NCBI GenBank assembly: GCA_034226945.1
Contig: CP120456.1
Location: 496,001-560,000, forward strand
Origin: Picochlorum sp. SENEW3
Lineage: Eukaryota
DNA: 64,000 nt
Direction of reading: 5' to 3'
Below, one piece after another: positions 1 to 64,000 of this stretch. Positions within the stretch are counted from its first letter, which is position 1, and each line of letters opens with the position of its first letter. The notes beneath the pieces were generated by a model. The model saw only the letters and a list, made by a program, of their open reading frames with translations, did no database searches and was not told the origin of the DNA. The translations under genes were made by a program, and so were the position numbers.

Positions 1-2
1 AT

Positions 3-608
3 CTCCCAGATTCTGTGCAAGTTGAATACAGTGATGGATCTTCCACGGTGTGGCAATTTTTATTCTATCCTGGAAAGGACGCCAACGGTCAAGAGTTTGT
101 TGATTACAGTGTGGATGAGCTGATTGCATACGCCAATGCTGAGCCAGAGAATAGCCCCTATACATTATTCAACGATGCCCTCTTGCAGTTTCAGGGAGGC
201 TATATTGGAGGAGCTTCACAATACAACACAATGCTCTACGGTGATATTGGCATTCTTGTATTCCTTCGAGATTTTTACGCGACTATACTCGCTCTTGGAG
301 GACCCGAGATCCCCAGTGACATATTCGAGACTGTGACTGAGTTTGTTGATGCCACTGACAAGTACATTCCGACTGTTCCGGAACCACCCATTGGTGCAAC
401 GAATGGATTTTACGGATGGACATTTACCGTATATTCTGTCATGTCTAGAATTACGGGGTTCAAGAGCATTCCCATGGAGTACTTTGAGGTACCTCCCACA
501 CATTACATTCCTTTCTGGCCTGATTGGGCCAAGGCTGGGTTTGGAACAAACCAATACAACAGTACAGAGCTTGCACAAATATACACTCAAGTCTCAAAAG
601 GAGTATAA
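3..608 (+). CDS. 3' part of an uncharacterised protein, truncated by the window edge
   Basis: Frame is open from the window start to TAA at 606-608. Composition looks globular. No recognisable family. Confidence 0.6.
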   Translation, partial: LPDSVQVEYSDGSSTVWQFLFYPGKDANGQEFVDYSVDELIAYANAEPENSPYTLFNDALLQFQGGYIGGASQYNTMLYGDIGILVFLRDFYATILALGGPEIPSDIFETVTEFVDATDKYIPTVPEPPIGATNGFYGWTFTVYSVMSRITGFKSIPMEYFEVPPTHYIPFWPDWAKAGFGTNQYNSTELAQIYTQVSKGV

Positions 609-1015
609 TAATGCAACTAGATAAGAATGGATTGCCTTGATCAAGATGGCGATCAAAGTCTCAAGTTCGTACGCATCTGTGGTGCTGTAACCCACACTAA
701 TTAATTCTGTCTGCCTGAGCACATTCATTCCCTTTAATCAACTTGGTAATTATTCTCATATTCAGAAGAATATTCTTCACTCATGAATGACTTGGGAGCA
801 CGAAACAAATTACTACCTCTTTTGGAATATTGTAGATGGACATTGTCCAGATGTACATCCACCCACATTGATGTTACAAACTCATGGAAGTGGAGGTCCA
901 TCTGCATGTTCCAACCCGCGGAATGCCAATACAGGAGATATCAAAGGCTACCACCGCTTGTAGATTACCTCAAAAGTAGATGAAGCCGTACATGAGAAGG
1001 CAGAAACAAACATCT

Positions 1016-1128
1016 GGATGGATCCATCCGTCCGGACGGATCCGTATATATCCGGATATATCCTCGATCGAGCCTCGCGCGAGGCCCCTGTCAATTGGCA
1101 GACGCTGATCAGCGGTGGTCATGACCAC
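1016..1128. repeat. Chain of overlapping perfect palindromes upstream of the GH13-GT5 gene
   Basis: GGATGGATCCATCC (1016), ATCCGTCCGGACGGAT (1026), ACGGATCCGT (1036), ATATATCCGGATATAT (1046), GGATATATCC (1054), CTCGATCGAG (1063), GCCTCGCGCGAGGC (1072), CGCTGATCAGCG (1103), GTGGTCATGACCAC (1115). Confidence 0.95.
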
Positions 1129-1365
1129 ATCCCGTAAAATCTGTGTAACCAATGAGCCCATTCAACAGCCATGTATTCTGAATTGATATAGTACATTGTA
1201 TTTGATGCAGTAGAAATCGAAACCTAAAACAGTAGTCGTAGTCGTCGTTGAACCGAGTCCTTATTGGACGACTGTGGTGCTCCCAAGGGTCTCGAGCATA
1301 TTTCAGTAGGTATAATAAACAACAATATGCAAGATAGTATTGACCTTTCTGTAGATAAACGAAGT

Positions 1366-4300
1366 ATGAGGATGGTGGCATGGGTTGTGGTGGTGCTATC
1401 CATGGTTGAGGTTGCCACAGGGTACAGTACCAACCCTAGTGTCAACTCTTGGCGACAGGCTACGATTTACGAAATTATGACGGATCGATTCAATAATCCA
1501 TCAGGAGAGATCTCATGTGCAAATCCGAATCAGTATTGTGGCGGGACGTTCAAAGGTATACAGGACAAGATTGATTACTTGAAAAAATTGAATATGCGGT
1601 CTGTATGGATTACGCCGCAGTTTACAAATACTCCGGAAGGGTACCATGGGTACTGGCCATTGAATCTGTTTCAAGTGAATCCGAATTTCGGAATGCATCA
1701 GGATATGCAGAACTTGTTGGATAGTCTGAATTCAGGAGGCTTGTTCAGCATGCTTGATGTTGTGTTGAATCACATGGGATATGGGAGTGCATATCCTTCG
1801 TTTAATTACTATTTCAACCCATTCAATCAAGAGAGTCAATTTCATTCGTGCGATGGGTGCCTTCCTGATTGCTCTGTACCTAGTTCGGTTCCTGCAGATC
1901 CGAATAATGGGAGTCTTTCCTTTTGGCCACTCATGTGGAAATGTAGGCTGGCTCAGTTGCCTGATATCAATCATACAGCTGATGGAGTTGTTGCGGATTA
2001 TTTGAATTGGTTGGATTATATAAAAAGCGAGTTTTCTTTTGATGGTTTCCGATATGATGCTATTCCTTACATTGAACCAGAGTTTTTGACGACGTTTGCT
2101 CGGAATGGACAAGTATTTGGGCTTGGTGAGATCCTAATGCCTGGCGTTCCTGAAGGCCAATACAGATTGAGCGAGATGTACATGAAATATGGGACGACCA
2201 TGATATCTGATCGTCCAGATAATCCCGCTGGTTCGTACTCTCAGCTAGATCAGATGCAAGCATTTGCACTGAGACAGTGCTATGGAGGGGAGATTGTTAT
2301 TCCAGGGGCTGGGTGTCGTTTTTTGTCATATGTGAGAGGAAATTATTCTGCCTTGGGGTTGGATCAGAAGCTTATGGGTCGATATCTTGATTCAGCGGAT
2401 TTGCCTCGATTTTTGACGATTTATAATAATACAGTCAACCTGCAAAGTGCATTGGCGGTGTTGTTTCTCGGTGAGGGGATTCCAATCATTTGGCAAGGGA
2501 CAGAGCAAGGGATGGGGGCTGAGCCAAGTGAGTATGAAAATGGTAGAGATCCCATGTGGATCGTGAGTGATTTTGGAACTGGTGGGGAGTTGTTCGTGTA
2601 TATCAGAATGCTGAACTATTACCGGAACAGCTTGAATCTGTTTGATGAAGATTTGAAGGAATTGTGGGTGGATGAAACTACATATGGGTTCATGATGGGC
2701 CCGGTGTTTGCAATCTTGCCTAATGGAAATGCAACCGTGGAGAATTATGAAATCAGTGGCCTTACAATGAATAAAGAGTATTGCCAGCTTGCTGTGGTAC
2801 CTGATGCAGACACAATGTGTTTGACCACTGATGATCAAGGCCGTGCTACCATTCGTGGTTATTCGTACGGAGAGCCGCAGTTGCCATTGATTTTTGTGTA
2901 CTCAGAGCATGCAAAGCGTTACCAGGTCTTTCTTCCGTACGAGTACTGGTCGATTTTGTGGGTAGAGGGTTTGCTTGTTTCGTTATTGCTGCTTCCGGTT
3001 GCATGGGTAATTGGCCGCTTGTTTGTCCGGTATTATCCGCACAGAGGGAAACTTTGGTGGGAATTAAGGACCGAGACTTTTTTGAAGCATCTGAATATTT
3101 TCAAGTCAAAGGTATACAAGAATATGATTAGTGTTCAGGGCATGGTTGAAATGTTTGATCCGAGTGTGGAGCAGATGTCTGCAAAGCAGCAGAGTGCAGA
3201 ATTGGACAAGAATGCAACGCTTTCAAAATCTACAACTCAAGAAATTATTCACAGTAAACTAGAGCAGCATCAGGAGCCGGGATTTTTAGCATCGCTCAAT
3301 CGCCTGGGTGGGTCTAAATTGATTGCAAAGTATTCAAAGGCCTTCCTGCATGATCCAACTTTGGTCTGGCATCTTGCTCTAGAATATAGCATACCTCATC
3401 TTGGATTGCACAATAATCTAAAATTTGGAGGCTTGGGACAGGTTGTGGGTATGTTTGCAGAGTTTACAACAAAGCCACTGGTTGTCTGTGCACCAATGTA
3501 TTCTCCTTTTTATGATGAGGATGGAAATCTGAAACACGATGTCCTGGGTGCACCTGGAGAATTTGTTACAAGGTTACCCATTAGAATGGAGGGTGGTGAG
3601 GATGCTGCTGTTAATGTGTACATAGCAGCGCCTGATGTGGACGAGCCTACTGTTTTCTACATCCTCCTAGACTGTTACGAAATCTTTGGTTGGAGAACAA
3701 AAGGGGAGATTTATACATTTGGCTCAGAGGCAGATCAATTACGATATTTTGCTGTATATGGTCAATGTCTTGCAGCTTTGATTGGTATGTTCGATGTCAG
3801 ATGTGTGCAGTTGCATGATAATCATGCTGGAATATTTTTGGAGTACATCAAGCCATCTCTCAGACCTACTGCCCTCATAACGCTCCATAATGCTGACTAT
3901 AATACAAAGTTTCCTCTAGGAACCAAGGAGAGAAATAAGTACGTGTATTCGTGCCTTGGTTTGAGTAGCATGGACCAGACAACACGAGATGAATGTGAGC
4001 ATCTTGGGAACTTTGATTTTCTCTACTTGCTTGTCAAACATGTCACACAATACCAGGGAGGCCATGGATTTGTAGCCGTGTCGCCGAGATATGCAGAGCG
4101 TTGCTACATCAAGTTTTCGAGATTTTGGCCAATACACTCGGAAAAAATGATTGGAGTACTCAATGGCTTCAAGGATGGAGATAGAGTCTTTCAGAAACCT
4201 GACAACATGGATTCATTGTTTGACGCCAAGAAATTTGCAAAAGAAAACCTTCAAAAAAGACTCGATCTGGAAGTGGATGATGATAAGAAGGTTATGGCAT

Positions 4301-6216
4301 TTTTTGGACGCGTGACATATCAAAAAGGCTGCGATCTTGTTGCAAAAGCCACGCCACAGATTTTGAAAATGCACTCCAATGCTCAAATCATCATAGCAGG
4401 TCCTATAGGTGATTCAAATGGAGTGCAAACAGAAGATATGATGGCAAAATTGGAGACTGAATTTCCGGGTAGAGTAGCCAACCTTGTTGGTCAGTATGTT
4501 TCAGGAAAAGAGAAGGAGGAACTCATCCTTGCAACTGACTTTTTCTTCTGTCCATCGCGCTTTGAACCATGTGGACTTGCAGACATAGAGATGGGCCATG
4601 CCGGAGCAATTCAGATAGGCCATAATACAGGAGGTTTGAATAAGATGCCAGGATTCTATTTTGAGGCAGAACTGGACAGTGACCAGACTCTGGTTCATCA
4701 GCTTGAACAAGCTTGTCTTGAGGCACTATCACAGCCTAACCAAGTGCTTCGAGATTTAGCTGAGAAGGCTATCAACAAATCCTTCCCTCCTGAAATCATG
4801 GTCACAGCGTATGATGAAGAATGGAAGAAATTGAACACGAGTCGCAAAGTTTCTAATGCAGTCTTCAAGAGATCCCTCAGCTTTGATTATGAGCAGAACA
4901 CGGATGAGATGAAATTTTATGGTGAATGGTGGTCTTTGGAGAATTCAACTGCAGTTGAGAATGCTCCAGAGCCATCATGGAATGTTGTCAGGGCATTTTG
5001 GGCAAACATTCTTCTCATAATTTGCCAGTCTCTTTACAGGTTTCCTTCTCTATTGTGCTTGATCTGGATCCAGTTTGCCGTACCTGCTGGCCAATCAACG
5101 CTTTTGATCACCAATGACCGTAACGAAATGCCAGTGTTTGTTGATTTGTTCTTAATACAATTGGGCATCACGTTTTTCGCTGCGCCAATATGGCAAATGA
5201 TTGCCAGTTGCATGAGTCCCAGGCGGTACATTATTCTTGCCTCTTGGCTAAATATTCTTTCCTGGTATTGCTCACTTTGGTCATTTTGGGCACCAGCAGC
5301 CATGAATGTTTTGTTCATCATCTCTTCAGTCCTTGGCACTAGCCCAGTACCGTTCATAGGCTTTATCAATTTGGATGTGGAGAGCAAGGTTTCGATAGCC
5401 TCCCAGGGGGTCAAGCTGATGGCTCTTTCCGATTGCTTCTGGTATTTAATGCTTGTTGTGGTATATTCTCGACAGGCCGCCGGGGTATATCTTCACAGAA
5501 GTACACTAATTATAATTGGATGCATACTTTTAGTCGCATCCGTGTGGCTGACTGAGTTTTTTAGGCATCCCAGGACTCTGCCACCTCATTTTTCTTTCAA
5601 GAGGCTCCGCTATTTTGGGCAATTCACTGTACTCCTAAAGCAAAGAAAGACATGGTTGTATTTCTCACTACTAACATTTTTTGATTCATACATATTCACA
5701 GTATTGCTAGGATCTATCTTGGAATACTTGGGAGACAACACTGATTATGTCAGAGGAGCGTATATGGGTTTAGTTGGCACAACAGCTTTGTATTCTGTTG
5801 TAGCCGCGATCCTGATTTCGTCTCGCTTTGGAGGTACATTGAGCATCAAACTGTACTACATTATCCTGATAGGTCCCTGTATGGGTCTCATGCAGGCAGC
5901 TCTCATTGTGTATTGCCCAGATTGGGCAGCCATTGTGGCAGCAACTGTCATTAATGTTCTCTCGGTGCGTTATTCCATTAAAGGACTCCTCAGTTTGCAC
6001 ACGATGCCCTCGAGAGAAATATTTTTATCTGTCACGACCTTGCAAGTGATGGTGGGCTCGATAGCTGTAACAGTGGGGGCTATTACAAATTGGAAGCTAC
6101 AGTATAACGAACAATGGCTATGGATGACAGTGATAGCGATTGCTGAGGGTTTGAGGCTGTTGACGTGTATTCCTTTCATACGGTGTCACGCCAAGGAGAA
6201 CCTGGCGAGACCATAG
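1366..6216 (+). CDS. Alpha-1,3-glucan synthase-like protein (signal peptide, GH13 domain, TM, GT5 domain, multi-pass TM region)
   Basis: Signal peptide MRMVAWVVVVLSMVEVATG. GH13 motifs IYEIMTDRF, GYHGYW, DVVLNH, DGFRYD. TM segment WSILWVEGLLVSLLLLPVAWVIG. GT5 motifs KFGGLGQV, HNA, GRVTYQKG, PSRFEPCGL, GGLNKMPG. About 400 aa hydrophobic C-terminus. Intronless. ATG 1366 preferred; ATG 1327 is also in frame. Confidence 0.85.
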   Translation: MRMVAWVVVVLSMVEVATGYSTNPSVNSWRQATIYEIMTDRFNNPSGEISCANPNQYCGGTFKGIQDKIDYLKKLNMRSVWITPQFTNTPEGYHGYWPLNLFQVNPNFGMHQDMQNLLDSLNSGGLFSMLDVVLNHMGYGSAYPSFNYYFNPFNQESQFHSCDGCLPDCSVPSSVPADPNNGSLSFWPLMWKCRLAQLPDINHTADGVVADYLNWLDYIKSEFSFDGFRYDAIPYIEPEFLTTFARNGQVFGLGEILMPGVPEGQYRLSEMYMKYGTTMISDRPDNPAGSYSQLDQMQAFALRQCYGGEIVIPGAGCRFLSYVRGNYSALGLDQKLMGRYLDSADLPRFLTIYNNTVNLQSALAVLFLGEGIPIIWQGTEQGMGAEPSEYENGRDPMWIVSDFGTGGELFVYIRMLNYYRNSLNLFDEDLKELWVDETTYGFMMGPVFAILPNGNATVENYEISGLTMNKEYCQLAVVPDADTMCLTTDDQGRATIRGYSYGEPQLPLIFVYSEHAKRYQVFLPYEYWSILWVEGLLVSLLLLPVAWVIGRLFVRYYPHRGKLWWELRTETFLKHLNIFKSKVYKNMISVQGMVEMFDPSVEQMSAKQQSAELDKNATLSKSTTQEIIHSKLEQHQEPGFLASLNRLGGSKLIAKYSKAFLHDPTLVWHLALEYSIPHLGLHNNLKFGGLGQVVGMFAEFTTKPLVVCAPMYSPFYDEDGNLKHDVLGAPGEFVTRLPIRMEGGEDAAVNVYIAAPDVDEPTVFYILLDCYEIFGWRTKGEIYTFGSEADQLRYFAVYGQCLAALIGMFDVRCVQLHDNHAGIFLEYIKPSLRPTALITLHNADYNTKFPLGTKERNKYVYSCLGLSSMDQTTRDECEHLGNFDFLYLLVKHVTQYQGGHGFVAVSPRYAERCYIKFSRFWPIHSEKMIGVLNGFKDGDRVFQKPDNMDSLFDAKKFAKENLQKRLDLEVDDDKKVMAFFGRVTYQKGCDLVAKATPQILKMHSNAQIIIAGPIGDSNGVQTEDMMAKLETEFPGRVANLVGQYVSGKEKEELILATDFFFCPSRFEPCGLADIEMGHAGAIQIGHNTGGLNKMPGFYFEAELDSDQTLVHQLEQACLEALSQPNQVLRDLAEKAINKSFPPEIMVTAYDEEWKKLNTSRKVSNAVFKRSLSFDYEQNTDEMKFYGEWWSLENSTAVENAPEPSWNVVRAFWANILLIICQSLYRFPSLLCLIWIQFAVPAGQSTLLITNDRNEMPVFVDLFLIQLGITFFAAPIWQMIASCMSPRRYIILASWLNILSWYCSLWSFWAPAAMNVLFIISSVLGTSPVPFIGFINLDVESKVSIASQGVKLMALSDCFWYLMLVVVYSRQAAGVYLHRSTLIIIGCILLVASVWLTEFFRHPRTLPPHFSFKRLRYFGQFTVLLKQRKTWLYFSLLTFFDSYIFTVLLGSILEYLGDNTDYVRGAYMGLVGTTALYSVVAAILISSRFGGTLSIKLYYIILIGPCMGLMQAALIVYCPDWAAIVAATVINVLSVRYSIKGLLSLHTMPSREIFLSVTTLQVMVGSIAVTVGAITNWKLQYNEQWLWMTVIAIAEGLRLLTCIPFIRCHAKENLARP

Positions 6217-6294
6217 TCTGATTTCTACTACATATTGCTATTACATATTTCATGTCTACAACGAACAAATAAAAGAGCAAAGAGTTCTATGGTA

Positions 6295-7716
6295 CTATTC
6301 ATGGGCTGAAGAAATCTTCCACCCTGGGGAACCCCCTGGACCAAGGCATAATCTGTATTTTGCCTCCTCGGGTGACCATGCAATTTTTGCTTTTAATGCC
6401 AATGACGACTCTTGCTTCTTGGGAATATCCTTAGCAGACTTTTGGGCCAGTGGTACCAAAGACCCAATGATTTCTCTCAATTCCCTGACTTGCTCCTCAA
6501 GCGCATCTGCTCTCCGTTCTGCACGCTGAGCATCCTGCATATAGGCAGTCAGAAGCGCGACAAAATTGCCTTGATCACCAGCAATATTTTCTTTACCGTC
6601 GCTCTCATCCACATCAATTGGGAAAGAAGAAATGCAGGAAGTTGACCTTTGCTGTCTGATCCTATCTCCAATGGACATCCTCTCAGGCTCCTGCTGAGCA
6701 CGTTTGGCAGCCTTTGTTATACGATCAGACATCTCGGCTTGCTCATCGTACATAAGACCCATGGCTTTATGGAGAGAACGGTATCCATCACTCAGAGTAT
6801 GAACTGCAGCTTTCACTCGAGCATCAGATGATCGTGCTGCCACAGTAGCAGGCGAGGAGGATCCAGAAACATATGGAGTGCCATATCGCATCTCCTTTCG
6901 AAGCTCAGCCACTTCTTCACGGGCAATCTGAGCAGTTTTCAATGCATCATCTGCCTTCTCCTCGGCAACAATTGATGCAGCCTTGGCAGACTCTTTCAAA
7001 TCCTCAACTCTCTGGGATATTTGCTCAATCTTCTTTCTCGAATCCTCTGTATATCTTTCAATTCCAACATCAAGATCATCCATTCTCAATCGCAACGATT
7101 CAACTGTTTCACACTCTTCAAAATCCTCAAGTGACTGCTCCACCACCTCAAGAGCCAAGTTGATCAATTCAATCTTGGAGGACAGATCTTCTACATTCTC
7201 CTGTACAGCATCGACTGTCCCGACAACCCTATCCATATCATGTTCAACTTTCTCAACATGTTGTAGGGCTGCGTCAGCCTTCACCTCCACATCCTGTACA
7301 AGAGACACAGTTGATTCGAATGTTTCATGATCAACCAAGTGCCTTTCGACCTCTCTCAAACGCTCGTCAAACAATCCAAGCTGGCCCCGAACATCCTCTT
7401 TTGCTTTAACTTCTTCAAGCTCACACATACATGATTCCAACTGACCAGACAGCTCCTCAATCACGTTCTTGCCCCCTTGTGGACCAAGCTGCACTTTGAG
7501 TTCCTCAATGTCTTCATCCAACGTCTGCAACATGTTCGCCGTCTCTTTGGACGCAGCATCCATGTGATGACGCCATGTCACCAAGCCAGTCGTAGAATCC
7601 TTGAGTAGACTGATTTCGGTGGATGTTAGCGCAGCCTGAGCTTCCAATGACGACAGGCGAGGCAGAATATTAGGGTCCTCAGTCGAATCCCGCCCAAGGC
7701 GCTCGTCATAATTCAT
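6295..7716 (-). CDS. Uncharacterised coiled-coil protein
   Basis: Long ORF rich in E/L/D/K heptads. Start chosen at ATG 7716 (MNYDERL); the ORF is open to 7998. Confidence 0.7.
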   Translation of the reverse strand: MNYDERLGRDSTEDPNILPRLSSLEAQAALTSTEISLLKDSTTGLVTWRHHMDAASKETANMLQTLDEDIEELKVQLGPQGGKNVIEELSGQLESCMCELEEVKAKEDVRGQLGLFDERLREVERHLVDHETFESTVSLVQDVEVKADAALQHVEKVEHDMDRVVGTVDAVQENVEDLSSKIELINLALEVVEQSLEDFEECETVESLRLRMDDLDVGIERYTEDSRKKIEQISQRVEDLKESAKAASIVAEEKADDALKTAQIAREEVAELRKEMRYGTPYVSGSSSPATVAARSSDARVKAAVHTLSDGYRSLHKAMGLMYDEQAEMSDRITKAAKRAQQEPERMSIGDRIRQQRSTSCISSFPIDVDESDGKENIAGDQGNFVALLTAYMQDAQRAERRADALEEQVRELREIIGSLVPLAQKSAKDIPKKQESSLALKAKIAWSPEEAKYRLCLGPGGSPGWKISSAHE

Positions 7717-8223
7717 TGGACTTGGAGGTGAGTTGATTTGTGGGCTCAAAATATTGTTATACACCCGCACTGCGAGGAATCGAATTTCAAAATCGGTCAG
7801 GTCACGAATCCCAATAAAGCCAGGTCTGAGTACCCAGCGCCCTGAAATTGAACATTTTCGTGATAATAAAACGTACCGGTATCTTGTTTTGCCTTTGGGT
7901 TCGAAGGCATTGTTGTTTGAAATGAGCAGCCTCCGAGGCAATCTGGAGAAGGTTGCTTGGACTCCGTTTTGGGGTGTGTTTCTGGTCAAAATATACACTT
8001 TTTATTGAATATGTATATTTCCATACCATTTGGGAGAGTTATATGCTTTATTTAGACTTTGATGAAACCCGGGTGGCAAAGATTCCACGGAATGAGGCGC
8101 CTTCAAGGAATGCCCTTGAATTTCAAATGCAAGGAGCCAATGGCGCAGTTGGCTGCTTCAACAATAGGTTTGCAATCTCATCAGGGACATGTGCACCCTT
8201 TATTCATCTATATGTGTCAGCTA

Positions 8224-11200
8224 TCATGGTGGTGGTAATGGTACAGTTGCGTATGGAGATGGAGATGCTAAGGATGGAGTATTGGAAGGGCATGTTCCCC
8301 ATTGTGGTTGGATGCACGTATCATTCTCAAACGCTGCCCCAAGGTCAAATCTCTCAGGCTTGCTCGCTATCTTTGTCACGCACCAGTTTGAGATGTCTTG
8401 ATTGAATAGAGTGGCGTCGTCAAACATGGAGTCCATGCTCGTCACAAGTCCAGTATCCCACTTTGAGCCAGATCTGGCTAATGGCTGGTTCCCATTGTTG
8501 AACTGAAAAGCGCTGAAAAACATTCGATCCATCGTCGTTACTGAAGACGTGTCCCAAGAACTTATGTCCTGATCAAATGAGGTGGCGTAGCCAAACATCA
8601 ACCCCATATCAGTCACTGCAGATGTGTCCCATACCCCAATCGGCTGATTGAAGGCAAACGCTGCTGCAAACATCCCGGAGGTATCATTGACTGATGACAT
8701 GACCCAGCTGGAAATATCCTGATTGAAGGAGTCGGCAAAAAAAAACATGCCTGACATGCTTTTCACATTTGCTGTGTTCCAAGAGCTTAGATCGCCATTG
8801 AAAGCACTTGGTGGACTAAATGTACCAGAGAACATTCCCGCCATCGAAGTCACTTGCAATGTATCCCATCCATTCAGGTCCTGATTGAACGCAAGAGCTC
8901 TGCTGAACATGCTTGACATATCCTTCACTGATCCAGTTTGCCATGAACTGATGTCTCTGTTGAATACAAGAGCCTCTTGAAACATGCCACTCATGTCTTC
9001 AACTGCAGCTGTGTTCCATGTATTGATAGGTTGATCAAAGGCTTCTGCTTCTTTAAGCATTTTTTTCATTGACGTTACTTTGCTTGTATCCCATACGGGT
9101 CCAGATGTGGCCAGAGGTTTGTTGAAGACAGAAGCCCCTTCAAGCATGCTACCCATATCAGTGACTTTGCTTGTATCGAATCTGATTTCCTGATTGAAAG
9201 CTTTTGCATTGTTGAACATGTACTTCATATTTGTCACAGAACCAGTATTCCATCCAGATGTGGATGTTGCAAGCGGCTGGCCACCATTATTGAACACTGC
9301 TGCTTCTCCAAACATTTCACGCATTGATATTACTGAACTTGTATCCCATGACCCGATGTCCTGGTCGAACGATTCTGCTCCGAAGAACATGCCGGCCATG
9401 TTTTGTACTTGACTGGTGTTCCAGTTTCCAACCGGCACATTGAAGGCAGATGCAACACCAAACATGTCAAACATGGTTGTTACAGAGGATGTGTCCCAAC
9501 TTGATCCAACTGTTTCCATGGGTTGTCCACCATTATTAAACGCATACGCTTCGTAGAACATGGTGTTCATGTTTTGTACCGATGCTGTATTCCACTTGCT
9601 GATGTCCTGGTTAAAAGAAGCTGCCCCTACAAACATCTCCTCCATGGTTGTCACAGAAGCAGTATTCCATTCACCGATGGGTTGGTTGAAATCACTGACA
9701 AACTGAGGCGCATCTCCCAAGTATCCTTGAAACATTCCCTTCATTGTTGTGACCGATCCTGTGTCCCATGTAGCAATATTTTCATTGAAGGTCTCGAGAT
9801 CAGCAAAGAGATTAGACATGTCAGTTATTCCAGATGTGCAAGTTGTTGGTAGTTGACTCCACGTTGTAGAATCTGCTACCAAAGCTCTCAGTTGACTTTC
9901 GGATCGTTTTGTGTACAAGATCCCACCGACCCAACCAGAAGAACCGATGGGTGCTCGAGGGCAGAGGACAGTCACTTGGTTGGGACCTAGATAGAAAACT
10001 GGTGCAGGAACTGGAACTGGAATTGGCTGAGGAGATGGCTGAGGAGAAGGAAGTGGAGATATTTGTGGCAGTGGCTGGGGAGAAGGCTGAGGAGAAGGTT
10101 CAGGCTCTGGGGCAGGCTCTGGGGCATCTGGTACAGGTATTGGTTTGGAAGTCTCGAGCACGTCCTCCACCAAAACATTCTCTCCAAGAACCTGTGACGT
10201 TGACTCTCCTGGTCCCGTGAGAAAGTCTGTCAACGTATTTGCCGCCAAATTCGCACTGTCAAGTTGATTAGTGTCATCAACAGCAAAAACTACTTGCAAA
10301 AAAGCTCTAATTGTAGGATTGACTCCTCCCTGCCTGTTGACGACAGGAATTACCCTGGCAACTGTACAAGACGTCAGAGAAGGATCATATCCTGAAATCA
10401 TCACCAGGTCCTTACAAAGCTGCTCCCTCTTTTCCTGGCCAAACGACTGAACTGTTTCATTGGCAATACCAAGCCTGACCTCCACCTCAGGGACCTCCAC
10501 CAGAGTTGAATTCGGAGGAACCAAGTCGTATCGTCTCAAAAACTTCCATCTAGTCGCCGTATTGATAGTGGGAAAGTATCCACCTTCGCCCTCCACCAGC
10601 ACAGGTTGACTCTGACAGTTTTTCACTGCCAAAACATGACGACAGATTTCTGGTTTGTTTGCTGCAGTCACCTCAAAAGTAGAAGTACTGCTGTCGCCTC
10701 CATCCTTGACCTTCCACATTTGGGGACTATCCACACCAGCAACCTGTGAGGAGTTCAGAAACAAATCACCAGCATATGATGAAACAAGACACGTGCCCTT
10801 GTATGACGGGTTCTCATAAAAGTTGCTGATAAACCCAAGACAACGCGTGTATTCTGCATAGTCGGGAGGAATAAAAGCTTGCAATGAAATTCTCTTCTCA
10901 TTGTCACCGTCCTCCACCCTCAACAACCATTCACGCCACATCATGGAAGCACTCTGACCTGTCCTCATCACTGGACCAGCAGTTTTTGCCATTGATACCG
11001 CCTCCGAGCAACTTCGATTGTTAAACCCCAGAAACTCTGCGGCATAATGATATACCAATCTTTCAGTGATACAGAAACAACAACCATTGCCACCAATGCA
11101 CGCAGGACGCACCTCGACCAAGGTCACATTCGGGCCTGACCGAGGCCAACTCAATCGAGTACACTCCGTCACGGACATCTCGTAACGAGTCCACCCGGCT

Positions 11201-11356
11201 ATTATTTACCGGGACAAGTGTCCAAGATTCCCCTTTCCAATCAATTATATATGATTTTCTGTCATCCCGTGTCGATACAGTAGCCCAGCAGCTGGGTATG
11301 AATACCAAAAGGAGCAACGACAGCGCTCGTGTCGTTTTGGTGTTAAAAGTGCCCAT
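8224..11356 (-). CDS. Secreted DUF285/BspA-type surface-repeat protein (2 exons)
   Basis: Exon 1 (11356-11113) encodes signal peptide [25 protein letters not shown]. Intron 11112-11037 (GTGCGT...GCAG) restores the frame (DLGR-EFLGF). A Pro-rich linker precedes roughly 17 repeats of FNQxIxxW(D/N)TxxVxxMxxMF. Confidence 0.85.
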
Positions 11357-11567
11357 AACAAAAGACACTGGCTTTACTATATACAGAATATATCAGTTAT
11401 GTAAACACATGATTTTGTATTTTACATTCTTGAAATGGCGTACATACGGCGAACGATACAACAAGACATGAAATTTGGTCGCATTACGCTACTCGCGACC
11501 GATCGGTCGTGGAGAATCGGAATTCAAAATCACACGCTGACAGATCTCAATATTGGGCAGGAGGAGG

Positions 11568-12644
11568 TCAATCCCATGCCTCGATGCATACAAGCATATC
11601 GTACAAGGACTGCTCTGCAGAAATGAAATGCACGCCGAGATCCCGTTGAATCCTTTCATTGCCAAGTCCCATGGGTTTATTCAGTCCAGGAGTAAGTGAC
11701 TCCCATGGCAACAATCTGAAAATGTTGCTCAAAATCCATAGCAACCACACAGGTGTCATGGGGCCGACCAAGTTTTTCTCAGGGCTAAACTTCTTCCCAA
11801 CATTTTTCAACAAATCATGCATGTTTCGGACCTCAGCAGCACACAAATACCGACCACTTGCCGAAGCATCAAAAGCAGCCACCGTATGGCTGCTTGCAAC
11901 ATCTCTGACATCGACCGCAGACAGATATAACGCTGGAAAGCCAGACCGAAACTTGCCTTCAAGGCATTGCTTTGCAAACGTAATACTCTCTCCACTCCCT
12001 TTGCATATCGGAGGACCAAGGACAAACCCTGGATTCACGCAGATCAATTCGAATGATGCATCTTTGGCCATCTCCCATGCCTTCTTCTCTGCTAATGTCT
12101 TTGAGTAATTGTATGCGCCATGCCACACTGTCGAGACAGAATTCCAGTCCTCCTCTCCCACATACCCTATTGTGTCTTTCGGATCCTTTTTATGTTCGAG
12201 ATTATCACCGCACATGGCAACAATGGATGAGGTCATGACTACTTTCTTGACAGAAGGGGTGTTCAAAACTGCTGACAGCACATTTTCAACCCCCTCCACA
12301 GCAGGCTTCACAATCTTCTTTTCTGCCTCTGGGCCTTTCATATTAAGGATAAATGGGCTGGCCACATGGAATACATGAGTGCATTCTTTGACTGCTTGAT
12401 CAAATGATCCACGCTGTGTCAGATCAGCTTCAATATACTCCAATCGAGCACTTTTGGGAGCATTCTCTAGTAGATGACCCAAACATGTTTCTAATTTATC
12501 CTTACTTCTGCCAGTAGCCCTCACAATGTGCCCTGCTTGGAGTAGGCGATTCACGACGTGGCTTCCAACAAAAGAGGCTCCACCCGTGACAAGACACGTC
12601 GTTGGGCCTACATTCTTCTCAACATCTGTCAGAGATACCTCCAT
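11568..12644 (-). CDS. NAD-dependent epimerase/dehydratase (CCR/DFR-like SDR)
   Basis: Motifs VTGGASFVGSH, VFHVASP, YNYSK, NPGFVLGP, VDVRDVA. Confidence 0.9.
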   Translation of the reverse strand: MEVSLTDVEKNVGPTTCLVTGGASFVGSHVVNRLLQAGHIVRATGRSKDKLETCLGHLLENAPKSARLEYIEADLTQRGSFDQAVKECTHVFHVASPFILNMKGPEAEKKIVKPAVEGVENVLSAVLNTPSVKKVVMTSSIVAMCGDNLEHKKDPKDTIGYVGEEDWNSVSTVWHGAYNYSKTLAEKKAWEMAKDASFELICVNPGFVLGPPICKGSGESITFAKQCLEGKFRSGFPALYLSAVDVRDVASSHTVAAFDASASGRYLCAAEVRNMHDLLKNVGKKFSPEKNLVGPMTPVWLLWILSNIFRLLPWESLTPGLNKPMGLGNERIQRDLGVHFISAEQSLYDMLVCIEAWD

Positions 12645-12958
12645 TTGAGAATTAAGTATTGTAAATGTGTTGGTAAGAGGTTTTTAATTGGGGTTTCTGG
12701 TGGAGTCACACTCTCGAGACCTATCAGGCCAGCGCTGGCAAAGTTTTAATAACTAAAGTAAGGAATTCCTTACTTAAACATAAAGTGCATACATATTCAT
12801 TGAGTGATAAGAACCATCGCAGATGGGTTGAACTTGTATAGAAATATTACTACTGTTGAACGAAGAATAGAAAAACCTGGACGGTTGTCGCATCTGGGCG
12901 CGGTTAGAGGGCGTTTGTCGGAAGGGAAGAGAGAACGAATCAAACCAACCTTGGTACA

Positions 12959-14986
12959 ATGCCTCAGAGACAAAATGGGCCTCTGTCTTTGGAGGATTTA
13001 ATGAAGAAGAAGGATTTGGAGAAGAAGGAGCAGTCTCGGCCTGTTTTCCTGACGAAGAAAGAGCGACAAGAGCTTGCACTCCAGAAAAGGAAGGAGGAAG
13101 TTGAGGAGCAGCGTCGAATGATGGAGGCCATGCGGCGTGCGAGGGAAGAGGAATATGCGAATGAGGATAATGGGTATCATAGGTCACATGGGGAGTACTC
13201 GAGGGGGTCGCGGCGTGAAAGAGAGGAGGAGGTGCGGAGAGAGCGGGAGAGGGAGAGAGAGTTGCAGCTCATCAAGCAGCAGTACCTGGGTGGGGAGCCC
13301 AAAAAGCGAAAGGTGTTGAAGGCTTCAGAGAGGACAAAATTTCACTTTGATTGGGACAAGTCTGAGGATACGTCGAGGGATCTGAATCCGTTATATGATC
13401 GGCCACATGAGGCAACGTTGTTGTTTGGGAGAGGTATGAGGGCTGGTATGGATAGGCGAGAGCAGAAAAAGGTTGCTGCTGAAATTGTGACTGAAACGAT
13501 TAAAAAGTCAAGGGCATTACATGGAGATGTTCAGACTGGAGAGGATGTCAGGAGGGCATTGGAGAGGGCTGAGAGGGCAGACCGGTATGATGGCCGTGAC
13601 ATGAGTGTTTCAAAGCATTGGAGTAAAAAGAAATTGTCTGAGATGACTGAACGAGACTGGAGAATATTTAGAGAAGACTTTAATATCTCATTCAAGGGAG
13701 CTACATCCAATGTCGCTCTGCCAATCAGGAGTTGGGAAGAAGCAGAGCTGCCCAGAGAGGTCTTTCAAGCAATTGATGATGCCGGGTACACAAAGCCATC
13801 TCCGATTCAGATGGCGTCTATTCCCCTTGGATTGCAACAGAAGGATGTCATTGGCGTGGCCGAGACGGGTAGTGGTAAAACTGCTGCATTTGTTATTCCA
13901 ATGCTGGAGTATATTAGAAGGCAACCTGTCATGGCAGGGAATCCTGATATCGAAGCAGAAGGTCCATACGCGATTGTACTTGCCCCCACAAGAGAGTTAG
14001 CGCAGCAGATTGAAGTGGAGACGAGAAAGCTCGCGAAATATACGGGGTATAGGGTAGTGAGTGTTGTAGGAGGACAGAATATAGAGGATCAGGGCTTTGC
14101 CCTGAGAAAGGGATGTGAGATTGTTGTGGCGACTCCTGGAAGATTGCTTGATTGTATTAAGCGGCAGTATGCAGTTTTGAATCAATGCAATTATGTCGTT
14201 CTGGACGAAGCAGATAGAATGATTGACATGGGCTTTGAGCCTCAAGTTGTGGGAGTTTTGGATGCCATGCCGTCATCAAATTTAAAGCCAGAGAATGAAG
14301 ATGAGATGCTTGAAGAAGACCGTGTATATAGAACGACGTATATGTTTAGTGCGACAATGCCTCCCGCGGTAGAAAGACTTGCTAGGAAGTATTTGAGAAG
14401 ACCCGTGATTGTCAATATTGGTAGTGTCGGAAAGGCTACTGATAATGTGTCACAGAGAGTGATGATGCTGAAGGAGAATGAGAAACCCAATAAGTTGGAG
14501 AAAGAATTAAAAAATGCTGGTGATGTGAAGACCATTGTGTTTGCGAATACACATAGGAAGTGTGAGACTGTCACTCGCCAGTTGGAGGGTCTTGGATACT
14601 CTGTCGCATTGTTGCACGGTGGTAAATCTCAAGATCAGCGCGAGGACAATATTCGAGGTTTCAGAGAAAATAAGTACGATATACTGGTTGCCACGGATGT
14701 AGCTGGAAGAGGTATAGATGTCCCTGATGTGATGCTGGTGATTAATTATGACATGCCTCACACTGTTGAGGCGTATACCCACAGGATTGGACGTACAGGC
14801 AGAGCAGGCAGAAAGGGCGATTCGGTTACTTTTTTGACATATGGAGACTCAGAGCTGTTCTATGACTTTAAGAAATTGTTGGAAGATTGCAATGTGCCAG
14901 TGCCACATGAACTTGCAAGGCACGAGGCAGCCCGGAAGAAGCCCCAGTCATCAACTGCAATGGGTCAGAGGCCGATTACTACGTAA
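12959..14986 (+). CDS. PRP28: U5 snRNP DEAD-box RNA helicase PRP28/DDX23
   Basis: [21 protein letters not shown] and [10 protein letters not shown], plus the PRP28-typical FDWDxSEDTS and [13 protein letters not shown]. Confidence 0.95.
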
Positions 14987-15076
14987 CACTTACTTGATCA
15001 TTGAATGGTATATATTTATAAATTTTTGATCGTATCATGAGACAAAAGAATGTCGAGCAGAAGTGGAATAATTGAA

Positions 15077-17122
15077 TTAGTTCCCTGAACGCCTCTTCCA
15101 AGCAGCAATCCATTCTCTAGCCTCTGCAACATTAGCTGGTATATCTTCTTTTTCTTCCCTCTTTGGTTCCCCCTTTGGCTCTATTGTATCTTTCTCTGGA
15201 ACAGGAGCAGGATCCTCAGATACTACTACTGGTGCGGTAGCCTGCGAATCAGATTCTGCTGAGGTCTCTGAGACCTGCTGAGCATCAGTTTCCTCAATCT
15301 CATCAATGTAAACTGCTTCTTGTCCGCCAAGCATATTTTTCAATGATCCAAAAATACCTGTATTTTCCTCCTTTTCCACCGTTGGTGTAGAAATCTTTTC
15401 ACTGGACGCCTGAGGTACAGGTTCCTGCACAATTACTGGCTCTTCTTTTTCAGCAACTTTGTTTGGAGTGACACCAACCTTTCGTGAGTCACCGCCCAAA
15501 AATCCTACGAAACCTTCAAGCATAGATTCTCTCCTATCCGAGTCTGATTCTTCGGGCTCTTGCCTTGTGTCTTCGACCTCTTGATCCTCCACAATAGGTG
15601 TCTCTTCCTGTGCTGCTGCTTGCCCAGGCAAAAAGTTTGCAATATCAAATGGAGATCCTCGCTTTCTCTTTCCACCTTCCTGAGACTTTCCACTCCCTGC
15701 AACAACCACTTTTTCTTCCTCCTCCACGCGAGGGAAAAGAATTGCTTCTTGAATGGCATCAATTTCTTGAGCAGACAACACAGTACCAGAGTTGATGCCC
15801 TTCTGCTGCTCCTGAGCGACCGCCTTTGCTGCTTTGACTAACAGTTTTTTCGACTCGAGCTCCTCCCTAAGCGACTGGACCTGAGTTTCCAGTCTCTCTG
15901 CATTCCTCAAAACCTCCATGTTCTCCTTCAAAAGTCCCTTCTGTTCAGCTCTAGCCTCTTTTGCTGCGGATTGCAACTCGGCTATCATAACACGTGTTTC
16001 TTCCAAGTCCTTAGATGCAGCTTCAATACGCGCACGCACATCTTCCTCCTGAGCCTGCAATTCCTCCAAGCTGACAAGTGCCTGCTCTCTAAATGATTGG
16101 TCAACTTCAACTGGCATCCCAGCAAGTAAAGATTCATATTCCTGGAGAGGTGCTTCAGTTTCAGCAACAACTTCAACACATTTGTTTGTCACAGATTCTG
16201 GAGATATAACCGCGGCAGTAATCAACTCTGCTATTTGGAGACGGCTCACAGTACCACCAAAGAGAGTATCCCTAGTAGCCAGCCTCACATTATGGGTATA
16301 TTTATGATTATCCTTTGGCCTTTCCATACCTCCAGGCCTGACGATCAAATATGGCATACCAGATCGTTCTAATGCTTCTTCTGCCTTTCTCTTCCAGATC
16401 AAAATACCACCAAACAAATTCAGAACTCCTGCAGGGAAACCAATTTTGCCAGTCCCTAACGATGTCACTAAAATGAACTGCGGAATATCACAACTTGCCG
16501 CGACATCAATCAAAGTTTCAGTTGCCTCAAAGTCAATCTGTTTTGGTGCTGCCAGGTTGGTGAATTCTGACTCGGCTGCTCCAACAGCACAGATAACCCT
16601 TGAAGCATTCCCAATTGCAGGCTTGATACTCTCCTCGTCTTGCAGATCACAATACACAACTTTGATCTGAGATCTTGCCTTTCTGTCCAAATCACCAATA
16701 CTCTCGCAAAGAAGATCAAGGCGTTTATCAAACTCATCAGCTCTTTCTTGAGATCTCACACCTGCCCTCACTTTAAATCCAGCAGCAGCAAGCTCACGAA
16801 CAATGCGAATTCCTAGACGACCAGTAGATCCAGCAACAAATACTGTCATCGGGTCCTGTTTCCCCTTTCGAGTCCCAAAGATACCACCACTGGTCTTTGA
16901 GGCAGGAGCGTCCCCACCAACCCGGAGACGGATTGTTCCTCCCTCTCCGAAAGGATTGTTCTTCAGCAAGGAATCGAGGAATCCTGATGAAGAATCCTCA
17001 TTCTCTGCTCGAACTTTGACTGGAAGATTCGAATGATTCTTTCCTGCCCTCCGCACACCTTGCACCTTGAAGGCTTGCCAACTGGCATACTTTGTCTGTC
17101 TTCCAGAGGCCCAACTTTTCAT
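15077..17122 (-). CDS. TIC62: TIC62-like chloroplast NAD(P)-binding protein with coiled-coil/acidic C-terminal extension
   Basis: Motifs VFVAGSTGRLG, LVTSLGT, WKRKAEEAL, IVRPGGMERP, DTLFGG. Transit-peptide-like N-terminus from ATG 17122. Confidence 0.85.
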   Translation of the reverse strand: MKSWASGRQTKYASWQAFKVQGVRRAGKNHSNLPVKVRAENEDSSSGFLDSLLKNNPFGEGGTIRLRVGGDAPASKTSGGIFGTRKGKQDPMTVFVAGSTGRLGIRIVRELAAAGFKVRAGVRSQERADEFDKRLDLLCESIGDLDRKARSQIKVVYCDLQDEESIKPAIGNASRVICAVGAAESEFTNLAAPKQIDFEATETLIDVAASCDIPQFILVTSLGTGKIGFPAGVLNLFGGILIWKRKAEEALERSGMPYLIVRPGGMERPKDNHKYTHNVRLATRDTLFGGTVSRLQIAELITAAVISPESVTNKCVEVVAETEAPLQEYESLLAGMPVEVDQSFREQALVSLEELQAQEEDVRARIEAASKDLEETRVMIAELQSAAKEARAEQKGLLKENMEVLRNAERLETQVQSLREELESKKLLVKAAKAVAQEQQKGINSGTVLSAQEIDAIQEAILFPRVEEEEKVVVAGSGKSQEGGKRKRGSPFDIANFLPGQAAAQEETPIVEDQEVEDTRQEPEESDSDRRESMLEGFVGFLGGDSRKVGVTPNKVAEKEEPVIVQEPVPQASSEKISTPTVEKEENTGIFGSLKNMLGGQEAVYIDEIEETDAQQVSETSAESDSQATAPVVVSEDPAPVPEKDTIEPKGEPKREEKEDIPANVAEAREWIAAWKRRSGN

Positions 17123-17523
17123 TCTAAATGCACGCACACCAAAATGTAAGATCTGAAGTATCTCAAAAACCTGTAAATCCACGAATCAGATGATCTTCCA
17201 AACAGGCAGAAGGAGTGAGTTGCAAGACACAATCCAGACTCGTTGCACCACTACGTGTAAACAACCGATCGGCAGATATTGCAAGCAATGTGTTATTAAT
17301 TTGACCTGTTCGTACGCAAACAATGCATCTTGGATCGCCGCATCGGTTCCCAAAATCGAAATGTGAATCAAATCTCTTAGGATTGGATTTTTATTCTATC
17401 TATTTAGGACACTCCCGTCGCATTGAAGAATTCTCATTTCTCCATTTGTGCTGTCAAATATTTTACATTTATCCCTGTTGATAGAATAGATTGGCGAGCG
17501 ACGTACTCTTTCCTAGTCACAAG

Positions 17524-18456
17524 ATGGGTGGTGTGAAAACCACACCCTTGCCAAGCCAGGCAGTCTGTTATGAAACTAATATTCGCCAATCTCTCGCCCA
17601 TAAGATACACAAAAGGCCCCATGTAGCATATAATCCATCAAGAAGAGTGGTAGATAAGCAGAGACAAGGGTTCATAGGATCACAGCAGCAGCAGCATCAG
17701 CAACTACTTGTGAAGGGGGCAAATAATGAGCAGCAGCCCAGTACCACTGGTCGACAACTGGATGATGATTTTTCAATCATATCATCTGATGGAAAGTGGA
17801 GAGTACGAAAAATACAAAAGAATGATCCCAAGGAGATACAGCGTGTCGTATCTCTGCAAGCAGATGGATTCCACACAGGGCACCCAGTCCCTCTTATTGA
17901 TGGGTTCCTCAAGACATCGTTCAAAGCTGAAGTATTGTCTGAGATGCAGAAGAAACTAAAATATAATCCTGAGGATAAATTTATAAGCCTTATAGTTGAG
18001 GCAAATGAGGATTCGATGCCAGATTCTTCCAACAAGGGCTCGACTGGCGTTCTGGGTATGTGTCTATCAATCAATCAACTGTAGGAGTGAAATAGTTTTG
18101 ATAACGATACCGACACACTTCAATATATGATTGCAGGTGTCGTTGAGGTATCATATATAGACGAGAAGGAAGTTTTATCGTCATTAGATCCTGGAACTCC
18201 AGGAGTCGTGTACATTGCATCCATGACAGTATCAGAACAGGTTCGGAGAAAGGGAGCAGCCAAAGCCCTTCTTGAAGGAGCCATAGCAGTAACAAAAGCA
18301 TGGAATGAAGATATATGTGTTCTTCACGTCTACCAAGACAACGCCCCTGCAATACACTTGTATCATGCCTGTGGATTTGAGACCATCTTTGCTGATGCAG
18401 CATGGTGGGCAAGAGTCGCCGTTCGGCCTCGCTTCCTCATGAAAAAAACTGTCTAG
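17524..18456 (+). CDS. GNAT-family N-acetyltransferase, probably plastid-targeted (2 exons)
   Basis: Intron 18056-18136 (GTATGT...TGCAG). Motifs YIASMTV..VRRKGAAKALL and LHVYQDNAPAIHLY..GF. Confidence 0.85.
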
Positions 18457-18495
18457 AAATATATTACATTATAATATAAATTGATGCGAAACTAC

Positions 18496-19199
18496 TTACT
18501 GTCCGATCTCAGCACGCTTCTTGGTCCAGAGAATGTCCAAAGCAGAGTCAGCATCTCCCTTGGCTCTGACCTGTCCACAGAGAGCAAAAGCAGAGAAGCT
18601 ACCAGTATAGAGACCGCTCTCGTCCAAGTGTCCAACATTCACCTGGATAGAGCGATGATCTTTAGCTGTGATCAATTTATTAGTCCAAGAGCTGCAACAC
18701 GCACATACAAGTCAGTTGAGTTCTTCTTTCCATGCGATGACGCGATCCTTTGAATCGCTCACGTATTTTTCAATACCAAGAATCTCTCATCCATAGAGAC
18801 CAGCTGAAGAGTCCAGACCCCCCCTGGTAAGAAGGCAGAACTCCAGCCGCACAGCTTTTCCCAAATTTCCAACTCAAACATTCAATTCCCCGCCCGACCC
18901 CCACTCAGCATATCCCAAAGTCATATAATTAAATACTTGACTGTATATTCCTGACCAAACCACCCCGATAGTGGACAGATCGCAGAAGGAAAAACCATCC
19001 GCCGACGGCTGCCACAACCAAGGTCGCAACAGCAGCAACCAGCGGGAGCATATAATCACATTCCCAACCCCTCCCAAAGTTACACATGGAACTTTGACAT
19101 GATTTCATGGATGTAAGGACCAAGTCCTCAGCCGCAGCAGCACACATACCATTTTCTTGGAATGTAAAGGTCGACAATCTCACCAACGTCGTTCTTCAT
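18496..19199 (-). CDS. RPS21: 40S ribosomal protein S21 (2 exons; not in the ORF track)
   Basis: Exon 1 (19199-19150) [16 protein letters not shown]. 458-nt intron 19149-18692. Exon 2 [24 protein letters not shown]...GDADSALD...EIGQ*. Confidence 0.95.
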
Positions 19200-19568
19200 C
19201 GTGAATAGAGTATCTAAGACGAACAAATGTTAATTTTGATTACTTTTGTGACGTTGTAGGGCCATGATCATGTCCAATGTGTTGCACATGGATCCAATTC
19301 AGGGACAGCGACACAAGCGATACTGGACATCCCATCAAACATCTCATGGATGGGACAATCTTGTCATTTAGGAGGCTCCTTGTAGGTGCTCATTCGCTAT
19401 TCGCTATGTAGGCTGATAATGAGCCATTGCAGAGTTATTCAATACTATAATATGGTATTAAATGTATAGATTTGTTTGAATCAAACAATCTGTGTCGTAT
19501 TTGAGCAAAGAAGGGTAGAACCCAATCCTCTGCATGCTAGTGTCAATACTTCCTTCTTCTGCACAACT

Positions 19569-21014
19569 ATGACGCTCATTGGCGGTAGTTATGAACGATT
19601 TTTATTCGGATATAGCCATCCAGCATCGTTACGGGGGCAGGTGCGAATATTGTCTGGCTTGTCATGTCTCTATTCTTTTACTGTCTGATACCTTACTTGC
19701 ATACACCTGGTGTAGGAAGCGTGTGAATTAAAGAGTGACTTTACACATGCTGCTCATAAAGGTGTTGTAAAATCTTTGGCGGCAGCAGGGCCTTTTCTTG
19801 CTTCTGGTGGGGCTGATGATTTAATTCATCTCTATGATTTGAGGCACAAAAAGGACCTGGGCTTTCTGATGAATCCTGCAGAGGGTTCGATCACTGCTCT
19901 TTCTTTTTTCACACCAGAGCATGCTTTCAAGCCGACACACTTACTGGCGGGCTGTACAGATGGTACCCTGACAGTATGGACTGCTGGCCATGGGTGGCAA
20001 TGCATGAAAACGCTTCGCGGGCACCGCAATGAAATAACATCTATTACTATTCATAAGACAGGATTGTTAGCACTGACTACATCACGTGATAAGACGATGC
20101 GCTTGTGGGACCTGGTCAAGGGAAGGACTACATTTCATTCCAAATTAGAGGAGGAGGCAGAGCAAATCTCATTTTCTCCCTCCGGACAAAAGTATGGCAT
20201 TCGAGCAGGGTCAAAGATTACTATTTTCCCAGTAGACTCTAACCCCGAAGTACCTAATAAAGGGGCAATTTCATTGGTACATCCCAGAAAAGTTACCAGC
20301 TTTTGCTTTGGAAACAGTGACTCTGCTGTTATTTCTGGCTCTGAGGATGGAACAGTGCGTGCGTGGCAAGCCACAGAAAATCAACCGCCATGTATCATTG
20401 TTCAACTTGAGAAATGTCATTCGAGTAGAATAAAGGCACTATCCATTCCAAAATCATATACAGTGGACAAGGATTCACAACCTACACCCGAGTCTACATA
20501 TATGGGAGGAGAGTTCCCTGCGTTTGTTGCCACTGCGTCGAGCGACGGATTGATTTGTATTTGGAAACTTCAGAAAGCTATAGAGGAAGCGATAGATAGG
20601 AAATCGCCCATTCAGCCCGCAGAGGATTTTCAGTTATCTTCTGTTGATACAAGGGCTCGATTGACTACACTGGTAGCGATGGATTCGGTGGATATGATGG
20701 AGCTGCTGGCGATTGAAATGTCTAATATATCCAAGCGGCGAAAGAATACTGCAAAAAAGCATCGCGTCAGCGCCTCACAAGGGGATGAGAAACCCAGAAA
20801 GAAGGAGAAACATGTGCAGAAAAGAGTCGAGACACCCCACTCTGAGGGCGTCACGAAGCTCAGAGACGATGGATCTAAAGTTGTTTCGTTTATAGATGAG
20901 AGAGATAGAGAGCGAGATGCAAAGAAGAAGAAGAAGGTAGAGATCCAGGCAAAGAGAATGAAGAGCCAGCAGAAAAAGACATCCAAGAAAAAGATGAAGA
21001 AATCAATGACATAG
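19569..21014 (+). CDS. PAK1IP1: PAK1IP1/MAK11-like WD40 60S biogenesis factor (2 exons)
   Basis: Exon 1 MTLIGGSYERFLFG, intron 19641-19715. LASGGADDLIHLYD, WD repeats and a Lys-rich tail. Confidence 0.85.
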
Positions 21015-21622
21015 GCTTTCCTGTTACAAATAGTCGCAGTATAACCCAACTGGGTGTGGCATAGGTCGCTATGGCATCCAAGCACACATGCTTGCAAATG
21101 GTAGTGATTGCTGCCATCAAGGATGTCTTCAATGGCAGTCATGACTCATGGATGACTTCCGGCCGTCTGGAAACATGTCCATGAGACCTGCTTCCTGCCC
21201 GTTAAATTATATTCAAAGTGTGTAAGTAAGCTAAAGTGAACATTTTTATAACTGTTCTGTACGACGTTATTGCCACCAGACGTCAGGTACTGCGAGACAT
21301 CTGTCTGACTCTAGCTACTTCATTCCTGCAGATCAGCGCATAGATACTGCCCAATAGCTATTACAAGTATTCAGAGAGAGATATAGCGACGAATAGGGGT
21401 CTGTTTGACTGTGCGGCATCAGCGTGGTTGATTGATCGTTCGCTTTTGAATCAGAAGATTGTTCTTTCATGCGCCTTGCCTGGAGCCATTCTTCAGGAAA
21501 TCTCAACTTTTGATTCGTCTTTCGTACACATCTATTGGCACGGACGCTATTTGATTGATTCAGTAGCAGGACGAAGATAGAAGGTAGGGCCTTTGCCTGG
21601 TGACTTGCCCCGTGATTACAGG

Positions 21623-24600
21623 ATGCAAGAAGCACGCAAGGTGACGAAAAAGACTCCAGAGCAGCTCAAAATACTAGAAGAAGGCTTTTCGAGGGATAAA
21701 AATCCTGATGACGCTGCCAAGGCGGATCTGGCATCACGAACTGGCCTGACGGTGGATCAGGTTATTGTGTGGTTTTCTCACAGGAGGAGAAAGGATAAAA
21801 GGGAGCAGCAGGTGCAAGCTTTGTGGCAGATGGGTAACGAAGAAGGGTATGATGATATTGACGTTGACGAGCTTTCCGAGTCGGACAAGCAGGCATTTCA
21901 TGAAATGAAACAGATAATGGAAATAGCAAAAGGTAGGCTGGAATCGTACCGGGAGGACGGTCCTCCTCTGGGCTTGTATTTTGATGATATACCCACAATA
22001 CCAATCCATGCGGCAAAGGGCGGTACGGGTGCTGTGGAACGGGCCTGGAAAGCGAAGCAGGAGTTGAACAGGCTTGAGGCTAGCATCAGGAAAGAGCAAG
22101 AGAGATTGGTTCGTGAGAAGGAGAAAAACGATACTCGTATGGCCAAGGCACGTGAAAAAGAGCTCGTAAGATTAGAAAATGAGCGCAGGAAACAGTTGGA
22201 GCGAACGAGAAGAGAAGCAAAGAAGGAGGAAGAGAGAAGATTGAAGGAGCAGACTCGGATAATGAATCTGCAGCTGAAGGAGAAGAGGCGTCTGGAAGCT
22301 GCGAAAGAGAAGGAAATGAAGAGGTTAAAAAAGTTGCGTGAGAGAGAGGAAAAGAAAAAGGAAAAGGAAATGATCAAAGCTCTCAGCAAGCAGGAAAAAG
22401 AGGCTCTTAGAACTAGGTCAGCCCATACATCTCAGAAAGATGACCTGGACATTGAGTGGGAAGAGCTGGTTCAAAAATACAAGAGTGCAAATGATATTTC
22501 CAATGGAGTTGATTTTGCTGAAGGAGAGACCCCAGGCTTAGTACGGCCTGAGTTCCCACCAGCAGGAGTGGACATGGTGGACCTTGGTCCAAAAGGCGTT
22601 GGAGAATCGTTCCAAGGGACATTGCTTTCGTCCTGGACATTCTTGTCATCTTTCTCGGAGATTTTAGCACTTGATTGCCCATCTGTTGATCTGCTCCTCC
22701 AATCATTGATTGATGGATATGCTAGTAAAGATTTGGCTGACATTCATATTGCACTGTTGCGACTGATTCAGGTTGATGCTGAAGAAGGCAATGCAGTGGA
22801 GTACAATGCAAATGCCAAAGGTGAAGGTCATGCTGCTGGCTCCCTGTTTGTTGGTCCTCGCTTGCTGGAAGAGGCTTGGGCATGGGGATTTGATGTGGAG
22901 AGCTGGAGAGCTCACTTGAATGAAGTCACTTGGCCAGAAGTGTGCAGACAGATGTGTATATCTGCTGGATTTGGAAGGCGAAGACCAGCACGAAAAGCAA
23001 AGAAGGGTAAAGATGGGGCTGGAAAACCAGGGGAAGACTTGGTTGTTGGAGAAAATGGGAAACTTGAGCTGCAGCTTCCACCAAGGCTTTCTGAAAGCTC
23101 TGTAAAAGGCGCGTGCTGGATGGTTCTGAAAGATGCTGGATATCAAGGCCTCCGAGTGGAAGAGATAGCGAAAAGAATTCAGAAAATGGGTCTCAGGGAT
23201 CTGAGGACTAGCAGGACTCCAGAGACATCAGGTATGTTCATTCTAGTCGGCCAAGTTGTCAATGTTCATGAAATAACGTCTGTCGATTTCTTTTGATTCA
23301 GTCGCTGGTGCAATGGGAAGAGATGTTTTGTTCGAAAGAATAGCCCCTGCAACGTATGCACTCGAGTCGTTCAGATCACGATATGCAGACCTCATTGGAC
23401 AAAAGAAGGGTGGAAATGAGACTTCCAAGGATAACGAGGATCAATCAGCTGTGGATGAAGATGTGTCCATGAAAGATGCGGAGGAAGAGAACCAGGAAGA
23501 GAATCTATCTGCAGAGGCAGAAGATATTGATGAGGATGATGTTGATGAGGATGACGACGACATGGAAGAAGACCAAGACAACCTTGCTGAACAAAATACA
23601 GAATCCCGTGAAGGCGAGCCTTGGCTTGCTAAGCTCAAGGAATCGTCATACGATTCCCTGTCTTTGGATGAGAAATCTGCTTTACTCAGTACCTTGTGCC
23701 AGCTAGCTCTGGATAGCACGACAGCTCGACTTGTCATTAATGCAAGGCAAGAGGAACAGATGTGCATTAAGAGGTCAAAGATTGAAGACGATAAACTGGA
23801 GTCAAGCCTTCTGAAACATCGAAAGCAACTTGAACAAATCGTAAATGCACGCAAAAATGCTCTCAAAGCCGAGGAAGAGTTGAGGAAGATTGATCCCGCA
23901 CAAGAAAGTAATCCACAGGCTGAAGCAAGTGGTTCTGCATTTGAAAAATCCAAAGCAGAGATAGACCTTGAGGCAAAGGTTGCATTAGCCGAAAAGAAAA
24001 TTATGGGATATATTGGCCAAAAAAACAGTATTACAAACGAAATGCTGAAAGAGCGTGCTCGAAAAAGAGCAGAGGAGGCTTTGAAAGAGCTGAGCCTGAA
24101 TTCTGTGCGATTCGAGCCACTTGGATGCGATCGCCGTTACAACAGGTACTACAGATTCTGCTCAGATGAAAAAAGGGCAGTTCCTGGGAGTACGAAAGGG
24201 AGGATTTATTTTGAAAATCCGCAAACTGGTCAATTGAAAGCTATTGTATCCGAACAAGCTTTGCAGGAACTGATGCGATCACTCAACCCGAAGGGGCCGA
24301 GGGAGCGGGAACTGAAGGCATCCTTGGTAAGGATAGAGGACGATGTAATCTCAAACATGCCATCTTCTTCTTGGAATGAACTGAGCGATGTGGCTTCTAC
24401 CAGGGTTATGTTGAGTTGCGTTGACTTATGCCCTTGTGCTCATTCCATTATTGGATCTTTGGCAGGCTCTCAAGCCAAGGATGACATTGTTTTAAAAGTG
24501 CGGGAAGCAATTGATACCATTTGCAAAGCTCTCGAAGAAACACAGCTAAAATCTGATTTCAATAAGGAGGATTTCGTCTCGAAATTACAGAAGAGCGAGA

Positions 24601-25445
24601 GTCTCGGAGATATAAAGCAGTGCTTGGGTGACCTAGAGGCATCCATTTTGCCCGAGTATGTTCATAGCGGATTTCCTCTAGAGCCCTTGTTAGTAAGGGG
24701 CGCATGGATTTCCATCGGAGCTGAAGTCGCTACGGCCCTACCAGGGAGTACAATCGCTGATGTCATGTTGCCCATGTCCCCAGATCCAAAGACTGGTGCT
24801 CCTCCTAAGGCAGAAACTCAGGATGGCAGAGATGCACTTGCAAAACGAGTTCCCCTGTCATGGTTGCCTGAAACACCAGCGTCAATGGCTCTTAGAGTTT
24901 TGGCTCTTGATACTGCGCTACGATATCGACGCGATGAGTGTGGTAGAGAGACTATGACAGAGTTTCAGTTTTCCTTGCGACCATACAGATCAAGGGGATC
25001 AAAGAACGGACTTGTTGAGAGCATGTCTGTCCGGGATTATGGACGTGTTGATCCGACCCACTTTGCCAAGTTCCCTTACAGGCTTCTTTTCGGACCGCGC
25101 ATTGATTTTGAGATTTCTAAAGAAGAACTTTTATCTGATATCCAAAAAGAGAGTGATGAACCGTTGTCCAGCGTACTCTATAAGAGACAACCTATTGGCA
25201 CTGGGCGTGGACGTGGAAGAGGCAGAGGCAGAGGTTCAAGACGAGTTTCCGCAGGCAGAGGGGAAGGGATAAAGCAACAGAATACAGAGGAAAAACTGGG
25301 AGCGCATGAAGTTAAGGATGAAGCAGATGATGTTGCACCCGGGACAGCGAATGGGCAAACTCCAGAAGAAGCACAGGGGCACACTCCTCTTGACTCCTCC
25401 AACAGTTTGCGATCGCCAGCATCATCATCAGATTTTGTTGCATAA
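21623..25445 (+). CDS. RLT: Homeobox-DDT domain chromatin protein (RINGLET/RLT-like)
   Basis: Homeodomain WFSHRRRK, REDGPPLG, DDT region, WGFD..W...LNEVTWPEV, GLRDLRTSRTPE and LGCDRRYNRYY. Intron 23232-23301 joins two ORFs in frame. The 5' end is uncertain. Confidence 0.85.
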
Positions 25446-25502
25446 AGTAACTGATTCAATTTCATTCATCTATCTATACATGTTAATGAATAGACAGGTA
25501 AT

Positions 25503-27131
25503 TTACAATTTTGAACGTACAAATTGCTCAACAACTTTTATGAATTCCTGTGGCATTTCTTCATGAGGACAATGACCACAGTCCAACGTCACCATTGACG
25601 CATGTGGAAGGCACTCGACAAGCCTATGAGAATTCCCAACTGGCACCAAACCATCATCTGATCCATGAACAATCAATACCGGTACATTCCTCTTCTTGCA
25701 AGCATCTCTCAATCGCTCAGCCTGCAACATGGTATTCTCTGGGTGCAACACTCTCCGTAACTCATGCAATAGTCCATTTCTTGCTGTAATCCGAGCTGAA
25801 ACAAACCTCATAAGTCCTTCTTCCCAATTTTCTACTAAAACAGGCATCCTGTACCCATCTACGTAACGCTTCCAATCCATCGAAGCCTGTATCTTTAGCT
25901 TTCTAACTGCTTGGGACAAACCAGAGCTCCAAAATTGCCTTGGAAAGACCAAAGGATGGATTGCTACTTGAAGAATAGGACGAGCGACTCTAAAGATAAC
26001 ATTGATGAACTCCGCCAGAAGTGCCCTGAGCAATGACATGAACACTCTCAGAAAATCTCCAACCATTTTCCCCGCGTGCTTGCCTCCTTTACTGCCAACA
26101 CTACTACTGCTACTGTTCAAAGCGTCTTCTGTTTCAAACATTGAATCTATGAACAATAAAAACTCGTTGATAATACCATCTTTTCTACTCTGGCTTTTCT
26201 TCTTTGTAGCTGGTGTTGTCCACCCACATACAATTGCAGGAGCTATCAAGACAACTCCAGCGATTCTTTCATCTTCATCATGAATCAGAGCTTCTGCGAC
26301 TGCCGAGGCTCCCATAGAGTGTCCGACTAAGATCTTCTTGACAGCAGGCATCGCAGTAGCATCTCCGTTTACTTGGTCAGCAAGAAGTTGTTCGATTATA
26401 TCCAAACCAGCCTCTCCATGGAACCGCATTGAATAGTATTTGCCATCGCGAGGTCTCTGTGAAAGACCAAACCCACAAAAATCGTGTGCGGAAACCAACG
26501 CACTCAAATCCTCTGCTAATTTCTTTTGAATCATCGAGTACGAAAATGTATGCGATCCAAACCCATGGAGACAATGGAAAGCATGCCGAATGCATGCCTT
26601 TGACTTGTCCGGCAACCCTTCAACAGTGACATGCAGCTTGACTGCATCCACAGCCATCCATTTCGAATTCGTTCCCCCAAGCTCTGTCGCAGGCCTCTTC
26701 AACACCCTATACTTTTTCTCAATCTGATACGCATATGTAATGAAAAGGACGCACCCACACAGAACCGCCATGCCACATGCATAGACTGGAGAATTGGTCA
26801 TTGGCTTTGTCAGCATGTACACAGACCCACAAATTCCCAGTGCCACCATCAAACTAATCGCCTTTTCACCGTGACTCAACTCTGGTGTAAATTCGAGTGC
26901 ATCTTCCACACCTACAACTGTCGCCTCCGTGGCGCACACGTGCGCTGAAGTCCTCTGTACTGTGCCACCATCATCATGGGCCAGATGGCTGCTGCCAAGA
27001 GGGTGCCAGACTTCAGAATAGATATGCCGTAATCGATTTGGCCCAAATATCTGCAGTCCCACAAATCCACCCATCTTACGGCCAGGTATTGCAGTGCTCT
27101 GCTGTCGACTAGACACGGAAACCCTGTGCAT
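25503..27131 (-). CDS. Alpha/beta-hydrolase with N-terminal membrane segments
   Basis: Motifs LHGFGS, DFCGFGLS, GHSMG nucleophile, HGSDDGLVP, CGHCPHEE. Confidence 0.9.
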   Translation of the reverse strand: MHRVSVSSRQQSTAIPGRKMGGFVGLQIFGPNRLRHIYSEVWHPLGSSHLAHDDGGTVQRTSAHVCATEATVVGVEDALEFTPELSHGEKAISLMVALGICGSVYMLTKPMTNSPVYACGMAVLCGCVLFITYAYQIEKKYRVLKRPATELGGTNSKWMAVDAVKLHVTVEGLPDKSKACIRHAFHCLHGFGSHTFSYSMIQKKLAEDLSALVSAHDFCGFGLSQRPRDGKYYSMRFHGEAGLDIIEQLLADQVNGDATAMPAVKKILVGHSMGASAVAEALIHDEDERIAGVVLIAPAIVCGWTTPATKKKSQSRKDGIINEFLLFIDSMFETEDALNSSSSSVGSKGGKHAGKMVGDFLRVFMSLLRALLAEFINVIFRVARPILQVAIHPLVFPRQFWSSGLSQAVRKLKIQASMDWKRYVDGYRMPVLVENWEEGLMRFVSARITARNGLLHELRRVLHPENTMLQAERLRDACKKRNVPVLIVHGSDDGLVPVGNSHRLVECLPHASMVTLDCGHCPHEEMPQEFIKVVEQFVRSKL

Positions 27132-27604
27132 CCTTGCCTCCGACAAGAGTCTCTCTCTTTGGCGACGAAAGCAGCCAGTCCAGCACGCCGTTGCCTCAAT
27201 GCATTACACGAGACACATATGCATTCACACTTTATTCATTTTATTTAATTAATGGCGTCGACGAGACAGGGAGCAGGTTATAAATCCATGAGGCGCCTTT
27301 GCTGCACCAGATGAGGATCTGATCCACCCACATCATGATCATGATGCTCTTCACCATCATGACGTGATATTTGACTGGGTGTACAGTGCATACACGAATG
27401 AATCTGTCTGTATTCTTACAACAACCGCACAAAAAAAGGGATGCGCTACATACCATTGATTTATTTATCAAGATGCAACCATGTTAATTCATTCAAAAAG
27501 ACAACGTTGAAAAATGTGTGCAATGGATTCATGCACTGCTCAAATAGAGGGAAAAAAACTGCAAAAGGAGTCGACCAAGGAGCAAAAGTGTGTATGAATA
27601 GATA

Positions 27605-29077
27605 CTAGTCATGGTGTACATTGTGCAACATATGGCTGTACAAGTGGCGGTGATTTCTCCTGCGATGATTGATGTGGTGTCTCTTCTTGTAATGACTATG
27701 CCCATCCTGACCATGGCGCGATATAGCCCATGCAATCCCAGTGGCCAACACCATGCATGAGATGCTACGGGCACTCTTCGAGCGGTGAATACCACCACTC
27801 GATGGCTCCCTGTCCGGTGCTTCTTCTGACGCATTGGTTGATGACACATCGCCCTCGCTTCCCTGCCGACTCATACATTGTGGGAATTTAGGGCGTATGG
27901 AGTGACCGTACGCCTGAGGATCTGCCTCGTAGGGTTTGCATCGAGTCCGCCTCTCTTGGACAAAGGCATTCATGTGAGGAACCATATTTGAGACAAAACC
28001 GCCCATCCCATGCCGGACAGCAAATCTTGCCAAATTCTCTGGGATTCCAAAATCTTCATAATGCAGTAATGTCGTCTCGCAAGCAGGGCGGCCACTTCCT
28101 GATGGGCATGGAACAGTACGTGATCTCCACATGGAATAAAAATCATGCATTCTGACAATCCCCTGCTCATGAGGAGCAGCAGGATGCTCCACGCTCTTCG
28201 TAATACCATACATTTCACCCTCATCTCCATGAAATATGCGACGGGCAATCACGTATTCTCTATCGGATATGAATGCAAAGGGAAAAGACCGAATCCATCT
28301 AACAACCTGACATCGACTGTCAAAGCTGTGGGCTGATTCCAGCAATTCATGCTTCGATATCAACCCGTCCCATTTTGGACGTGTATCATCATCCAAATAG
28401 AAATCCATGAATTCGTTGCACGTGGCATTCTCAGCAACTGTCACACTTTTATATTCTGTTTTCCCATTTGGCCTCCGACGCCTCCATGCAATATATGTGC
28501 ACCCCTCCCATGACTTCTCAAACATCTTCTCCCATACTCCTCCATGTTCTGTATCCACAGACTCTTTAAACTGTGCCAAGTCTGACTGAGAGACATACCA
28601 TTGCAAAGGATCGGCAATATCATTCAGAGAAGACAACTGCTTGCATCCCTGCCTCTGACCAAAACACCTTCCATCCCTTGATTCCTTGCACGCCACTGTC
28701 CAGGCATCTTTGAAACTCATACCTTTGCGCAGAGATACATAGACAGCCCTGATAATGGCTCGAAATGTACCTGGTCTGCAGAACCTATACCACACCTCCC
28801 GAACCAACAACAATGCATTCCACACAATAGCAAGTCTTCCAAACCACAATCGGAACGGAACCTTTCCAGCAGAAGCACCGTATGCCTTGGGACGAGGAAG
28901 CATCCAACCCAGCAGCAACCCAACAACCCACACAAGGACGATATGACTCGTCCACTCAACCAGAGGCATCATAACAACATCATCCTTTCGCTCGTATAAT
29001 GATGAAACAGCCGACTGGAATCCACTAAATTGGCCATAAAAAGCTGCTCCGAGGACATCCTTCACGTATAGTGCCAT
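27605..29077 (-). CDS. START-domain lipid-transfer protein
   Basis: Motifs FMDFYLDDDTRPKWD, FPFAFISDREYVIARR, GIPENLARFAVRHGM. N-terminal TM segments. Confidence 0.85.
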   Translation of the reverse strand: MALYVKDVLGAAFYGQFSGFQSAVSSLYERKDDVVMMPLVEWTSHIVLVWVVGLLLGWMLPRPKAYGASAGKVPFRLWFGRLAIVWNALLLVREVWYRFCRPGTFRAIIRAVYVSLRKGMSFKDAWTVACKESRDGRCFGQRQGCKQLSSLNDIADPLQWYVSQSDLAQFKESVDTEHGGVWEKMFEKSWEGCTYIAWRRRRPNGKTEYKSVTVAENATCNEFMDFYLDDDTRPKWDGLISKHELLESAHSFDSRCQVVRWIRSFPFAFISDREYVIARRIFHGDEGEMYGITKSVEHPAAPHEQGIVRMHDFYSMWRSRTVPCPSGSGRPACETTLLHYEDFGIPENLARFAVRHGMGGFVSNMVPHMNAFVQERRTRCKPYEADPQAYGHSIRPKFPQCMSRQGSEGDVSSTNASEEAPDREPSSGGIHRSKSARSISCMVLATGIAWAISRHGQDGHSHYKKRHHINHRRRNHRHLYSHMLHNVHHD

Positions 29078-29537
29078 GCTGTTCCCGCTCGCTGTGTCGT
29101 TCGTCACGCAAATCGTTAGATCGGAAATCACACCCTCACGCTTTCCAAAGCAGACACCCTTCTCCCAATGGAATGGAATAAATTAAAATACCCAGGGAAG
29201 ATTCCTTGAGAGGGTGCTAGAACGCATACAGTCACAATGAGGTGTCGGCGTGGACACGTTGGAGACTCTCGTGAAATCGAAACAACGACAGGTTCTCGAG
29301 ACTCTCCAAAACCCACCACGAAGGAAATATACCAGCCTATGGATCAAATAATTTAAATGAAATAGTAATACAGGCATTCATGTGGTGTACGTGGACGAAT
29401 GAGTCAAATGAGTTGGGGATATGGAGCCGATATCGATTCAATCCATGATTTTGACCCTGGTCATCTCCATGTGTGGTTTGTATAGACTCATGAGCATATC
29501 AACACGAACGAATCAACCCGCAGGATTTCATCCATTT

Positions 29538-30413
29538 CTAGTGAATAGTGGATGTATAATAATAACGGTACAGCGCCACACTGACAGCCACGCCAACAGT
29601 CATCCATCCAAGAGGAGAGGAGAGCAGGGCCTTGGACACAAAGGTCATGCCTGCCCTTAGAGGATTAAGCCATCCCACTCGGAATGATGTGACAATGGTA
29701 TTATTCATGGTAAAGACAAGGCAATGCTCTTTAACAAAGAGCTCTTTCTCTTGGTCACTCATATGTTTTCCCAAATCATCCAAGGCACATTTGACTGACT
29801 CTCTCTGGGCACGGACGTAAGCGTCATCTCCAGAGGAATATTGAAACGCCTTTCTTCCATCAGTACTGTGTGGATCCAGACCCAACCCCTTGGGAATGAC
29901 TCTGGATGCCAGTATTCTTCCTCCTGAGGCAAAGGCCTGATGTTGGGTGAATGCATGAGCTGCCAACAGAATGCTCACGTCCTTGTTGCTTGAAATGTAG
30001 TCCAAGCGCTCAAGATATGCTTGAACGTAGCTCAGACTGTGTTTTTCAGCGTCACGTTTCCAGTCTGGACCAAGATAGTATTCCAAGTCTTGAGCTATGG
30101 CGTCACGCCGAAAGAGTGGGGTGCTTGCGGTTACGAATGGGACAAGACCTGCATTCATGTGACGAAATAATATATATGAAATGAGTTTGTTCATGTCAGA
30201 GGTGGGCGTACGCTGATCTGTTTCCGCTGCGTGATTGAGTTCGGATTCAATTCGTGAAAGAATCCAGTAAAAGCACGAGAGGGCTCGGGCATACAAAACC
30301 CTATCCACAAGAACTGTTACGAGTCTGGCATTGACAATTGAATCGCTCATGGAATGTTTTCTGACGGATGCAGACCGCAGCAGGTCCGTCAGTGGGGGCG
30401 ATGGTTGCGTCAT
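29538..30413 (-). CDS. Heme oxygenase-like protein with C-terminal membrane anchor
   Basis: LRSASVRKH (proximal His), LFRRDAIAQDLEYYLG, YLERL, ASGGRIL and a hydrophobic C-terminal tail. Probable in-frame 63-nt intron 30211-30149. Confidence 0.8.
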   Translation of the reverse strand: MTQPSPPLTDLLRSASVRKHSMSDSIVNARLVTVLVDRVLYARALSCFYWILSRIESELNHAAETDQRTPTSDMNKLISYILFRHMNAGLVPFVTASTPLFRRDAIAQDLEYYLGPDWKRDAEKHSLSYVQAYLERLDYISSNKDVSILLAAHAFTQHQAFASGGRILASRVIPKGLGLDPHSTDGRKAFQYSSGDDAYVRAQRESVKCALDDLGKHMSDQEKELFVKEHCLVFTMNNTIVTSFRVGWLNPLRAGMTFVSKALLSSPLGWMTVGVAVSVALYRYYYTSTIH

Positions 30414-30604
30414 GGAAAGAAATTCGTCTCCATGAGAAGCCCCAGTTGACTGTCGGACGAATTTTTATATTCTTTTACATGCAAATGGCAGATATGAAAC
30501 ATCTGCCATGTTATTGAAAGGACGTATGCGTAGATCTCTCATGCCAACATGGCCCTGCCAGGTGCTCGAGGATGTGCAAATACCTCTTGTCATGTCAATG
30601 GAGT

Positions 30605-31754
<1,150 letters not shown>

Positions 31755-32446
31755 CTTGAATACTCGATATCAAAACAAAATATGCAATTTAAATGATCGA
31801 TTTGGTATGATTTTGAGACTCATGTAATGTGTGATGCACGCGTTCATAGCATAACAATCGGCCCCTGACCACAATTTTTCTCACCCATCAAAGCAAGTAC
31901 TCGACCGGCTCCATTGAAGCGACATGAGGCCTCTCTCTGCAGGCCATATCCTCATGGACAGACTCTGCCAAACTGTGGGAATGCGTTTTGCACAATTCCA
32001 ACAAAAGTCTCAACCGCTCCACGAGAGAGGGACATTTTGGTTGAATCCTCCAGATGAGCGCGAGAATGTCATTTTGTACGTGCTGGCGATCCGTATGGAA
32101 TCTTGTACAGGAGTGATTCAAGCGTGGCCAATGTGCAGCAATGCCGTCGTACTCGAATCCTCAAAATCACGGTACGGCTCACCAAACCTTTGTAGAGTTA
32201 GAGCAGTCAAATTGAATGTATAATATATCATTCATGGACATAGAGAGCAACGCACGTCAACAGCATACATGATATCCTGCTTCTTTTGTTCTCGCTCACT
32301 GTTCTGCACTATAAAATTGAATATTCGATGGCTGACTACTCAGGAATACCAAGGGACACAGTAGAACGAAGAAAAAGTGAATCATTCACTAAGACTATAC
32401 ACATGGTTGCCTGGATCTATTGAGAAAAGTTGGTTGATTGTGACTC

Positions 32447-34509
32447 ATGAGTCAGCACAAGGAGGTTTTGCACGGCTACCGGCAAAGCAAGGCTCCTGCC
32501 AGTGCCGTTGTTATGAGAGTCTTGCTTTTCATGATACTTGTGTATCTTTGTGTTAGTTTGATGACAATGACGGCATGGTTTTCTGAGCATGGAAAGAAAA
32601 TTTGGCTTGCCCTCATGCCAAGTCAACAAATGTTGCTTGGAGAGGAAAGCACTAAACAGGGACTCGTATGCGAGGGCGAAGAAAGAAATCTTTCGGAAGT
32701 GGCCTTCAGTGGGAAAGGATTGCATGGAATAGATTTTCAGCACGAGTTTGAATTGGATCGAGAATGGGAAGTTCCCCCCTTCATCAGCAACGTGAGCCCT
32801 GAGTTCATCAAGGATGCTGCATTGCCCCGAGGTAATGGATCTGCCGTGATCATGCTTGCAATGGGCACAGAGAATCAAATCGATTTTCTAGAGAACTGGA
32901 TATTGAACGTAAAACGAGCAGGGATCGTGATGGCCGTTATTGGTGCAGGAGACAATGCAACATTCAACAAGGCAAGAGAATATGAAGTATCTGTATTTCG
33001 ATGGTCTCCAGAAGAACATGACGCTTCGGCTGGTTGGGGGACTTCTTTGTGGACTCGAAACACATGGCAAAAAGTCTTTGCGGTACAAAAGATAGTATCT
33101 TGGGGATATGATGTTATACTTTCTGACCTCGATGTGGTGTGGTGGAGGGACCCTTCCATTATATTTGACAAACATCCCCAGGCAGACATGTTCTTCTCGC
33201 ATGATGGCGTGGCTACTTCAAATACAGAAGAAGATGCAGCAGTGACTTTGCTGGAGAAGGGTGCTTCTATTCATAATTTTATCAATACAGGAATGTATAT
33301 GGCACGCTCAACGGGGGCATCTAGAGCATTTATGAGACGCTGGGCTGCACGTTATCCGCATTTTGATGGCCACGATCAAAATGGTATATATGATCTCATA
33401 AAGAGTGGACCAGAGGGAGAGAAACACCCGGAGGACCCTGCAATCCTGAGATCGGCAAATAATACATTATATCATGCTGTGCTTCCAACATATGTATTTG
33501 CCAATGGGCACTCGTACTTTGTCTCAAAGCTTCACAGTCTGCTTAATGCGGAAATTCCATTTGGAATGCATGCAACATGGACGTATGAGAACGCTGCAGG
33601 CAAAAGATCTCGTCTCAGAGAAGTTAAGGCCTGGCATGATCCTCACGAGTACTATGATGGAAAATTCATCACCATGGATCTGGAGATACCTTCAATGCCG
33701 TTGGAGCACAATGAGAAGGATAACACGGAAGATATGCTTCAATTTCATTTGATGGCCCTTGAGATGCAAATGAAGCAGGTGGCAATAGGTATGATGTTCT
33801 CTCTCATTACAGGGAGGAGCTTTATTATGCCAAATCTGCAATGTTTCTGTGAGCGTATTTGGTATTCTGTGATCAAATGTCGGTTCCCAGATTATCTCGA
33901 TATGAAGTTCCCTACTCCATGTCCGATGGACTACTACTTTCACATGGATATGCTATACAAAGGGGATCGTGGGGTTAAGATTGACTTCAGAGAACAAGGG
34001 TTCCTTGATAACCCTAATGTTTCTCCACAAATCAAGGTTGGTGTAAGCTCGTTTGCAGATATTTTATTTCCAGAGGATTGAATGTTTGACTTTATTTGTT
34101 GATGTAGACGTCCGTGGCTTCAATTTCGCTATCTAGCAAGGCTGCTAACTGTGCCATGTGCTTGGGCAAGGCACATGAGGATACAAGGACTTGCTTAGCA
34201 AGACAACAATGCATTTCAAGTGGAGAAATCCCTTCAGTGATGATGCCGGGAAATTTGACTGACGTAGAAATTCACAAATATTTGGCTCCCATGAACGATA
34301 CAAAGCTTTGGGTATTGAATCTAAAAGGTTTTACGGGCTCAACTATGACAGAAGCTTTTGGTGGATTTGAATCTCCCCAGACTGGAGTGCTAGTTCGGTC
34401 ATTCTTCACCGACCTCCTGCAAGACTGGTGTTGTCGCACGCCTGACGATGCGAAACGCATGAATAAATCGATGTCAGAACCTCTAAATATACTTCCAGGT
34501 TTTGTTTAG
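32447..34509 (+). CDS. GT77 nucleotide-diphospho-sugar transferase (XEG113-like arabinosyltransferase), 2 exons
   Basis: Type II TM anchor. Motifs VILSDLDVVW, NTGMY, HDQ, FANGHSYF, HATW, GKRSRLRE, LQCFCERIW. Intron 34037-34107. Confidence 0.85.
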
Positions 34510-34829
34510 ATCAATCAGTGAATAAATAAATGAATTCTAGTTTCATAGGGGAGTAAATTATTGCACTGCATAGATGTTTCTGCACATGTATAGAGAACCA
34601 AAGGACTTCATATCTATTGCCCATGGCACAACCTGACATTTAATGACTAAAATCATCAAGTGACATGCCAAATACATCGGAGAAGCCATGTAATTTGAGA
34701 TTGAATAGTTATTTGACTCTTGTACCTACAGTGACTACATGCATCTCGGTCATCTCTATTGGTTATGATCGCAATCTATACAATTCTGACCATTGTTATT
34801 TGAACCTGGATGAATTTTCTTTCGAAGAC

Positions 34830-37303
34830 TCATAGCTTTGAATAAAGCCATTGTATGATAGTCTTGAAGGCATCGTTTGTCACGTTGGGTCCATAGTCAG
34901 AGAATGAGTTCTGGAAGTTGTAAATATATCTGCTCCAAATTTTCTGGATGTTATTCTGCATTCTTTCGATATCTTCCTTGCTAACGGCTAATAGAATATC
35001 AGGAAGCTTGGACATGTCTTGAAAAGAGACTCTTAAACTAAACTCCTCAATGCGCAACACAGTCTCAAAGTCTCCCAGGACATCGTCAATAATGATGACA
35101 GGTATGCACCCATGCATTACACTATCTTCAAATCTAGTTGTAAACCCTTCTCCCATCAACACAGGACAGAATATCGATCGATTCAAAAGCTCAGAGTACG
35201 TCAGAGTGATGTTCGGTGGATTACTTTCTCCAATATATATCTTGTACTTCTCCCACCAGCTTTCCTCTTTGCAGAGCTTGGTCAGATTTTGCCTCGATCC
35301 TCTCGAATACTTTGGAAGCCAATCCAACGTTCTTCCTTTGTGAGATGCGAGAAAATCTCTCTGCACTGGTGGTGAGTTCGAAACGAAAGGCGATCCAGCA
35401 AACTTGCCCTTGAAAAACATCTGTGGAATCACCAAATCCTTCTCTGGATCCACGCATTTTTCATATCCAATGAGGTTTCTCATACCCTTTGGTTGATAAA
35501 TTTTATCTTTTGCCTTTGTGTCAAACATATCCGGGCCATAACTTGTGAAACTGTGATTATTATATCCAGTATAGCCCCAGTGGGTCAGGATAATGGCATT
35601 TCTGAGGACTTTGGGCACCCAGCAACTACCTTCGTCATGAGGAGCCAGCTGCGCCAGAGAAAGTAATTTATGTATGCACGAGTCACAAAGAAAAATGACG
35701 ATATAATTTCAACGCACCAATATGTGATCTCTGCCGTTCTTCCTATCCCAGTAGGGATACATTCTTCGAATCCAGTGCTGGGCTTCATACATCATTGATG
35801 CTGCCATATACACACGAGCTGAGGCTCGAGGAGTATGATACGATGGAAAGTCATCGAAATTAGCCACAGGAAACTGCAAGCACGCCGTATACATTGGAAT
35901 ATAAAAGAAATCGGCTTCCTCTGGGTCTAGGGTTCTGTGGGGACTTTGCAAAAAGAGCTCATGCAATCCAGTTTCAGAGCAATATACATGGCCTTGGGGC
36001 ACAGATACGTTTGATGCGTCAAACGTCCGATGAACACATGACCCTGCATCAATCCTGTACTGTAGTATGGTTTGATCAAAAATTGGATCCATGTTGTACA
36101 CATATATAAGTGGACGCAGTCTTTTCCCACCAGATGGCAATTCGCTCCCTGGTATCCTTGCAAAATCTCGAATCCAAGGATCTATTTCTGTATCATCTGT
36201 TGATTTTATATACATCCCAGGTACCTTGTGTGCACAATCATGCCCATACCATCCTGCATCACATTTGCAAAACCCACTGATGCAGATCCCATGGCCTCCA
36301 CATTGATTAATGCAGAAGCTCTCTCTATTGAATTGACAAAATTCTCCAGCCAGTCCATCTGCAACGCAGGGGCATTTAAATTCTGGCGTATCAGCTTCGC
36401 ACCACCCATGAGGCCCAAGCAATTGCTCATATGTAGGCCGATCCTTGCTAGCAGGTGCAATGTTACCATGACTATCATTCCTTGGCTGACAATGCAAAGA
36501 AAGCTGACGCCCAGATTTTATTGGTGGTGTTCCAGGGATGGAACCAACAGGTGCCGGCACCCTTCCATACTTTGTGTGAGTTGGACAATAGCAGGTGCCA
36601 GTATCCCTATCACAATACCCAGCACATGCCCCACTGGTGCCATATCCAAGTGATATATTGAAAGGCTCATCATAAGGCTCAAACGACCCTGGTGTTCCAT
36701 ACCGTTGACTGCATGGCCTATTACGCCGAACGTCACACGCTGGACCACTCCAACCAGCAGGACACCGACAAACCCCAGTAGAATAGTCACACACCTGCAG
36801 AGACAGAAAAAGAGAAACAATTCTACGCGTCAGATCACTCCATGTACTTCCTGAATTGAAAAAAAGGTTATAAAAAGCAGTGCCCCTACCCCAACATGAT
36901 TACAATTCCATAGACATTCTTTCATCGGTTTCCCTTCTGTGTAACCCTTTTCTGCATTTGCAAATGGATCCTTCCACCTCATGGGCGTTTGTGCCTTCCA
37001 TGCCTTACACCACGTCCCTCGCGTCAAGTAACACTCTTCATCTTGATGCGACTTGCCAAACGGGTTGCTCAGAGAAACTCGTGGATAAAGACCCTTGATC
37101 AGTAAGGATGGGTTATGAGAGAGCACAAGCGTCCCGACCCCAAGATGGAGACCACCGTACAATAGCACTACTGATACCAGAATAAGTACTAAAAATAGAA
37201 TACATGTACTATTTAAAATACCCAATCTTTTCAGGCTATCATACGGGGAAATCCCATTCCCGGTACTCTGGTCGACCCGTCCCCCCTGTGCAGAAGCACA
37301 CAT
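34830..37303 (-). CDS. GT47 exostosin-family glycosyltransferase with EGF-like Cys-rich domains (3 exons)
   Basis: Introns 36889-36795 and 35717-35649 keep the frame. EGF motifs CRCPAGWSG and CKCDAGWYG. GT47 motifs RPLIYVY, RTLDPEEADFFYIP, GRDHI, SIFCP, GCIPVII. Confidence 0.88.
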
Positions 37304-37611
37304 GTCTAACAGACGTACTTCATACTGAGCTTGCACAAGATCAATTGCACTTGGCAATCTTGCATGAAAAACCTATGATATACATCGGCGTTCAACTCCC
37401 ATACACTGGCGATATGTGCTGGAAGGCCCATGTGTCTGAAGATGTCGAAGTCATCATTTCCCAATCCAGAGGGAACTGATTCCTTCTCAACTGATTCATG
37501 AGGTGATGGATGGTTGCAAAGCACGGTACGAATTAATTCGTACTATATATATATGAGTAGAACAATGTGTGTGTGATACGTTGATATCTATGGCTTCAGT
37601 TATACATGAAC

Positions 37612-38052
37612 TTAAATAGGCTGAACTTTAAAATGGGCATTGATCAAGGTCAATGCCATACATTTGACATCCTGAACAAGATGATAGAAATTCTTCAATC
37701 CCTCGGGATCTTTACTCGACTGCACCTGCACCATCGACCCTAACTTTGTCGTTGCAAAAGACACGTGATCATCCCCTTGCACAATCTCCAACTCCTGCCG
37801 ACCCTGCTCATCTGGCTCTGGCCAATTGGAATCATCTTCCTGTATAATTTCGCTATCCTCAAGAATCCTCCTCAGTTCATCTAGCACTGTCTGTGACACA
37901 TAAACTTCCTTTCTAATCATCGTATCATTCTTGTACCTCGAATTATTCGCATACCGCAGCTTTCCATCTGGTCGAAATTCCACTTCCATGAACTCATGGC
38001 CATGTCGTCCCTTATGGCCGACATAGTAGCGCAGATAAAAGGTATCACTCAT
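37612..38052 (-). CDS. MAGO: Mago nashi (exon junction complex)
   Basis: [34 protein letters not shown] and C-terminal HFKVQPI. Confidence 0.97.
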
Positions 38053-38339
38053 ATCTCCATCACTTTGGTTTTATTTTTAATGATCTCGCTGTCGAATTCT
38101 CCACACACCTCTACGTTGTGCTGCATGGACATGGAACAAGACCAAAGTACTTCGGGATGGGATGCGCGCTCATGCCAATATGGATTGATTTGGGCCTGCT
38201 TTCTATGATACTTAGAACACAAATTAATTGAAAATATTGGAAGCAGCGGCCATCCTTCTCCCTCGTCTATTGACAAAGCAATTAACGTTACAAAAGAAGG
38301 ATTTAGACTTTGTGCACACGCATTGTGGTGGAAGTAACG

Positions 38340-41297
38340 ATGGATGAGGATTTATATGATGAGTTTGGGAATTATATAGGTCCAGAGTTGTCCGAGAGTG
38401 GTGGTGAGGAAGAGGAGGAGGCTGTGGTGGTGCATGGCCACGACCACGACCAGCTTGGAGGCCTTGTCGAGGGGGGTCAACTCGCTGTTGAGCAAGAGGA
38501 TGATGCGATGATGGTTGGGGAGGAGGAAGAGAATGCAATTGTGCTACATGAGGATAAAAAGTATTATCCTACTGCGGAAGAGACGTATGGTGTTGAGACA
38601 GAAACGCTTGTGCAAGAGGAGGATGCACAGCCTTTGGAGATTCCTATTATTGCCCCAATTGTGAAGAAGCAGATTGAAGTGGATGTGAAGGATGAGTACA
38701 AGGTGACGCCTTTGGTGAGTAGGGAATTTATGGTGGGGTTGAGTGATGCTCCAGAGCTGGTGAGGAATGTGGCAGTGATGGGACATTTGCATCATGGGAA
38801 AACGACCATGATGGATATGTTTGTTGAGCAGACACACGAGATTCCTGGCGCTGGATTTTTTGGTCCAGATAATCCGATGCGGTTTACTGACACACGGAGG
38901 GATGAGCAACAGAGAGGGGTGTCATTGAAAGCTGTTCCCATGACATTTGTGATGGAGGATTCTCGTGGGAAATCGTTTGCTATGAATATGATGGATTGTC
39001 CTGGACATCCTAATTTTTCTGATGAGACATGTGCGGCTGGTCGTTTGAGTGATGGGGTCGTGCTGGTGGTTGATGCGGCGGAGGGTGTGATGTTGAGCAC
39101 CAAGCAGGCCATTCAAATTGCAGCTGCAGAGGGGCTGTCTCTGGTGCTGGTGCTGTCGAAAGTGGATCGATTGATTGTTGAACTGAAGCTCCCTCCTGTT
39201 GATGCGTATTATAAAATTAGACATACGATTCAGGAGGTGAATGCATTGATTGCAACATCGTATGGGCCAGGTGCTGGTGTGGTGTTGAGTCCTGCAAAGG
39301 GGAACGTTGCATTCATGTCTGCCATGTACGGGTGGTCATTTACGTTGGAGTCTTTCGCGCAATTATATTGTGATATACATGCGTCTCCGATGAATCCAAA
39401 AGCGCTCGCTCAGAGACTGTGGGGAGATGTATGGTATGATCCTGAGACTCGTATGTTTAGGAAGAAACCTGCTGAGGGGTCCGGAGAGCGGTCTTTTGTT
39501 CAGTGGATTATGGAGCCAATGTATAAAATTTATTCACAGATACTTGGAGAGGATAGTAGTTCTGTTCGAGATATGGTCAGAGAAATGGGAGTTGAATTGC
39601 CTCATGAGGCATTTGATGCAGATGTCAAGCCATTATTGAAGACTGTCTTGTCGTCTGTGTTTGGATCCGCGTCAGGGATTGTGGATATGGTTGTCAAGCA
39701 TATACCATCCGCTGCATCTGGGACGTCTAGACTGGTCGACCTATGTTACACGGGTCCACACGATTCTGAGACTGTGAGACGGATGAAATTGTGTGATGCG
39801 ACAGGACCTTTATGTGTATATGTCTGCAAGATGTTTCCAAAGAGTGATTGTTCAGCATTTGATGCATTCGCGAGAGTCGTTAGTGGGACTATCAAAAATG
39901 GACAGAAGGTTAGAGTCTTAGGAGAATCATACTCTCCAGATGACGAGGAAGATAGTGTTGTTGCAACTGTGAGCAACTTGTGGAAGTACCAAGCCAGGTA
40001 CCGGGTGCCTGTTGAACAAGCTTCTGCAGGCAGTTGGATTCTCTTGGAAGGTCTCGATGACACTATATTTAAAACAGCGACTATTGTAGAGGAATTCACA
40101 GAGGAGGAAATCTACATCATGAAACCATTAAGACTGGAATCCAAAGCAGTTGTGAAGATTGCCACAGAACCACTCAATCCAGGCGAGCTTCCCAAGATGG
40201 TTGATGGCCTCAGAAAAGTAAACAGATCCTACCCTGCACTGACCACTAAAGTAGAGGAGAGTGGAGAGCATACCATTTTTGGAACGGGAGAATTGTACCT
40301 TGATTCGGCCATGAAGGACCTGAGAGAGCTTTTCAGTGATGTTGAGGTCAAGGTTGCTGACCCCGTCGTCTCCTTTTGCGAAACAGTAGTGGAAACCAGT
40401 AGTTTAAAATGTTTCTCTGAAACACCAAACAAAAAGAACAAGTTGACTGTCATAGCAGAACCTTTAGATCAAGGTCTTGCAGAGGATTTAGAAAAGGGCG
40501 CTGTATCAATTGATTGGTCGAAGAAAAAGATTGCTGGATTTTTCCAGGACTCGTACGATTGGGATGTCATGGCAGCCCGATCAGTATGGGCATTCGGTCC
40601 TGATGCAGTGGGACCAAACATCTTTTTGGATGACACGTTGCCTTCAGAAGTAGACAAATCCTTGGTGAATGCTATCAAGAGCAGTGTCGTACAAGGATTC
40701 CAATGGGGCGCTCGAGAAGGTCCTCTCTGCGACGAACCCATGCGAAGCGTTAAATTCAAGCTGACTGATGCTGTAGTTGCATCAGAGCTTCTTGCTCGAG
40801 GAGGTGGTCAGATTATTCCAACAGCCAGGAGGGTTTGTTACTCTGCCTTTTTGATGGCAAGCCCGCGACTGATGGAACCAGTATATTATGTGGAAATTCA
40901 GACCCCAGCCGACTGTATTTCTGCAATCTATGCCGTGCTTGCGAAACGAAGAGGACATGTGACAGCAGATGTTCCAAAGCCTGGAACACCCATATTCATT
41001 GTCCAAGCATTCCTTCCTGTCATGGACTCGTTTGGCTTTGAGACCGACATCCGAGTCCATACACAAGGCCAAGCATTTTGCTGCTCCACCTTTGATCATT
41101 GGCAAGTAGTCCCTGGGGATCCACTCGACAAGAATATAGTACTCCGCCCACTGGAACCAGCTCCCATGCAGTCCCTTGCCCGTGATTTTATGGTCAAGAC
41201 TCGGAGGAGAAAAGGAATGACTGATGATGTCAGTGTCACCAAATACTTTGACGACCCCATGCTTTTGGATATGATTCACAGCGAGGATGACATATAA
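38340..41297 (+). CDS. SNU114: U5 snRNP 116-kDa GTPase SNU114/EFTUD2
   Basis: MDEDLYDEFGNYIGPEL, VLHEDKKYYP, GHLHHGKT, RGGGQIIPTARR, KTRRRKG. Confidence 0.97.
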   Translation: MDEDLYDEFGNYIGPELSESGGEEEEEAVVVHGHDHDQLGGLVEGGQLAVEQEDDAMMVGEEEENAIVLHEDKKYYPTAEETYGVETETLVQEEDAQPLEIPIIAPIVKKQIEVDVKDEYKVTPLVSREFMVGLSDAPELVRNVAVMGHLHHGKTTMMDMFVEQTHEIPGAGFFGPDNPMRFTDTRRDEQQRGVSLKAVPMTFVMEDSRGKSFAMNMMDCPGHPNFSDETCAAGRLSDGVVLVVDAAEGVMLSTKQAIQIAAAEGLSLVLVLSKVDRLIVELKLPPVDAYYKIRHTIQEVNALIATSYGPGAGVVLSPAKGNVAFMSAMYGWSFTLESFAQLYCDIHASPMNPKALAQRLWGDVWYDPETRMFRKKPAEGSGERSFVQWIMEPMYKIYSQILGEDSSSVRDMVREMGVELPHEAFDADVKPLLKTVLSSVFGSASGIVDMVVKHIPSAASGTSRLVDLCYTGPHDSETVRRMKLCDATGPLCVYVCKMFPKSDCSAFDAFARVVSGTIKNGQKVRVLGESYSPDDEEDSVVATVSNLWKYQARYRVPVEQASAGSWILLEGLDDTIFKTATIVEEFTEEEIYIMKPLRLESKAVVKIATEPLNPGELPKMVDGLRKVNRSYPALTTKVEESGEHTIFGTGELYLDSAMKDLRELFSDVEVKVADPVVSFCETVVETSSLKCFSETPNKKNKLTVIAEPLDQGLAEDLEKGAVSIDWSKKKIAGFFQDSYDWDVMAARSVWAFGPDAVGPNIFLDDTLPSEVDKSLVNAIKSSVVQGFQWGAREGPLCDEPMRSVKFKLTDAVVASELLARGGGQIIPTARRVCYSAFLMASPRLMEPVYYVEIQTPADCISAIYAVLAKRRGHVTADVPKPGTPIFIVQAFLPVMDSFGFETDIRVHTQGQAFCCSTFDHWQVVPGDPLDKNIVLRPLEPAPMQSLARDFMVKTRRRKGMTDDVSVTKYFDDPMLLDMIHSEDDI

Positions 41298-41331
41298 ATA
41301 GCAGACAAATACTTTACAAACACAATATAAT

Positions 41332-41863
41332 TTATTTGCTTGGATCTCTAAACCCAGTCAATCGACTCCAACTATTCTGATATGCAAGCAAAAACCCAGC
41401 AACTCCTCCCAGCATACTCGCCATCACCGCTGTCGGTCTACCCAAATTTCCAGACAACCTCGCAAATGGCGGACTAGGATTCCCAGCAGCAGCATATCCC
41501 ACTGGATACCCCACTGCTGTCAGACCCCCAACAATGGTCCAGTCCCTCACTGTGTAGTTTCCAACTGCAAACCACAATAGATACTAAATTAGCATACGAT
41601 CGTACTACTAGTGATAATCCATCCACGATGGCTGGCCAGTGAAAAACAGAGAGAGAAAATGAGAAAATTCATGACTCGACTTGTCCAGACCATATGGACT
41701 CCATCAACGCCATCAGCCACCATTCTGGTCATATATGTGACAATCTTCAACGATCAAACTCCATGCGCGGATGGCAGGGGTGTATTTGCAACGCACCTGT
41801 CTGCCAAAACCCCGGGGCTTTATCGACGACCGGATACGAGGGCTCTGTGAATATTTTCCCCAT
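41332..41863 (-). CDS. Mitochondrial complex I 20.9-kDa/NUXM-like subunit (2 exons)
   Basis: Exon 1 MGKIFTEPSYPVVDKAPGFWQT, intron 41796-41565, exon 2 ending GFLLAYQNSWSRLTGF. Confidence 0.8.
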
Positions 41864-42081
41864 GGTAGTCTTTACATACACATTAATTATATCAATGTAA
41901 GGAATGGTGTGCCATTTTTGGCACATGGCGGATTGCATCGGCCAGTATTCGTACGTACATGCATTCTTGCCTCCCCAGGGCGTAAGTGCAAGCTTGCAAG
42001 TGCTCCACGTGGACTCTAAAAAAGGAGTGGATTCATTCCTTTCTCTTCATTCATTTACGAGTGTTGCGTGCTCATATCATG

Positions 42082-43146
42082 CTATTCAGGATGTTTTTTG
42101 CTTTTATGCAGCAGCAGTGTTTCTTCCAAGTATGTCGTTCCCTTGTTCAAGTATCGCAATTGCCTGAGCAGGATGCTTGTTCCACCTAGACAAGCAGCAA
42201 GGGACGAAATCAGTACATCTATCCATACGATATCTTCAAATTCCGAGGTATAGCAGATCCAATTCTTCATAAAAAGATACAGTCGCAGAATATATACAGA
42301 AGGATACCTACTATCTCTACCAAGATGGAATCGCCATGCTGCAACATAATGACTCACAAGTACTCTTCTGTGCACCCAGAAATACGCCACGGATGCCATC
42401 GATGATATTCCAGAGCCAATAACCAAAGATATGAGAAAATATACGAAATATGACATGGTCTCGCGACCAATACACGTGTTTCCAGTGTATACACAGTGAT
42501 GGTCTAGCTCCAGAATGCATGTCCCACATCTACGGCAATGATGCGCCTGCGGCGGTTTCAACGCATCGCACACATGACACCATTGATATCCTATGCATCC
42601 CTGCTTGGTATCAATCCTCGTGGGCACCCTGCCTGGATGGTGAAGCACAACAGTCCAATACAGAATGATTGTGGCACTATAGAGCCCTAATGCAATGCAT
42701 TGAATAGCCACCATGATGGTATACATGGTACCTGGACTTCTCACGTGTGTAATTTGAAATACAAGTCCAGGGAATATCACGAATACGTTACCCAGAAACA
42801 CTGCAGTCACCTGCAGTGTCACAAAGCTTGAAAAAACTATTCCAATCAAACGCTGCAATACACTCTTCTTCCACCTTGAATGACCCTGCGACATCTTCTC
42901 CAATCTAGACAGAGTTTGATAACAATCTGCCATGTGATGTCCAACCATATCTTGTATCCAGGCTGCATCCAACAGTGCTCCACATGCCTCACAGTTGACC
43001 ATTGGCAACAGGCTCTCCCACCGCCTGCCCTTCGCGTCCACCACAAGGCTACATTCAAGGGTATTTATAGTGCTCTGACATAACCAACAGGGACAAACGA
43101 TTGACTTGAGCGTTTCTTCGTCATTCCCCATGTCTCTACATGGCAC
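42082..43146 (-). CDS. DHHC palmitoyltransferase
   Basis: CHVCDALKPPQAHHCRRCGTCILELDHHC with flanking TM helices. Confidence 0.92.
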   Translation of the reverse strand: MPCRDMGNDEETLKSIVCPCWLCQSTINTLECSLVVDAKGRRWESLLPMVNCEACGALLDAAWIQDMVGHHMADCYQTLSRLEKMSQGHSRWKKSVLQRLIGIVFSSFVTLQVTAVFLGNVFVIFPGLVFQITHVRSPGTMYTIMVAIQCIALGLYSATIILYWTVVLHHPGRVPTRIDTKQGCIGYQWCHVCDALKPPQAHHCRRCGTCILELDHHCVYTGNTCIGRETMSYFVYFLISLVIGSGISSMASVAYFWVHRRVLVSHYVAAWRFHLGRDSRYPSVYILRLYLFMKNWICYTSEFEDIVWIDVLISSLAACLGGTSILLRQLRYLNKGTTYLEETLLLHKSKKHPE

Positions 43147-43564
43147 TTGTGAAATCCGAGTGAGTTTGTGTCACATTCTCTATCTATCAGTCATATTCAG
43201 ATGCATAGACATTTTTGACATATTTTTTCATACTTGAGAGAAAAGAACCATGTGTTTGTGAGGAGAAAACGAGGTGGCTCTTTTGAAAGGGCTCAATTCT
43301 CCCTATTTCAATATATAAAAATAAAAATAATCGTTCTCCAGGCTGCAGCGACATCCATCACTGCCCTTGTACAGAGTCTTTGAGCGGCATGGCGGCTCCT
43401 CACTCCTCTCTCCCAAAGCCCAAAGCACCCAAAGCACATCGATCACTCCCATCCTCCCTTGTGAAATTTATAATATCGACATATTAATAGGAAGAAACAT
43501 CCTGTTAGTGCCTAGGCTTAAATATCTTTCAGGAGTACTTCAATTCACGACTTGACGAAGAACA

Positions 43565-44055
43565 ATGTCCAACTCTGAACTCGCCTGCGTCTATGCCGCT
43601 TTGATCCTCCACGATGATGGTGTGGATATCACTGTACGTTTACTTATTTGTATACGCTAAAGCAGCAGGGGCTGTATGCATGTTTTCCGAGTCTGCTGCC
43701 GTCGGCGCCGTGGAGGCTTGGTTTGCCTACAGCGCTGTATTCTCCTATATAATCTGCGGAATTGAATTTCACAATATTTATCATGTGATATATGCAGGCT
43801 GATAACATCTCTACCATTGTCAAGGCTGCTGGAGTCGAGGTTGAGAGCTACTGGCCAGTTCTTTTCGCAAGACTCGCCGAGAAGAAGAACCTTGATGACT
43901 TGATCACCAATGTTGGAGCTGGAGGAGGAGTTGTGGTTGCTGGTGGAGCCGGAGGTGCTGGTGCCGCCGCTGGAGGAGATGCCGGTGCTGCAGCTGCTGA
44001 GGAGCCAGAGGAGGAAGAGGAGGATGAGGACATGGGATTCTCTTTGTTCGACTAA
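43565..44055 (+). CDS. RPLP1: 60S acidic ribosomal protein P1 (2 exons)
   Basis: Exon 1 [23 protein letters not shown], intron 43634-43797, C-terminus [13 protein letters not shown]. Confidence 0.96.
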
Positions 44056-44139
44056 ATGCGAGAATATTGTATAGGAAGAAATTCTTGTATGTCAATATAA
44101 ACTATATTCTGGTGTAAGAAGAACAAACAGAGGAAAAGA

Positions 44140-45264
44140 TCAGTTTGGTTTGGCACCAAACACACGCTGCTTGACCTGTTCCAAGGTCACAAACATGACA
44201 ACGTTCCACGTTCCTAATCTGGCAAAATTTGGGCCGAACCCATTGTAGAAGGCCATGATACCGTCCTTCTTTGCGGTCTGTACAAAAGCATCCATCATTC
44301 CTGAATACATTCCTGCTGGAGCACCCATCATTCGACTCTTCACGACATCTACAGGGGAGCCAACGCATACAGCGACAAAACCAGCACCCAAAGAAGATGC
44401 AACATGACAATACAGATTATCTTTGAAAGCTCCGCTGCCCAGCAATGTTTGCTTGATTTGATCATAGGATGCCAACTCGGCAGCATTGATCAATGCATTT
44501 CTGGCAATATTTGGGCCAAGCCCGGTCCACAATGCTCCCAACCCTTCCTCTTTGATAATGATTGAGTATGCTGATACAGCAGATGGATACTTTTTGGGCA
44601 CTTGTTTTCCCTGGGACTGCATCCGTACCTTGACCAGATCAGTTGGACTTGCTATAGTAATGCCAATAGCCCCTGAAAGGAGACCAGAGGCAATTTTCAC
44701 ACCGAGCGAATCACCTCCTGCAATACTAGTACAGAATGATTTCACAGGATCGTATAATCCAATGCGAAGTCCTCCATAGATCACTTGTCGCTGCAATCCA
44801 GGGCCCAGTCCTTTCCACAGTGCCCCAGACCCCTCCTCTCGTGCAACAGTCATACATGTCCCAATCAAACCTTTATATTTTGGAGCCGCATCCTTCTTTT
44901 GTAACTGCAGCAGCACCTTGGCAGTGTCCAGAGGAAGACTGATAATCTGAAAACAATTCCATGATGATGATGAGGGTTCATAGTGGTAGTATGGTCGTAG
45001 TAGTAAGACGAGTGTGCCACAAGCGATCGATTTGATCGATACGCTGATGATATTATTCAATCATGCTTGCTTATATTACATCTAAGATGTATCAGATCCC
45101 GCGATCAGCCATAGTAGGGTAGGTTTGTTGTTCGCGAGACGAGCACATGTCAATCTGGTAGACATGTGTGATATGCTACGACGCACCTCAGCTGTACATG
45201 CTGCGATCGCACTGCTGGCAAAGGTTTGAGGAAATGGTAGACTACTGCTTCCAGATGGTGCCAT
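44140..45264 (-). CDS. UCP: Mitochondrial uncoupling protein (SLC25 carrier), 2 exons
   Basis: Exon 1 ending SSAIAACTAE, intron 45186-44947. PLDTAKV, GLRIGLYDPVK, PTDLVKVR, NAAELASYDQ, PVDVVKSR. Confidence 0.9.
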
Positions 45265-45619
45265 TGTGCTGGAAAAGAAACGAATATTTACTGTGTCTAA
45301 ACGATCCAGGTCGTCAGGGGTTTTGATTCCGCGGGGGCGCCCAAAATATCATAGGCCATTCCGTAATAAAATAACGGGGCATGCATTCTCAGTCTCACGT
45401 CCTCGCATCCTGAGACCCAGTGTCCGTATTTTACATATTTTTGCATTAGAAGGTCTACTGTAGATTCCATTCAACGTTCGTCAGAGCCTTGGCGTGGACG
45501 ATATTAGACAGGAGTGGTTGTTGTGGTGTTTCAAATTTCAATCACCGACGACTGGCGAGTCTAGGCACGCGCCATTGTGTCATTGAAGGTCTTTTAAAAT
45601 AAAAGTAGGGCACAAAACT

Positions 45620-47106
45620 ATGCCCAAGTCTTCGGGACGGCAGCGTCGGGGGACGATCAATAATACCACCACTATGAATACCAGACCAGGACAGGCTGAT
45701 GATGGCGACGCTGTCAAGTCTATCGCTGTGGGGGATTTTGTGGATGTGACGAATGCTGAGCCAGAGGTAGCAAGACATGTATTGGAGGCTCATGGGTGGG
45801 ATGTGGATGAGGCAGTGTCGTTTTACTTGGAGACTGGAGGGGTGGGGTATCAACAACAGACTGGGGAGCAGGCAGAGGAGGAGAATGGAAACCAGATGGA
45901 GGTGGATGGGAGGCACCAGAGAAGCAATGGTACACGGCGGAGTCGAGGAGCGTCTCATCCGATTGTGGTACGACTTTGTCTTTTTTCAATGGTTTTATCT
46001 CTGTGTATATGGCATTCTTGCTGGTATGAATCTCTTCTTCTTGCATCTCACATTCATGGGTCATGTGCAGATTGAGGAGGACGGTGAGGAGGTTGTGGAC
46101 CTCCAAGATGACGACGAGGATGATATCGAAGAAGAAGAAGAAGAAGAAAATGATGACGACTGGGAAGAGGACGAGGATGAGCAGGATGAAGAGGAGAACC
46201 TGAGAACGTTGGCATCCCTCCGTTCCAGAAGAAGATCAGCTGCCGACGTGAATTATCAAGAAGACACTGATGATGATGATGATGATATGGAGATCGAAGA
46301 TGATGCATATGGGGACGAAGAAGAGCGGTTCAAGTACGGAAGGCGGAGTAGAAGAGGACATCGGCGCAGTCTGAGACGGGTGCAGCAACCATCACAGCCC
46401 ACTGCCACTATGGACGCCCAGGTCCCTGACGATATCTTACGCATGCCGGATGTGAACGTCGAAGAACAAAAGATGCTTTTAGCAGCGCTCACAGGACAAG
46501 CGTATGAGGGTGATCTACCGACACAGTTCACCCCATCATCAGCACGCCCCTTGTCCCCAGGAGCAATAGAACGCCGCATGTTGCGAGAGGAGCAAGATCT
46601 AGCTCTCAAAGAATCCTTGGAGAGAGATAAAGAAAAACAGAGGCAGCAAGAAATAGAAAAGATCAGAGAATTGGAGCGAGAGGAATCCGAACGATTGGAA
46701 AAAGAGGCACAGGAGCGCCAACTGAATGAAACCTTGGAGACGAAAAAAATGCGTCTACCCGAAGAACCCCAAGAAAACCAGGATGGATGTTTCGTTCTAG
46801 TCATAAGAATGCCTAATGGATCGAGATTAAAACGAAGATTTTCAAAGAAGGATAGTATCCAGTCAGCATTCGACTTTGTCGATGTCGAAGGAGGTGCCAC
46901 AGATGTTCTTCCAGGAACATATAATCTTGTATCTCAGGTACGCAATTCGATCACATACCGTATCCTCATCTGACACACATTTTTATTCATGCTCTATATC
47001 ATTGCAGTTCCCAAGAAAAGTGTATGGCCATACCCATCAAGGTACATTTGAAGATTCTGACTTTACCCACAAGCAAGAGGCTCTATTCGTGGAACGTGTA
47101 CATTAA
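45620..47106 (+). CDS. UBA-like/UBX domain protein (PUX family), 3 exons
   Basis: N-terminal ARHVLEAHGWDVDEAV, acidic tract, UBX motif IRMPNGSRLKRRF...FPRK. Introns 45968-46070 and 46938-47007. Confidence 0.85.
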
Positions 47107-47420
47107 AGATCAGAACAGCCTTCGATTTTGATATCATCAAATTACTATTTCAACCATTTGAAATACATATATGTAGTAATTATTCATAACTCAACGACAC
47201 ACTTGCAAGCTTTTGTAGCTAATCCCGTGCGTGAATTCAATTTTCAAATTGAAAACCTAAAACCCTTGATGGGATACTGTATGATCATCTTGGACAGTGT
47301 TTCATGCATTAGATGACAAATATATACATATTATATGCGCAGGGAAGCAGAAGCCCTCCAAAACTCGGTGATTTCAGGGACTGATAGGCAAAAAGCCTCT
47401 TCTTTTCTTTTTCGAAGCGC

Positions 47421-48488
47421 ATGTTTCGATCCTCTATAGCTCGCCTTGGAAAGAATTCTTTTTCACAAATTGAAAGAGCCGTCTGCGATATCGGATCACC
47501 GTCCAGTATGAGTACGGTTTCGGTCGTGACAGCCCAAGCCAGGAATGGGTTGAGCAGAAAAGGTGGTCTCACACCCACGCGGTTGTGCATGATGCGATAC
47601 ACAAAACCCAGAGAGGCTGGATGCTGTAGTTTTGTTTCATTGTATTATTCAGGACATGGCATGCAGATTCCTGCCGGAGCAACATTTGGAAGAATGCCAC
47701 CTCGAGATGTCAGGGGTTTCAATGATGCCAATGGTGGTGGGAGTACTGGAGGTGGAGGTGGAGGTGGTGGTGGCAAGGGTGATGGCGAAGATGAATCTTC
47801 TGGCAAAGGATTTTTCGGGATGCTCTGGGTCATGTATCTGGCATCCCTGAATAAGAATCCAGTACGTTGGTGCCTTGTGCTTTGTCATGTGTATATGATT
47901 GAAATAATGTATTGATGCGTGTTTACGCGTGCAGGTGAGTACAAAGGCATTGACATCTGGATTTTTGAATGCTTTTGGAGATGTTCTTGCTCAGTTTGCG
48001 TTTAATGAAGAGGGGCAAGCATTTGACTGGAAGAGGCTCGGTATTTTCACCTTTTTGGTACGATTTTGCCACATGTCAGTGCATGCATGTATCAATACAT
48101 ATGATGATCAGACGCATATTGGTTTTTATTACAGGGTGTCGCATTTATCGGACCATCTCTGCATGTATGGTATGGATTGATCTCAAGGCTCTTCTCCAAT
48201 CCTGGCACAGCAAGCGCTCTGAGCCGCCTCGTCTTGGACCAAGTCTTCTTTGCTCCAATCTTCATTGGCGGTATCGTGTCTGCAGTCATGTTTTTGGAAG
48301 GTCAGGGGCATAATGTGCAAGCTAAACTCAAGTCAGATTTGTTTACGATTGTCAAATCGAATTGGGTCCTGTGGGTCCCATTTCAGTTTATCAACTTTAG
48401 GTTTGTTCCACAGCATTTGCAAGTTTTGGCATCAAACGTGGTTGCTCTTGGCTGGAACACATATGTGTCATGGATGAGTCATAAATAA
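47421..48488 (+). CDS. Mpv17/PMP22-family membrane protein, multi-exon
   Basis: NPVSTKALTS..GDVLAQ, LDQVFFAP, NWVLWVPFQFINFRFVP. Gly-rich linker after a transit-like N-terminus. Start uncertain. Confidence 0.85.
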
Positions 48489-48577
48489 TCATAAAAATAT
48501 CGGTTGATTGAATGTAACGACGAGATTTCGCTAGGGTTTTCTGACAACTGGGACGAGCTCATTGACGTTGCGTCGAA

Positions 48578-49669
48578 ATGGCGGCACCATTGTCTAGGCG
48601 AATGCATTCGGGGAGAATGGTCTCTATTGAAATATATAAGAAATATGAAGCTGGTCCATTGAGGTCCAGAGTGGCCCAGATGCCTGTGGGGAGAAGAGCA
48701 GTCCAAGGACTGACGGCACGAAAGCTGCTGCCACGACACCAAGCTGCTCCTACCGATTCTGAAGAATCGGTGGAGGATCTATGGCAATATGAAGACCGAA
48801 AGTCATGGTATGAGGCCAAGTTTGCCGCAGATGATCAGCCGGACTGGCAACCAGCGACATTTGTGTCCTCTGTGGAGATTGGTCCTTCCATCAAGCTGGT
48901 GACATTCGATATTGAATCCAGTCGAGAGCTTGTTCCCCTTCGGAACGCATACAAGCATATTGGACAGTATGCAAGTATTCGGGTGAATGGTGGTGAGGAG
49001 ATTCACGTGCCGCCCAGCAGCCCTCCTCTTTCTCCAGAGGCAATTCGAACATCTCTCTTGCGTGTGCGCAATGATTTACCTGCAGGAGACCAAAAGCTAC
49101 AAACTGACCCGATCAGCGAAAGACAACGAATCACACTCGTTGTGACTCTAGAAGGAGCTCCAGAGTTGTACAAGAGTACTATATCTGATTTATTCGAGGT
49201 TGGGCCCTTTCAAGGCACTGGGTTGGATTTGCTGAAAATTCAAGCAATATTCAGGTATCCAACAATCGTTATCTTTGTCGATAATGCTGGAATTGCGACA
49301 GCTCGATCATTGATTACATCAAAAACAAGTGGGTTGCACACACATATGAGAAGCAATGTTCACGTGTATTATAGAGCGCCAAACAAAGCATCCACATGCT
49401 TTGCTGATGAATTTGAGTCCTGGGCTGAGGAGTACGGTGTGAGCGTCATGGTTTCTACTCGAGATACATTCCACGAGATGTTTGATGACGATGATACTCT
49501 CGTCTATGACCCAGAAGGAACAGCAGCAATCATTTTGACCGGAAACGATGCAAATGAGATGGAAGAGGAAGCATTGGAAGCATGTAAAGCTGCTGAGATT
49601 GAGACAGTAGTCAGACAAACAGTACCTCGAGAAGCTACAACATATCTTTCCAGTATATCTCTCATGTAA
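48578..49669 (+). CDS. FNR-like FAD/NAD-binding oxidoreductase (pKIWI502-like)
   Basis: YKHIGQY, EVGPFQGTG, GIATARSLI and a transit-like N-terminus. Confidence 0.65.
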   Translation: MAAPLSRRMHSGRMVSIEIYKKYEAGPLRSRVAQMPVGRRAVQGLTARKLLPRHQAAPTDSEESVEDLWQYEDRKSWYEAKFAADDQPDWQPATFVSSVEIGPSIKLVTFDIESSRELVPLRNAYKHIGQYASIRVNGGEEIHVPPSSPPLSPEAIRTSLLRVRNDLPAGDQKLQTDPISERQRITLVVTLEGAPELYKSTISDLFEVGPFQGTGLDLLKIQAIFRYPTIVIFVDNAGIATARSLITSKTSGLHTHMRSNVHVYYRAPNKASTCFADEFESWAEEYGVSVMVSTRDTFHEMFDDDDTLVYDPEGTAAIILTGNDANEMEEEALEACKAAEIETVVRQTVPREATTYLSSISLM

Positions 49670-49830
49670 ACACTGATTTGCCGCTCTTCATGTCATGAGT
49701 ATCATGAGGATAATCATGCACCATCATGGGACTTGCCAAAAAAGAAAAATCAGTCTTCTTCCTGAAGAAGAGAGAGCAAGAGAAGTCTCAATGAGAATTA
49801 CAATACTACAAAGACTATAATCAATTACTA

Positions 49831-50988
49831 TTAATACCCTCCATCAAACTCTGCATCTTCCAATTCCGGAAGAGGAAACCGCAGAATCGCAGCTATACCA
49901 GACAGCTGATTCAACTGCTCACCTGACGTATGCGCGCCCGAGAAAATAAACGCCTCTCCCCCACCATGCCTCACATCATCTACTAATTGCGTATACTTTG
50001 TCCTTACTATCGGATCTGCCGTTCTAAATAAGGAATCAGACAACAACAACGACTGAATAGCACCCAGCTCATGCGCTGCCAACACATGTCCAGGTCCATA
50101 AAACGCCCTTGCTGGATCCGCCCCCATCATATGCATGAATTCCCCAAGCTTTTGTACTTCTTTCGCTGCTTTCGTATCTTTTATTCGACTCGACACCTCC
50201 GGCGATGCCAAAACTTCCTTGATAGCATGCTTGTATGGAGACGATGCATGCGCTATAATCATCTTGGGTCTATTCAGCAACAAACTCTTCTCCTGCTGCC
50301 GCTGAGCCTCTGCATCAATATACCCCAGCAATGACTCTTTCACAAACCCAGGTCCGGCAATCACGAGACATTTAATCACATCCCAATCAATATGCTTGAC
50401 AATCGATGCATAAATACGATTATAAAAATTAGTCATAGCCTTATCATACCCCGCCAACGCTGCCCCTCTCTTCTTCGGAATACTTGCTTCGATTTTAGAC
50501 TTGACTACAGTACAACTCGCTCCAACCAAGCACACTATTGCATACCCTTCCGTCACCATGACAACTGCCACGTCAGCAGATGCACCAGGATCCGTACTCT
50601 GCTTCACCCTGTCCACATCCAACGCATCCCACGCCTCTTTCGTCAACGTCAACGCCCTATGCGGCTCCAACTCCAGTGTATGATACGCTCCTAGTTTCAC
50701 ATGTTCATTCTCCGTCAGATTCTTTCCCTTGAGACGAATTTCCTGACCCTCACCATCATAATCAATATCCTCCACCCCCAACGTCAGCGTTATTCGTATC
50801 TTTTCCGTCTCTGTACTCGTCCCTCTATCCCTTGTAACTTTTCTATATGTATTCGCAGTCACACGATCCCCTGTACGAATCAGATTATACAGCTGCCACA
50901 TGTCTTCAGAATCCTCCGGTATTAATTTCACACTCCCTTCTCCACCGACCTCCAATGTCGGCGTTTTCTTCGATGAAACCAGTTTCAT
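49831..50988 (-). CDS. PELO: Pelota/Dom34 ribosome rescue factor
   Basis: EDMWQLYNLI, VKLGAYHTLEL, AGPGF, HTSGEQLNQLSGIAAILRFP. Confidence 0.96.
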   Translation of the reverse strand: MKLVSSKKTPTLEVGGEGSVKLIPEDSEDMWQLYNLIRTGDRVTANTYRKVTRDRGTSTETEKIRITLTLGVEDIDYDGEGQEIRLKGKNLTENEHVKLGAYHTLELEPHRALTLTKEAWDALDVDRVKQSTDPGASADVAVVMVTEGYAIVCLVGASCTVVKSKIEASIPKKRGAALAGYDKAMTNFYNRIYASIVKHIDWDVIKCLVIAGPGFVKESLLGYIDAEAQRQQEKSLLLNRPKMIIAHASSPYKHAIKEVLASPEVSSRIKDTKAAKEVQKLGEFMHMMGADPARAFYGPGHVLAAHELGAIQSLLLSDSLFRTADPIVRTKYTQLVDDVRHGGGEAFIFSGAHTSGEQLNQLSGIAAILRFPLPELEDAEFDGGY

Positions 50989-51221
50989 GCTATATGAAAG
51001 TCTTCTTAATATGCTCAGATGCGCAGCATGGACAATTCTGTGTCACTATTTGCACCGCATGCCCTGTGGTATCCAGCTACGTCCAAAAAAACAACCTTTA
51101 ATTTACAAATGTAACAATTACAACCGAATATATGACATATTATTCGGGTACTATTTTTAATTCAAAATTAATCCATTGCTGTGGGGTGGTACATCAAAGA
51201 TGCCCTTGGCTTCACATCACT

Positions 51222-51271
51222 TGATGTACATCACATGCATGTGATCGATCACATATGTGATCCAAATTGGA
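51222..51271. repeat. Interlocking palindrome chain (alternately inverted ATCACAT units)
   Basis: TGATGTACATCA (51222), ATCACATGCATGTGAT (51230), ATGTGATCGATCACAT (51239), GATCACATATGTGATC (51247). Confidence 0.95.
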
Positions 51272-51314
51272 CCAATTGTGGTAAAAACATCAGAAGAACT
51301 TTACCACAATTGCT

Positions 51315-52487
51315 TTATGAATCATGATCATGGGTGGTTGGCATTTTGTTTCTTGAACATCTTGAAGACAGTCGTTCAATATACTCTGGTCCAATACCAC
51401 AACATCCACCCAAGATTGTAACATGATACTGCTCCACCCATTCCATACAAAGCTGAACAAATGCCTCTTCATCCAAATCCTGACGCATTGCCTGAGGCTC
51501 GGGATTCGATGCAAGCTCCCATGTGTCACTAATTTCTGTCAATCTATTCGGATAAGCTCCCAACGCCACACCCATATCATCCATCATACCCCGTATGGAT
51601 CCCATATCACGCAACGCCAATGTAACATCTTCTGGACGGGAGCAGTTAAACAGTATCCCACACAGCTGTATTCCCCATGCCCGCGCCTTTTCTAATATCT
51701 TTGCTGATGCTTCAGACGCAGTCTCTCCACTCCGTACACATCCTCCTCTTTTGACGCACATGGACACATATACCGGCTTTGTTGTCTTCCCACCAGTCTG
51801 TTCTTCTTCCTTCTTCTGATAATACGAGTCATGGATGGCATGCAATGCCATGATGACTTCGTCAGAACTCGACAACGTCTCCGCCAACCACCCATCCACA
51901 TACTCATCCATCACATCCACAATGCATTCCTTGTACACCCTGCGCCCTTCATCATGCCCCATCACCTTATCAGGACGATAACTCTCCACCAACGGCGGCA
52001 AACTCCCCAACACCTCTCTCTCCACACCATACACATCAGCAAACGTAGAAACAGCATCCCGCGCAATCCGTCCAGCAATCTGATTCAACTCTTTGATTGA
52101 ATCCTCTGAAAACCCAACCCCAGGTGTGATGCCGAAATTGTTGCACGTCACATACATACTCCCAGCCTTTAAAAAAGACAGATGAACCTGCTTCAATGCC
52201 TCATGATATCGCTCCTCCTTCACCGCGATCGCAGACCAAATCATTCGATCGTCAGGAACTCGCCAGTTTTTTGAAAACAACTCCTCGCCAGTTCCGCCGT
52301 CTAAGATCCGAATATGCTGAGCAGCATTCATTGCCCCCAATGATGATACCCCACAACAACGACTAGACGAGGAAGAAAAAAGCGAAGAAGAAGACGGCAA
52401 CACGCCGAGGCGAGTACGTGCTTGGTACAACCCCAACACAATCCCACAACGACCTCTCTTCTCCCCCACTAAAAACCGAGAAATCAT
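51315..52487 (-). CDS. Homocysteine S-methyltransferase family protein
   Basis: ILDGGTGEEL, GSLPP, LAETLS, LFNCS, GAYPN and Zn-ligand motif GGCCGIGP. Start is 52487 (with a Ser-rich extension) or 52331. Confidence 0.92.
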   Translation of the reverse strand: MISRFLVGEKRGRCGIVLGLYQARTRLGVLPSSSSLFSSSSSRCCGVSSLGAMNAAQHIRILDGGTGEELFSKNWRVPDDRMIWSAIAVKEERYHEALKQVHLSFLKAGSMYVTCNNFGITPGVGFSEDSIKELNQIAGRIARDAVSTFADVYGVEREVLGSLPPLVESYRPDKVMGHDEGRRVYKECIVDVMDEYVDGWLAETLSSSDEVIMALHAIHDSYYQKKEEEQTGGKTTKPVYVSMCVKRGGCVRSGETASEASAKILEKARAWGIQLCGILFNCSRPEDVTLALRDMGSIRGMMDDMGVALGAYPNRLTEISDTWELASNPEPQAMRQDLDEEAFVQLCMEWVEQYHVTILGGCCGIGPEYIERLSSRCSRNKMPTTHDHDS

Positions 52488-52490
52488 ATA

Positions 52491-52985
52491 TTATTGTCGA
52501 AATACATCTGGTATATCAGCCCAGGTATACCCTTCGACACCCTTGTACGCGTAATACGCAATCCGAGAAACATACACCCCCGGAATAAGAACCAATATCC
52601 CACACACCCACACACCAATCAAAGCAGACATCCCCTCTGTCTGCCATAACACCAACCCTGCAATCAGCATGGACACACCCAAAAGCATGAGTCCTATCGC
52701 AGAGAGCACAGGAGCCCTTGCCGATGCAGGAATCCTGGTGGTGTACCATGACCACCACCTCGAGGTGGTGGTTCCATCATCATCAGGCATTGTCATCTCT
52801 CTTCTCACAGGAGTCGTCCCATTCAGGTATCTATTCTTTTTTACAGTGGTATTCCGGCGTACTATAGTGTCTGAAAGAGTCGAGGACCTCCAGTCACTCT
52901 GAAACGCCTTCTCTTCGTTTGTGTCTTCTCGGGTCGTATTCTTCTTCTCTTCCTCTTGTTGTTGATCAGGTATGAATGCTGACAT
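52491..52985 (-). CDS. TMEM230: TMEM230/UPF0414-like small membrane protein
   Basis: Two TM helices followed by LIPGVY..RIAYYAYKGVEGY...DIPD. Confidence 0.8.
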   Translation of the reverse strand: MSAFIPDQQQEEEKKNTTREDTNEEKAFQSDWRSSTLSDTIVRRNTTVKKNRYLNGTTPVRREMTMPDDDGTTTSRWWSWYTTRIPASARAPVLSAIGLMLLGVSMLIAGLVLWQTEGMSALIGVWVCGILVLIPGVYVSRIAYYAYKGVEGYTWADIPDVFRQ

Positions 52986-53366
52986 GGGTCAACAAAATGT
53001 CATAATACTAGTAAAATTTTTTTATAGTAGTGTCGGGATAGTGAATATATTACCAAGCCTACACCTTGACGTCTCTGCATGGTCATATGACCATCCCAAA
53101 GGGATGATCATCACGATGAACCAAGGCTTGCAATATATATTGGTTATATTATTACACAAACTCTTAAGGGTTTGATGCATCTATGCTAGGTTCTGGAGCT
53201 CCATCCATGACATTTTTTTTTTAATCAGCAATTGCTCAGGGCCCATACCCTTCTTCAAGGGCTTCTTCACGGTCCATTCTGTTTTTGTTGTGCCAAGAAC
53301 AAACTTTTCTTTCTGATTCATCCTGTGCAGTTTGCAGATTGGTAATGTTCAACTATACTACTACTA

Positions 53367-53957
53367 CTATGTGTCATGTCGGGCCTGATCTACCGAGGTG
53401 CTTGCATCATCATTACTGTGACACACGCTCACCTTGTCAGGACAATCATAGTCGGCTTGCGGCTTCTTCTCTCGCAAGAATTTCGCTTCAACGGCACAGT
53501 TCTCGATCGTATATCGCTCAACTTCACCCAAACTTTTGGGTTGTCTCACTCGCACGGCGATGGTATTGTCGGGAAGCAAACCCTCTTCTCGACACTGCTT
53601 GAAAACCCACAGTCGGCGATTATTCAATGAGAAATACCACGGACCCTTGCCATCATTTTCATCAGGACCGACAAGAACCTGCAGCACATTGTAGTTAATT
53701 TCATGTTAACGCAATGGATTTGCCCTGAGCAATTGCAACCATACCTGTATGGGTGGCAAGTCACTGGGTGATACCTCCCCCCGTCGTATAGAGTCGAGCG
53801 TTGACGCCACACTCCTCCCACAACCGCTGAAATATGGTCGTATCTTGGAATGCTGGAACCGAATCCTCCTTGGATCCACGTGTTTCAAGTCGTTTTTGTT
53901 GTTTGTAGAGGAAGCTCGCCCCCCAATCTTGTTGCTCTTCTTCTGATTTTTCTTCAT
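53367..53957 (-). CDS. Small conserved hypothetical protein, ParB/Srx-like motif pattern (2 exons)
   Basis: Intron 53744-53679 joins DPRRIRFQHSKIRPYF...LPPIQV to YFSLNNRRLWVFK. Confidence 0.7.
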
Positions 53958-54387
53958 CTCATTGCTACCTTACCTTTGGTACATTTTTTTCCTGTTTACA
54001 TCGGATAGGGATCGATGAACATTGAAACAAACAAATGTGTTTACGAGTTTATGTACATGGTCTGCACATCATGTGCATTGTTGCAATTAGTAATACCACT
54101 CAGTTGACGATGCGCGTATTTCTTTCTTGACATCCGACAGTTCTAAAGTTTAAAAAAAGCTCATGTTCCTCTCCAAAACTGCATCGCATATATAAGCGAA
54201 GGGTGAGACACTTTGATTTCTCAAAAAAGGCATCTACCCAATGGGCGTCCGCGCCCAGTACTGGGCCAGATCTGGCATCTAGATGCAATCCAATTGCATC
54301 TATACTGCCTTGCATATAAATATAGTACTTGTATATACATTATATCGATGGTTGAGTCATGTCTGATACGGATAGAAACACATAGAC

Positions 54388-56838
54388 ATGGCTGAACAGA
54401 GCACAACCGTTCTGGTATCGTGCACTCCTCTGGCTGATGGACAGAACCGCGGCCAGAGTTGTCTGTTGGAAATAGCAGGAAAAGATGGTGGAACGATTCG
54501 ATTGCTTTTGGATTGTGGATGGACAGCGCCGTATGATGTTCATGTGTTGGAAGAGCGGTATGGAGATGTATACACGGAGGGGGGAGAGGGTCGTCGGATT
54601 GATGGGATTCTAATATCTCACCCTGATCAGGAGCATATGGGTGGACTGGCGTATCTGATTCATAAGAAGAAGTGGCAGGTGCCAGTGTATGTGACTGGGG
54701 CTGGGCATAAGATGGGTCAAATGGTGGCGTATGATGCGTATTTGAATGCGTATCAGTCGAGTGCAAGGGTGACGCCTTTTGATTTGGATGATGTGGATGC
54801 TGCGTTTCGGGAGATGACGCAGCTGCGGTACAGACAGGAGGTGTCTCTGTGTGAGGATAGAGTGCATGTGACACCATACCCTGCGGGGAGGCTTGTTGGT
54901 GGGGCGATATGGAAGATTCATGTGGGAGAGCATGATATAGTGTATGCAGTGGATTATAATCATAAAAGGGAGCTGCATTTGATGGGGAGTGCGATGATGG
55001 ATGTGTCGTCAATGCTGACTGTGTCGTGTACAAGGCCAGCCATGCTGATTACGGATGCATGCAGTGTGGATAGGGTTCCGGTTCCGGTTCAGTATTCGAA
55101 GAATCAGCAAGAGTTGATTAATTTATGCATGACGTGTTTGCGGTCTGAGGGGAATGTGTTGATTCCTGTGGATGCGGCTGGGAGGGTGCTGGAGATTTTG
55201 TTGCTGCTGAATACGTATTGGCGGGAGAAGAATTTGACCTATCCGTTGGCTGCGGTAGGGCCTATGATTCATACAACGTTAGAGTTTGCTCGTAGTCAAT
55301 TGGAATGGATGAATGAGGAATTGACAAAGGGGTTGGGGCATAGTAGGATGGACAACCCTTTGGCGCTCAAGTGTGTGACACCGTGTGCGTCGATAAAGGA
55401 GGTGAAGCAGCTTTCTAGAGGCCCGAAAGTGGTGCTGGCGACGACGAATTCTATGGATGATGGTGCATCGCGGACGCTGTTTAGTTGGTGGGCGTCGCAG
55501 AGGAATTCGGCTATTGTGATTGCGCTGGATCCAGAGAAGGGGACATTTGCTGATGAGGTGTTGCGGGCTTCAAGAGCACCGCGTGGGGCGCCTCCTGCGG
55601 TGTTGCGTATGTCGGTGTGCAAGCGTGTTCCATTGAAGGGTGAAGAGTTGGAGGAATATAAGAAGCAACAGGCATCAAAGGAGGATGCAGAGCAGATGGA
55701 TGTGCCCATGGAGGAGGTGGAGGAGGAGGAGGAGGAGGCTGGTGATGATAATGCCAAGAAGAATACGAGAGAGAGGAAGAGTTTGCATACACCACAAGCT
55801 CCTACTCGAGAAAGCGTTACAGTGATAGATCACGCTGCTCGGGATGGTGCGGAAGTTGGGCATGTGGATGCGTTTCCTGCCATGCCAGGTGATGAAGATG
55901 ATGATTTGCATGGGGATGACAATGTGTGCCTCGTTGAAGGATTTGAAGTCCCCATTGGTGTTGCGGCTCCCATGTTTCCGGATGAGGATGAGATGGAAAA
56001 GATTGAATATGATGATTATGGAGCTGTTGTCAATCTTGAGGATTTCGATAAAGACACCTCTGGTGGTGGTGTATTGAGCAGAGCACTTGCGTCAGAGGCT
56101 GCAGCAGAGCGATATGCGGTGGAAGAAGGAGACGAAATGGATGATATAGTGGAACCAGAAGTTCCAACCAAGATTGAGTCGAAAGATGTGGCAATTCAGT
56201 TGCTTGCTCAAGTCGTCCGATTGGACTTTGATGGTAGATCAGATGGTGCCAGTGTGCAAACAATGCTGTCCAAAATAGCTCCCAGGACGTGTGTGATTGT
56301 ACATGGATCTGAGACGGCGACATCGAAATTAGCTTCTAGTTTGGTTAAGGATTTAGAAGGGTTGAATGCTCATGTTTTTGCTCCACACAAGGGTGAATCA
56401 ATTAGCATCGATTTGGGCCCAGCTCGATCATCAATCATGTCAGATAGCCTTTATAAATCGATACAGATGCACCCCATGCTTGATGTGGATCTCGGATGGG
56501 TGGATGCAGAGATGAAATTTGAATCGCGGGCTGCCGATGTGGATGGAAGCGATGAAGGAAAAGGCGAGTACTCTATTGTTCTTGAGGAGCGACAAGGGAA
56601 TACGAATGATTCTGGCCACGGAGGCGTATTCATCGGTGATGTCAAGCTCTCGCAATTGAAGAGAGCGCTCGCGAGGATTAATATTGGGTCTGAATTCCAT
56701 GCGGGAGGATTGTACTGTGAAGGAGATGTGCTCGTGAAGAGACAGCCAGAGGGTGGAGGCTTGGTTATTGAGGGCTCATTGTGTGATGAGTACTTTAGAA
56801 TTAGAGATATTGTGTATTCCCAGTATCATATATGCTGA
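54388..56838 (+). CDS. CPSF100: Cleavage and polyadenylation specificity factor subunit 2
   Basis: LLLDCGW, HMGGLAY, YAVDYNHKRELHL, LIPVDAAGRVLE, DFDGRSDG, FIGDVKLS. Confidence 0.93.
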   Translation: MAEQSTTVLVSCTPLADGQNRGQSCLLEIAGKDGGTIRLLLDCGWTAPYDVHVLEERYGDVYTEGGEGRRIDGILISHPDQEHMGGLAYLIHKKKWQVPVYVTGAGHKMGQMVAYDAYLNAYQSSARVTPFDLDDVDAAFREMTQLRYRQEVSLCEDRVHVTPYPAGRLVGGAIWKIHVGEHDIVYAVDYNHKRELHLMGSAMMDVSSMLTVSCTRPAMLITDACSVDRVPVPVQYSKNQQELINLCMTCLRSEGNVLIPVDAAGRVLEILLLLNTYWREKNLTYPLAAVGPMIHTTLEFARSQLEWMNEELTKGLGHSRMDNPLALKCVTPCASIKEVKQLSRGPKVVLATTNSMDDGASRTLFSWWASQRNSAIVIALDPEKGTFADEVLRASRAPRGAPPAVLRMSVCKRVPLKGEELEEYKKQQASKEDAEQMDVPMEEVEEEEEEAGDDNAKKNTRERKSLHTPQAPTRESVTVIDHAARDGAEVGHVDAFPAMPGDEDDDLHGDDNVCLVEGFEVPIGVAAPMFPDEDEMEKIEYDDYGAVVNLEDFDKDTSGGGVLSRALASEAAAERYAVEEGDEMDDIVEPEVPTKIESKDVAIQLLAQVVRLDFDGRSDGASVQTMLSKIAPRTCVIVHGSETATSKLASSLVKDLEGLNAHVFAPHKGESISIDLGPARSSIMSDSLYKSIQMHPMLDVDLGWVDAEMKFESRAADVDGSDEGKGEYSIVLEERQGNTNDSGHGGVFIGDVKLSQLKRALARINIGSEFHAGGLYCEGDVLVKRQPEGGGLVIEGSLCDEYFRIRDIVYSQYHIC

Positions 56839-56878
56839 TTTATTTGTATTTATTTCCTTGTCAGTATGTATCAACAAG

Positions 56879-58984
56879 TCATGCAAACATGGAGGTCAAG
56901 GTGAGTGATGGCTGGGCCAAGAGAGAGGAGCCGCCTAGCACAATTTGAGGCATCTTCTTTTCCTGTGCATGATACTCCGCCACCATATGGTCACAATATG
57001 ACCTTACGTGGGATATCTCATGAGGAGTTATTCCACCGAGGACAAACAGTACCACTGTCTCGTACTCTCCCGGATGATGATGTTGCAACCCTATTCTTCC
57101 TAGCCCGGATTTCAAAAGTCCTGCGATCGAGGTACCAATATGTTTCATGCTTGGCACATGTCTTCCTGACATGACATCGTCTAGGAGCCTCAAGATGAGA
57201 GAGTTCTCACGTGGTCCTCTCTCTTGTGCGTTCAGGTCGTACTGAGCAGGTAAACTACATATTGTACTGATGACTTTTTGAGAGACTCCTTGTAAAAGAG
57301 TCTGCAGTTCGTCACCTTCCTCAGCACTCTCGACAATTTGATTGATGAGATCATTCGACAACCAAGGGAGTTCCTTCTTGATCTTTTGAGATACATTGTC
57401 ACAATTCTGTTTCCACCGAAGAATACACTCTGCAGACGACTCTGAGAGGGCTTCCCCCAGGATACTCTGCTGTGCTGCTGACAACACATCACTTTGTTGA
57501 ACAGAGTAGTACGACGGGTTCGTTTTAATCCAATAACAACCAATTATCAGGTGCTGCATGGATGCAAAAATACCATGTGGAGGGGGAGCTCCTCTGCCCG
57601 CTGCCATCAGTTCGTCCCTGATCAAGGCCACAAGCCCATCTGGACCGTCTTCAGCACTGAGCTTTGCCACTTCTTCTGCCTTCTGCAATTCGACCCAATT
57701 TCCCTGCGCATCACTAGTTTCCGTGAGGCATGCACATGCAATCTCTGCAATCTGAAGAATAGAAGCATGCTTTAAGCTCGCATCAGGATCCTGGTAAAGG
57801 ACTGCAGATAAAGCCTGTAAATCCTCTGCAGAAACAGCTCCAGGTCTCATTCTACCTGAGAATTTGAGTTTTGACTCGCGTATAGCTTCTTTCAGCCACT
57901 TTCTAATAAATAATAAAGCTTCTTTGTGCGTTTTAGACATCAAAAAGTCAAGGTACGATTGTGATGATGGATCACTGGGATGGAACAGTGATGGACAGAC
58001 ATCAGAGGATGTTTCCAGGCAGGTTTTGGACTGAGACAACATCCTATGTATAAAATAGTCTGAATATTCGCTAGCTGTAGCTGTATCCAAAGATCTATCT
58101 ACAATGACGAAGGCCGCCCTTCTTCCATGAGAACTATCATGGGCTGGGATAAACGACATGGCCCTACCAACACTCTCAGCAAGGGGACCCACACAAAAGG
58201 CCTCCGGCTGCACATCTAAAATCCTAGATACAGATGCCAAAGAGTGAGCATTGACAGTCACTTTGACATGGACATCATCATCCGTATTATCGCTGTATTC
58301 ATCTACCAGAAACGAAGCTGCACCATCTCTTGGAAACACAAACGCATGACTCCCAACCATCATGCAGGGAATATCCACGAATTTCACACGCACAACAAGA
58401 TCCTCTTGCACAGACTGTCCAATATTCTGACACGCCTCAATCACATTGACGAGAATGTTGCGTTCGATGTCACCAAAACAATGCTCACCATACTCCCTGG
58501 GGCATGCTTCATGGTGAGCTGCTTCTGATATGTTCGAAATCACCGTGACATGCTTTGTATAGGGTGACACCACTCGAGCCACCTCGACAATATATCGCAT
58601 CACGTTTTTTAATACATTCGAGCAGCACACGACAACCTGACCAAATGACCCATGCCCAACAGCTGCTAGGGTGGGAATGGCCACCTCCTTCTCAGTATCC
58701 TCGAGCGCCACCACTCCCACAGCACCAAAATCTGCAACCCGTGAATCACACCATCATCGACAGACACACAGAAGGGACACACACATATCGGGAAAAGTAG
58801 ACGCACCAAGCAAGGCCTGCATACCAACACTAGCTTCCAACAACTCCCCAAAACCACGATCCACTACCAACAAGGTGCCCTCTGACAGCTCCCTCCCAAT
58901 TCTTAAAATCACATCATCAAATTCCATCCCAGAAGAGACGCCATCAGCGCTATTCATCGTTCTGAAGAGGTTGTCAGACCACAA
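56879..58984 (-). CDS. Sec1-family domain-containing protein (SCFD2/MIP3-like)
   Basis: VIVDRSLD, VLFVLGGIT..E, IVLGGS. Short intron near 58790-58733. The 5' end is uncertain (possible tiny exon from ATG 59036). Confidence 0.75.
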
Positions 58985-59268
58985 CTGAACTGCGTTTCAT
59001 ACGACATGAGCGTACAAGAACCAACATACTGAGCATGACTGTACTCCCTTGTATATATAGTGAAATTTTATTACCATATCTTCCCGGTGGAATGAAGATT
59101 TCCGCAATGGAAGAATTCAAACCAATTCTGACTATTTAAGGAATCTATGTGGACAAGAGATCAAGGAATGGAATAGCTGCTGACGATTTCATACTATTTA
59201 TTCATTATTACAATACTCTAGTAAAACGATTGACTAGCAACACAAAGAAAAGACCCGCTCCTGTGTCA

Positions 59269-61670
59269 ATGGCTGGAGAATTAGAGTCTCTCTTGGGCGG
59301 GATTTTCTGGAACGACGACGGAGATGATAGCCCTTCTGATTCTAGAGAGATTTTAAAATATAACTATTTGACAGGGAAGCTGTACGTTGACTTGAATGCC
59401 AAGGAGATTTTTATTTTTGGTTTTTCACCTTCCTTGCTGTGTGTGCGCACAGGTTTGTTGTATGCGATGAAGGCACAATACGATATGCAAATGCTCGAGA
59501 AGGTATATTGAAAGATACATGGCCATTGGGCGACCGGCGTCGTGCAGAGGAGACGACACGATCAATGTCTGTTGGCACTCTGCAGCCTGTTCCGGACGTT
59601 GAAATCAACGTCGAGAAATGCGTGATGAACAAGAGCGGGACGATTGCTGTGGTGGCTGGTACAACAATGAGGGATCCTGAGATAAGCGGAGCAATGTTGA
59701 TTGATGTCGGAGCCCCTGGTGGGAGATTGGGGAATGAGGTGTCTGCAGCAGAGATTGACAGCAAGTTGTTCGAATCTCGTCCTGGTTTGCATGTGACTCA
59801 CATGGAATGGCATCCAGACAGTGAGCACCATGTTGTTATATTGACGTCGGATAATGTACTGAGGCTGTATGACTTGGAGCAGCCAGATTTTGCAGAACAG
59901 ATATTTGAGTTGAAATCTCAGAGGCTTAGTTTGAAGATTGAGGAAGAGGATACCGATTGGAATGACCCTGTACCGATTTCTTTTGGATTTGGTAGAGGGA
60001 GTGGTTGGAGTCGAGTATCGATCGTGATTCTCATGTCTGACGGGAATCTAAAGACCCTGTGTCCAGTGATTCCCTTTGGTGCAAGGTATTCTGGCAGATG
60101 GATTGCTGGCGTTATTGATACATGCGGCTCGGTAGGGGAGAGAAAATATGATGAGAGTATGATGTGGATTCATAAGGCTTTTGACATAGAGGCGAATGAT
60201 CTTGATGAGAAGACAATGTACAGAGTTGTACCCCATGCACTGGAATCTCATGTCCCAAGATTATCACCATCCTTGAGAATAGAGTCGAATGCGGCAGAAA
60301 AGGATAAAGATTCTGCTTTAAGTTGTCAGGTCTCAGCATTTCACGTATGGCATATTGGAGCGAGCTTGCTTGGAGTGGCAATGGCATCAGAGACTGGAAT
60401 GCTGAGAACTGGTGTCGTGACAACTAGTATTTCACCGCTGTGGGCATGTAATCCTCCTCAGTGTATTTTTAGAGGAGGCTCTATTGCAGCTGTACGATCT
60501 CAATGTGTAGATCAAAGGTTGTTGGATGCAGAACATAGATATTCTAGTGCAAGTTTTGTTGTGATTGATGACATTGTCTTGCCGGATGGGTCTGGTGCAG
60601 ATTCAACATCATATGGTGAAGGAGCCCCGTATGATATTCCCAAACTTCGATCGGATAACATATCAATCTTAAGAGATACAGCTTCTCCAGCAACATTACT
60701 CGTCTGTCAGCAGCATCTAGTCCACGGTGTGACTCTGGCATGGGCACCTCTTTTGGGAGATCATGTGTCCCATTGGGTGGATGATGTAGAACGAAAACCA
60801 TTGCCAGATGTCTTACCATTCCCATCTGTAGTTGAAATACATCATGTAGATAAGAATACTAGTCCCATGGTGAGCCATGCAGTGATAGGAGACAAATTGA
60901 GCGGGTCTGCTGTGTTGAGTGTCATGTCGGATGGTACATACATGTTGAACAAAATTGTCCCTAAGCCCTCAACGACTATACCCGTTACTCAGGGTAGCTT
61001 GGTCGATTTTGAAAGCAGGAGAAAGGAGATTGAGGACCATGTACAAGCCATCTATGCACCAATTACAGCAATACCATCTCCAGGCCCGTCACTCCAATTT
61101 GACAGGTCTGCACCAGTAGATTCGCCTCAAAACTACAGGGCATTAGTGGAAAGTATTGCTTCCCTGAGATCAAGCTATATAGAATTCTGCCACAAGGCTG
61201 AATGCACAACAGCAGATAGACTGGATTTCCTCAAGGATGAGGTGTCACAGCAATTTGAGAATGTAGAGAAAATTGCCAATGTGTTGGAGCAAATAGAGAA
61301 AAAACAAAAGACTCTGCGCTATCGCCAGGATAAAGTGCAGTTTATGGCATCTAATATAAAGGACAGAGTGAAATTATTGGCAGAACTGCATTGGGCAGTT
61401 CCTCAACCAGCATCTGAAGCTGAGAAGCACTTCCAACACCATGAACTGCCCATGCTGGAGTCAAACACGGCATCATTAGCTCAAGAGGTAGCTATGCTCC
61501 GATCCCAGGCGCAAGCAGTAAAACAATCAGGGAAAGTACAACAGCCACATGGCTCTGCTTCCAAAGCCTCACCAAGTGATTTGCGAAGAATCAGGGAAAT
61601 GCTATCAGAACACGACACCATCATTAGAGATATGTGCCGAAAGGTGCGAGCCATCGAGTCCAGTGTATAG
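59269..61670 (+). CDS. Nup88/Nup82-like nucleoporin (2 exons)
   Basis: EWHP...HVVILTSDNVLRLYDL, FGF...W, LMSDG...LCP propeller and a C-terminal coiled coil. Intron 59382-59452. Confidence 0.75.
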
Positions 61671-62096
61671 TGTTGCGTCTTCCTGCCGTGTATGAAGAGG
61701 ATGTAAAAAAAATGCCCTGATTTTTATATCTTGTTAACAAGACCGAGGAGATCCCCCGACTGTAACGTACAGCACTTTGTGTAAAGGTGAAAGTACTGAG
61801 AAGAGCGCCAGATAGAATTCTATATCTGGCGTCTTTCGATCGAATGTAACTTTGTTACAGAGACGCTTGGGGGATCAGTTGCAAGTATTGGCGCCATGAT
61901 CGACCGAAAGTAATCAACATAAAAGATTGGTGATTCCTTACACTATACGCATGTAAGATATGCAGGCAATCAAGAAAAAAAAAATTTGCAGTGGCCTCTT
62001 CAACTTTGGCAACTTCTTCTTTCCGTCAATGTAGGGAATGCGAAAAGATGACGTGCACATCCGTATATTCCAAACCAGGCCACTCAATTCTGTGTC

Positions 62097-62783
62097 TCAC
62101 AGGGAGAGCATGGCAACAAGAGTGCAGCCAACTGCTGCCCACAGGCTGCCAACAAAAGCCCCCGCAGATGCCTCTGTTGCTGCAGTTCCCATGGATCCAT
62201 CCATATCTCCGTGATCATGCCCATCATCTTCACTGTGATCCATATCCCCATCCATGGAGCCGCCCATGGCCATCCTCATGGACTCAGTCCCAGTGCCTTC
62301 ATAGCAATCTCCATCTTCAGCAAAGGTCAAAGGTCCATATGCGCTGACTCCATCAGTTGTATTTACCACAGCAAAGATGTGTCCCATACACATGTGACCA
62401 GCCAATTGCAACGCATTCGTCATGTTCCTCTCTTCTTTGAACAAAGTTGGCATATTCTCAGCCTTGATGGCACTGTCGCCAAAGGTACCATTATACGTGA
62501 GAATGGCCCCACCATCAACCTCCACTGGCTCCTTTTGCAGATCCAAATCCACCAGATTGGTGAGCACAGGGTTCAAAGCATCACCTCTGCGGTCGGCAAT
62601 TTCTGCCGTCAACAGCGACTCGGTCGAATTCAGCGTCCAGGTCCACTCTCCGTCGTGAATGTACGCTTGTACTTCACCGATGGAATCTCCATCATTCGTC
62701 TTCAATTCAGTGACGAAATACGTGTGAGCGGACGCATATCCAGCCAAGCAGGCGAAAAGAAGTGAAACGATAACGCTCTTCAT
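62097..62783 (-). CDS. Secreted, probably GPI-anchored protein (possible CHRD-like domain, His/Met/Asp-rich linker)
   Basis: Signal peptide MKSVIVSLLFACLAGYASA, linker MRMAMGGSMDGDMDHSEDDGHDHGDM, hydrophobic C-terminus. Confidence 0.75.
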   Translation of the reverse strand: MKSVIVSLLFACLAGYASAHTYFVTELKTNDGDSIGEVQAYIHDGEWTWTLNSTESLLTAEIADRRGDALNPVLTNLVDLDLQKEPVEVDGGAILTYNGTFGDSAIKAENMPTLFKEERNMTNALQLAGHMCMGHIFAVVNTTDGVSAYGPLTFAEDGDCYEGTGTESMRMAMGGSMDGDMDHSEDDGHDHGDMDGSMGTAATEASAGAFVGSLWAAVGCTLVAMLSL

Positions 62784-62945
62784 GTCCGTCGCGCAAAACG
62801 AATCTCTAAAGTTTACGTTTGTTACGGCCCGTAGTACCGAGTAGTACTCGTGCAAAACGAATCAATAAAAAGAATATCACACTGTACTTGCCAACGTGAT
62901 GGGATGAAATAACCGATCGAGCGTCGTCCAGATCTACTAGATATC

Positions 62946-63289
62946 CAGATCGATCTGACCGGATATCCGGATATGTCCGTACACACGTGTGTATGGTGTC
63001 CGTAGCGCTGGCGCCATGCATGGCCTATCCATATGGATCGATCGCGATCGCGATCTCCAGATGCAGAGATCGGATGGACCGTCATGTGGAGTCAACATTG
63101 TGGACCGCCCATAGCAGTAGTGCGCACCAAATCATAGCGCCATGGCACAGTGATCTATAGCATGTACAACTGTATACATATACTACAGTATATGTACTGC
63201 CACTCGTGGCGATACCGTTATCGCCATATCGATCGATGTACATGATACAGTATGCCTATATATCTCCACATTTTGGATCGGACATGTCC
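62946..63289. repeat. Palindrome-dense divergent promoter region
   Basis: CAGATCGATCTG, CCGGATATCCGG, ATATCCGGATAT, TACACACGTGTGTA, GCCATGCATGGC, ATCCATATGGAT, GATCGCGATCGCGATC, TACATATACT-ac-AGTATATGTA, TGGCGATA-ccgt-TATCGCCA, ATCGATCGAT, GGACATGTCC. Confidence 0.93.
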
Positions 63290-63543
63290 AAGTTCCTAAA
63301 CTTGTCAAGTTTGCAGGGAGGATGACAATATTGTCACATGACATTAATGTCGACGGTCTGCCGTTCTAGAACGTTCACTCGATGGAGTGAACTCTTCGAT
63401 CGGAGAATTCGGCCGTGGCCGACGTTCTTCCATGCATCAACGGAGCATGCCCATATCCTGATAAACACGTGAGGCATGCGCCTCACCTGCACAATATAAT
63501 TCAGTTTTTTTCTTTGAAAACTTACTACAAACAAATTAACAAA

Positions 63544-64000
63544 ATGGCTTCTACTATCGCTGCTTCATCTGTCGTTATCGCTCCAAGAGCTGCTGCTTCT
63601 TTCAAGCCAGCCGGAAAGACTGCCGCCAGGGCCAGCATTGTCAACAACCGCGTTGCTGCCAAGACCAATGCTTTCCAGGTATGATTTACATGTTTATTGA
63701 AGCACAGTTTATGACACGCGTGAGCTCCAATGCGCGACGTTCCAAGTCAGCGCCTCGGTGCACTCCGCCATTGTGAACAAGGCGCTAACCCTCGTTGTTT
63801 GTCATCATGCAGGTGTGGAACCCAATTGACAACAAGTTCTTCGAGACTTTCTCTTATCTCCCACCACTCTCTGAGGAGGAGATCATCAAGCAGGTTGACT
63901 ACATTGTCCGCAACGGATATACTCCATGCTTGGAGTTCTCTTCCCCAGAGACTGCCTATGTCAAGTCCACCAACACTGGACGTATGTCTGGAGGAGTGAC
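63544..64000 (+). CDS. RBCS: Rubisco small subunit, truncated by the window end
   Basis: Transit peptide [18 protein letters not shown], intron 63679-63812, then [36 protein letters not shown]. Confidence 0.97.

Follow-up and report, generated by a model that had tools for sequence, protein, structure and literature searches.

Clustered zero-spacer palindromes of arbitrary sequence in the intergenic spacers of Picochlorum: a chain of nine units and its possible origin in short template switches

Template switching and quasi-palindrome correction (Ripley; four-point models) are described as sources of mirror-templated multi-base changes, palindrome elongation, inverted triplications with short duplications and mutational hot spots, features that the palindromes presented here may share. 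In the accessible part of this literature, palindrome elongation by template switching is documented for yeast deleted for rad27 (PMC5677150), and palindrome correction and elongation by the same route are reported for human variation and mutation clusters (bioRxiv 10.1101/2021.11.26.470150). The known events are, as far as the available text goes, rare, often involve longer looped repeats and arose de novo in yeast only in the mutant (PMC5677150), whereas in Picochlorum the spacers of the wild type are dominated by the inferred products, which have no loop between arms of 5–8 bp and are tiled. Such events are seldom met, and knowledge of them was deduced largely from human data or from yeast mutants. 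For Saccharomyces cerevisiae the accessible text reports perfect inverted repeats above random expectation that cluster in intergenic DNA, are near random in coding DNA, as in Picochlorum, and were judged unlikely to extrude as cruciforms (PMC2908449; PMC6420913). The yeast repeats are AT-rich (71.7% versus 61.7% for the genome), depend little on the length of the spacer and reach their highest density in convergent regions in the available portion of these studies, whereas those of Picochlorum have no GC bias, show a sharp preference for zero spacer and have their lowest enrichment in convergent spacers; with this and a mean GC content of 0.42 (0.58 for the chain) they also differ from the yeast-type poly(A)-associated, nucleosome-excluding class, which is AT-rich and most frequent at 3' ends and in convergent spacers. 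The trait differs from the known AT-rich inverted-repeat pattern.

A survey of 118,019 genomes found that eukaryotic repeats favor zero spacer and an intergenic position, as seen here, yet in its available text the arms are at least 10 bp long, the eukaryotic zero-spacer repeats are disproportionately AT-rich and introns lie above exons, whereas the palindromes described here have arms of 5–8 bp, are GC-neutral and show no excess in introns (PMC13155455). Its main text mentions no Picochlorum, algae or chlorophytes, with genome tables that may list the genus, and its short supplementary file holds none of four algal names. Synthesis-dependent microhomology-mediated end joining and polymerase theta are described to leave short templated inverted copies, small indels and microhomology of a kind also met here (PMC5728401, PMC2943611). 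Herpesvirus origins resemble the locus in their statistically dense clusters of short palindromes. These clusters mark few conserved sites, whereas those of Picochlorum are many, sequence-unrelated and labile. No description of the trait was found among the listed literature matches for the genus combined with palindromes or inverted repeats, in a search that covered few subscription papers; the phrase overlapping palindromes occurs in none of the literature matches listed, and the word stem is absent from the main text of the P. costavermella genome paper (PMC6141220).

The window, i.e., the whole stretch of 64,000 bp that was analysed, comprises positions 496001–560000 of contig C4 in a genome of 13.85 Mb and 14 contigs (twelve of 0.77–1.58 Mb and two of 37.6 and 74.1 kb). 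Of four of its proteins that were compared, three belong to 90% clusters that include named Picochlorum proteins. Palindromes are present in this genome as a genome-wide, GC-neutral, zero-spacer and clustered trait well beyond chance. At a probability of roughly 0.6 we regard the chain at 1016–1128 and the genome-wide palindromes as near-neutral scars of repeated short template switches, which extended pre-existing palindromes of 4–8 bp. With equal confidence, the chain would lie at the far end of what palindrome birth and decay, acting in intergenic spacers throughout the genome and for the most part neutral, can produce. A wild-type alga of 14 Mb, whose spacers contain about ten times the expected number of perfect 16-bp palindromes, could allow the rate, the tract length and the targeting of such events to be measured. 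Mutation-accumulation lines were published for the same group, and such lines of five green algae were reanalysed (bioRxiv 10.1101/2022.02.09.479524, accessible part); together with several sequenced relatives this could make the alga suited for the study of copying errors.

A direct scan of 1016–1128 yields exactly nine perfect zero-spacer palindromes of at least 10 bp, with lengths of 10–16 bp, as the first-pass annotation had described them (Table 1). The nine units cover 96 of the 113 bp, in agreement with its statement that almost every base belongs to a palindrome. The further statement that the right arm of one palindrome often serves as the left arm of the next holds in part: three of the eight junctions share 4–8 bp, two share 1 bp, two abut exactly and one is a gap of 17 bp, i.e., arm sharing is found at a minority of the junctions. 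The units differ in sequence and form no tandem repeat, as had been noted, with only a degenerate direct repeat of 3 x 13 nt found in the chain. A dispersed repeat, a MITE or a microsatellite was rejected on the lack of a second genomic copy and of a repeating unit beyond this degenerate one; a DNA search of the own genome with 900–1300, which skipped very common words, returned a single match and no further copy. An Rfam search of 500–1500 gave no match at E values up to 1. The same spacer contains two inverted pairs of no assigned family that are probably due to chance, one of 11 perfect bp (791–801/1277–1287, 475 bp apart) and one of 15 bp with 87% identity (848–862/890–904).

Table 1. Features of the window. 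X22 is one of the relatives compared; strand is given for genes and the leader.
Feature	Position	Strand	Remarks
Upstream same-strand gene, 3' part	3–608	+	no Pfam match
Palindrome 1, 14 bp	1016–1029		16 bp in X22 through one base at 1015
Palindrome 2, 16 bp	1026–1041		4 bp in common with unit 1; one mismatch in X22 (1036)
Palindrome 3, 10 bp	1036–1045		centre is the last two bases of unit 2
One-mismatch palindrome, 18 bp	1040–1057		bridges units 3 and 4; likely relic
Palindrome 4, 16 bp	1046–1061		adjoins unit 3; mostly absent from X22
Palindrome 5, 10 bp	1054–1063		its central 6 bp form the terminal part of unit 4
Palindrome 6, 10 bp	1063–1072		
Palindrome 7, 14 bp	1072–1085		X22 has a gap at the three outermost bases of the left arm
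Tenth unit, 14 bp, palindromic except for one mismatched pair	1088–1101		fills the sole 17-bp gap of the chain
Palindrome 8, 12 bp	1103–1114		
Palindrome 9, 14 bp	1115–1128		adjoins unit 8
Putative proximal promoter/5' leader	1125–1326	+	alignable in 4/4 relatives, including two without chain alignment
ORF, 1629 aa	1327–6216	+	alpha-amylase domain, glycogen-synthase-like glycosyltransferase domain, hydrophobic C-terminal part
Four interlocked palindromes	51222–51262		in the last two, a unit of 8 bp is triplicated in inverted order (X-X'-X)
Three palindromes with 2-bp overlaps	54253–54302		with a hairpin of 10-bp arms
Second nine-palindrome cluster	62946–63055		other sequence; 83 bp covered

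The chain was picked by eye, which favors chance as an explanation. In 20,000 dinucleotide shuffles of the 113 bp the mean number of palindromes is 0.35 and the maximum, reached once, is five, compared to nine in the real sequence, and none of 60 Markov-simulated windows of 64 kb (orders 1, 2, 3 and 5; 15 each) contains a 113-bp stretch with more than four. The question was extended to a sample of 974 kb that includes each of the 12 chromosomes and amounts to about 7% of the nuclear genome (C4 contributes 454 kb), which was annotated with a custom coding model and an intron finder without RNA support. Its 568 spacers (238,311 bp; palindromes of dinucleotide repeats removed) hold 274 palindromes of at least 12 bp versus 70 in dinucleotide shuffles, and 60 versus 6.0 of at least 16 bp, placing the density in the sampled spacers far above its shuffled control. 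An order-5 Markov model predicts 89 and 5.6, respectively, and the excess stays when the spacers of the window itself are left out (235 versus 59 and 50 versus 4.2). Slippage of palindromic microsatellites would have in its favor that self-complementary tandem units of four and six bases are enriched (97 versus 52 and 12 versus 1.8); only 14 of 214 palindromes are internally periodic. Regarding a fold-back artefact of the assembly, a single contig of X22, i.e., of a different organism, covers the whole stretch and can be aligned through the chain, from which it differs locally, and all 213 sampled words of 600–2600 are present in three short-read contig sets, which possibly derive from the source sample and are not independent. 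Chance, slippage and assembly artefact, to which we give a next to vanishing probability, are already refuted by the controls and the orthologous contig.

The excess is concentrated on perfect symmetry without a loop. In 593 non-coding segments of the first 784 kb, arms of at least 6 bp occur 214 times versus 50 expected at loop 0 (4.3-fold), whereas loops of 1–4 bases are enriched about 2-fold (101/53, 81/42, 75/37 and 71/39), and arms of at least 8 bp at loop 0 are found 48 times versus 1.7; mirror repeats are not enriched in these segments. The chance of extending an arm by a further pair increases from 0.24 to about 0.5 at arms of 5–7 and then goes down to 0.31 at 8. These values bear on the suggestion of the first-pass annotation that the chain might act as a structural promoter code by cruciform extrusion. 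Single-strand DNA folding of the chain gives a z of −1.25 and is reached by 24 of 200 shuffles, i.e., it is no better than shuffled sequence, and the arms measure 5–8 bp. As looped hairpins would extrude as well, their enrichment of about 2-fold leaves a function as cruciform or as a promoter code of this kind unsupported, and the chain itself is indel-rich or unalignable in relatives.

No motif underlies the palindromes: the 274 contain 248 distinct 12-base cores, all 16 four-base cores are in use, and their mean GC content equals 0.42 in a background of 0.43. An array of sites for several dimeric transcription factors would suit the upstream position of the chain and the commonest 8-base core, which presumably resembles the RY motif. 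This core accounts for 9 of the 214 palindromes, and the diversity of the 12-base cores, a symmetry that extends to 16 bp and beyond, cores that track the background frequencies of words and the lack of conservation make such an array highly improbable. To interpret palindromes in these promoters as factor sites would first require a test. The central dinucleotide of the 274 palindromes agrees with how often seeds pre-exist (p 0.89) and not with the frequency of single bases (p 0.016), a match that selection on chance extensions would produce as well and that gives no discrimination on four-base cores (p 0.09) or at lengths of at least 14 bp (p 0.22). Fold enrichment shows no rise with the GC content of the 6-bp core (3.8, 4.0, 3.0 and 5). 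A GC effect of whole palindromes (11-fold for GC-rich ones versus 3.7-fold) was dropped as support for an annealing step because the GC content of the core had no effect. Furthermore, palindrome density does not correlate with GC3 (rho 0.14, p 0.36, 44 bins), and samples of organelle DNA show little excess (22 versus 14, 9 versus 9 and 15 versus 9; single shuffles).

Within the nuclear sample the location of the palindromes is uneven. At lengths of at least 12 bp, divergent spacers hold 126 versus 27 expected, tandem spacers 139 versus 33 and convergent spacers 24 versus 9.5, the latter being least enriched (2.5-fold versus 4.3–4.7-fold for the others). In tandem pairs the density peaks 40–120 bp after stops, and a further peak lies 160–280 bp before the ATG; it is raised over 0–120 bp after stops and low over the last 120 bp before the ATG, all of these being small counts. 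Coding DNA (400 segments) exceeds synonymous shuffles 1.1–1.7-fold at loop 0, and because loops 1 and 3 are likewise enriched this excess is not specific. The 109 predicted introns contain one palindrome of at least 12 bp versus 4.2 expected and, after trimming, seven versus 11.5 of at least 10 bp; at the fold enrichment of spacers they would hold 15 (P 5e-6). Tandem duplications of four bases are enriched in introns (50 versus 35.8) and spacers (1035 versus 737) alike. To account for the difference of introns and spacers, either mutagenesis that acts locally or selection for symmetry as such is needed. Double inversion was considered as a source of tandem duplications of even length, but the side prediction that these alone are enriched did not hold, since odd units are enriched as well (unit 7: 21 versus 8.7). 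The predicted introns of the sample are short, with a median of about 75 nt, have GTATGT/GTACGT as donors and TGCAG as acceptors and seldom show a canonical branch word.

The chain is the densest palindrome cluster of the sample, and eight more stretches beyond the two of nine units contain five to seven palindromes, one of them being a microsatellite. Clusters of at least three units occur 43 times in the 974 kb with sizes that form a smooth tail and not a separate class. In the first 784 kb, 71 neighbours lie at most 20 bp apart versus 21 expected, and exact abutment is the most frequent arrangement (gap 0: 11 pairs, versus about three per bp at gaps of 1–10). No palindrome of at least 10 bp is present in 288 of the 568 spacers, and 34 carry at least three within 113 bp. 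Density also differs between broad chromosomal domains (chi2 119, df 43): C4 shows mostly 2–3.5 palindromes per non-coding kb at 416–576 kb (except for 20-kb bins of 0.5 and 1.7), the other chromosomes 0.4–1.6. A self-BLAST of the sample returned 26 paralogous pairs with non-coding parts, none of them over a cluster. As separate observations, 416–576 kb of C4 appears as a domain of about 160 kb with about twice the usual density, next to 0–1.3 per kb at 596–690 kb; further groups or single palindromes of 18–22 bp lie at 63228–63392, 53079–53142, 37526–37554, 12756–12775 and 52751–52772 of the window; and C4 1100–1120 kb (L113–L114) is rich in repeats, with a near-perfect inverted pair of 362 bp about 1 kb apart and several dispersed repeats.

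Such clusters might mark replication origins, either as signals or as by-products of initiation, as had also been proposed from the first reading. The 43 clusters in 974 kb are of the order of the origin density of yeast, and the intergenic position and the width of 50–110 bp would fit. Since the clusters share no motif, the chain is GC-rich (58%), the cluster sizes have a smooth tail and the sites are not conserved, this explanation is very improbable, and for the chain itself neither a role as origin nor as cruciform has support.

The process that would most simply account for the zero spacer, the neglect of sequence and the use of existing seeds is probably a brief switch of a nascent 3' end between strands. 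Having copied a chance palindrome of 4–8 bp and then stalled, the 3' end would leave its template and anneal to the identical word of the opposite strand, with which it can pair over the full length of the word and without a bubble. The switched end would then copy 1–5 bases backwards and return, and each event would lengthen the palindrome by overwriting or by insertion. The bias for zero spacer might follow from the pairing, because a contiguous palindrome gives twice the pairing of a looped repeat with an equal arm. Repetition of the event within a hot zone of 50–110 bp would reuse earlier arms as template and as seed, thereby producing interlocked units, X-X'-X triplications and imperfect direct repeats. 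The hot zones might be open chromatin that extends from the 3' end of one gene to the next core promoter, and/or the products might be purged from coding DNA, introns and core promoters.

The decay of the palindromes is in agreement with this process being near neutral. Relics with one mismatch, counted per inner pair, amount to 0.03–0.39 of the perfect excess; the pooled value of 0.21 falls within the range of eight neutral toy simulations treated with the same estimator (0.08–0.24), and a neutral birth–decay steady state derived here predicts about 0.17 for seven pairs. As relics are as common as neutral decay predicts, perfection is not visibly guarded. A uniform toy model of seed-primed switching matched the length spectrum (1.09 versus 1.15 per kb at lengths of at least 12 bp) but not the clustering. 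The toy models gave 0.01–0.08 near pairs per palindrome versus 0.16 in the real sequence, with none of 15 settings matching clustering or packing, and gaps of −3 to 0 bp numbered 3–12 versus 30 real in the seven settings where they were counted. Strong local hot zones came near to the tail of cluster sizes, while none of seven settings gave more than half of the near pairs or the peak at abutment, and packing was not reproduced by hot-spot, burst and feedback simulations. Iterative template switching, as proposed in the first-pass annotation, is therefore retained as the best-supported origin, but it does not explain the introns without an excess and the end-to-end packing. The introns, in which tandem duplications are enriched, count against it because a replication error acting everywhere predicts otherwise. 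The independence of core GC counts against it as well, as an annealing step might predict a rise with GC.

Both gaps might be accounted for by selection of a sequence-independent symmetry code, in which palindromes in the spacer from a terminator to the next promoter are kept for nucleosome positioning, for insulation of tightly packed genes or for a symmetry-reading protein while the individual words turn over freely. In favor of a selected role, the excess is restricted to intergenic DNA, with none in predicted introns. The density maxima after stops and before the ATG (small counts), the packing that neutral toy models do not reproduce and the longer palindromes that X22 has elsewhere in the same spacer point in the same direction. 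Against it stand relics as frequent as in neutral simulations, the 288 spacers without any palindrome next to the 34 with three or more in 113 bp, the folding and the 2-fold enrichment of looped hairpins, the variation in broad chromosomal domains, and a chain that is indel-rich or unalignable in relatives while 1125–1326 aligns, so that we consider such a code unlikely. In a wider form, Picochlorum might write or keep perfect palindromes of arbitrary sequence in its untranscribed intergenic gaps, tiled and with introns spared, which is doubtful. This could take the form either of a symmetry-only boundary code of a compact genome or of a spacer-targeted synthesis of tandem palindromes.

The relatives compared are four of 24 sequence runs (X22, X11, X5 and X23), and the differences given are those listed, next to 40 more substitution rows and 22 more indel rows. 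The X22 contig differs across the stretch by 49 letters and 123 gap letters and lacks, judged by depth, 20 of the 37 bp at 1042–1078, 17 of them in four listed gaps; an 8-bp gap begins in the right arm of palindrome 3, and a 3-bp gap at 1072 removes the outer arm of unit 7 (listed differences, unpolarised). X11 carries a 6-bp insertion behind 1073, inside palindrome 7, and an allele without 11 bp from 1099, including the left arm of palindrome 8, with flanking direct repeats of 3 bp. X5 and X23 align from 1125 onward and are unaligned over 714–1124. Lacking cover there is no proof alone, and the evidence used is that their contigs run on 5' of 1125 with unlike sequence (141 and 14 letters). 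Alignment of the orthologous promoters thus retains the proximal part in all four relatives, while the chain is indel-rich in two and unalignable in two: since X5 and X23 align from 1125 but differ upstream, the chain is subject to turnover and the proximal 200 bp are retained. An insertion of the chain as a whole, suggested by a loose end of X5 at 1125 weakly like 998–1026, was dropped as an explanation because it depends on a match of six bases. A metagenome scan for the orthologous promoter found one contig of 1.9 kb (L094, 86% identity) that does not include the chain and stops about 120 bp upstream of the match, and a scan of viral contigs found nothing.

Adjacent doublets make up seven among the 31 listed X22 differences, and two of the seven complete a zero-spacer palindrome in X22, while five do not. 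The doublet 634–635 extends a palindrome from 10 to 14 bp (634–647), and the doublet 1131–1132 completes an 8-bp palindrome around 1133; the test yields P 0.018 for the allele of the relative only and 0.10 for either allele, on listed and unpolarised differences. The state at 1131–1132 is common to all four relatives, so that a loss in the lineage of the window is more likely. Of the 31 listed differences, 17 belong to adjacent doublets or a triplet (624–635, 876–886, 1151–1172), which suggests frequent multi-base mutation or effects of the alignment near indels.

The indels of 3–11 bp that crowd the chain, one of them bounded by 3-bp microhomology, would also fit scars of double-strand-break repair at break-prone open chromatin with several switches per event, arising from templated insertions of the polymerase-theta type (synthesis-dependent end joining) or from the fill-in of hairpin ends that were opened off-centre. 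Breaks in promoter spacers would explain the hot zones and the absence from introns. The genome encodes two family-A polymerase loci (one a frame of 1469 aa; a candidate polymerase theta) and two matches of the Spo11/TopoVIA type. Snap-back priming implies looped repeats, unlike the zero-spacer repeats found here, and looped forms, which it should favor, are weakly enriched. The central dinucleotides disfavor an origin from hairpin tips: hairpin opening of the P-nucleotide or hAT-footprint kind, in which a single arbitrary base would set the centre without a seed, is rejected on them at p 0.016 for lengths of at least 12 bp, but neither at lengths of at least 14 bp (p 0.22) nor on four-base cores (p 0.09). 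Burst simulations did not produce the packing either, and break repair appears quite unlikely as the source. Ku (two matches), Sae2 (one locus), two ATP-dependent ligases and four matches of the XPG/FEN1 family are present as well. Among the repair genes searched (Ku, Sae2, ligases, family-A polymerases, Spo11-type and XPG/FEN1) no loss was found, and because these genes are present no missing repair pathway explains the trait.

The chain lies in a same-strand spacer of 718 bp, 408 bp 3' of the stop at 608 and 199–311 bp 5' of the ATG at 1327. The reading frame that follows may, from its domain architecture, encode an alpha-1,3-glucan synthase (Ags1/Mok1)-like protein. The position upstream of this gene, given in the first-pass annotation, holds, but the link is incidental because the trait is genome-wide and a second cluster of nine units lies at 62946–63055. 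For the first domain of the encoded protein the best solved relatives are fungal-type alpha-amylases, and the combination of amylase, glycogen-synthase-like domain and hydrophobic C-terminus in a green alga is possibly that of a relative of alpha-1,3-glucan synthases. Further downstream, 8224–11178 on the minus strand encodes a DUF285 repeat protein with a Pro-Glu/Ser-Pro linker, of a family named from bacteria. In the spacer of the chain, about 30 bp of 676–713 are missing in the X22 orthologue, and the core 17-mer of this segment occurs at 33 genomic places with at most one mismatch (control 0). Its copies share a common 3' end, a TGTAA word followed by a TAAT-type tail, and vary in their 5' extent, by which they resemble the truncated 3' end of a putatively retroposed element.

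Follow-up and report, generated by a model that had tools for sequence, protein, structure and literature searches.

A compact Ags-like protein combining an amylase-type GH13 domain, a GT5 synthase domain and an MFS-fold domain in Picochlorum and other green algae

The window analyzed here, a 64,000-nucleotide stretch of contig CP120456.1 (positions 496,001 to 560,000) from the green alga Picochlorum sp. SENEW3, contains near its start a single intronless open reading frame of 1629 residues, in which a signal peptide, a GH13 domain, a single transmembrane (TM) helix, a GT5 domain and a multi-TM domain follow one another (Table 1). Translation from its second methionine, the start adopted in a preliminary description of this locus, would yield a product of 1616 residues. 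The layout reported in that description was recovered with Pfam, hydropathy, AlphaFold2 and RNA contigs. A hydropathy scan picked out a signal-like stretch at residues 16-34, the TM helix at 549-567 and 10 more segments within 1228-1618, and the signal region aligns with that of a Taka-type amylase precursor. The gene is present in a single copy in the 13.85-Mb genome: the remaining nine of its ten matches there comprise six weak GT5 loci and three weak GH13 loci. The neighboring genes are ordinary eukaryotic ones, and the codon-position GC of the gene resembles theirs.

Table 1. Organization of the gene and its predicted product (positions in the window; residues numbered on the 1629-residue frame)
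Feature	Residues	Position	Strand	Remarks
Whole open reading frame	1-1629	1327..6216	+	open frame, single copy, without splice joint
Probable signal peptide	14-33	1366..1425	+	hydropathy; A-T-G precedes the predicted cleavage site
GH13 alpha-amylase-type domain	34 to about 530	1426..2916	+	predicted extracellular
Single TM helix	549-567	2971..3027	+	hydropathy; position kept in homologues
Linker	568-677	3028..3357	+	alignment; poorly conserved, predicted cytosolic
Ags-type GT5 (GT-B) synthase domain	678-1172	3358..4842	+	
12-TM MFS-fold domain	1218-1629	4978..6213	+	ends in E-N-L-x-R-P

No splice joint was found inside the frame in any of the four sequencing runs compared. Runs X3 and X4, which come from one study of a related strain, behave as RNA, showing spliced joints at 7769-7877 and 19638-19714 as well as adapter ends; X1 and X6 probably represent DNA, and X7 and X8 (share 0.05) were set aside. 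In X3, where neighboring genes are spliced, two contigs (1332-2457 and 2428-6568) span the frame. As the RNA contigs extend into a convergent neighbor, they are in themselves no proof of one transcript, and the case for a single-gene fusion additionally draws on the open frame and on the conservation of the fusion in other algae. The closest relative, from Picochlorum sp. BPE23, is 99% identical over residues 675-1629. Taken together, the feature is real: one transcribed frame encoding a signal peptide and GH13, TM, GT5 and MFS-fold regions.

Several other genes of the window were noted in passing. The convergent neighbor is a 473-residue frame (6295-7716, minus strand) without a Pfam match, with its stop 79 bases from that of the synthase gene; the RNA contigs cross the 3' ends of both, and the spliced intron at 7769-7877 lies upstream of this frame. 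The gene at 8224-11178 (minus strand) encodes a 984-residue protein with a long array of DUF285 repeats (PF03382, E 2e-149) after a proline-rich linker; a joint between 8997 and 9482 is seen in all four runs compared, and hence this stretch seems to be variable between strains or copies. A nucleotide-diphospho-sugar transferase (PF03407; 32447-34081, plus strand) and an exostosin of family GT47 (34830-35528, minus strand) are possible wall glycosyltransferases.

The synthase domain is detected by Pfam PF00534 (glycosyltransferase C-lobe, E 4e-13) and, over residues 698-1166, by the NCBIfam model TIGR02095 (glgA, E 2e-33, under its cut-off). The predicted catalytic residues D831, H854, R995, K1000 and E1080 are invariant in all nine rows of alignment A1. 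When Schizosaccharomyces pombe Mok11 was searched against the Picochlorum genome, it recovered this gene with E 1.4e-46 and the best starch synthase with 1.4e-9. The domain contains the motifs LEY..P, GGLG and GGL.KMPG.Y, which are common to Ags and absent from starch synthases; LEY..P, HD(N/Y)H, Q.G.G..(A/G)VS..Y, (I/V)E.G and GGL..(M/V/L)PG likewise occur in the algal, fungal and dinoflagellate rows and not in the starch synthases. Thus, the motifs singled out in the preliminary description as Ags-like hold up, except for the lysine of K.GGLG, which is found in only two of the nine algal rows covering that site, the others having M, R or Q. In pairwise comparisons the domain is 25-27% identical to six fungal Ags rows and 20-24% to the alga's own starch synthases. 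The Mok11 search, the GT5 tree discussed below and the comparison of the TM domains all support the kinship with Ags/Mok that had been proposed, and on sequence grounds we regard this GT5 domain as homologous to that of the fungal proteins.

An AlphaFold2 model of residues 675-1629 based on a 63-sequence alignment (pLDDT 89, pTM 0.86) replaced a poor earlier fold from a 4-sequence alignment (pLDDT 49). It displays a GT-B domain matching E. coli glycogen synthase (Z 31.7, rmsd 3.0, 433 aligned). About 12 TM helices come after it and adopt an MFS fold, for which VMAT2 (Z 29.1, rmsd 3.4, 370 aligned) and many further MFS chains (Z 22-28) were retrieved. The TM part also matched MFS clusters of the ESM Atlas with a score of 0.97, and the Picochlorum protein itself gave no Pfam MFS match. 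Hence, the modeled C-terminal domain has a 12-TM MFS fold, with transport as its predicted activity. A profile-profile alignment (hhalign) of 10 algal against 11 fungal sequences of the TM domain gave a probability of 89% (E 2e-6) over 333 collinear columns running to the C-terminus, as against 0.14% for a reversed control. The ends themselves are alike, KENLARP in Picochlorum and RENLSRP in Mok11. At 18% identity the statistical support is modest, and at that level the sequences indicate that the C-terminal domain is homologous to the multi-TM domain of Ags. A protein from Chromosphaera perkinsii (P0023) has an Ags-type GT5 domain joined to a Pfam MFS_1 domain (E 4e-13), and its gene model contains no GH13; it is possibly a minimal form of the system, and the fusion supports an MFS ancestry for the Ags TM domain.

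The N-terminal domain matches Pfam PF00128 (alpha-amylase, E 4e-37), its best PDB matches are Taka-type alpha-amylases (E 7e-48), and its database matches show a resemblance to secreted amylases of amoebae, animals and fungi. The catalytic triad (D244, E268 and D358) is intact, as in the Taka-type enzymes. However, while Taka-amylases have both active-site histidines, in regions I and IV, the Picochlorum domain keeps only that of region I (His149), its region IV reading S-A-D against the N-H-D of amylases, with Ala357 in place of the histidine. Across 19 algal GH13 sequences, one of them read by eye, region IV is SAD in 11, NGD in one and NHD in seven; thus, 12 lack the histidine, the Picochlorum copy among them, and the complete hydrolase motif is retained in Chlorella ohadii, both Micractinium species and Scenedesmus. 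The region-I motif, here D.V.NH, is D.T...L in all ten fungal rows. The domain scored 191-247 bits against 10 free eukaryotic amylases, which were picked as top matches and therefore bias the comparison toward themselves, and 19-42 bits against six fungal Ags. By these sequence criteria it belongs to the Taka-amylase type and not, as in the fungal proteins, to the Ags type (subfamilies which we take to be GH13_1 and GH13_22, respectively), leaving the label 'alpha-1,3' unproven for the alga. In a careful tree (36 of 62 rows) the domain falls outside the Ags GH13 clade (95/91), and the base is a polytomy. A grouping with free amylases in a quick tree (95 SH-aLRT) dissolved in the careful one. 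AU tests (p 0.25 and 0.13) did not reject the alternative of one ancient GH13 fusion that the fungi share. The similarity scores nevertheless suggest an independent recruitment of the GH13 domain in chlorophytes.

Unlike Taka-amylases and the GPI-anchored transglycosylases AgtA, AmyD, Aah1 and Aah3, the algal GH13 domain is TM-anchored and fused to a synthase and a transporter. Accessible parts of one study report that fungal transglycosylating GH13 enzymes, namely Aah1 and Aah3, lack an active-site histidine, without stating which (PMC12305055). By analogy, the loss of the region-IV histidine probably biases the GH13 domain of the Picochlorum lineage toward transglycosylation.

The distribution of the protein was surveyed with a profile of the GT and TM regions searched against 1.84 billion representative sequences, which gave 5592 matches with E<=1e-3 and 118 with E<=1e-30; relatives were drawn from the best 150 of the 5592, and names were obtained for 30 matches. 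Among the matches listed, the top block is an algal family with members in Chlorella ohadii, Scenedesmus PABB004, Micractinium tetrahymenae, Myrmecia bisecta, Tetradesmus obliquus, Haematococcus lacustris and M. conductrix. Several of the named algal members are partial gene models; the whole layout, signal peptide included, was recognized in Picochlorum, P0003, M. tetrahymenae and Scenedesmus, and the Chlorella ohadii member has the same layout minus the N-terminal part. In M. tetrahymenae, a symbiotic alga, the gene models P0014 and P0162 are nearly identical and their locus tags lie close together, suggesting a recent duplication of the gene. The next tier among the matches listed aligns over GT5 only, and includes fungal Ags (S. 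pombe Mok11, S. japonicus Mok12 and proteins from Geranomyces, Entophlyctis, Colletotrichum and Phakopsora), dinoflagellate proteins, Chromosphaera perkinsii and Diacronema lutheri. A word-index search with the GT+TM region returned no fungal Ags among its 7997 candidates; as the full HMM search did recover them, this blank reflects a limit of sensitivity. With sequence patterns that reach close relatives only, none of 78 matches in viral contigs and four of 44 in prokaryote genomes were confirmed, the latter all weak and partial with 26-29% identity; within that reach no bacterial or viral donor was seen.

Outside the chlorophytes and fungi, proteins of Symbiodinium natans, Polykrikos kofoidii, Amphidinium massartii, C. 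perkinsii and D. lutheri also have an Ags-type GT5 followed by a multi-TM region; they fall into separate clades, and a GH13 domain is missing from some of these proteins, while in others it is N-terminal or C-terminal. In P0030 and P0034, from the dinoflagellate-type clade, it lies C-terminal rather than N-terminal to the TM domain, indicating that the GH13 module has been shuffled. P0028, a Polykrikos kofoidii record, and P0036 share the compact layout with an amylase-type GH13, which seemingly lacks some catalytic residues, having Gln or Asp at the acid/base position and no Asp at the region-IV position. The Polykrikos record is, we assume, from the transcriptome of a predator, and could thus derive from prey. 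P0024 and P0045, two long Ags-like proteins, belong to neither the fungal nor the chlorophyte clade and retain a C-terminal E-D-x-x-(K/R)-P. Two bacterial-looking GT5 proteins (P0144 and P0147) sit on long branches between the starch synthases and the Ags-like group, and one of them has a long C-terminal part that, read by eye, appears GH13-like.

The closest described counterparts are the fungal Ags1/Mok11-13 of S. pombe and AgsB of Aspergillus, which have the same order of domains and share with the algal protein the Ags-type GT5 motifs, the homologous TM domain and the C-terminal motif. The algal form is far more compact, with 1629 residues against about 2400, an extracellular part of about 550 against about 1070, and a GT-to-TM linker of about 45 against about 350. 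It has the build of an Ags and probably works in a similar way: the reading we favor, at somewhat better than even confidence, is that of a plasma-membrane alpha-glucan synthase, exporter and remodeler that belongs to the Ags lineage and has come down vertically within the core chlorophytes. Its signal peptide, together with the lone TM helix, would place the GH13 domain outside and the GT5 domain inside the cell; the latter, drawing on a nucleotide-glucose of the cytosol (probably UDP-Glc), would extend a linear alpha-glucan; the MFS-fold domain, to go by its fold and the fungal model, would carry the chain or an oligomer over the membrane; and the outer GH13 domain would cut and re-join alpha-1,4 segments. 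The layout of a synthase, exporter and remodeler that had been proposed is thereby upheld, and its function is what we infer from it. Accessible parts of the fungal literature describe a comparable sequence of synthesis inside, passage via the multi-TM domain and joining outside (PMC5753165; PMC12305055).

With respect to the product, the identity of the GT5 domain to Ags is just above that to starch synthases, and a linkage can hence not be carried over. S. pombe Mok14, which we compare by description, is an Ags-family member presumably without the GH13 part. It makes the extracellular alpha-1,4-glucan of the spore wall, according to the portions of the report available (PMC9214231), and in those of another the overexpressed synthase domain of Ags1 yields alpha-1,4-glucan (PMC5753165); the linkage can therefore not be read from sequence. 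The amylase-type GH13 domain tilts the odds to alpha-1,4, and we consider a wall or surface alpha-glucan containing such links the likelier product, with a fungal-type alpha-1,3 chain a distinctly weaker candidate. Searches of the alga's own genome for alpha-1,3-glucanase with GH71 and CatAgl_D2 (PF03659, PF22816) were blank, the controls being equally silent.

Certain observations go against this reading. Proteins with an MFS fold usually carry small solutes, by alternating access, and hence oligosaccharide traffic would fit better than the threading of a polymer; further, the hydrolase-type NHD is retained in the seven algal GH13 domains mentioned above. In addition, the accessible text of a 2024 review of cell walls lists no alpha-glucan in those of trebouxiophytes (PMC12223506). 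The first two of these are more in keeping with a role in sugar release, wherein short alpha-1,4 chains produced by the GT5 domain would leave through the MFS domain and be hydrolyzed by the GH13 domain to maltose or malto-oligosaccharides, serving as photosynthate overflow or, in symbionts, host feeding. The much greater proximity of the GH13 domain to free secreted-type amylases than to Ags, and the complete NHD of the species listed, are consistent with this; M. conductrix has a His-retaining member and, in the available part of one source, excretes maltose (PMC11834939), and that of another calls the mechanism of maltose secretion by Chlorella unclear (PMC6019070). However, the family is also found in Picochlorum, Scenedesmus and Haematococcus, which are not described as symbionts in the sources used, the region-IV histidine is lost in the Picochlorum copy, and a wall polymer is what the fungal homologues build; overall, we view sugar release as the chief alternative, though an improbable one. 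For M. conductrix, a pathway of sugar excretion was reportedly proposed by Arriola et al. (2018), whose paper may already treat this gene. A reverse or internal flow, with the GH13 domain freeing malto-oligosaccharides outside or in the lumen of the vacuole or Golgi, the MFS domain importing them and the GT5 domain extending them as a cytosolic glucan or primer, is unlikelier still. The topology is symmetric as to direction, MFS domains import as well as export, and the GH13 domain is like those of secreted amylases, but the GT5+TM module is homologous to fungal exporters, and green algae keep their starch in the plastid, as stated in the accessible part of a preprint (bioRxiv 10.64898/2026.09.25.754361).

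The favored reading also has a bearing on origin. A quick GT5 tree (87 rows, each covering 400 aa or more of GT5, after removal of five near-duplicates) and a careful one (40 hand-picked rows) agree with each other; in the quick tree the label 'dinoflagellate-type' derives from three named rows of a 29-row clade and 'fungal' from seven among 27. The chlorophyte clade is well supported (100/99), and the fungal Ags are monophyletic (100/100) and group with the dinoflagellate-type clade (100/99); the deepest forks of the trees are weak. The AU test rejects an exclusive clade of chlorophytes and fungi (p 7.7e-5, LG+G4). Within the algal clade of a 29-row tree, the Chlorophyceae (Haematococcus, and Scenedesmus with Tetradesmus) are split from the Trebouxiophyceae, within which Myrmecia, Chlorella with Micractinium, and the Picochlorum group form branches; this follows taxonomy, as expected for vertical descent from a core-chlorophyte ancestor. 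Trees made separately for the two domains, as the preliminary description had advised, thus place the GT5 domain with the Ags-like sequences, apart from the fungal clade, and the GH13 domain outside that of Ags.

That description had raised the possibility of horizontal acquisition, which in its full version would make this a fungal alpha-1,3-glucan synthase taken over from a fungus. The shared domain order with homologous GT5 and TM domains, the patchy eukaryotic distribution, the lack of introns and the AU tests that allow a single ancient GH13 fusion are all compatible with such a transfer. Yet the family is chlorophyte-wide and branches by taxonomy, the fungal Ags are nearer to the dinoflagellate-type sequences, an exclusive chlorophyte-fungal clade is rejected, the GH13 domain is without the Ags signature in region I, about 500 residues of the fungal extracellular region are missing, and the codon-position GC is like that of the neighbors; on balance, we think this version very doubtful. 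Our best reading of the trees is that the algal gene represents an old separate lineage, vertically inherited in core chlorophytes, rather than a member of the fungal family, and a much older transfer between eukaryotes may lie behind it. That it is a plastid starch synthase that has diverged, or that separate genes are read through by chance, is scarcely credible and was ruled out by the trees and the conserved fusion: among solved structures the GT domain is best matched by starch and glycogen synthases, and plastid starch synthases and bacterial GlgA share its GT-B fold and catalytic R, K, E and H, but these are soluble and without TM or GH13 regions, 33 Ags-like rows separate from seven starch/glycogen synthase rows with 100/100 support, as the preliminary description had anticipated, the alga's six other starch-synthase-type loci sit in a separate clade, and the one open frame recurs as the same fusion in several genera, with RNA contigs free of joints.

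In the literature searched, with supplements and most subscription journals outside its scope, we found no description of Ags-like proteins in algae. The accessible parts of five sources (PMC3797821, bioRxiv 10.64898/2026.09.25.754361, PMC6141220, PMC5872309 and PMC11126685) make no mention of the fusion, and those of PMC3797821 treat algal GT5 proteins as starch synthases only. The surmise that genome surveys of Picochlorum had already noted it thus finds no echo in the parts of the genome paper available (PMC6141220); however, annotation pipelines have registered the likeness to Ags in two other algae, with the GenBank auto-labels 'mok12' in Scenedesmus PABB004 and 'alpha-1,3-glucan synthase Ags3, partial' in M. 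conductrix. As far as its accessible text goes, one review confines alpha-1,3-glucans to Dikarya (PMC7389562).

A protein that looks like an enzyme of a kind so far described from fungal walls is thus found in a green alga, and the origin of this antifungal-target family is moved outside the fungi. We tentatively propose, as a conjecture more likely to need revision than not, that synthase-MFS exporters of the Ags type arose early in eukaryotes and are not a fungal invention, and that a compact form, for which a secreted-type amylase was recruited independently, persisted in core chlorophytes; this form would either lay down an undescribed extracellular alpha-glucan (the transferase form of the Picochlorum lineage) or, where the histidine is retained, release maltose from Chlorella and Micractinium symbionts to their hosts. 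From a chlorophyte-wide enzyme of the Ags lineage one would expect industrially grown algae to have an extracellular alpha-glucan that has been overlooked, or else a route of sugar export. The compact, single-copy version offers a model for how a GT5 product might cross an MFS-fold domain, and for asking what sets alpha-1,3 versus alpha-1,4 linkage.
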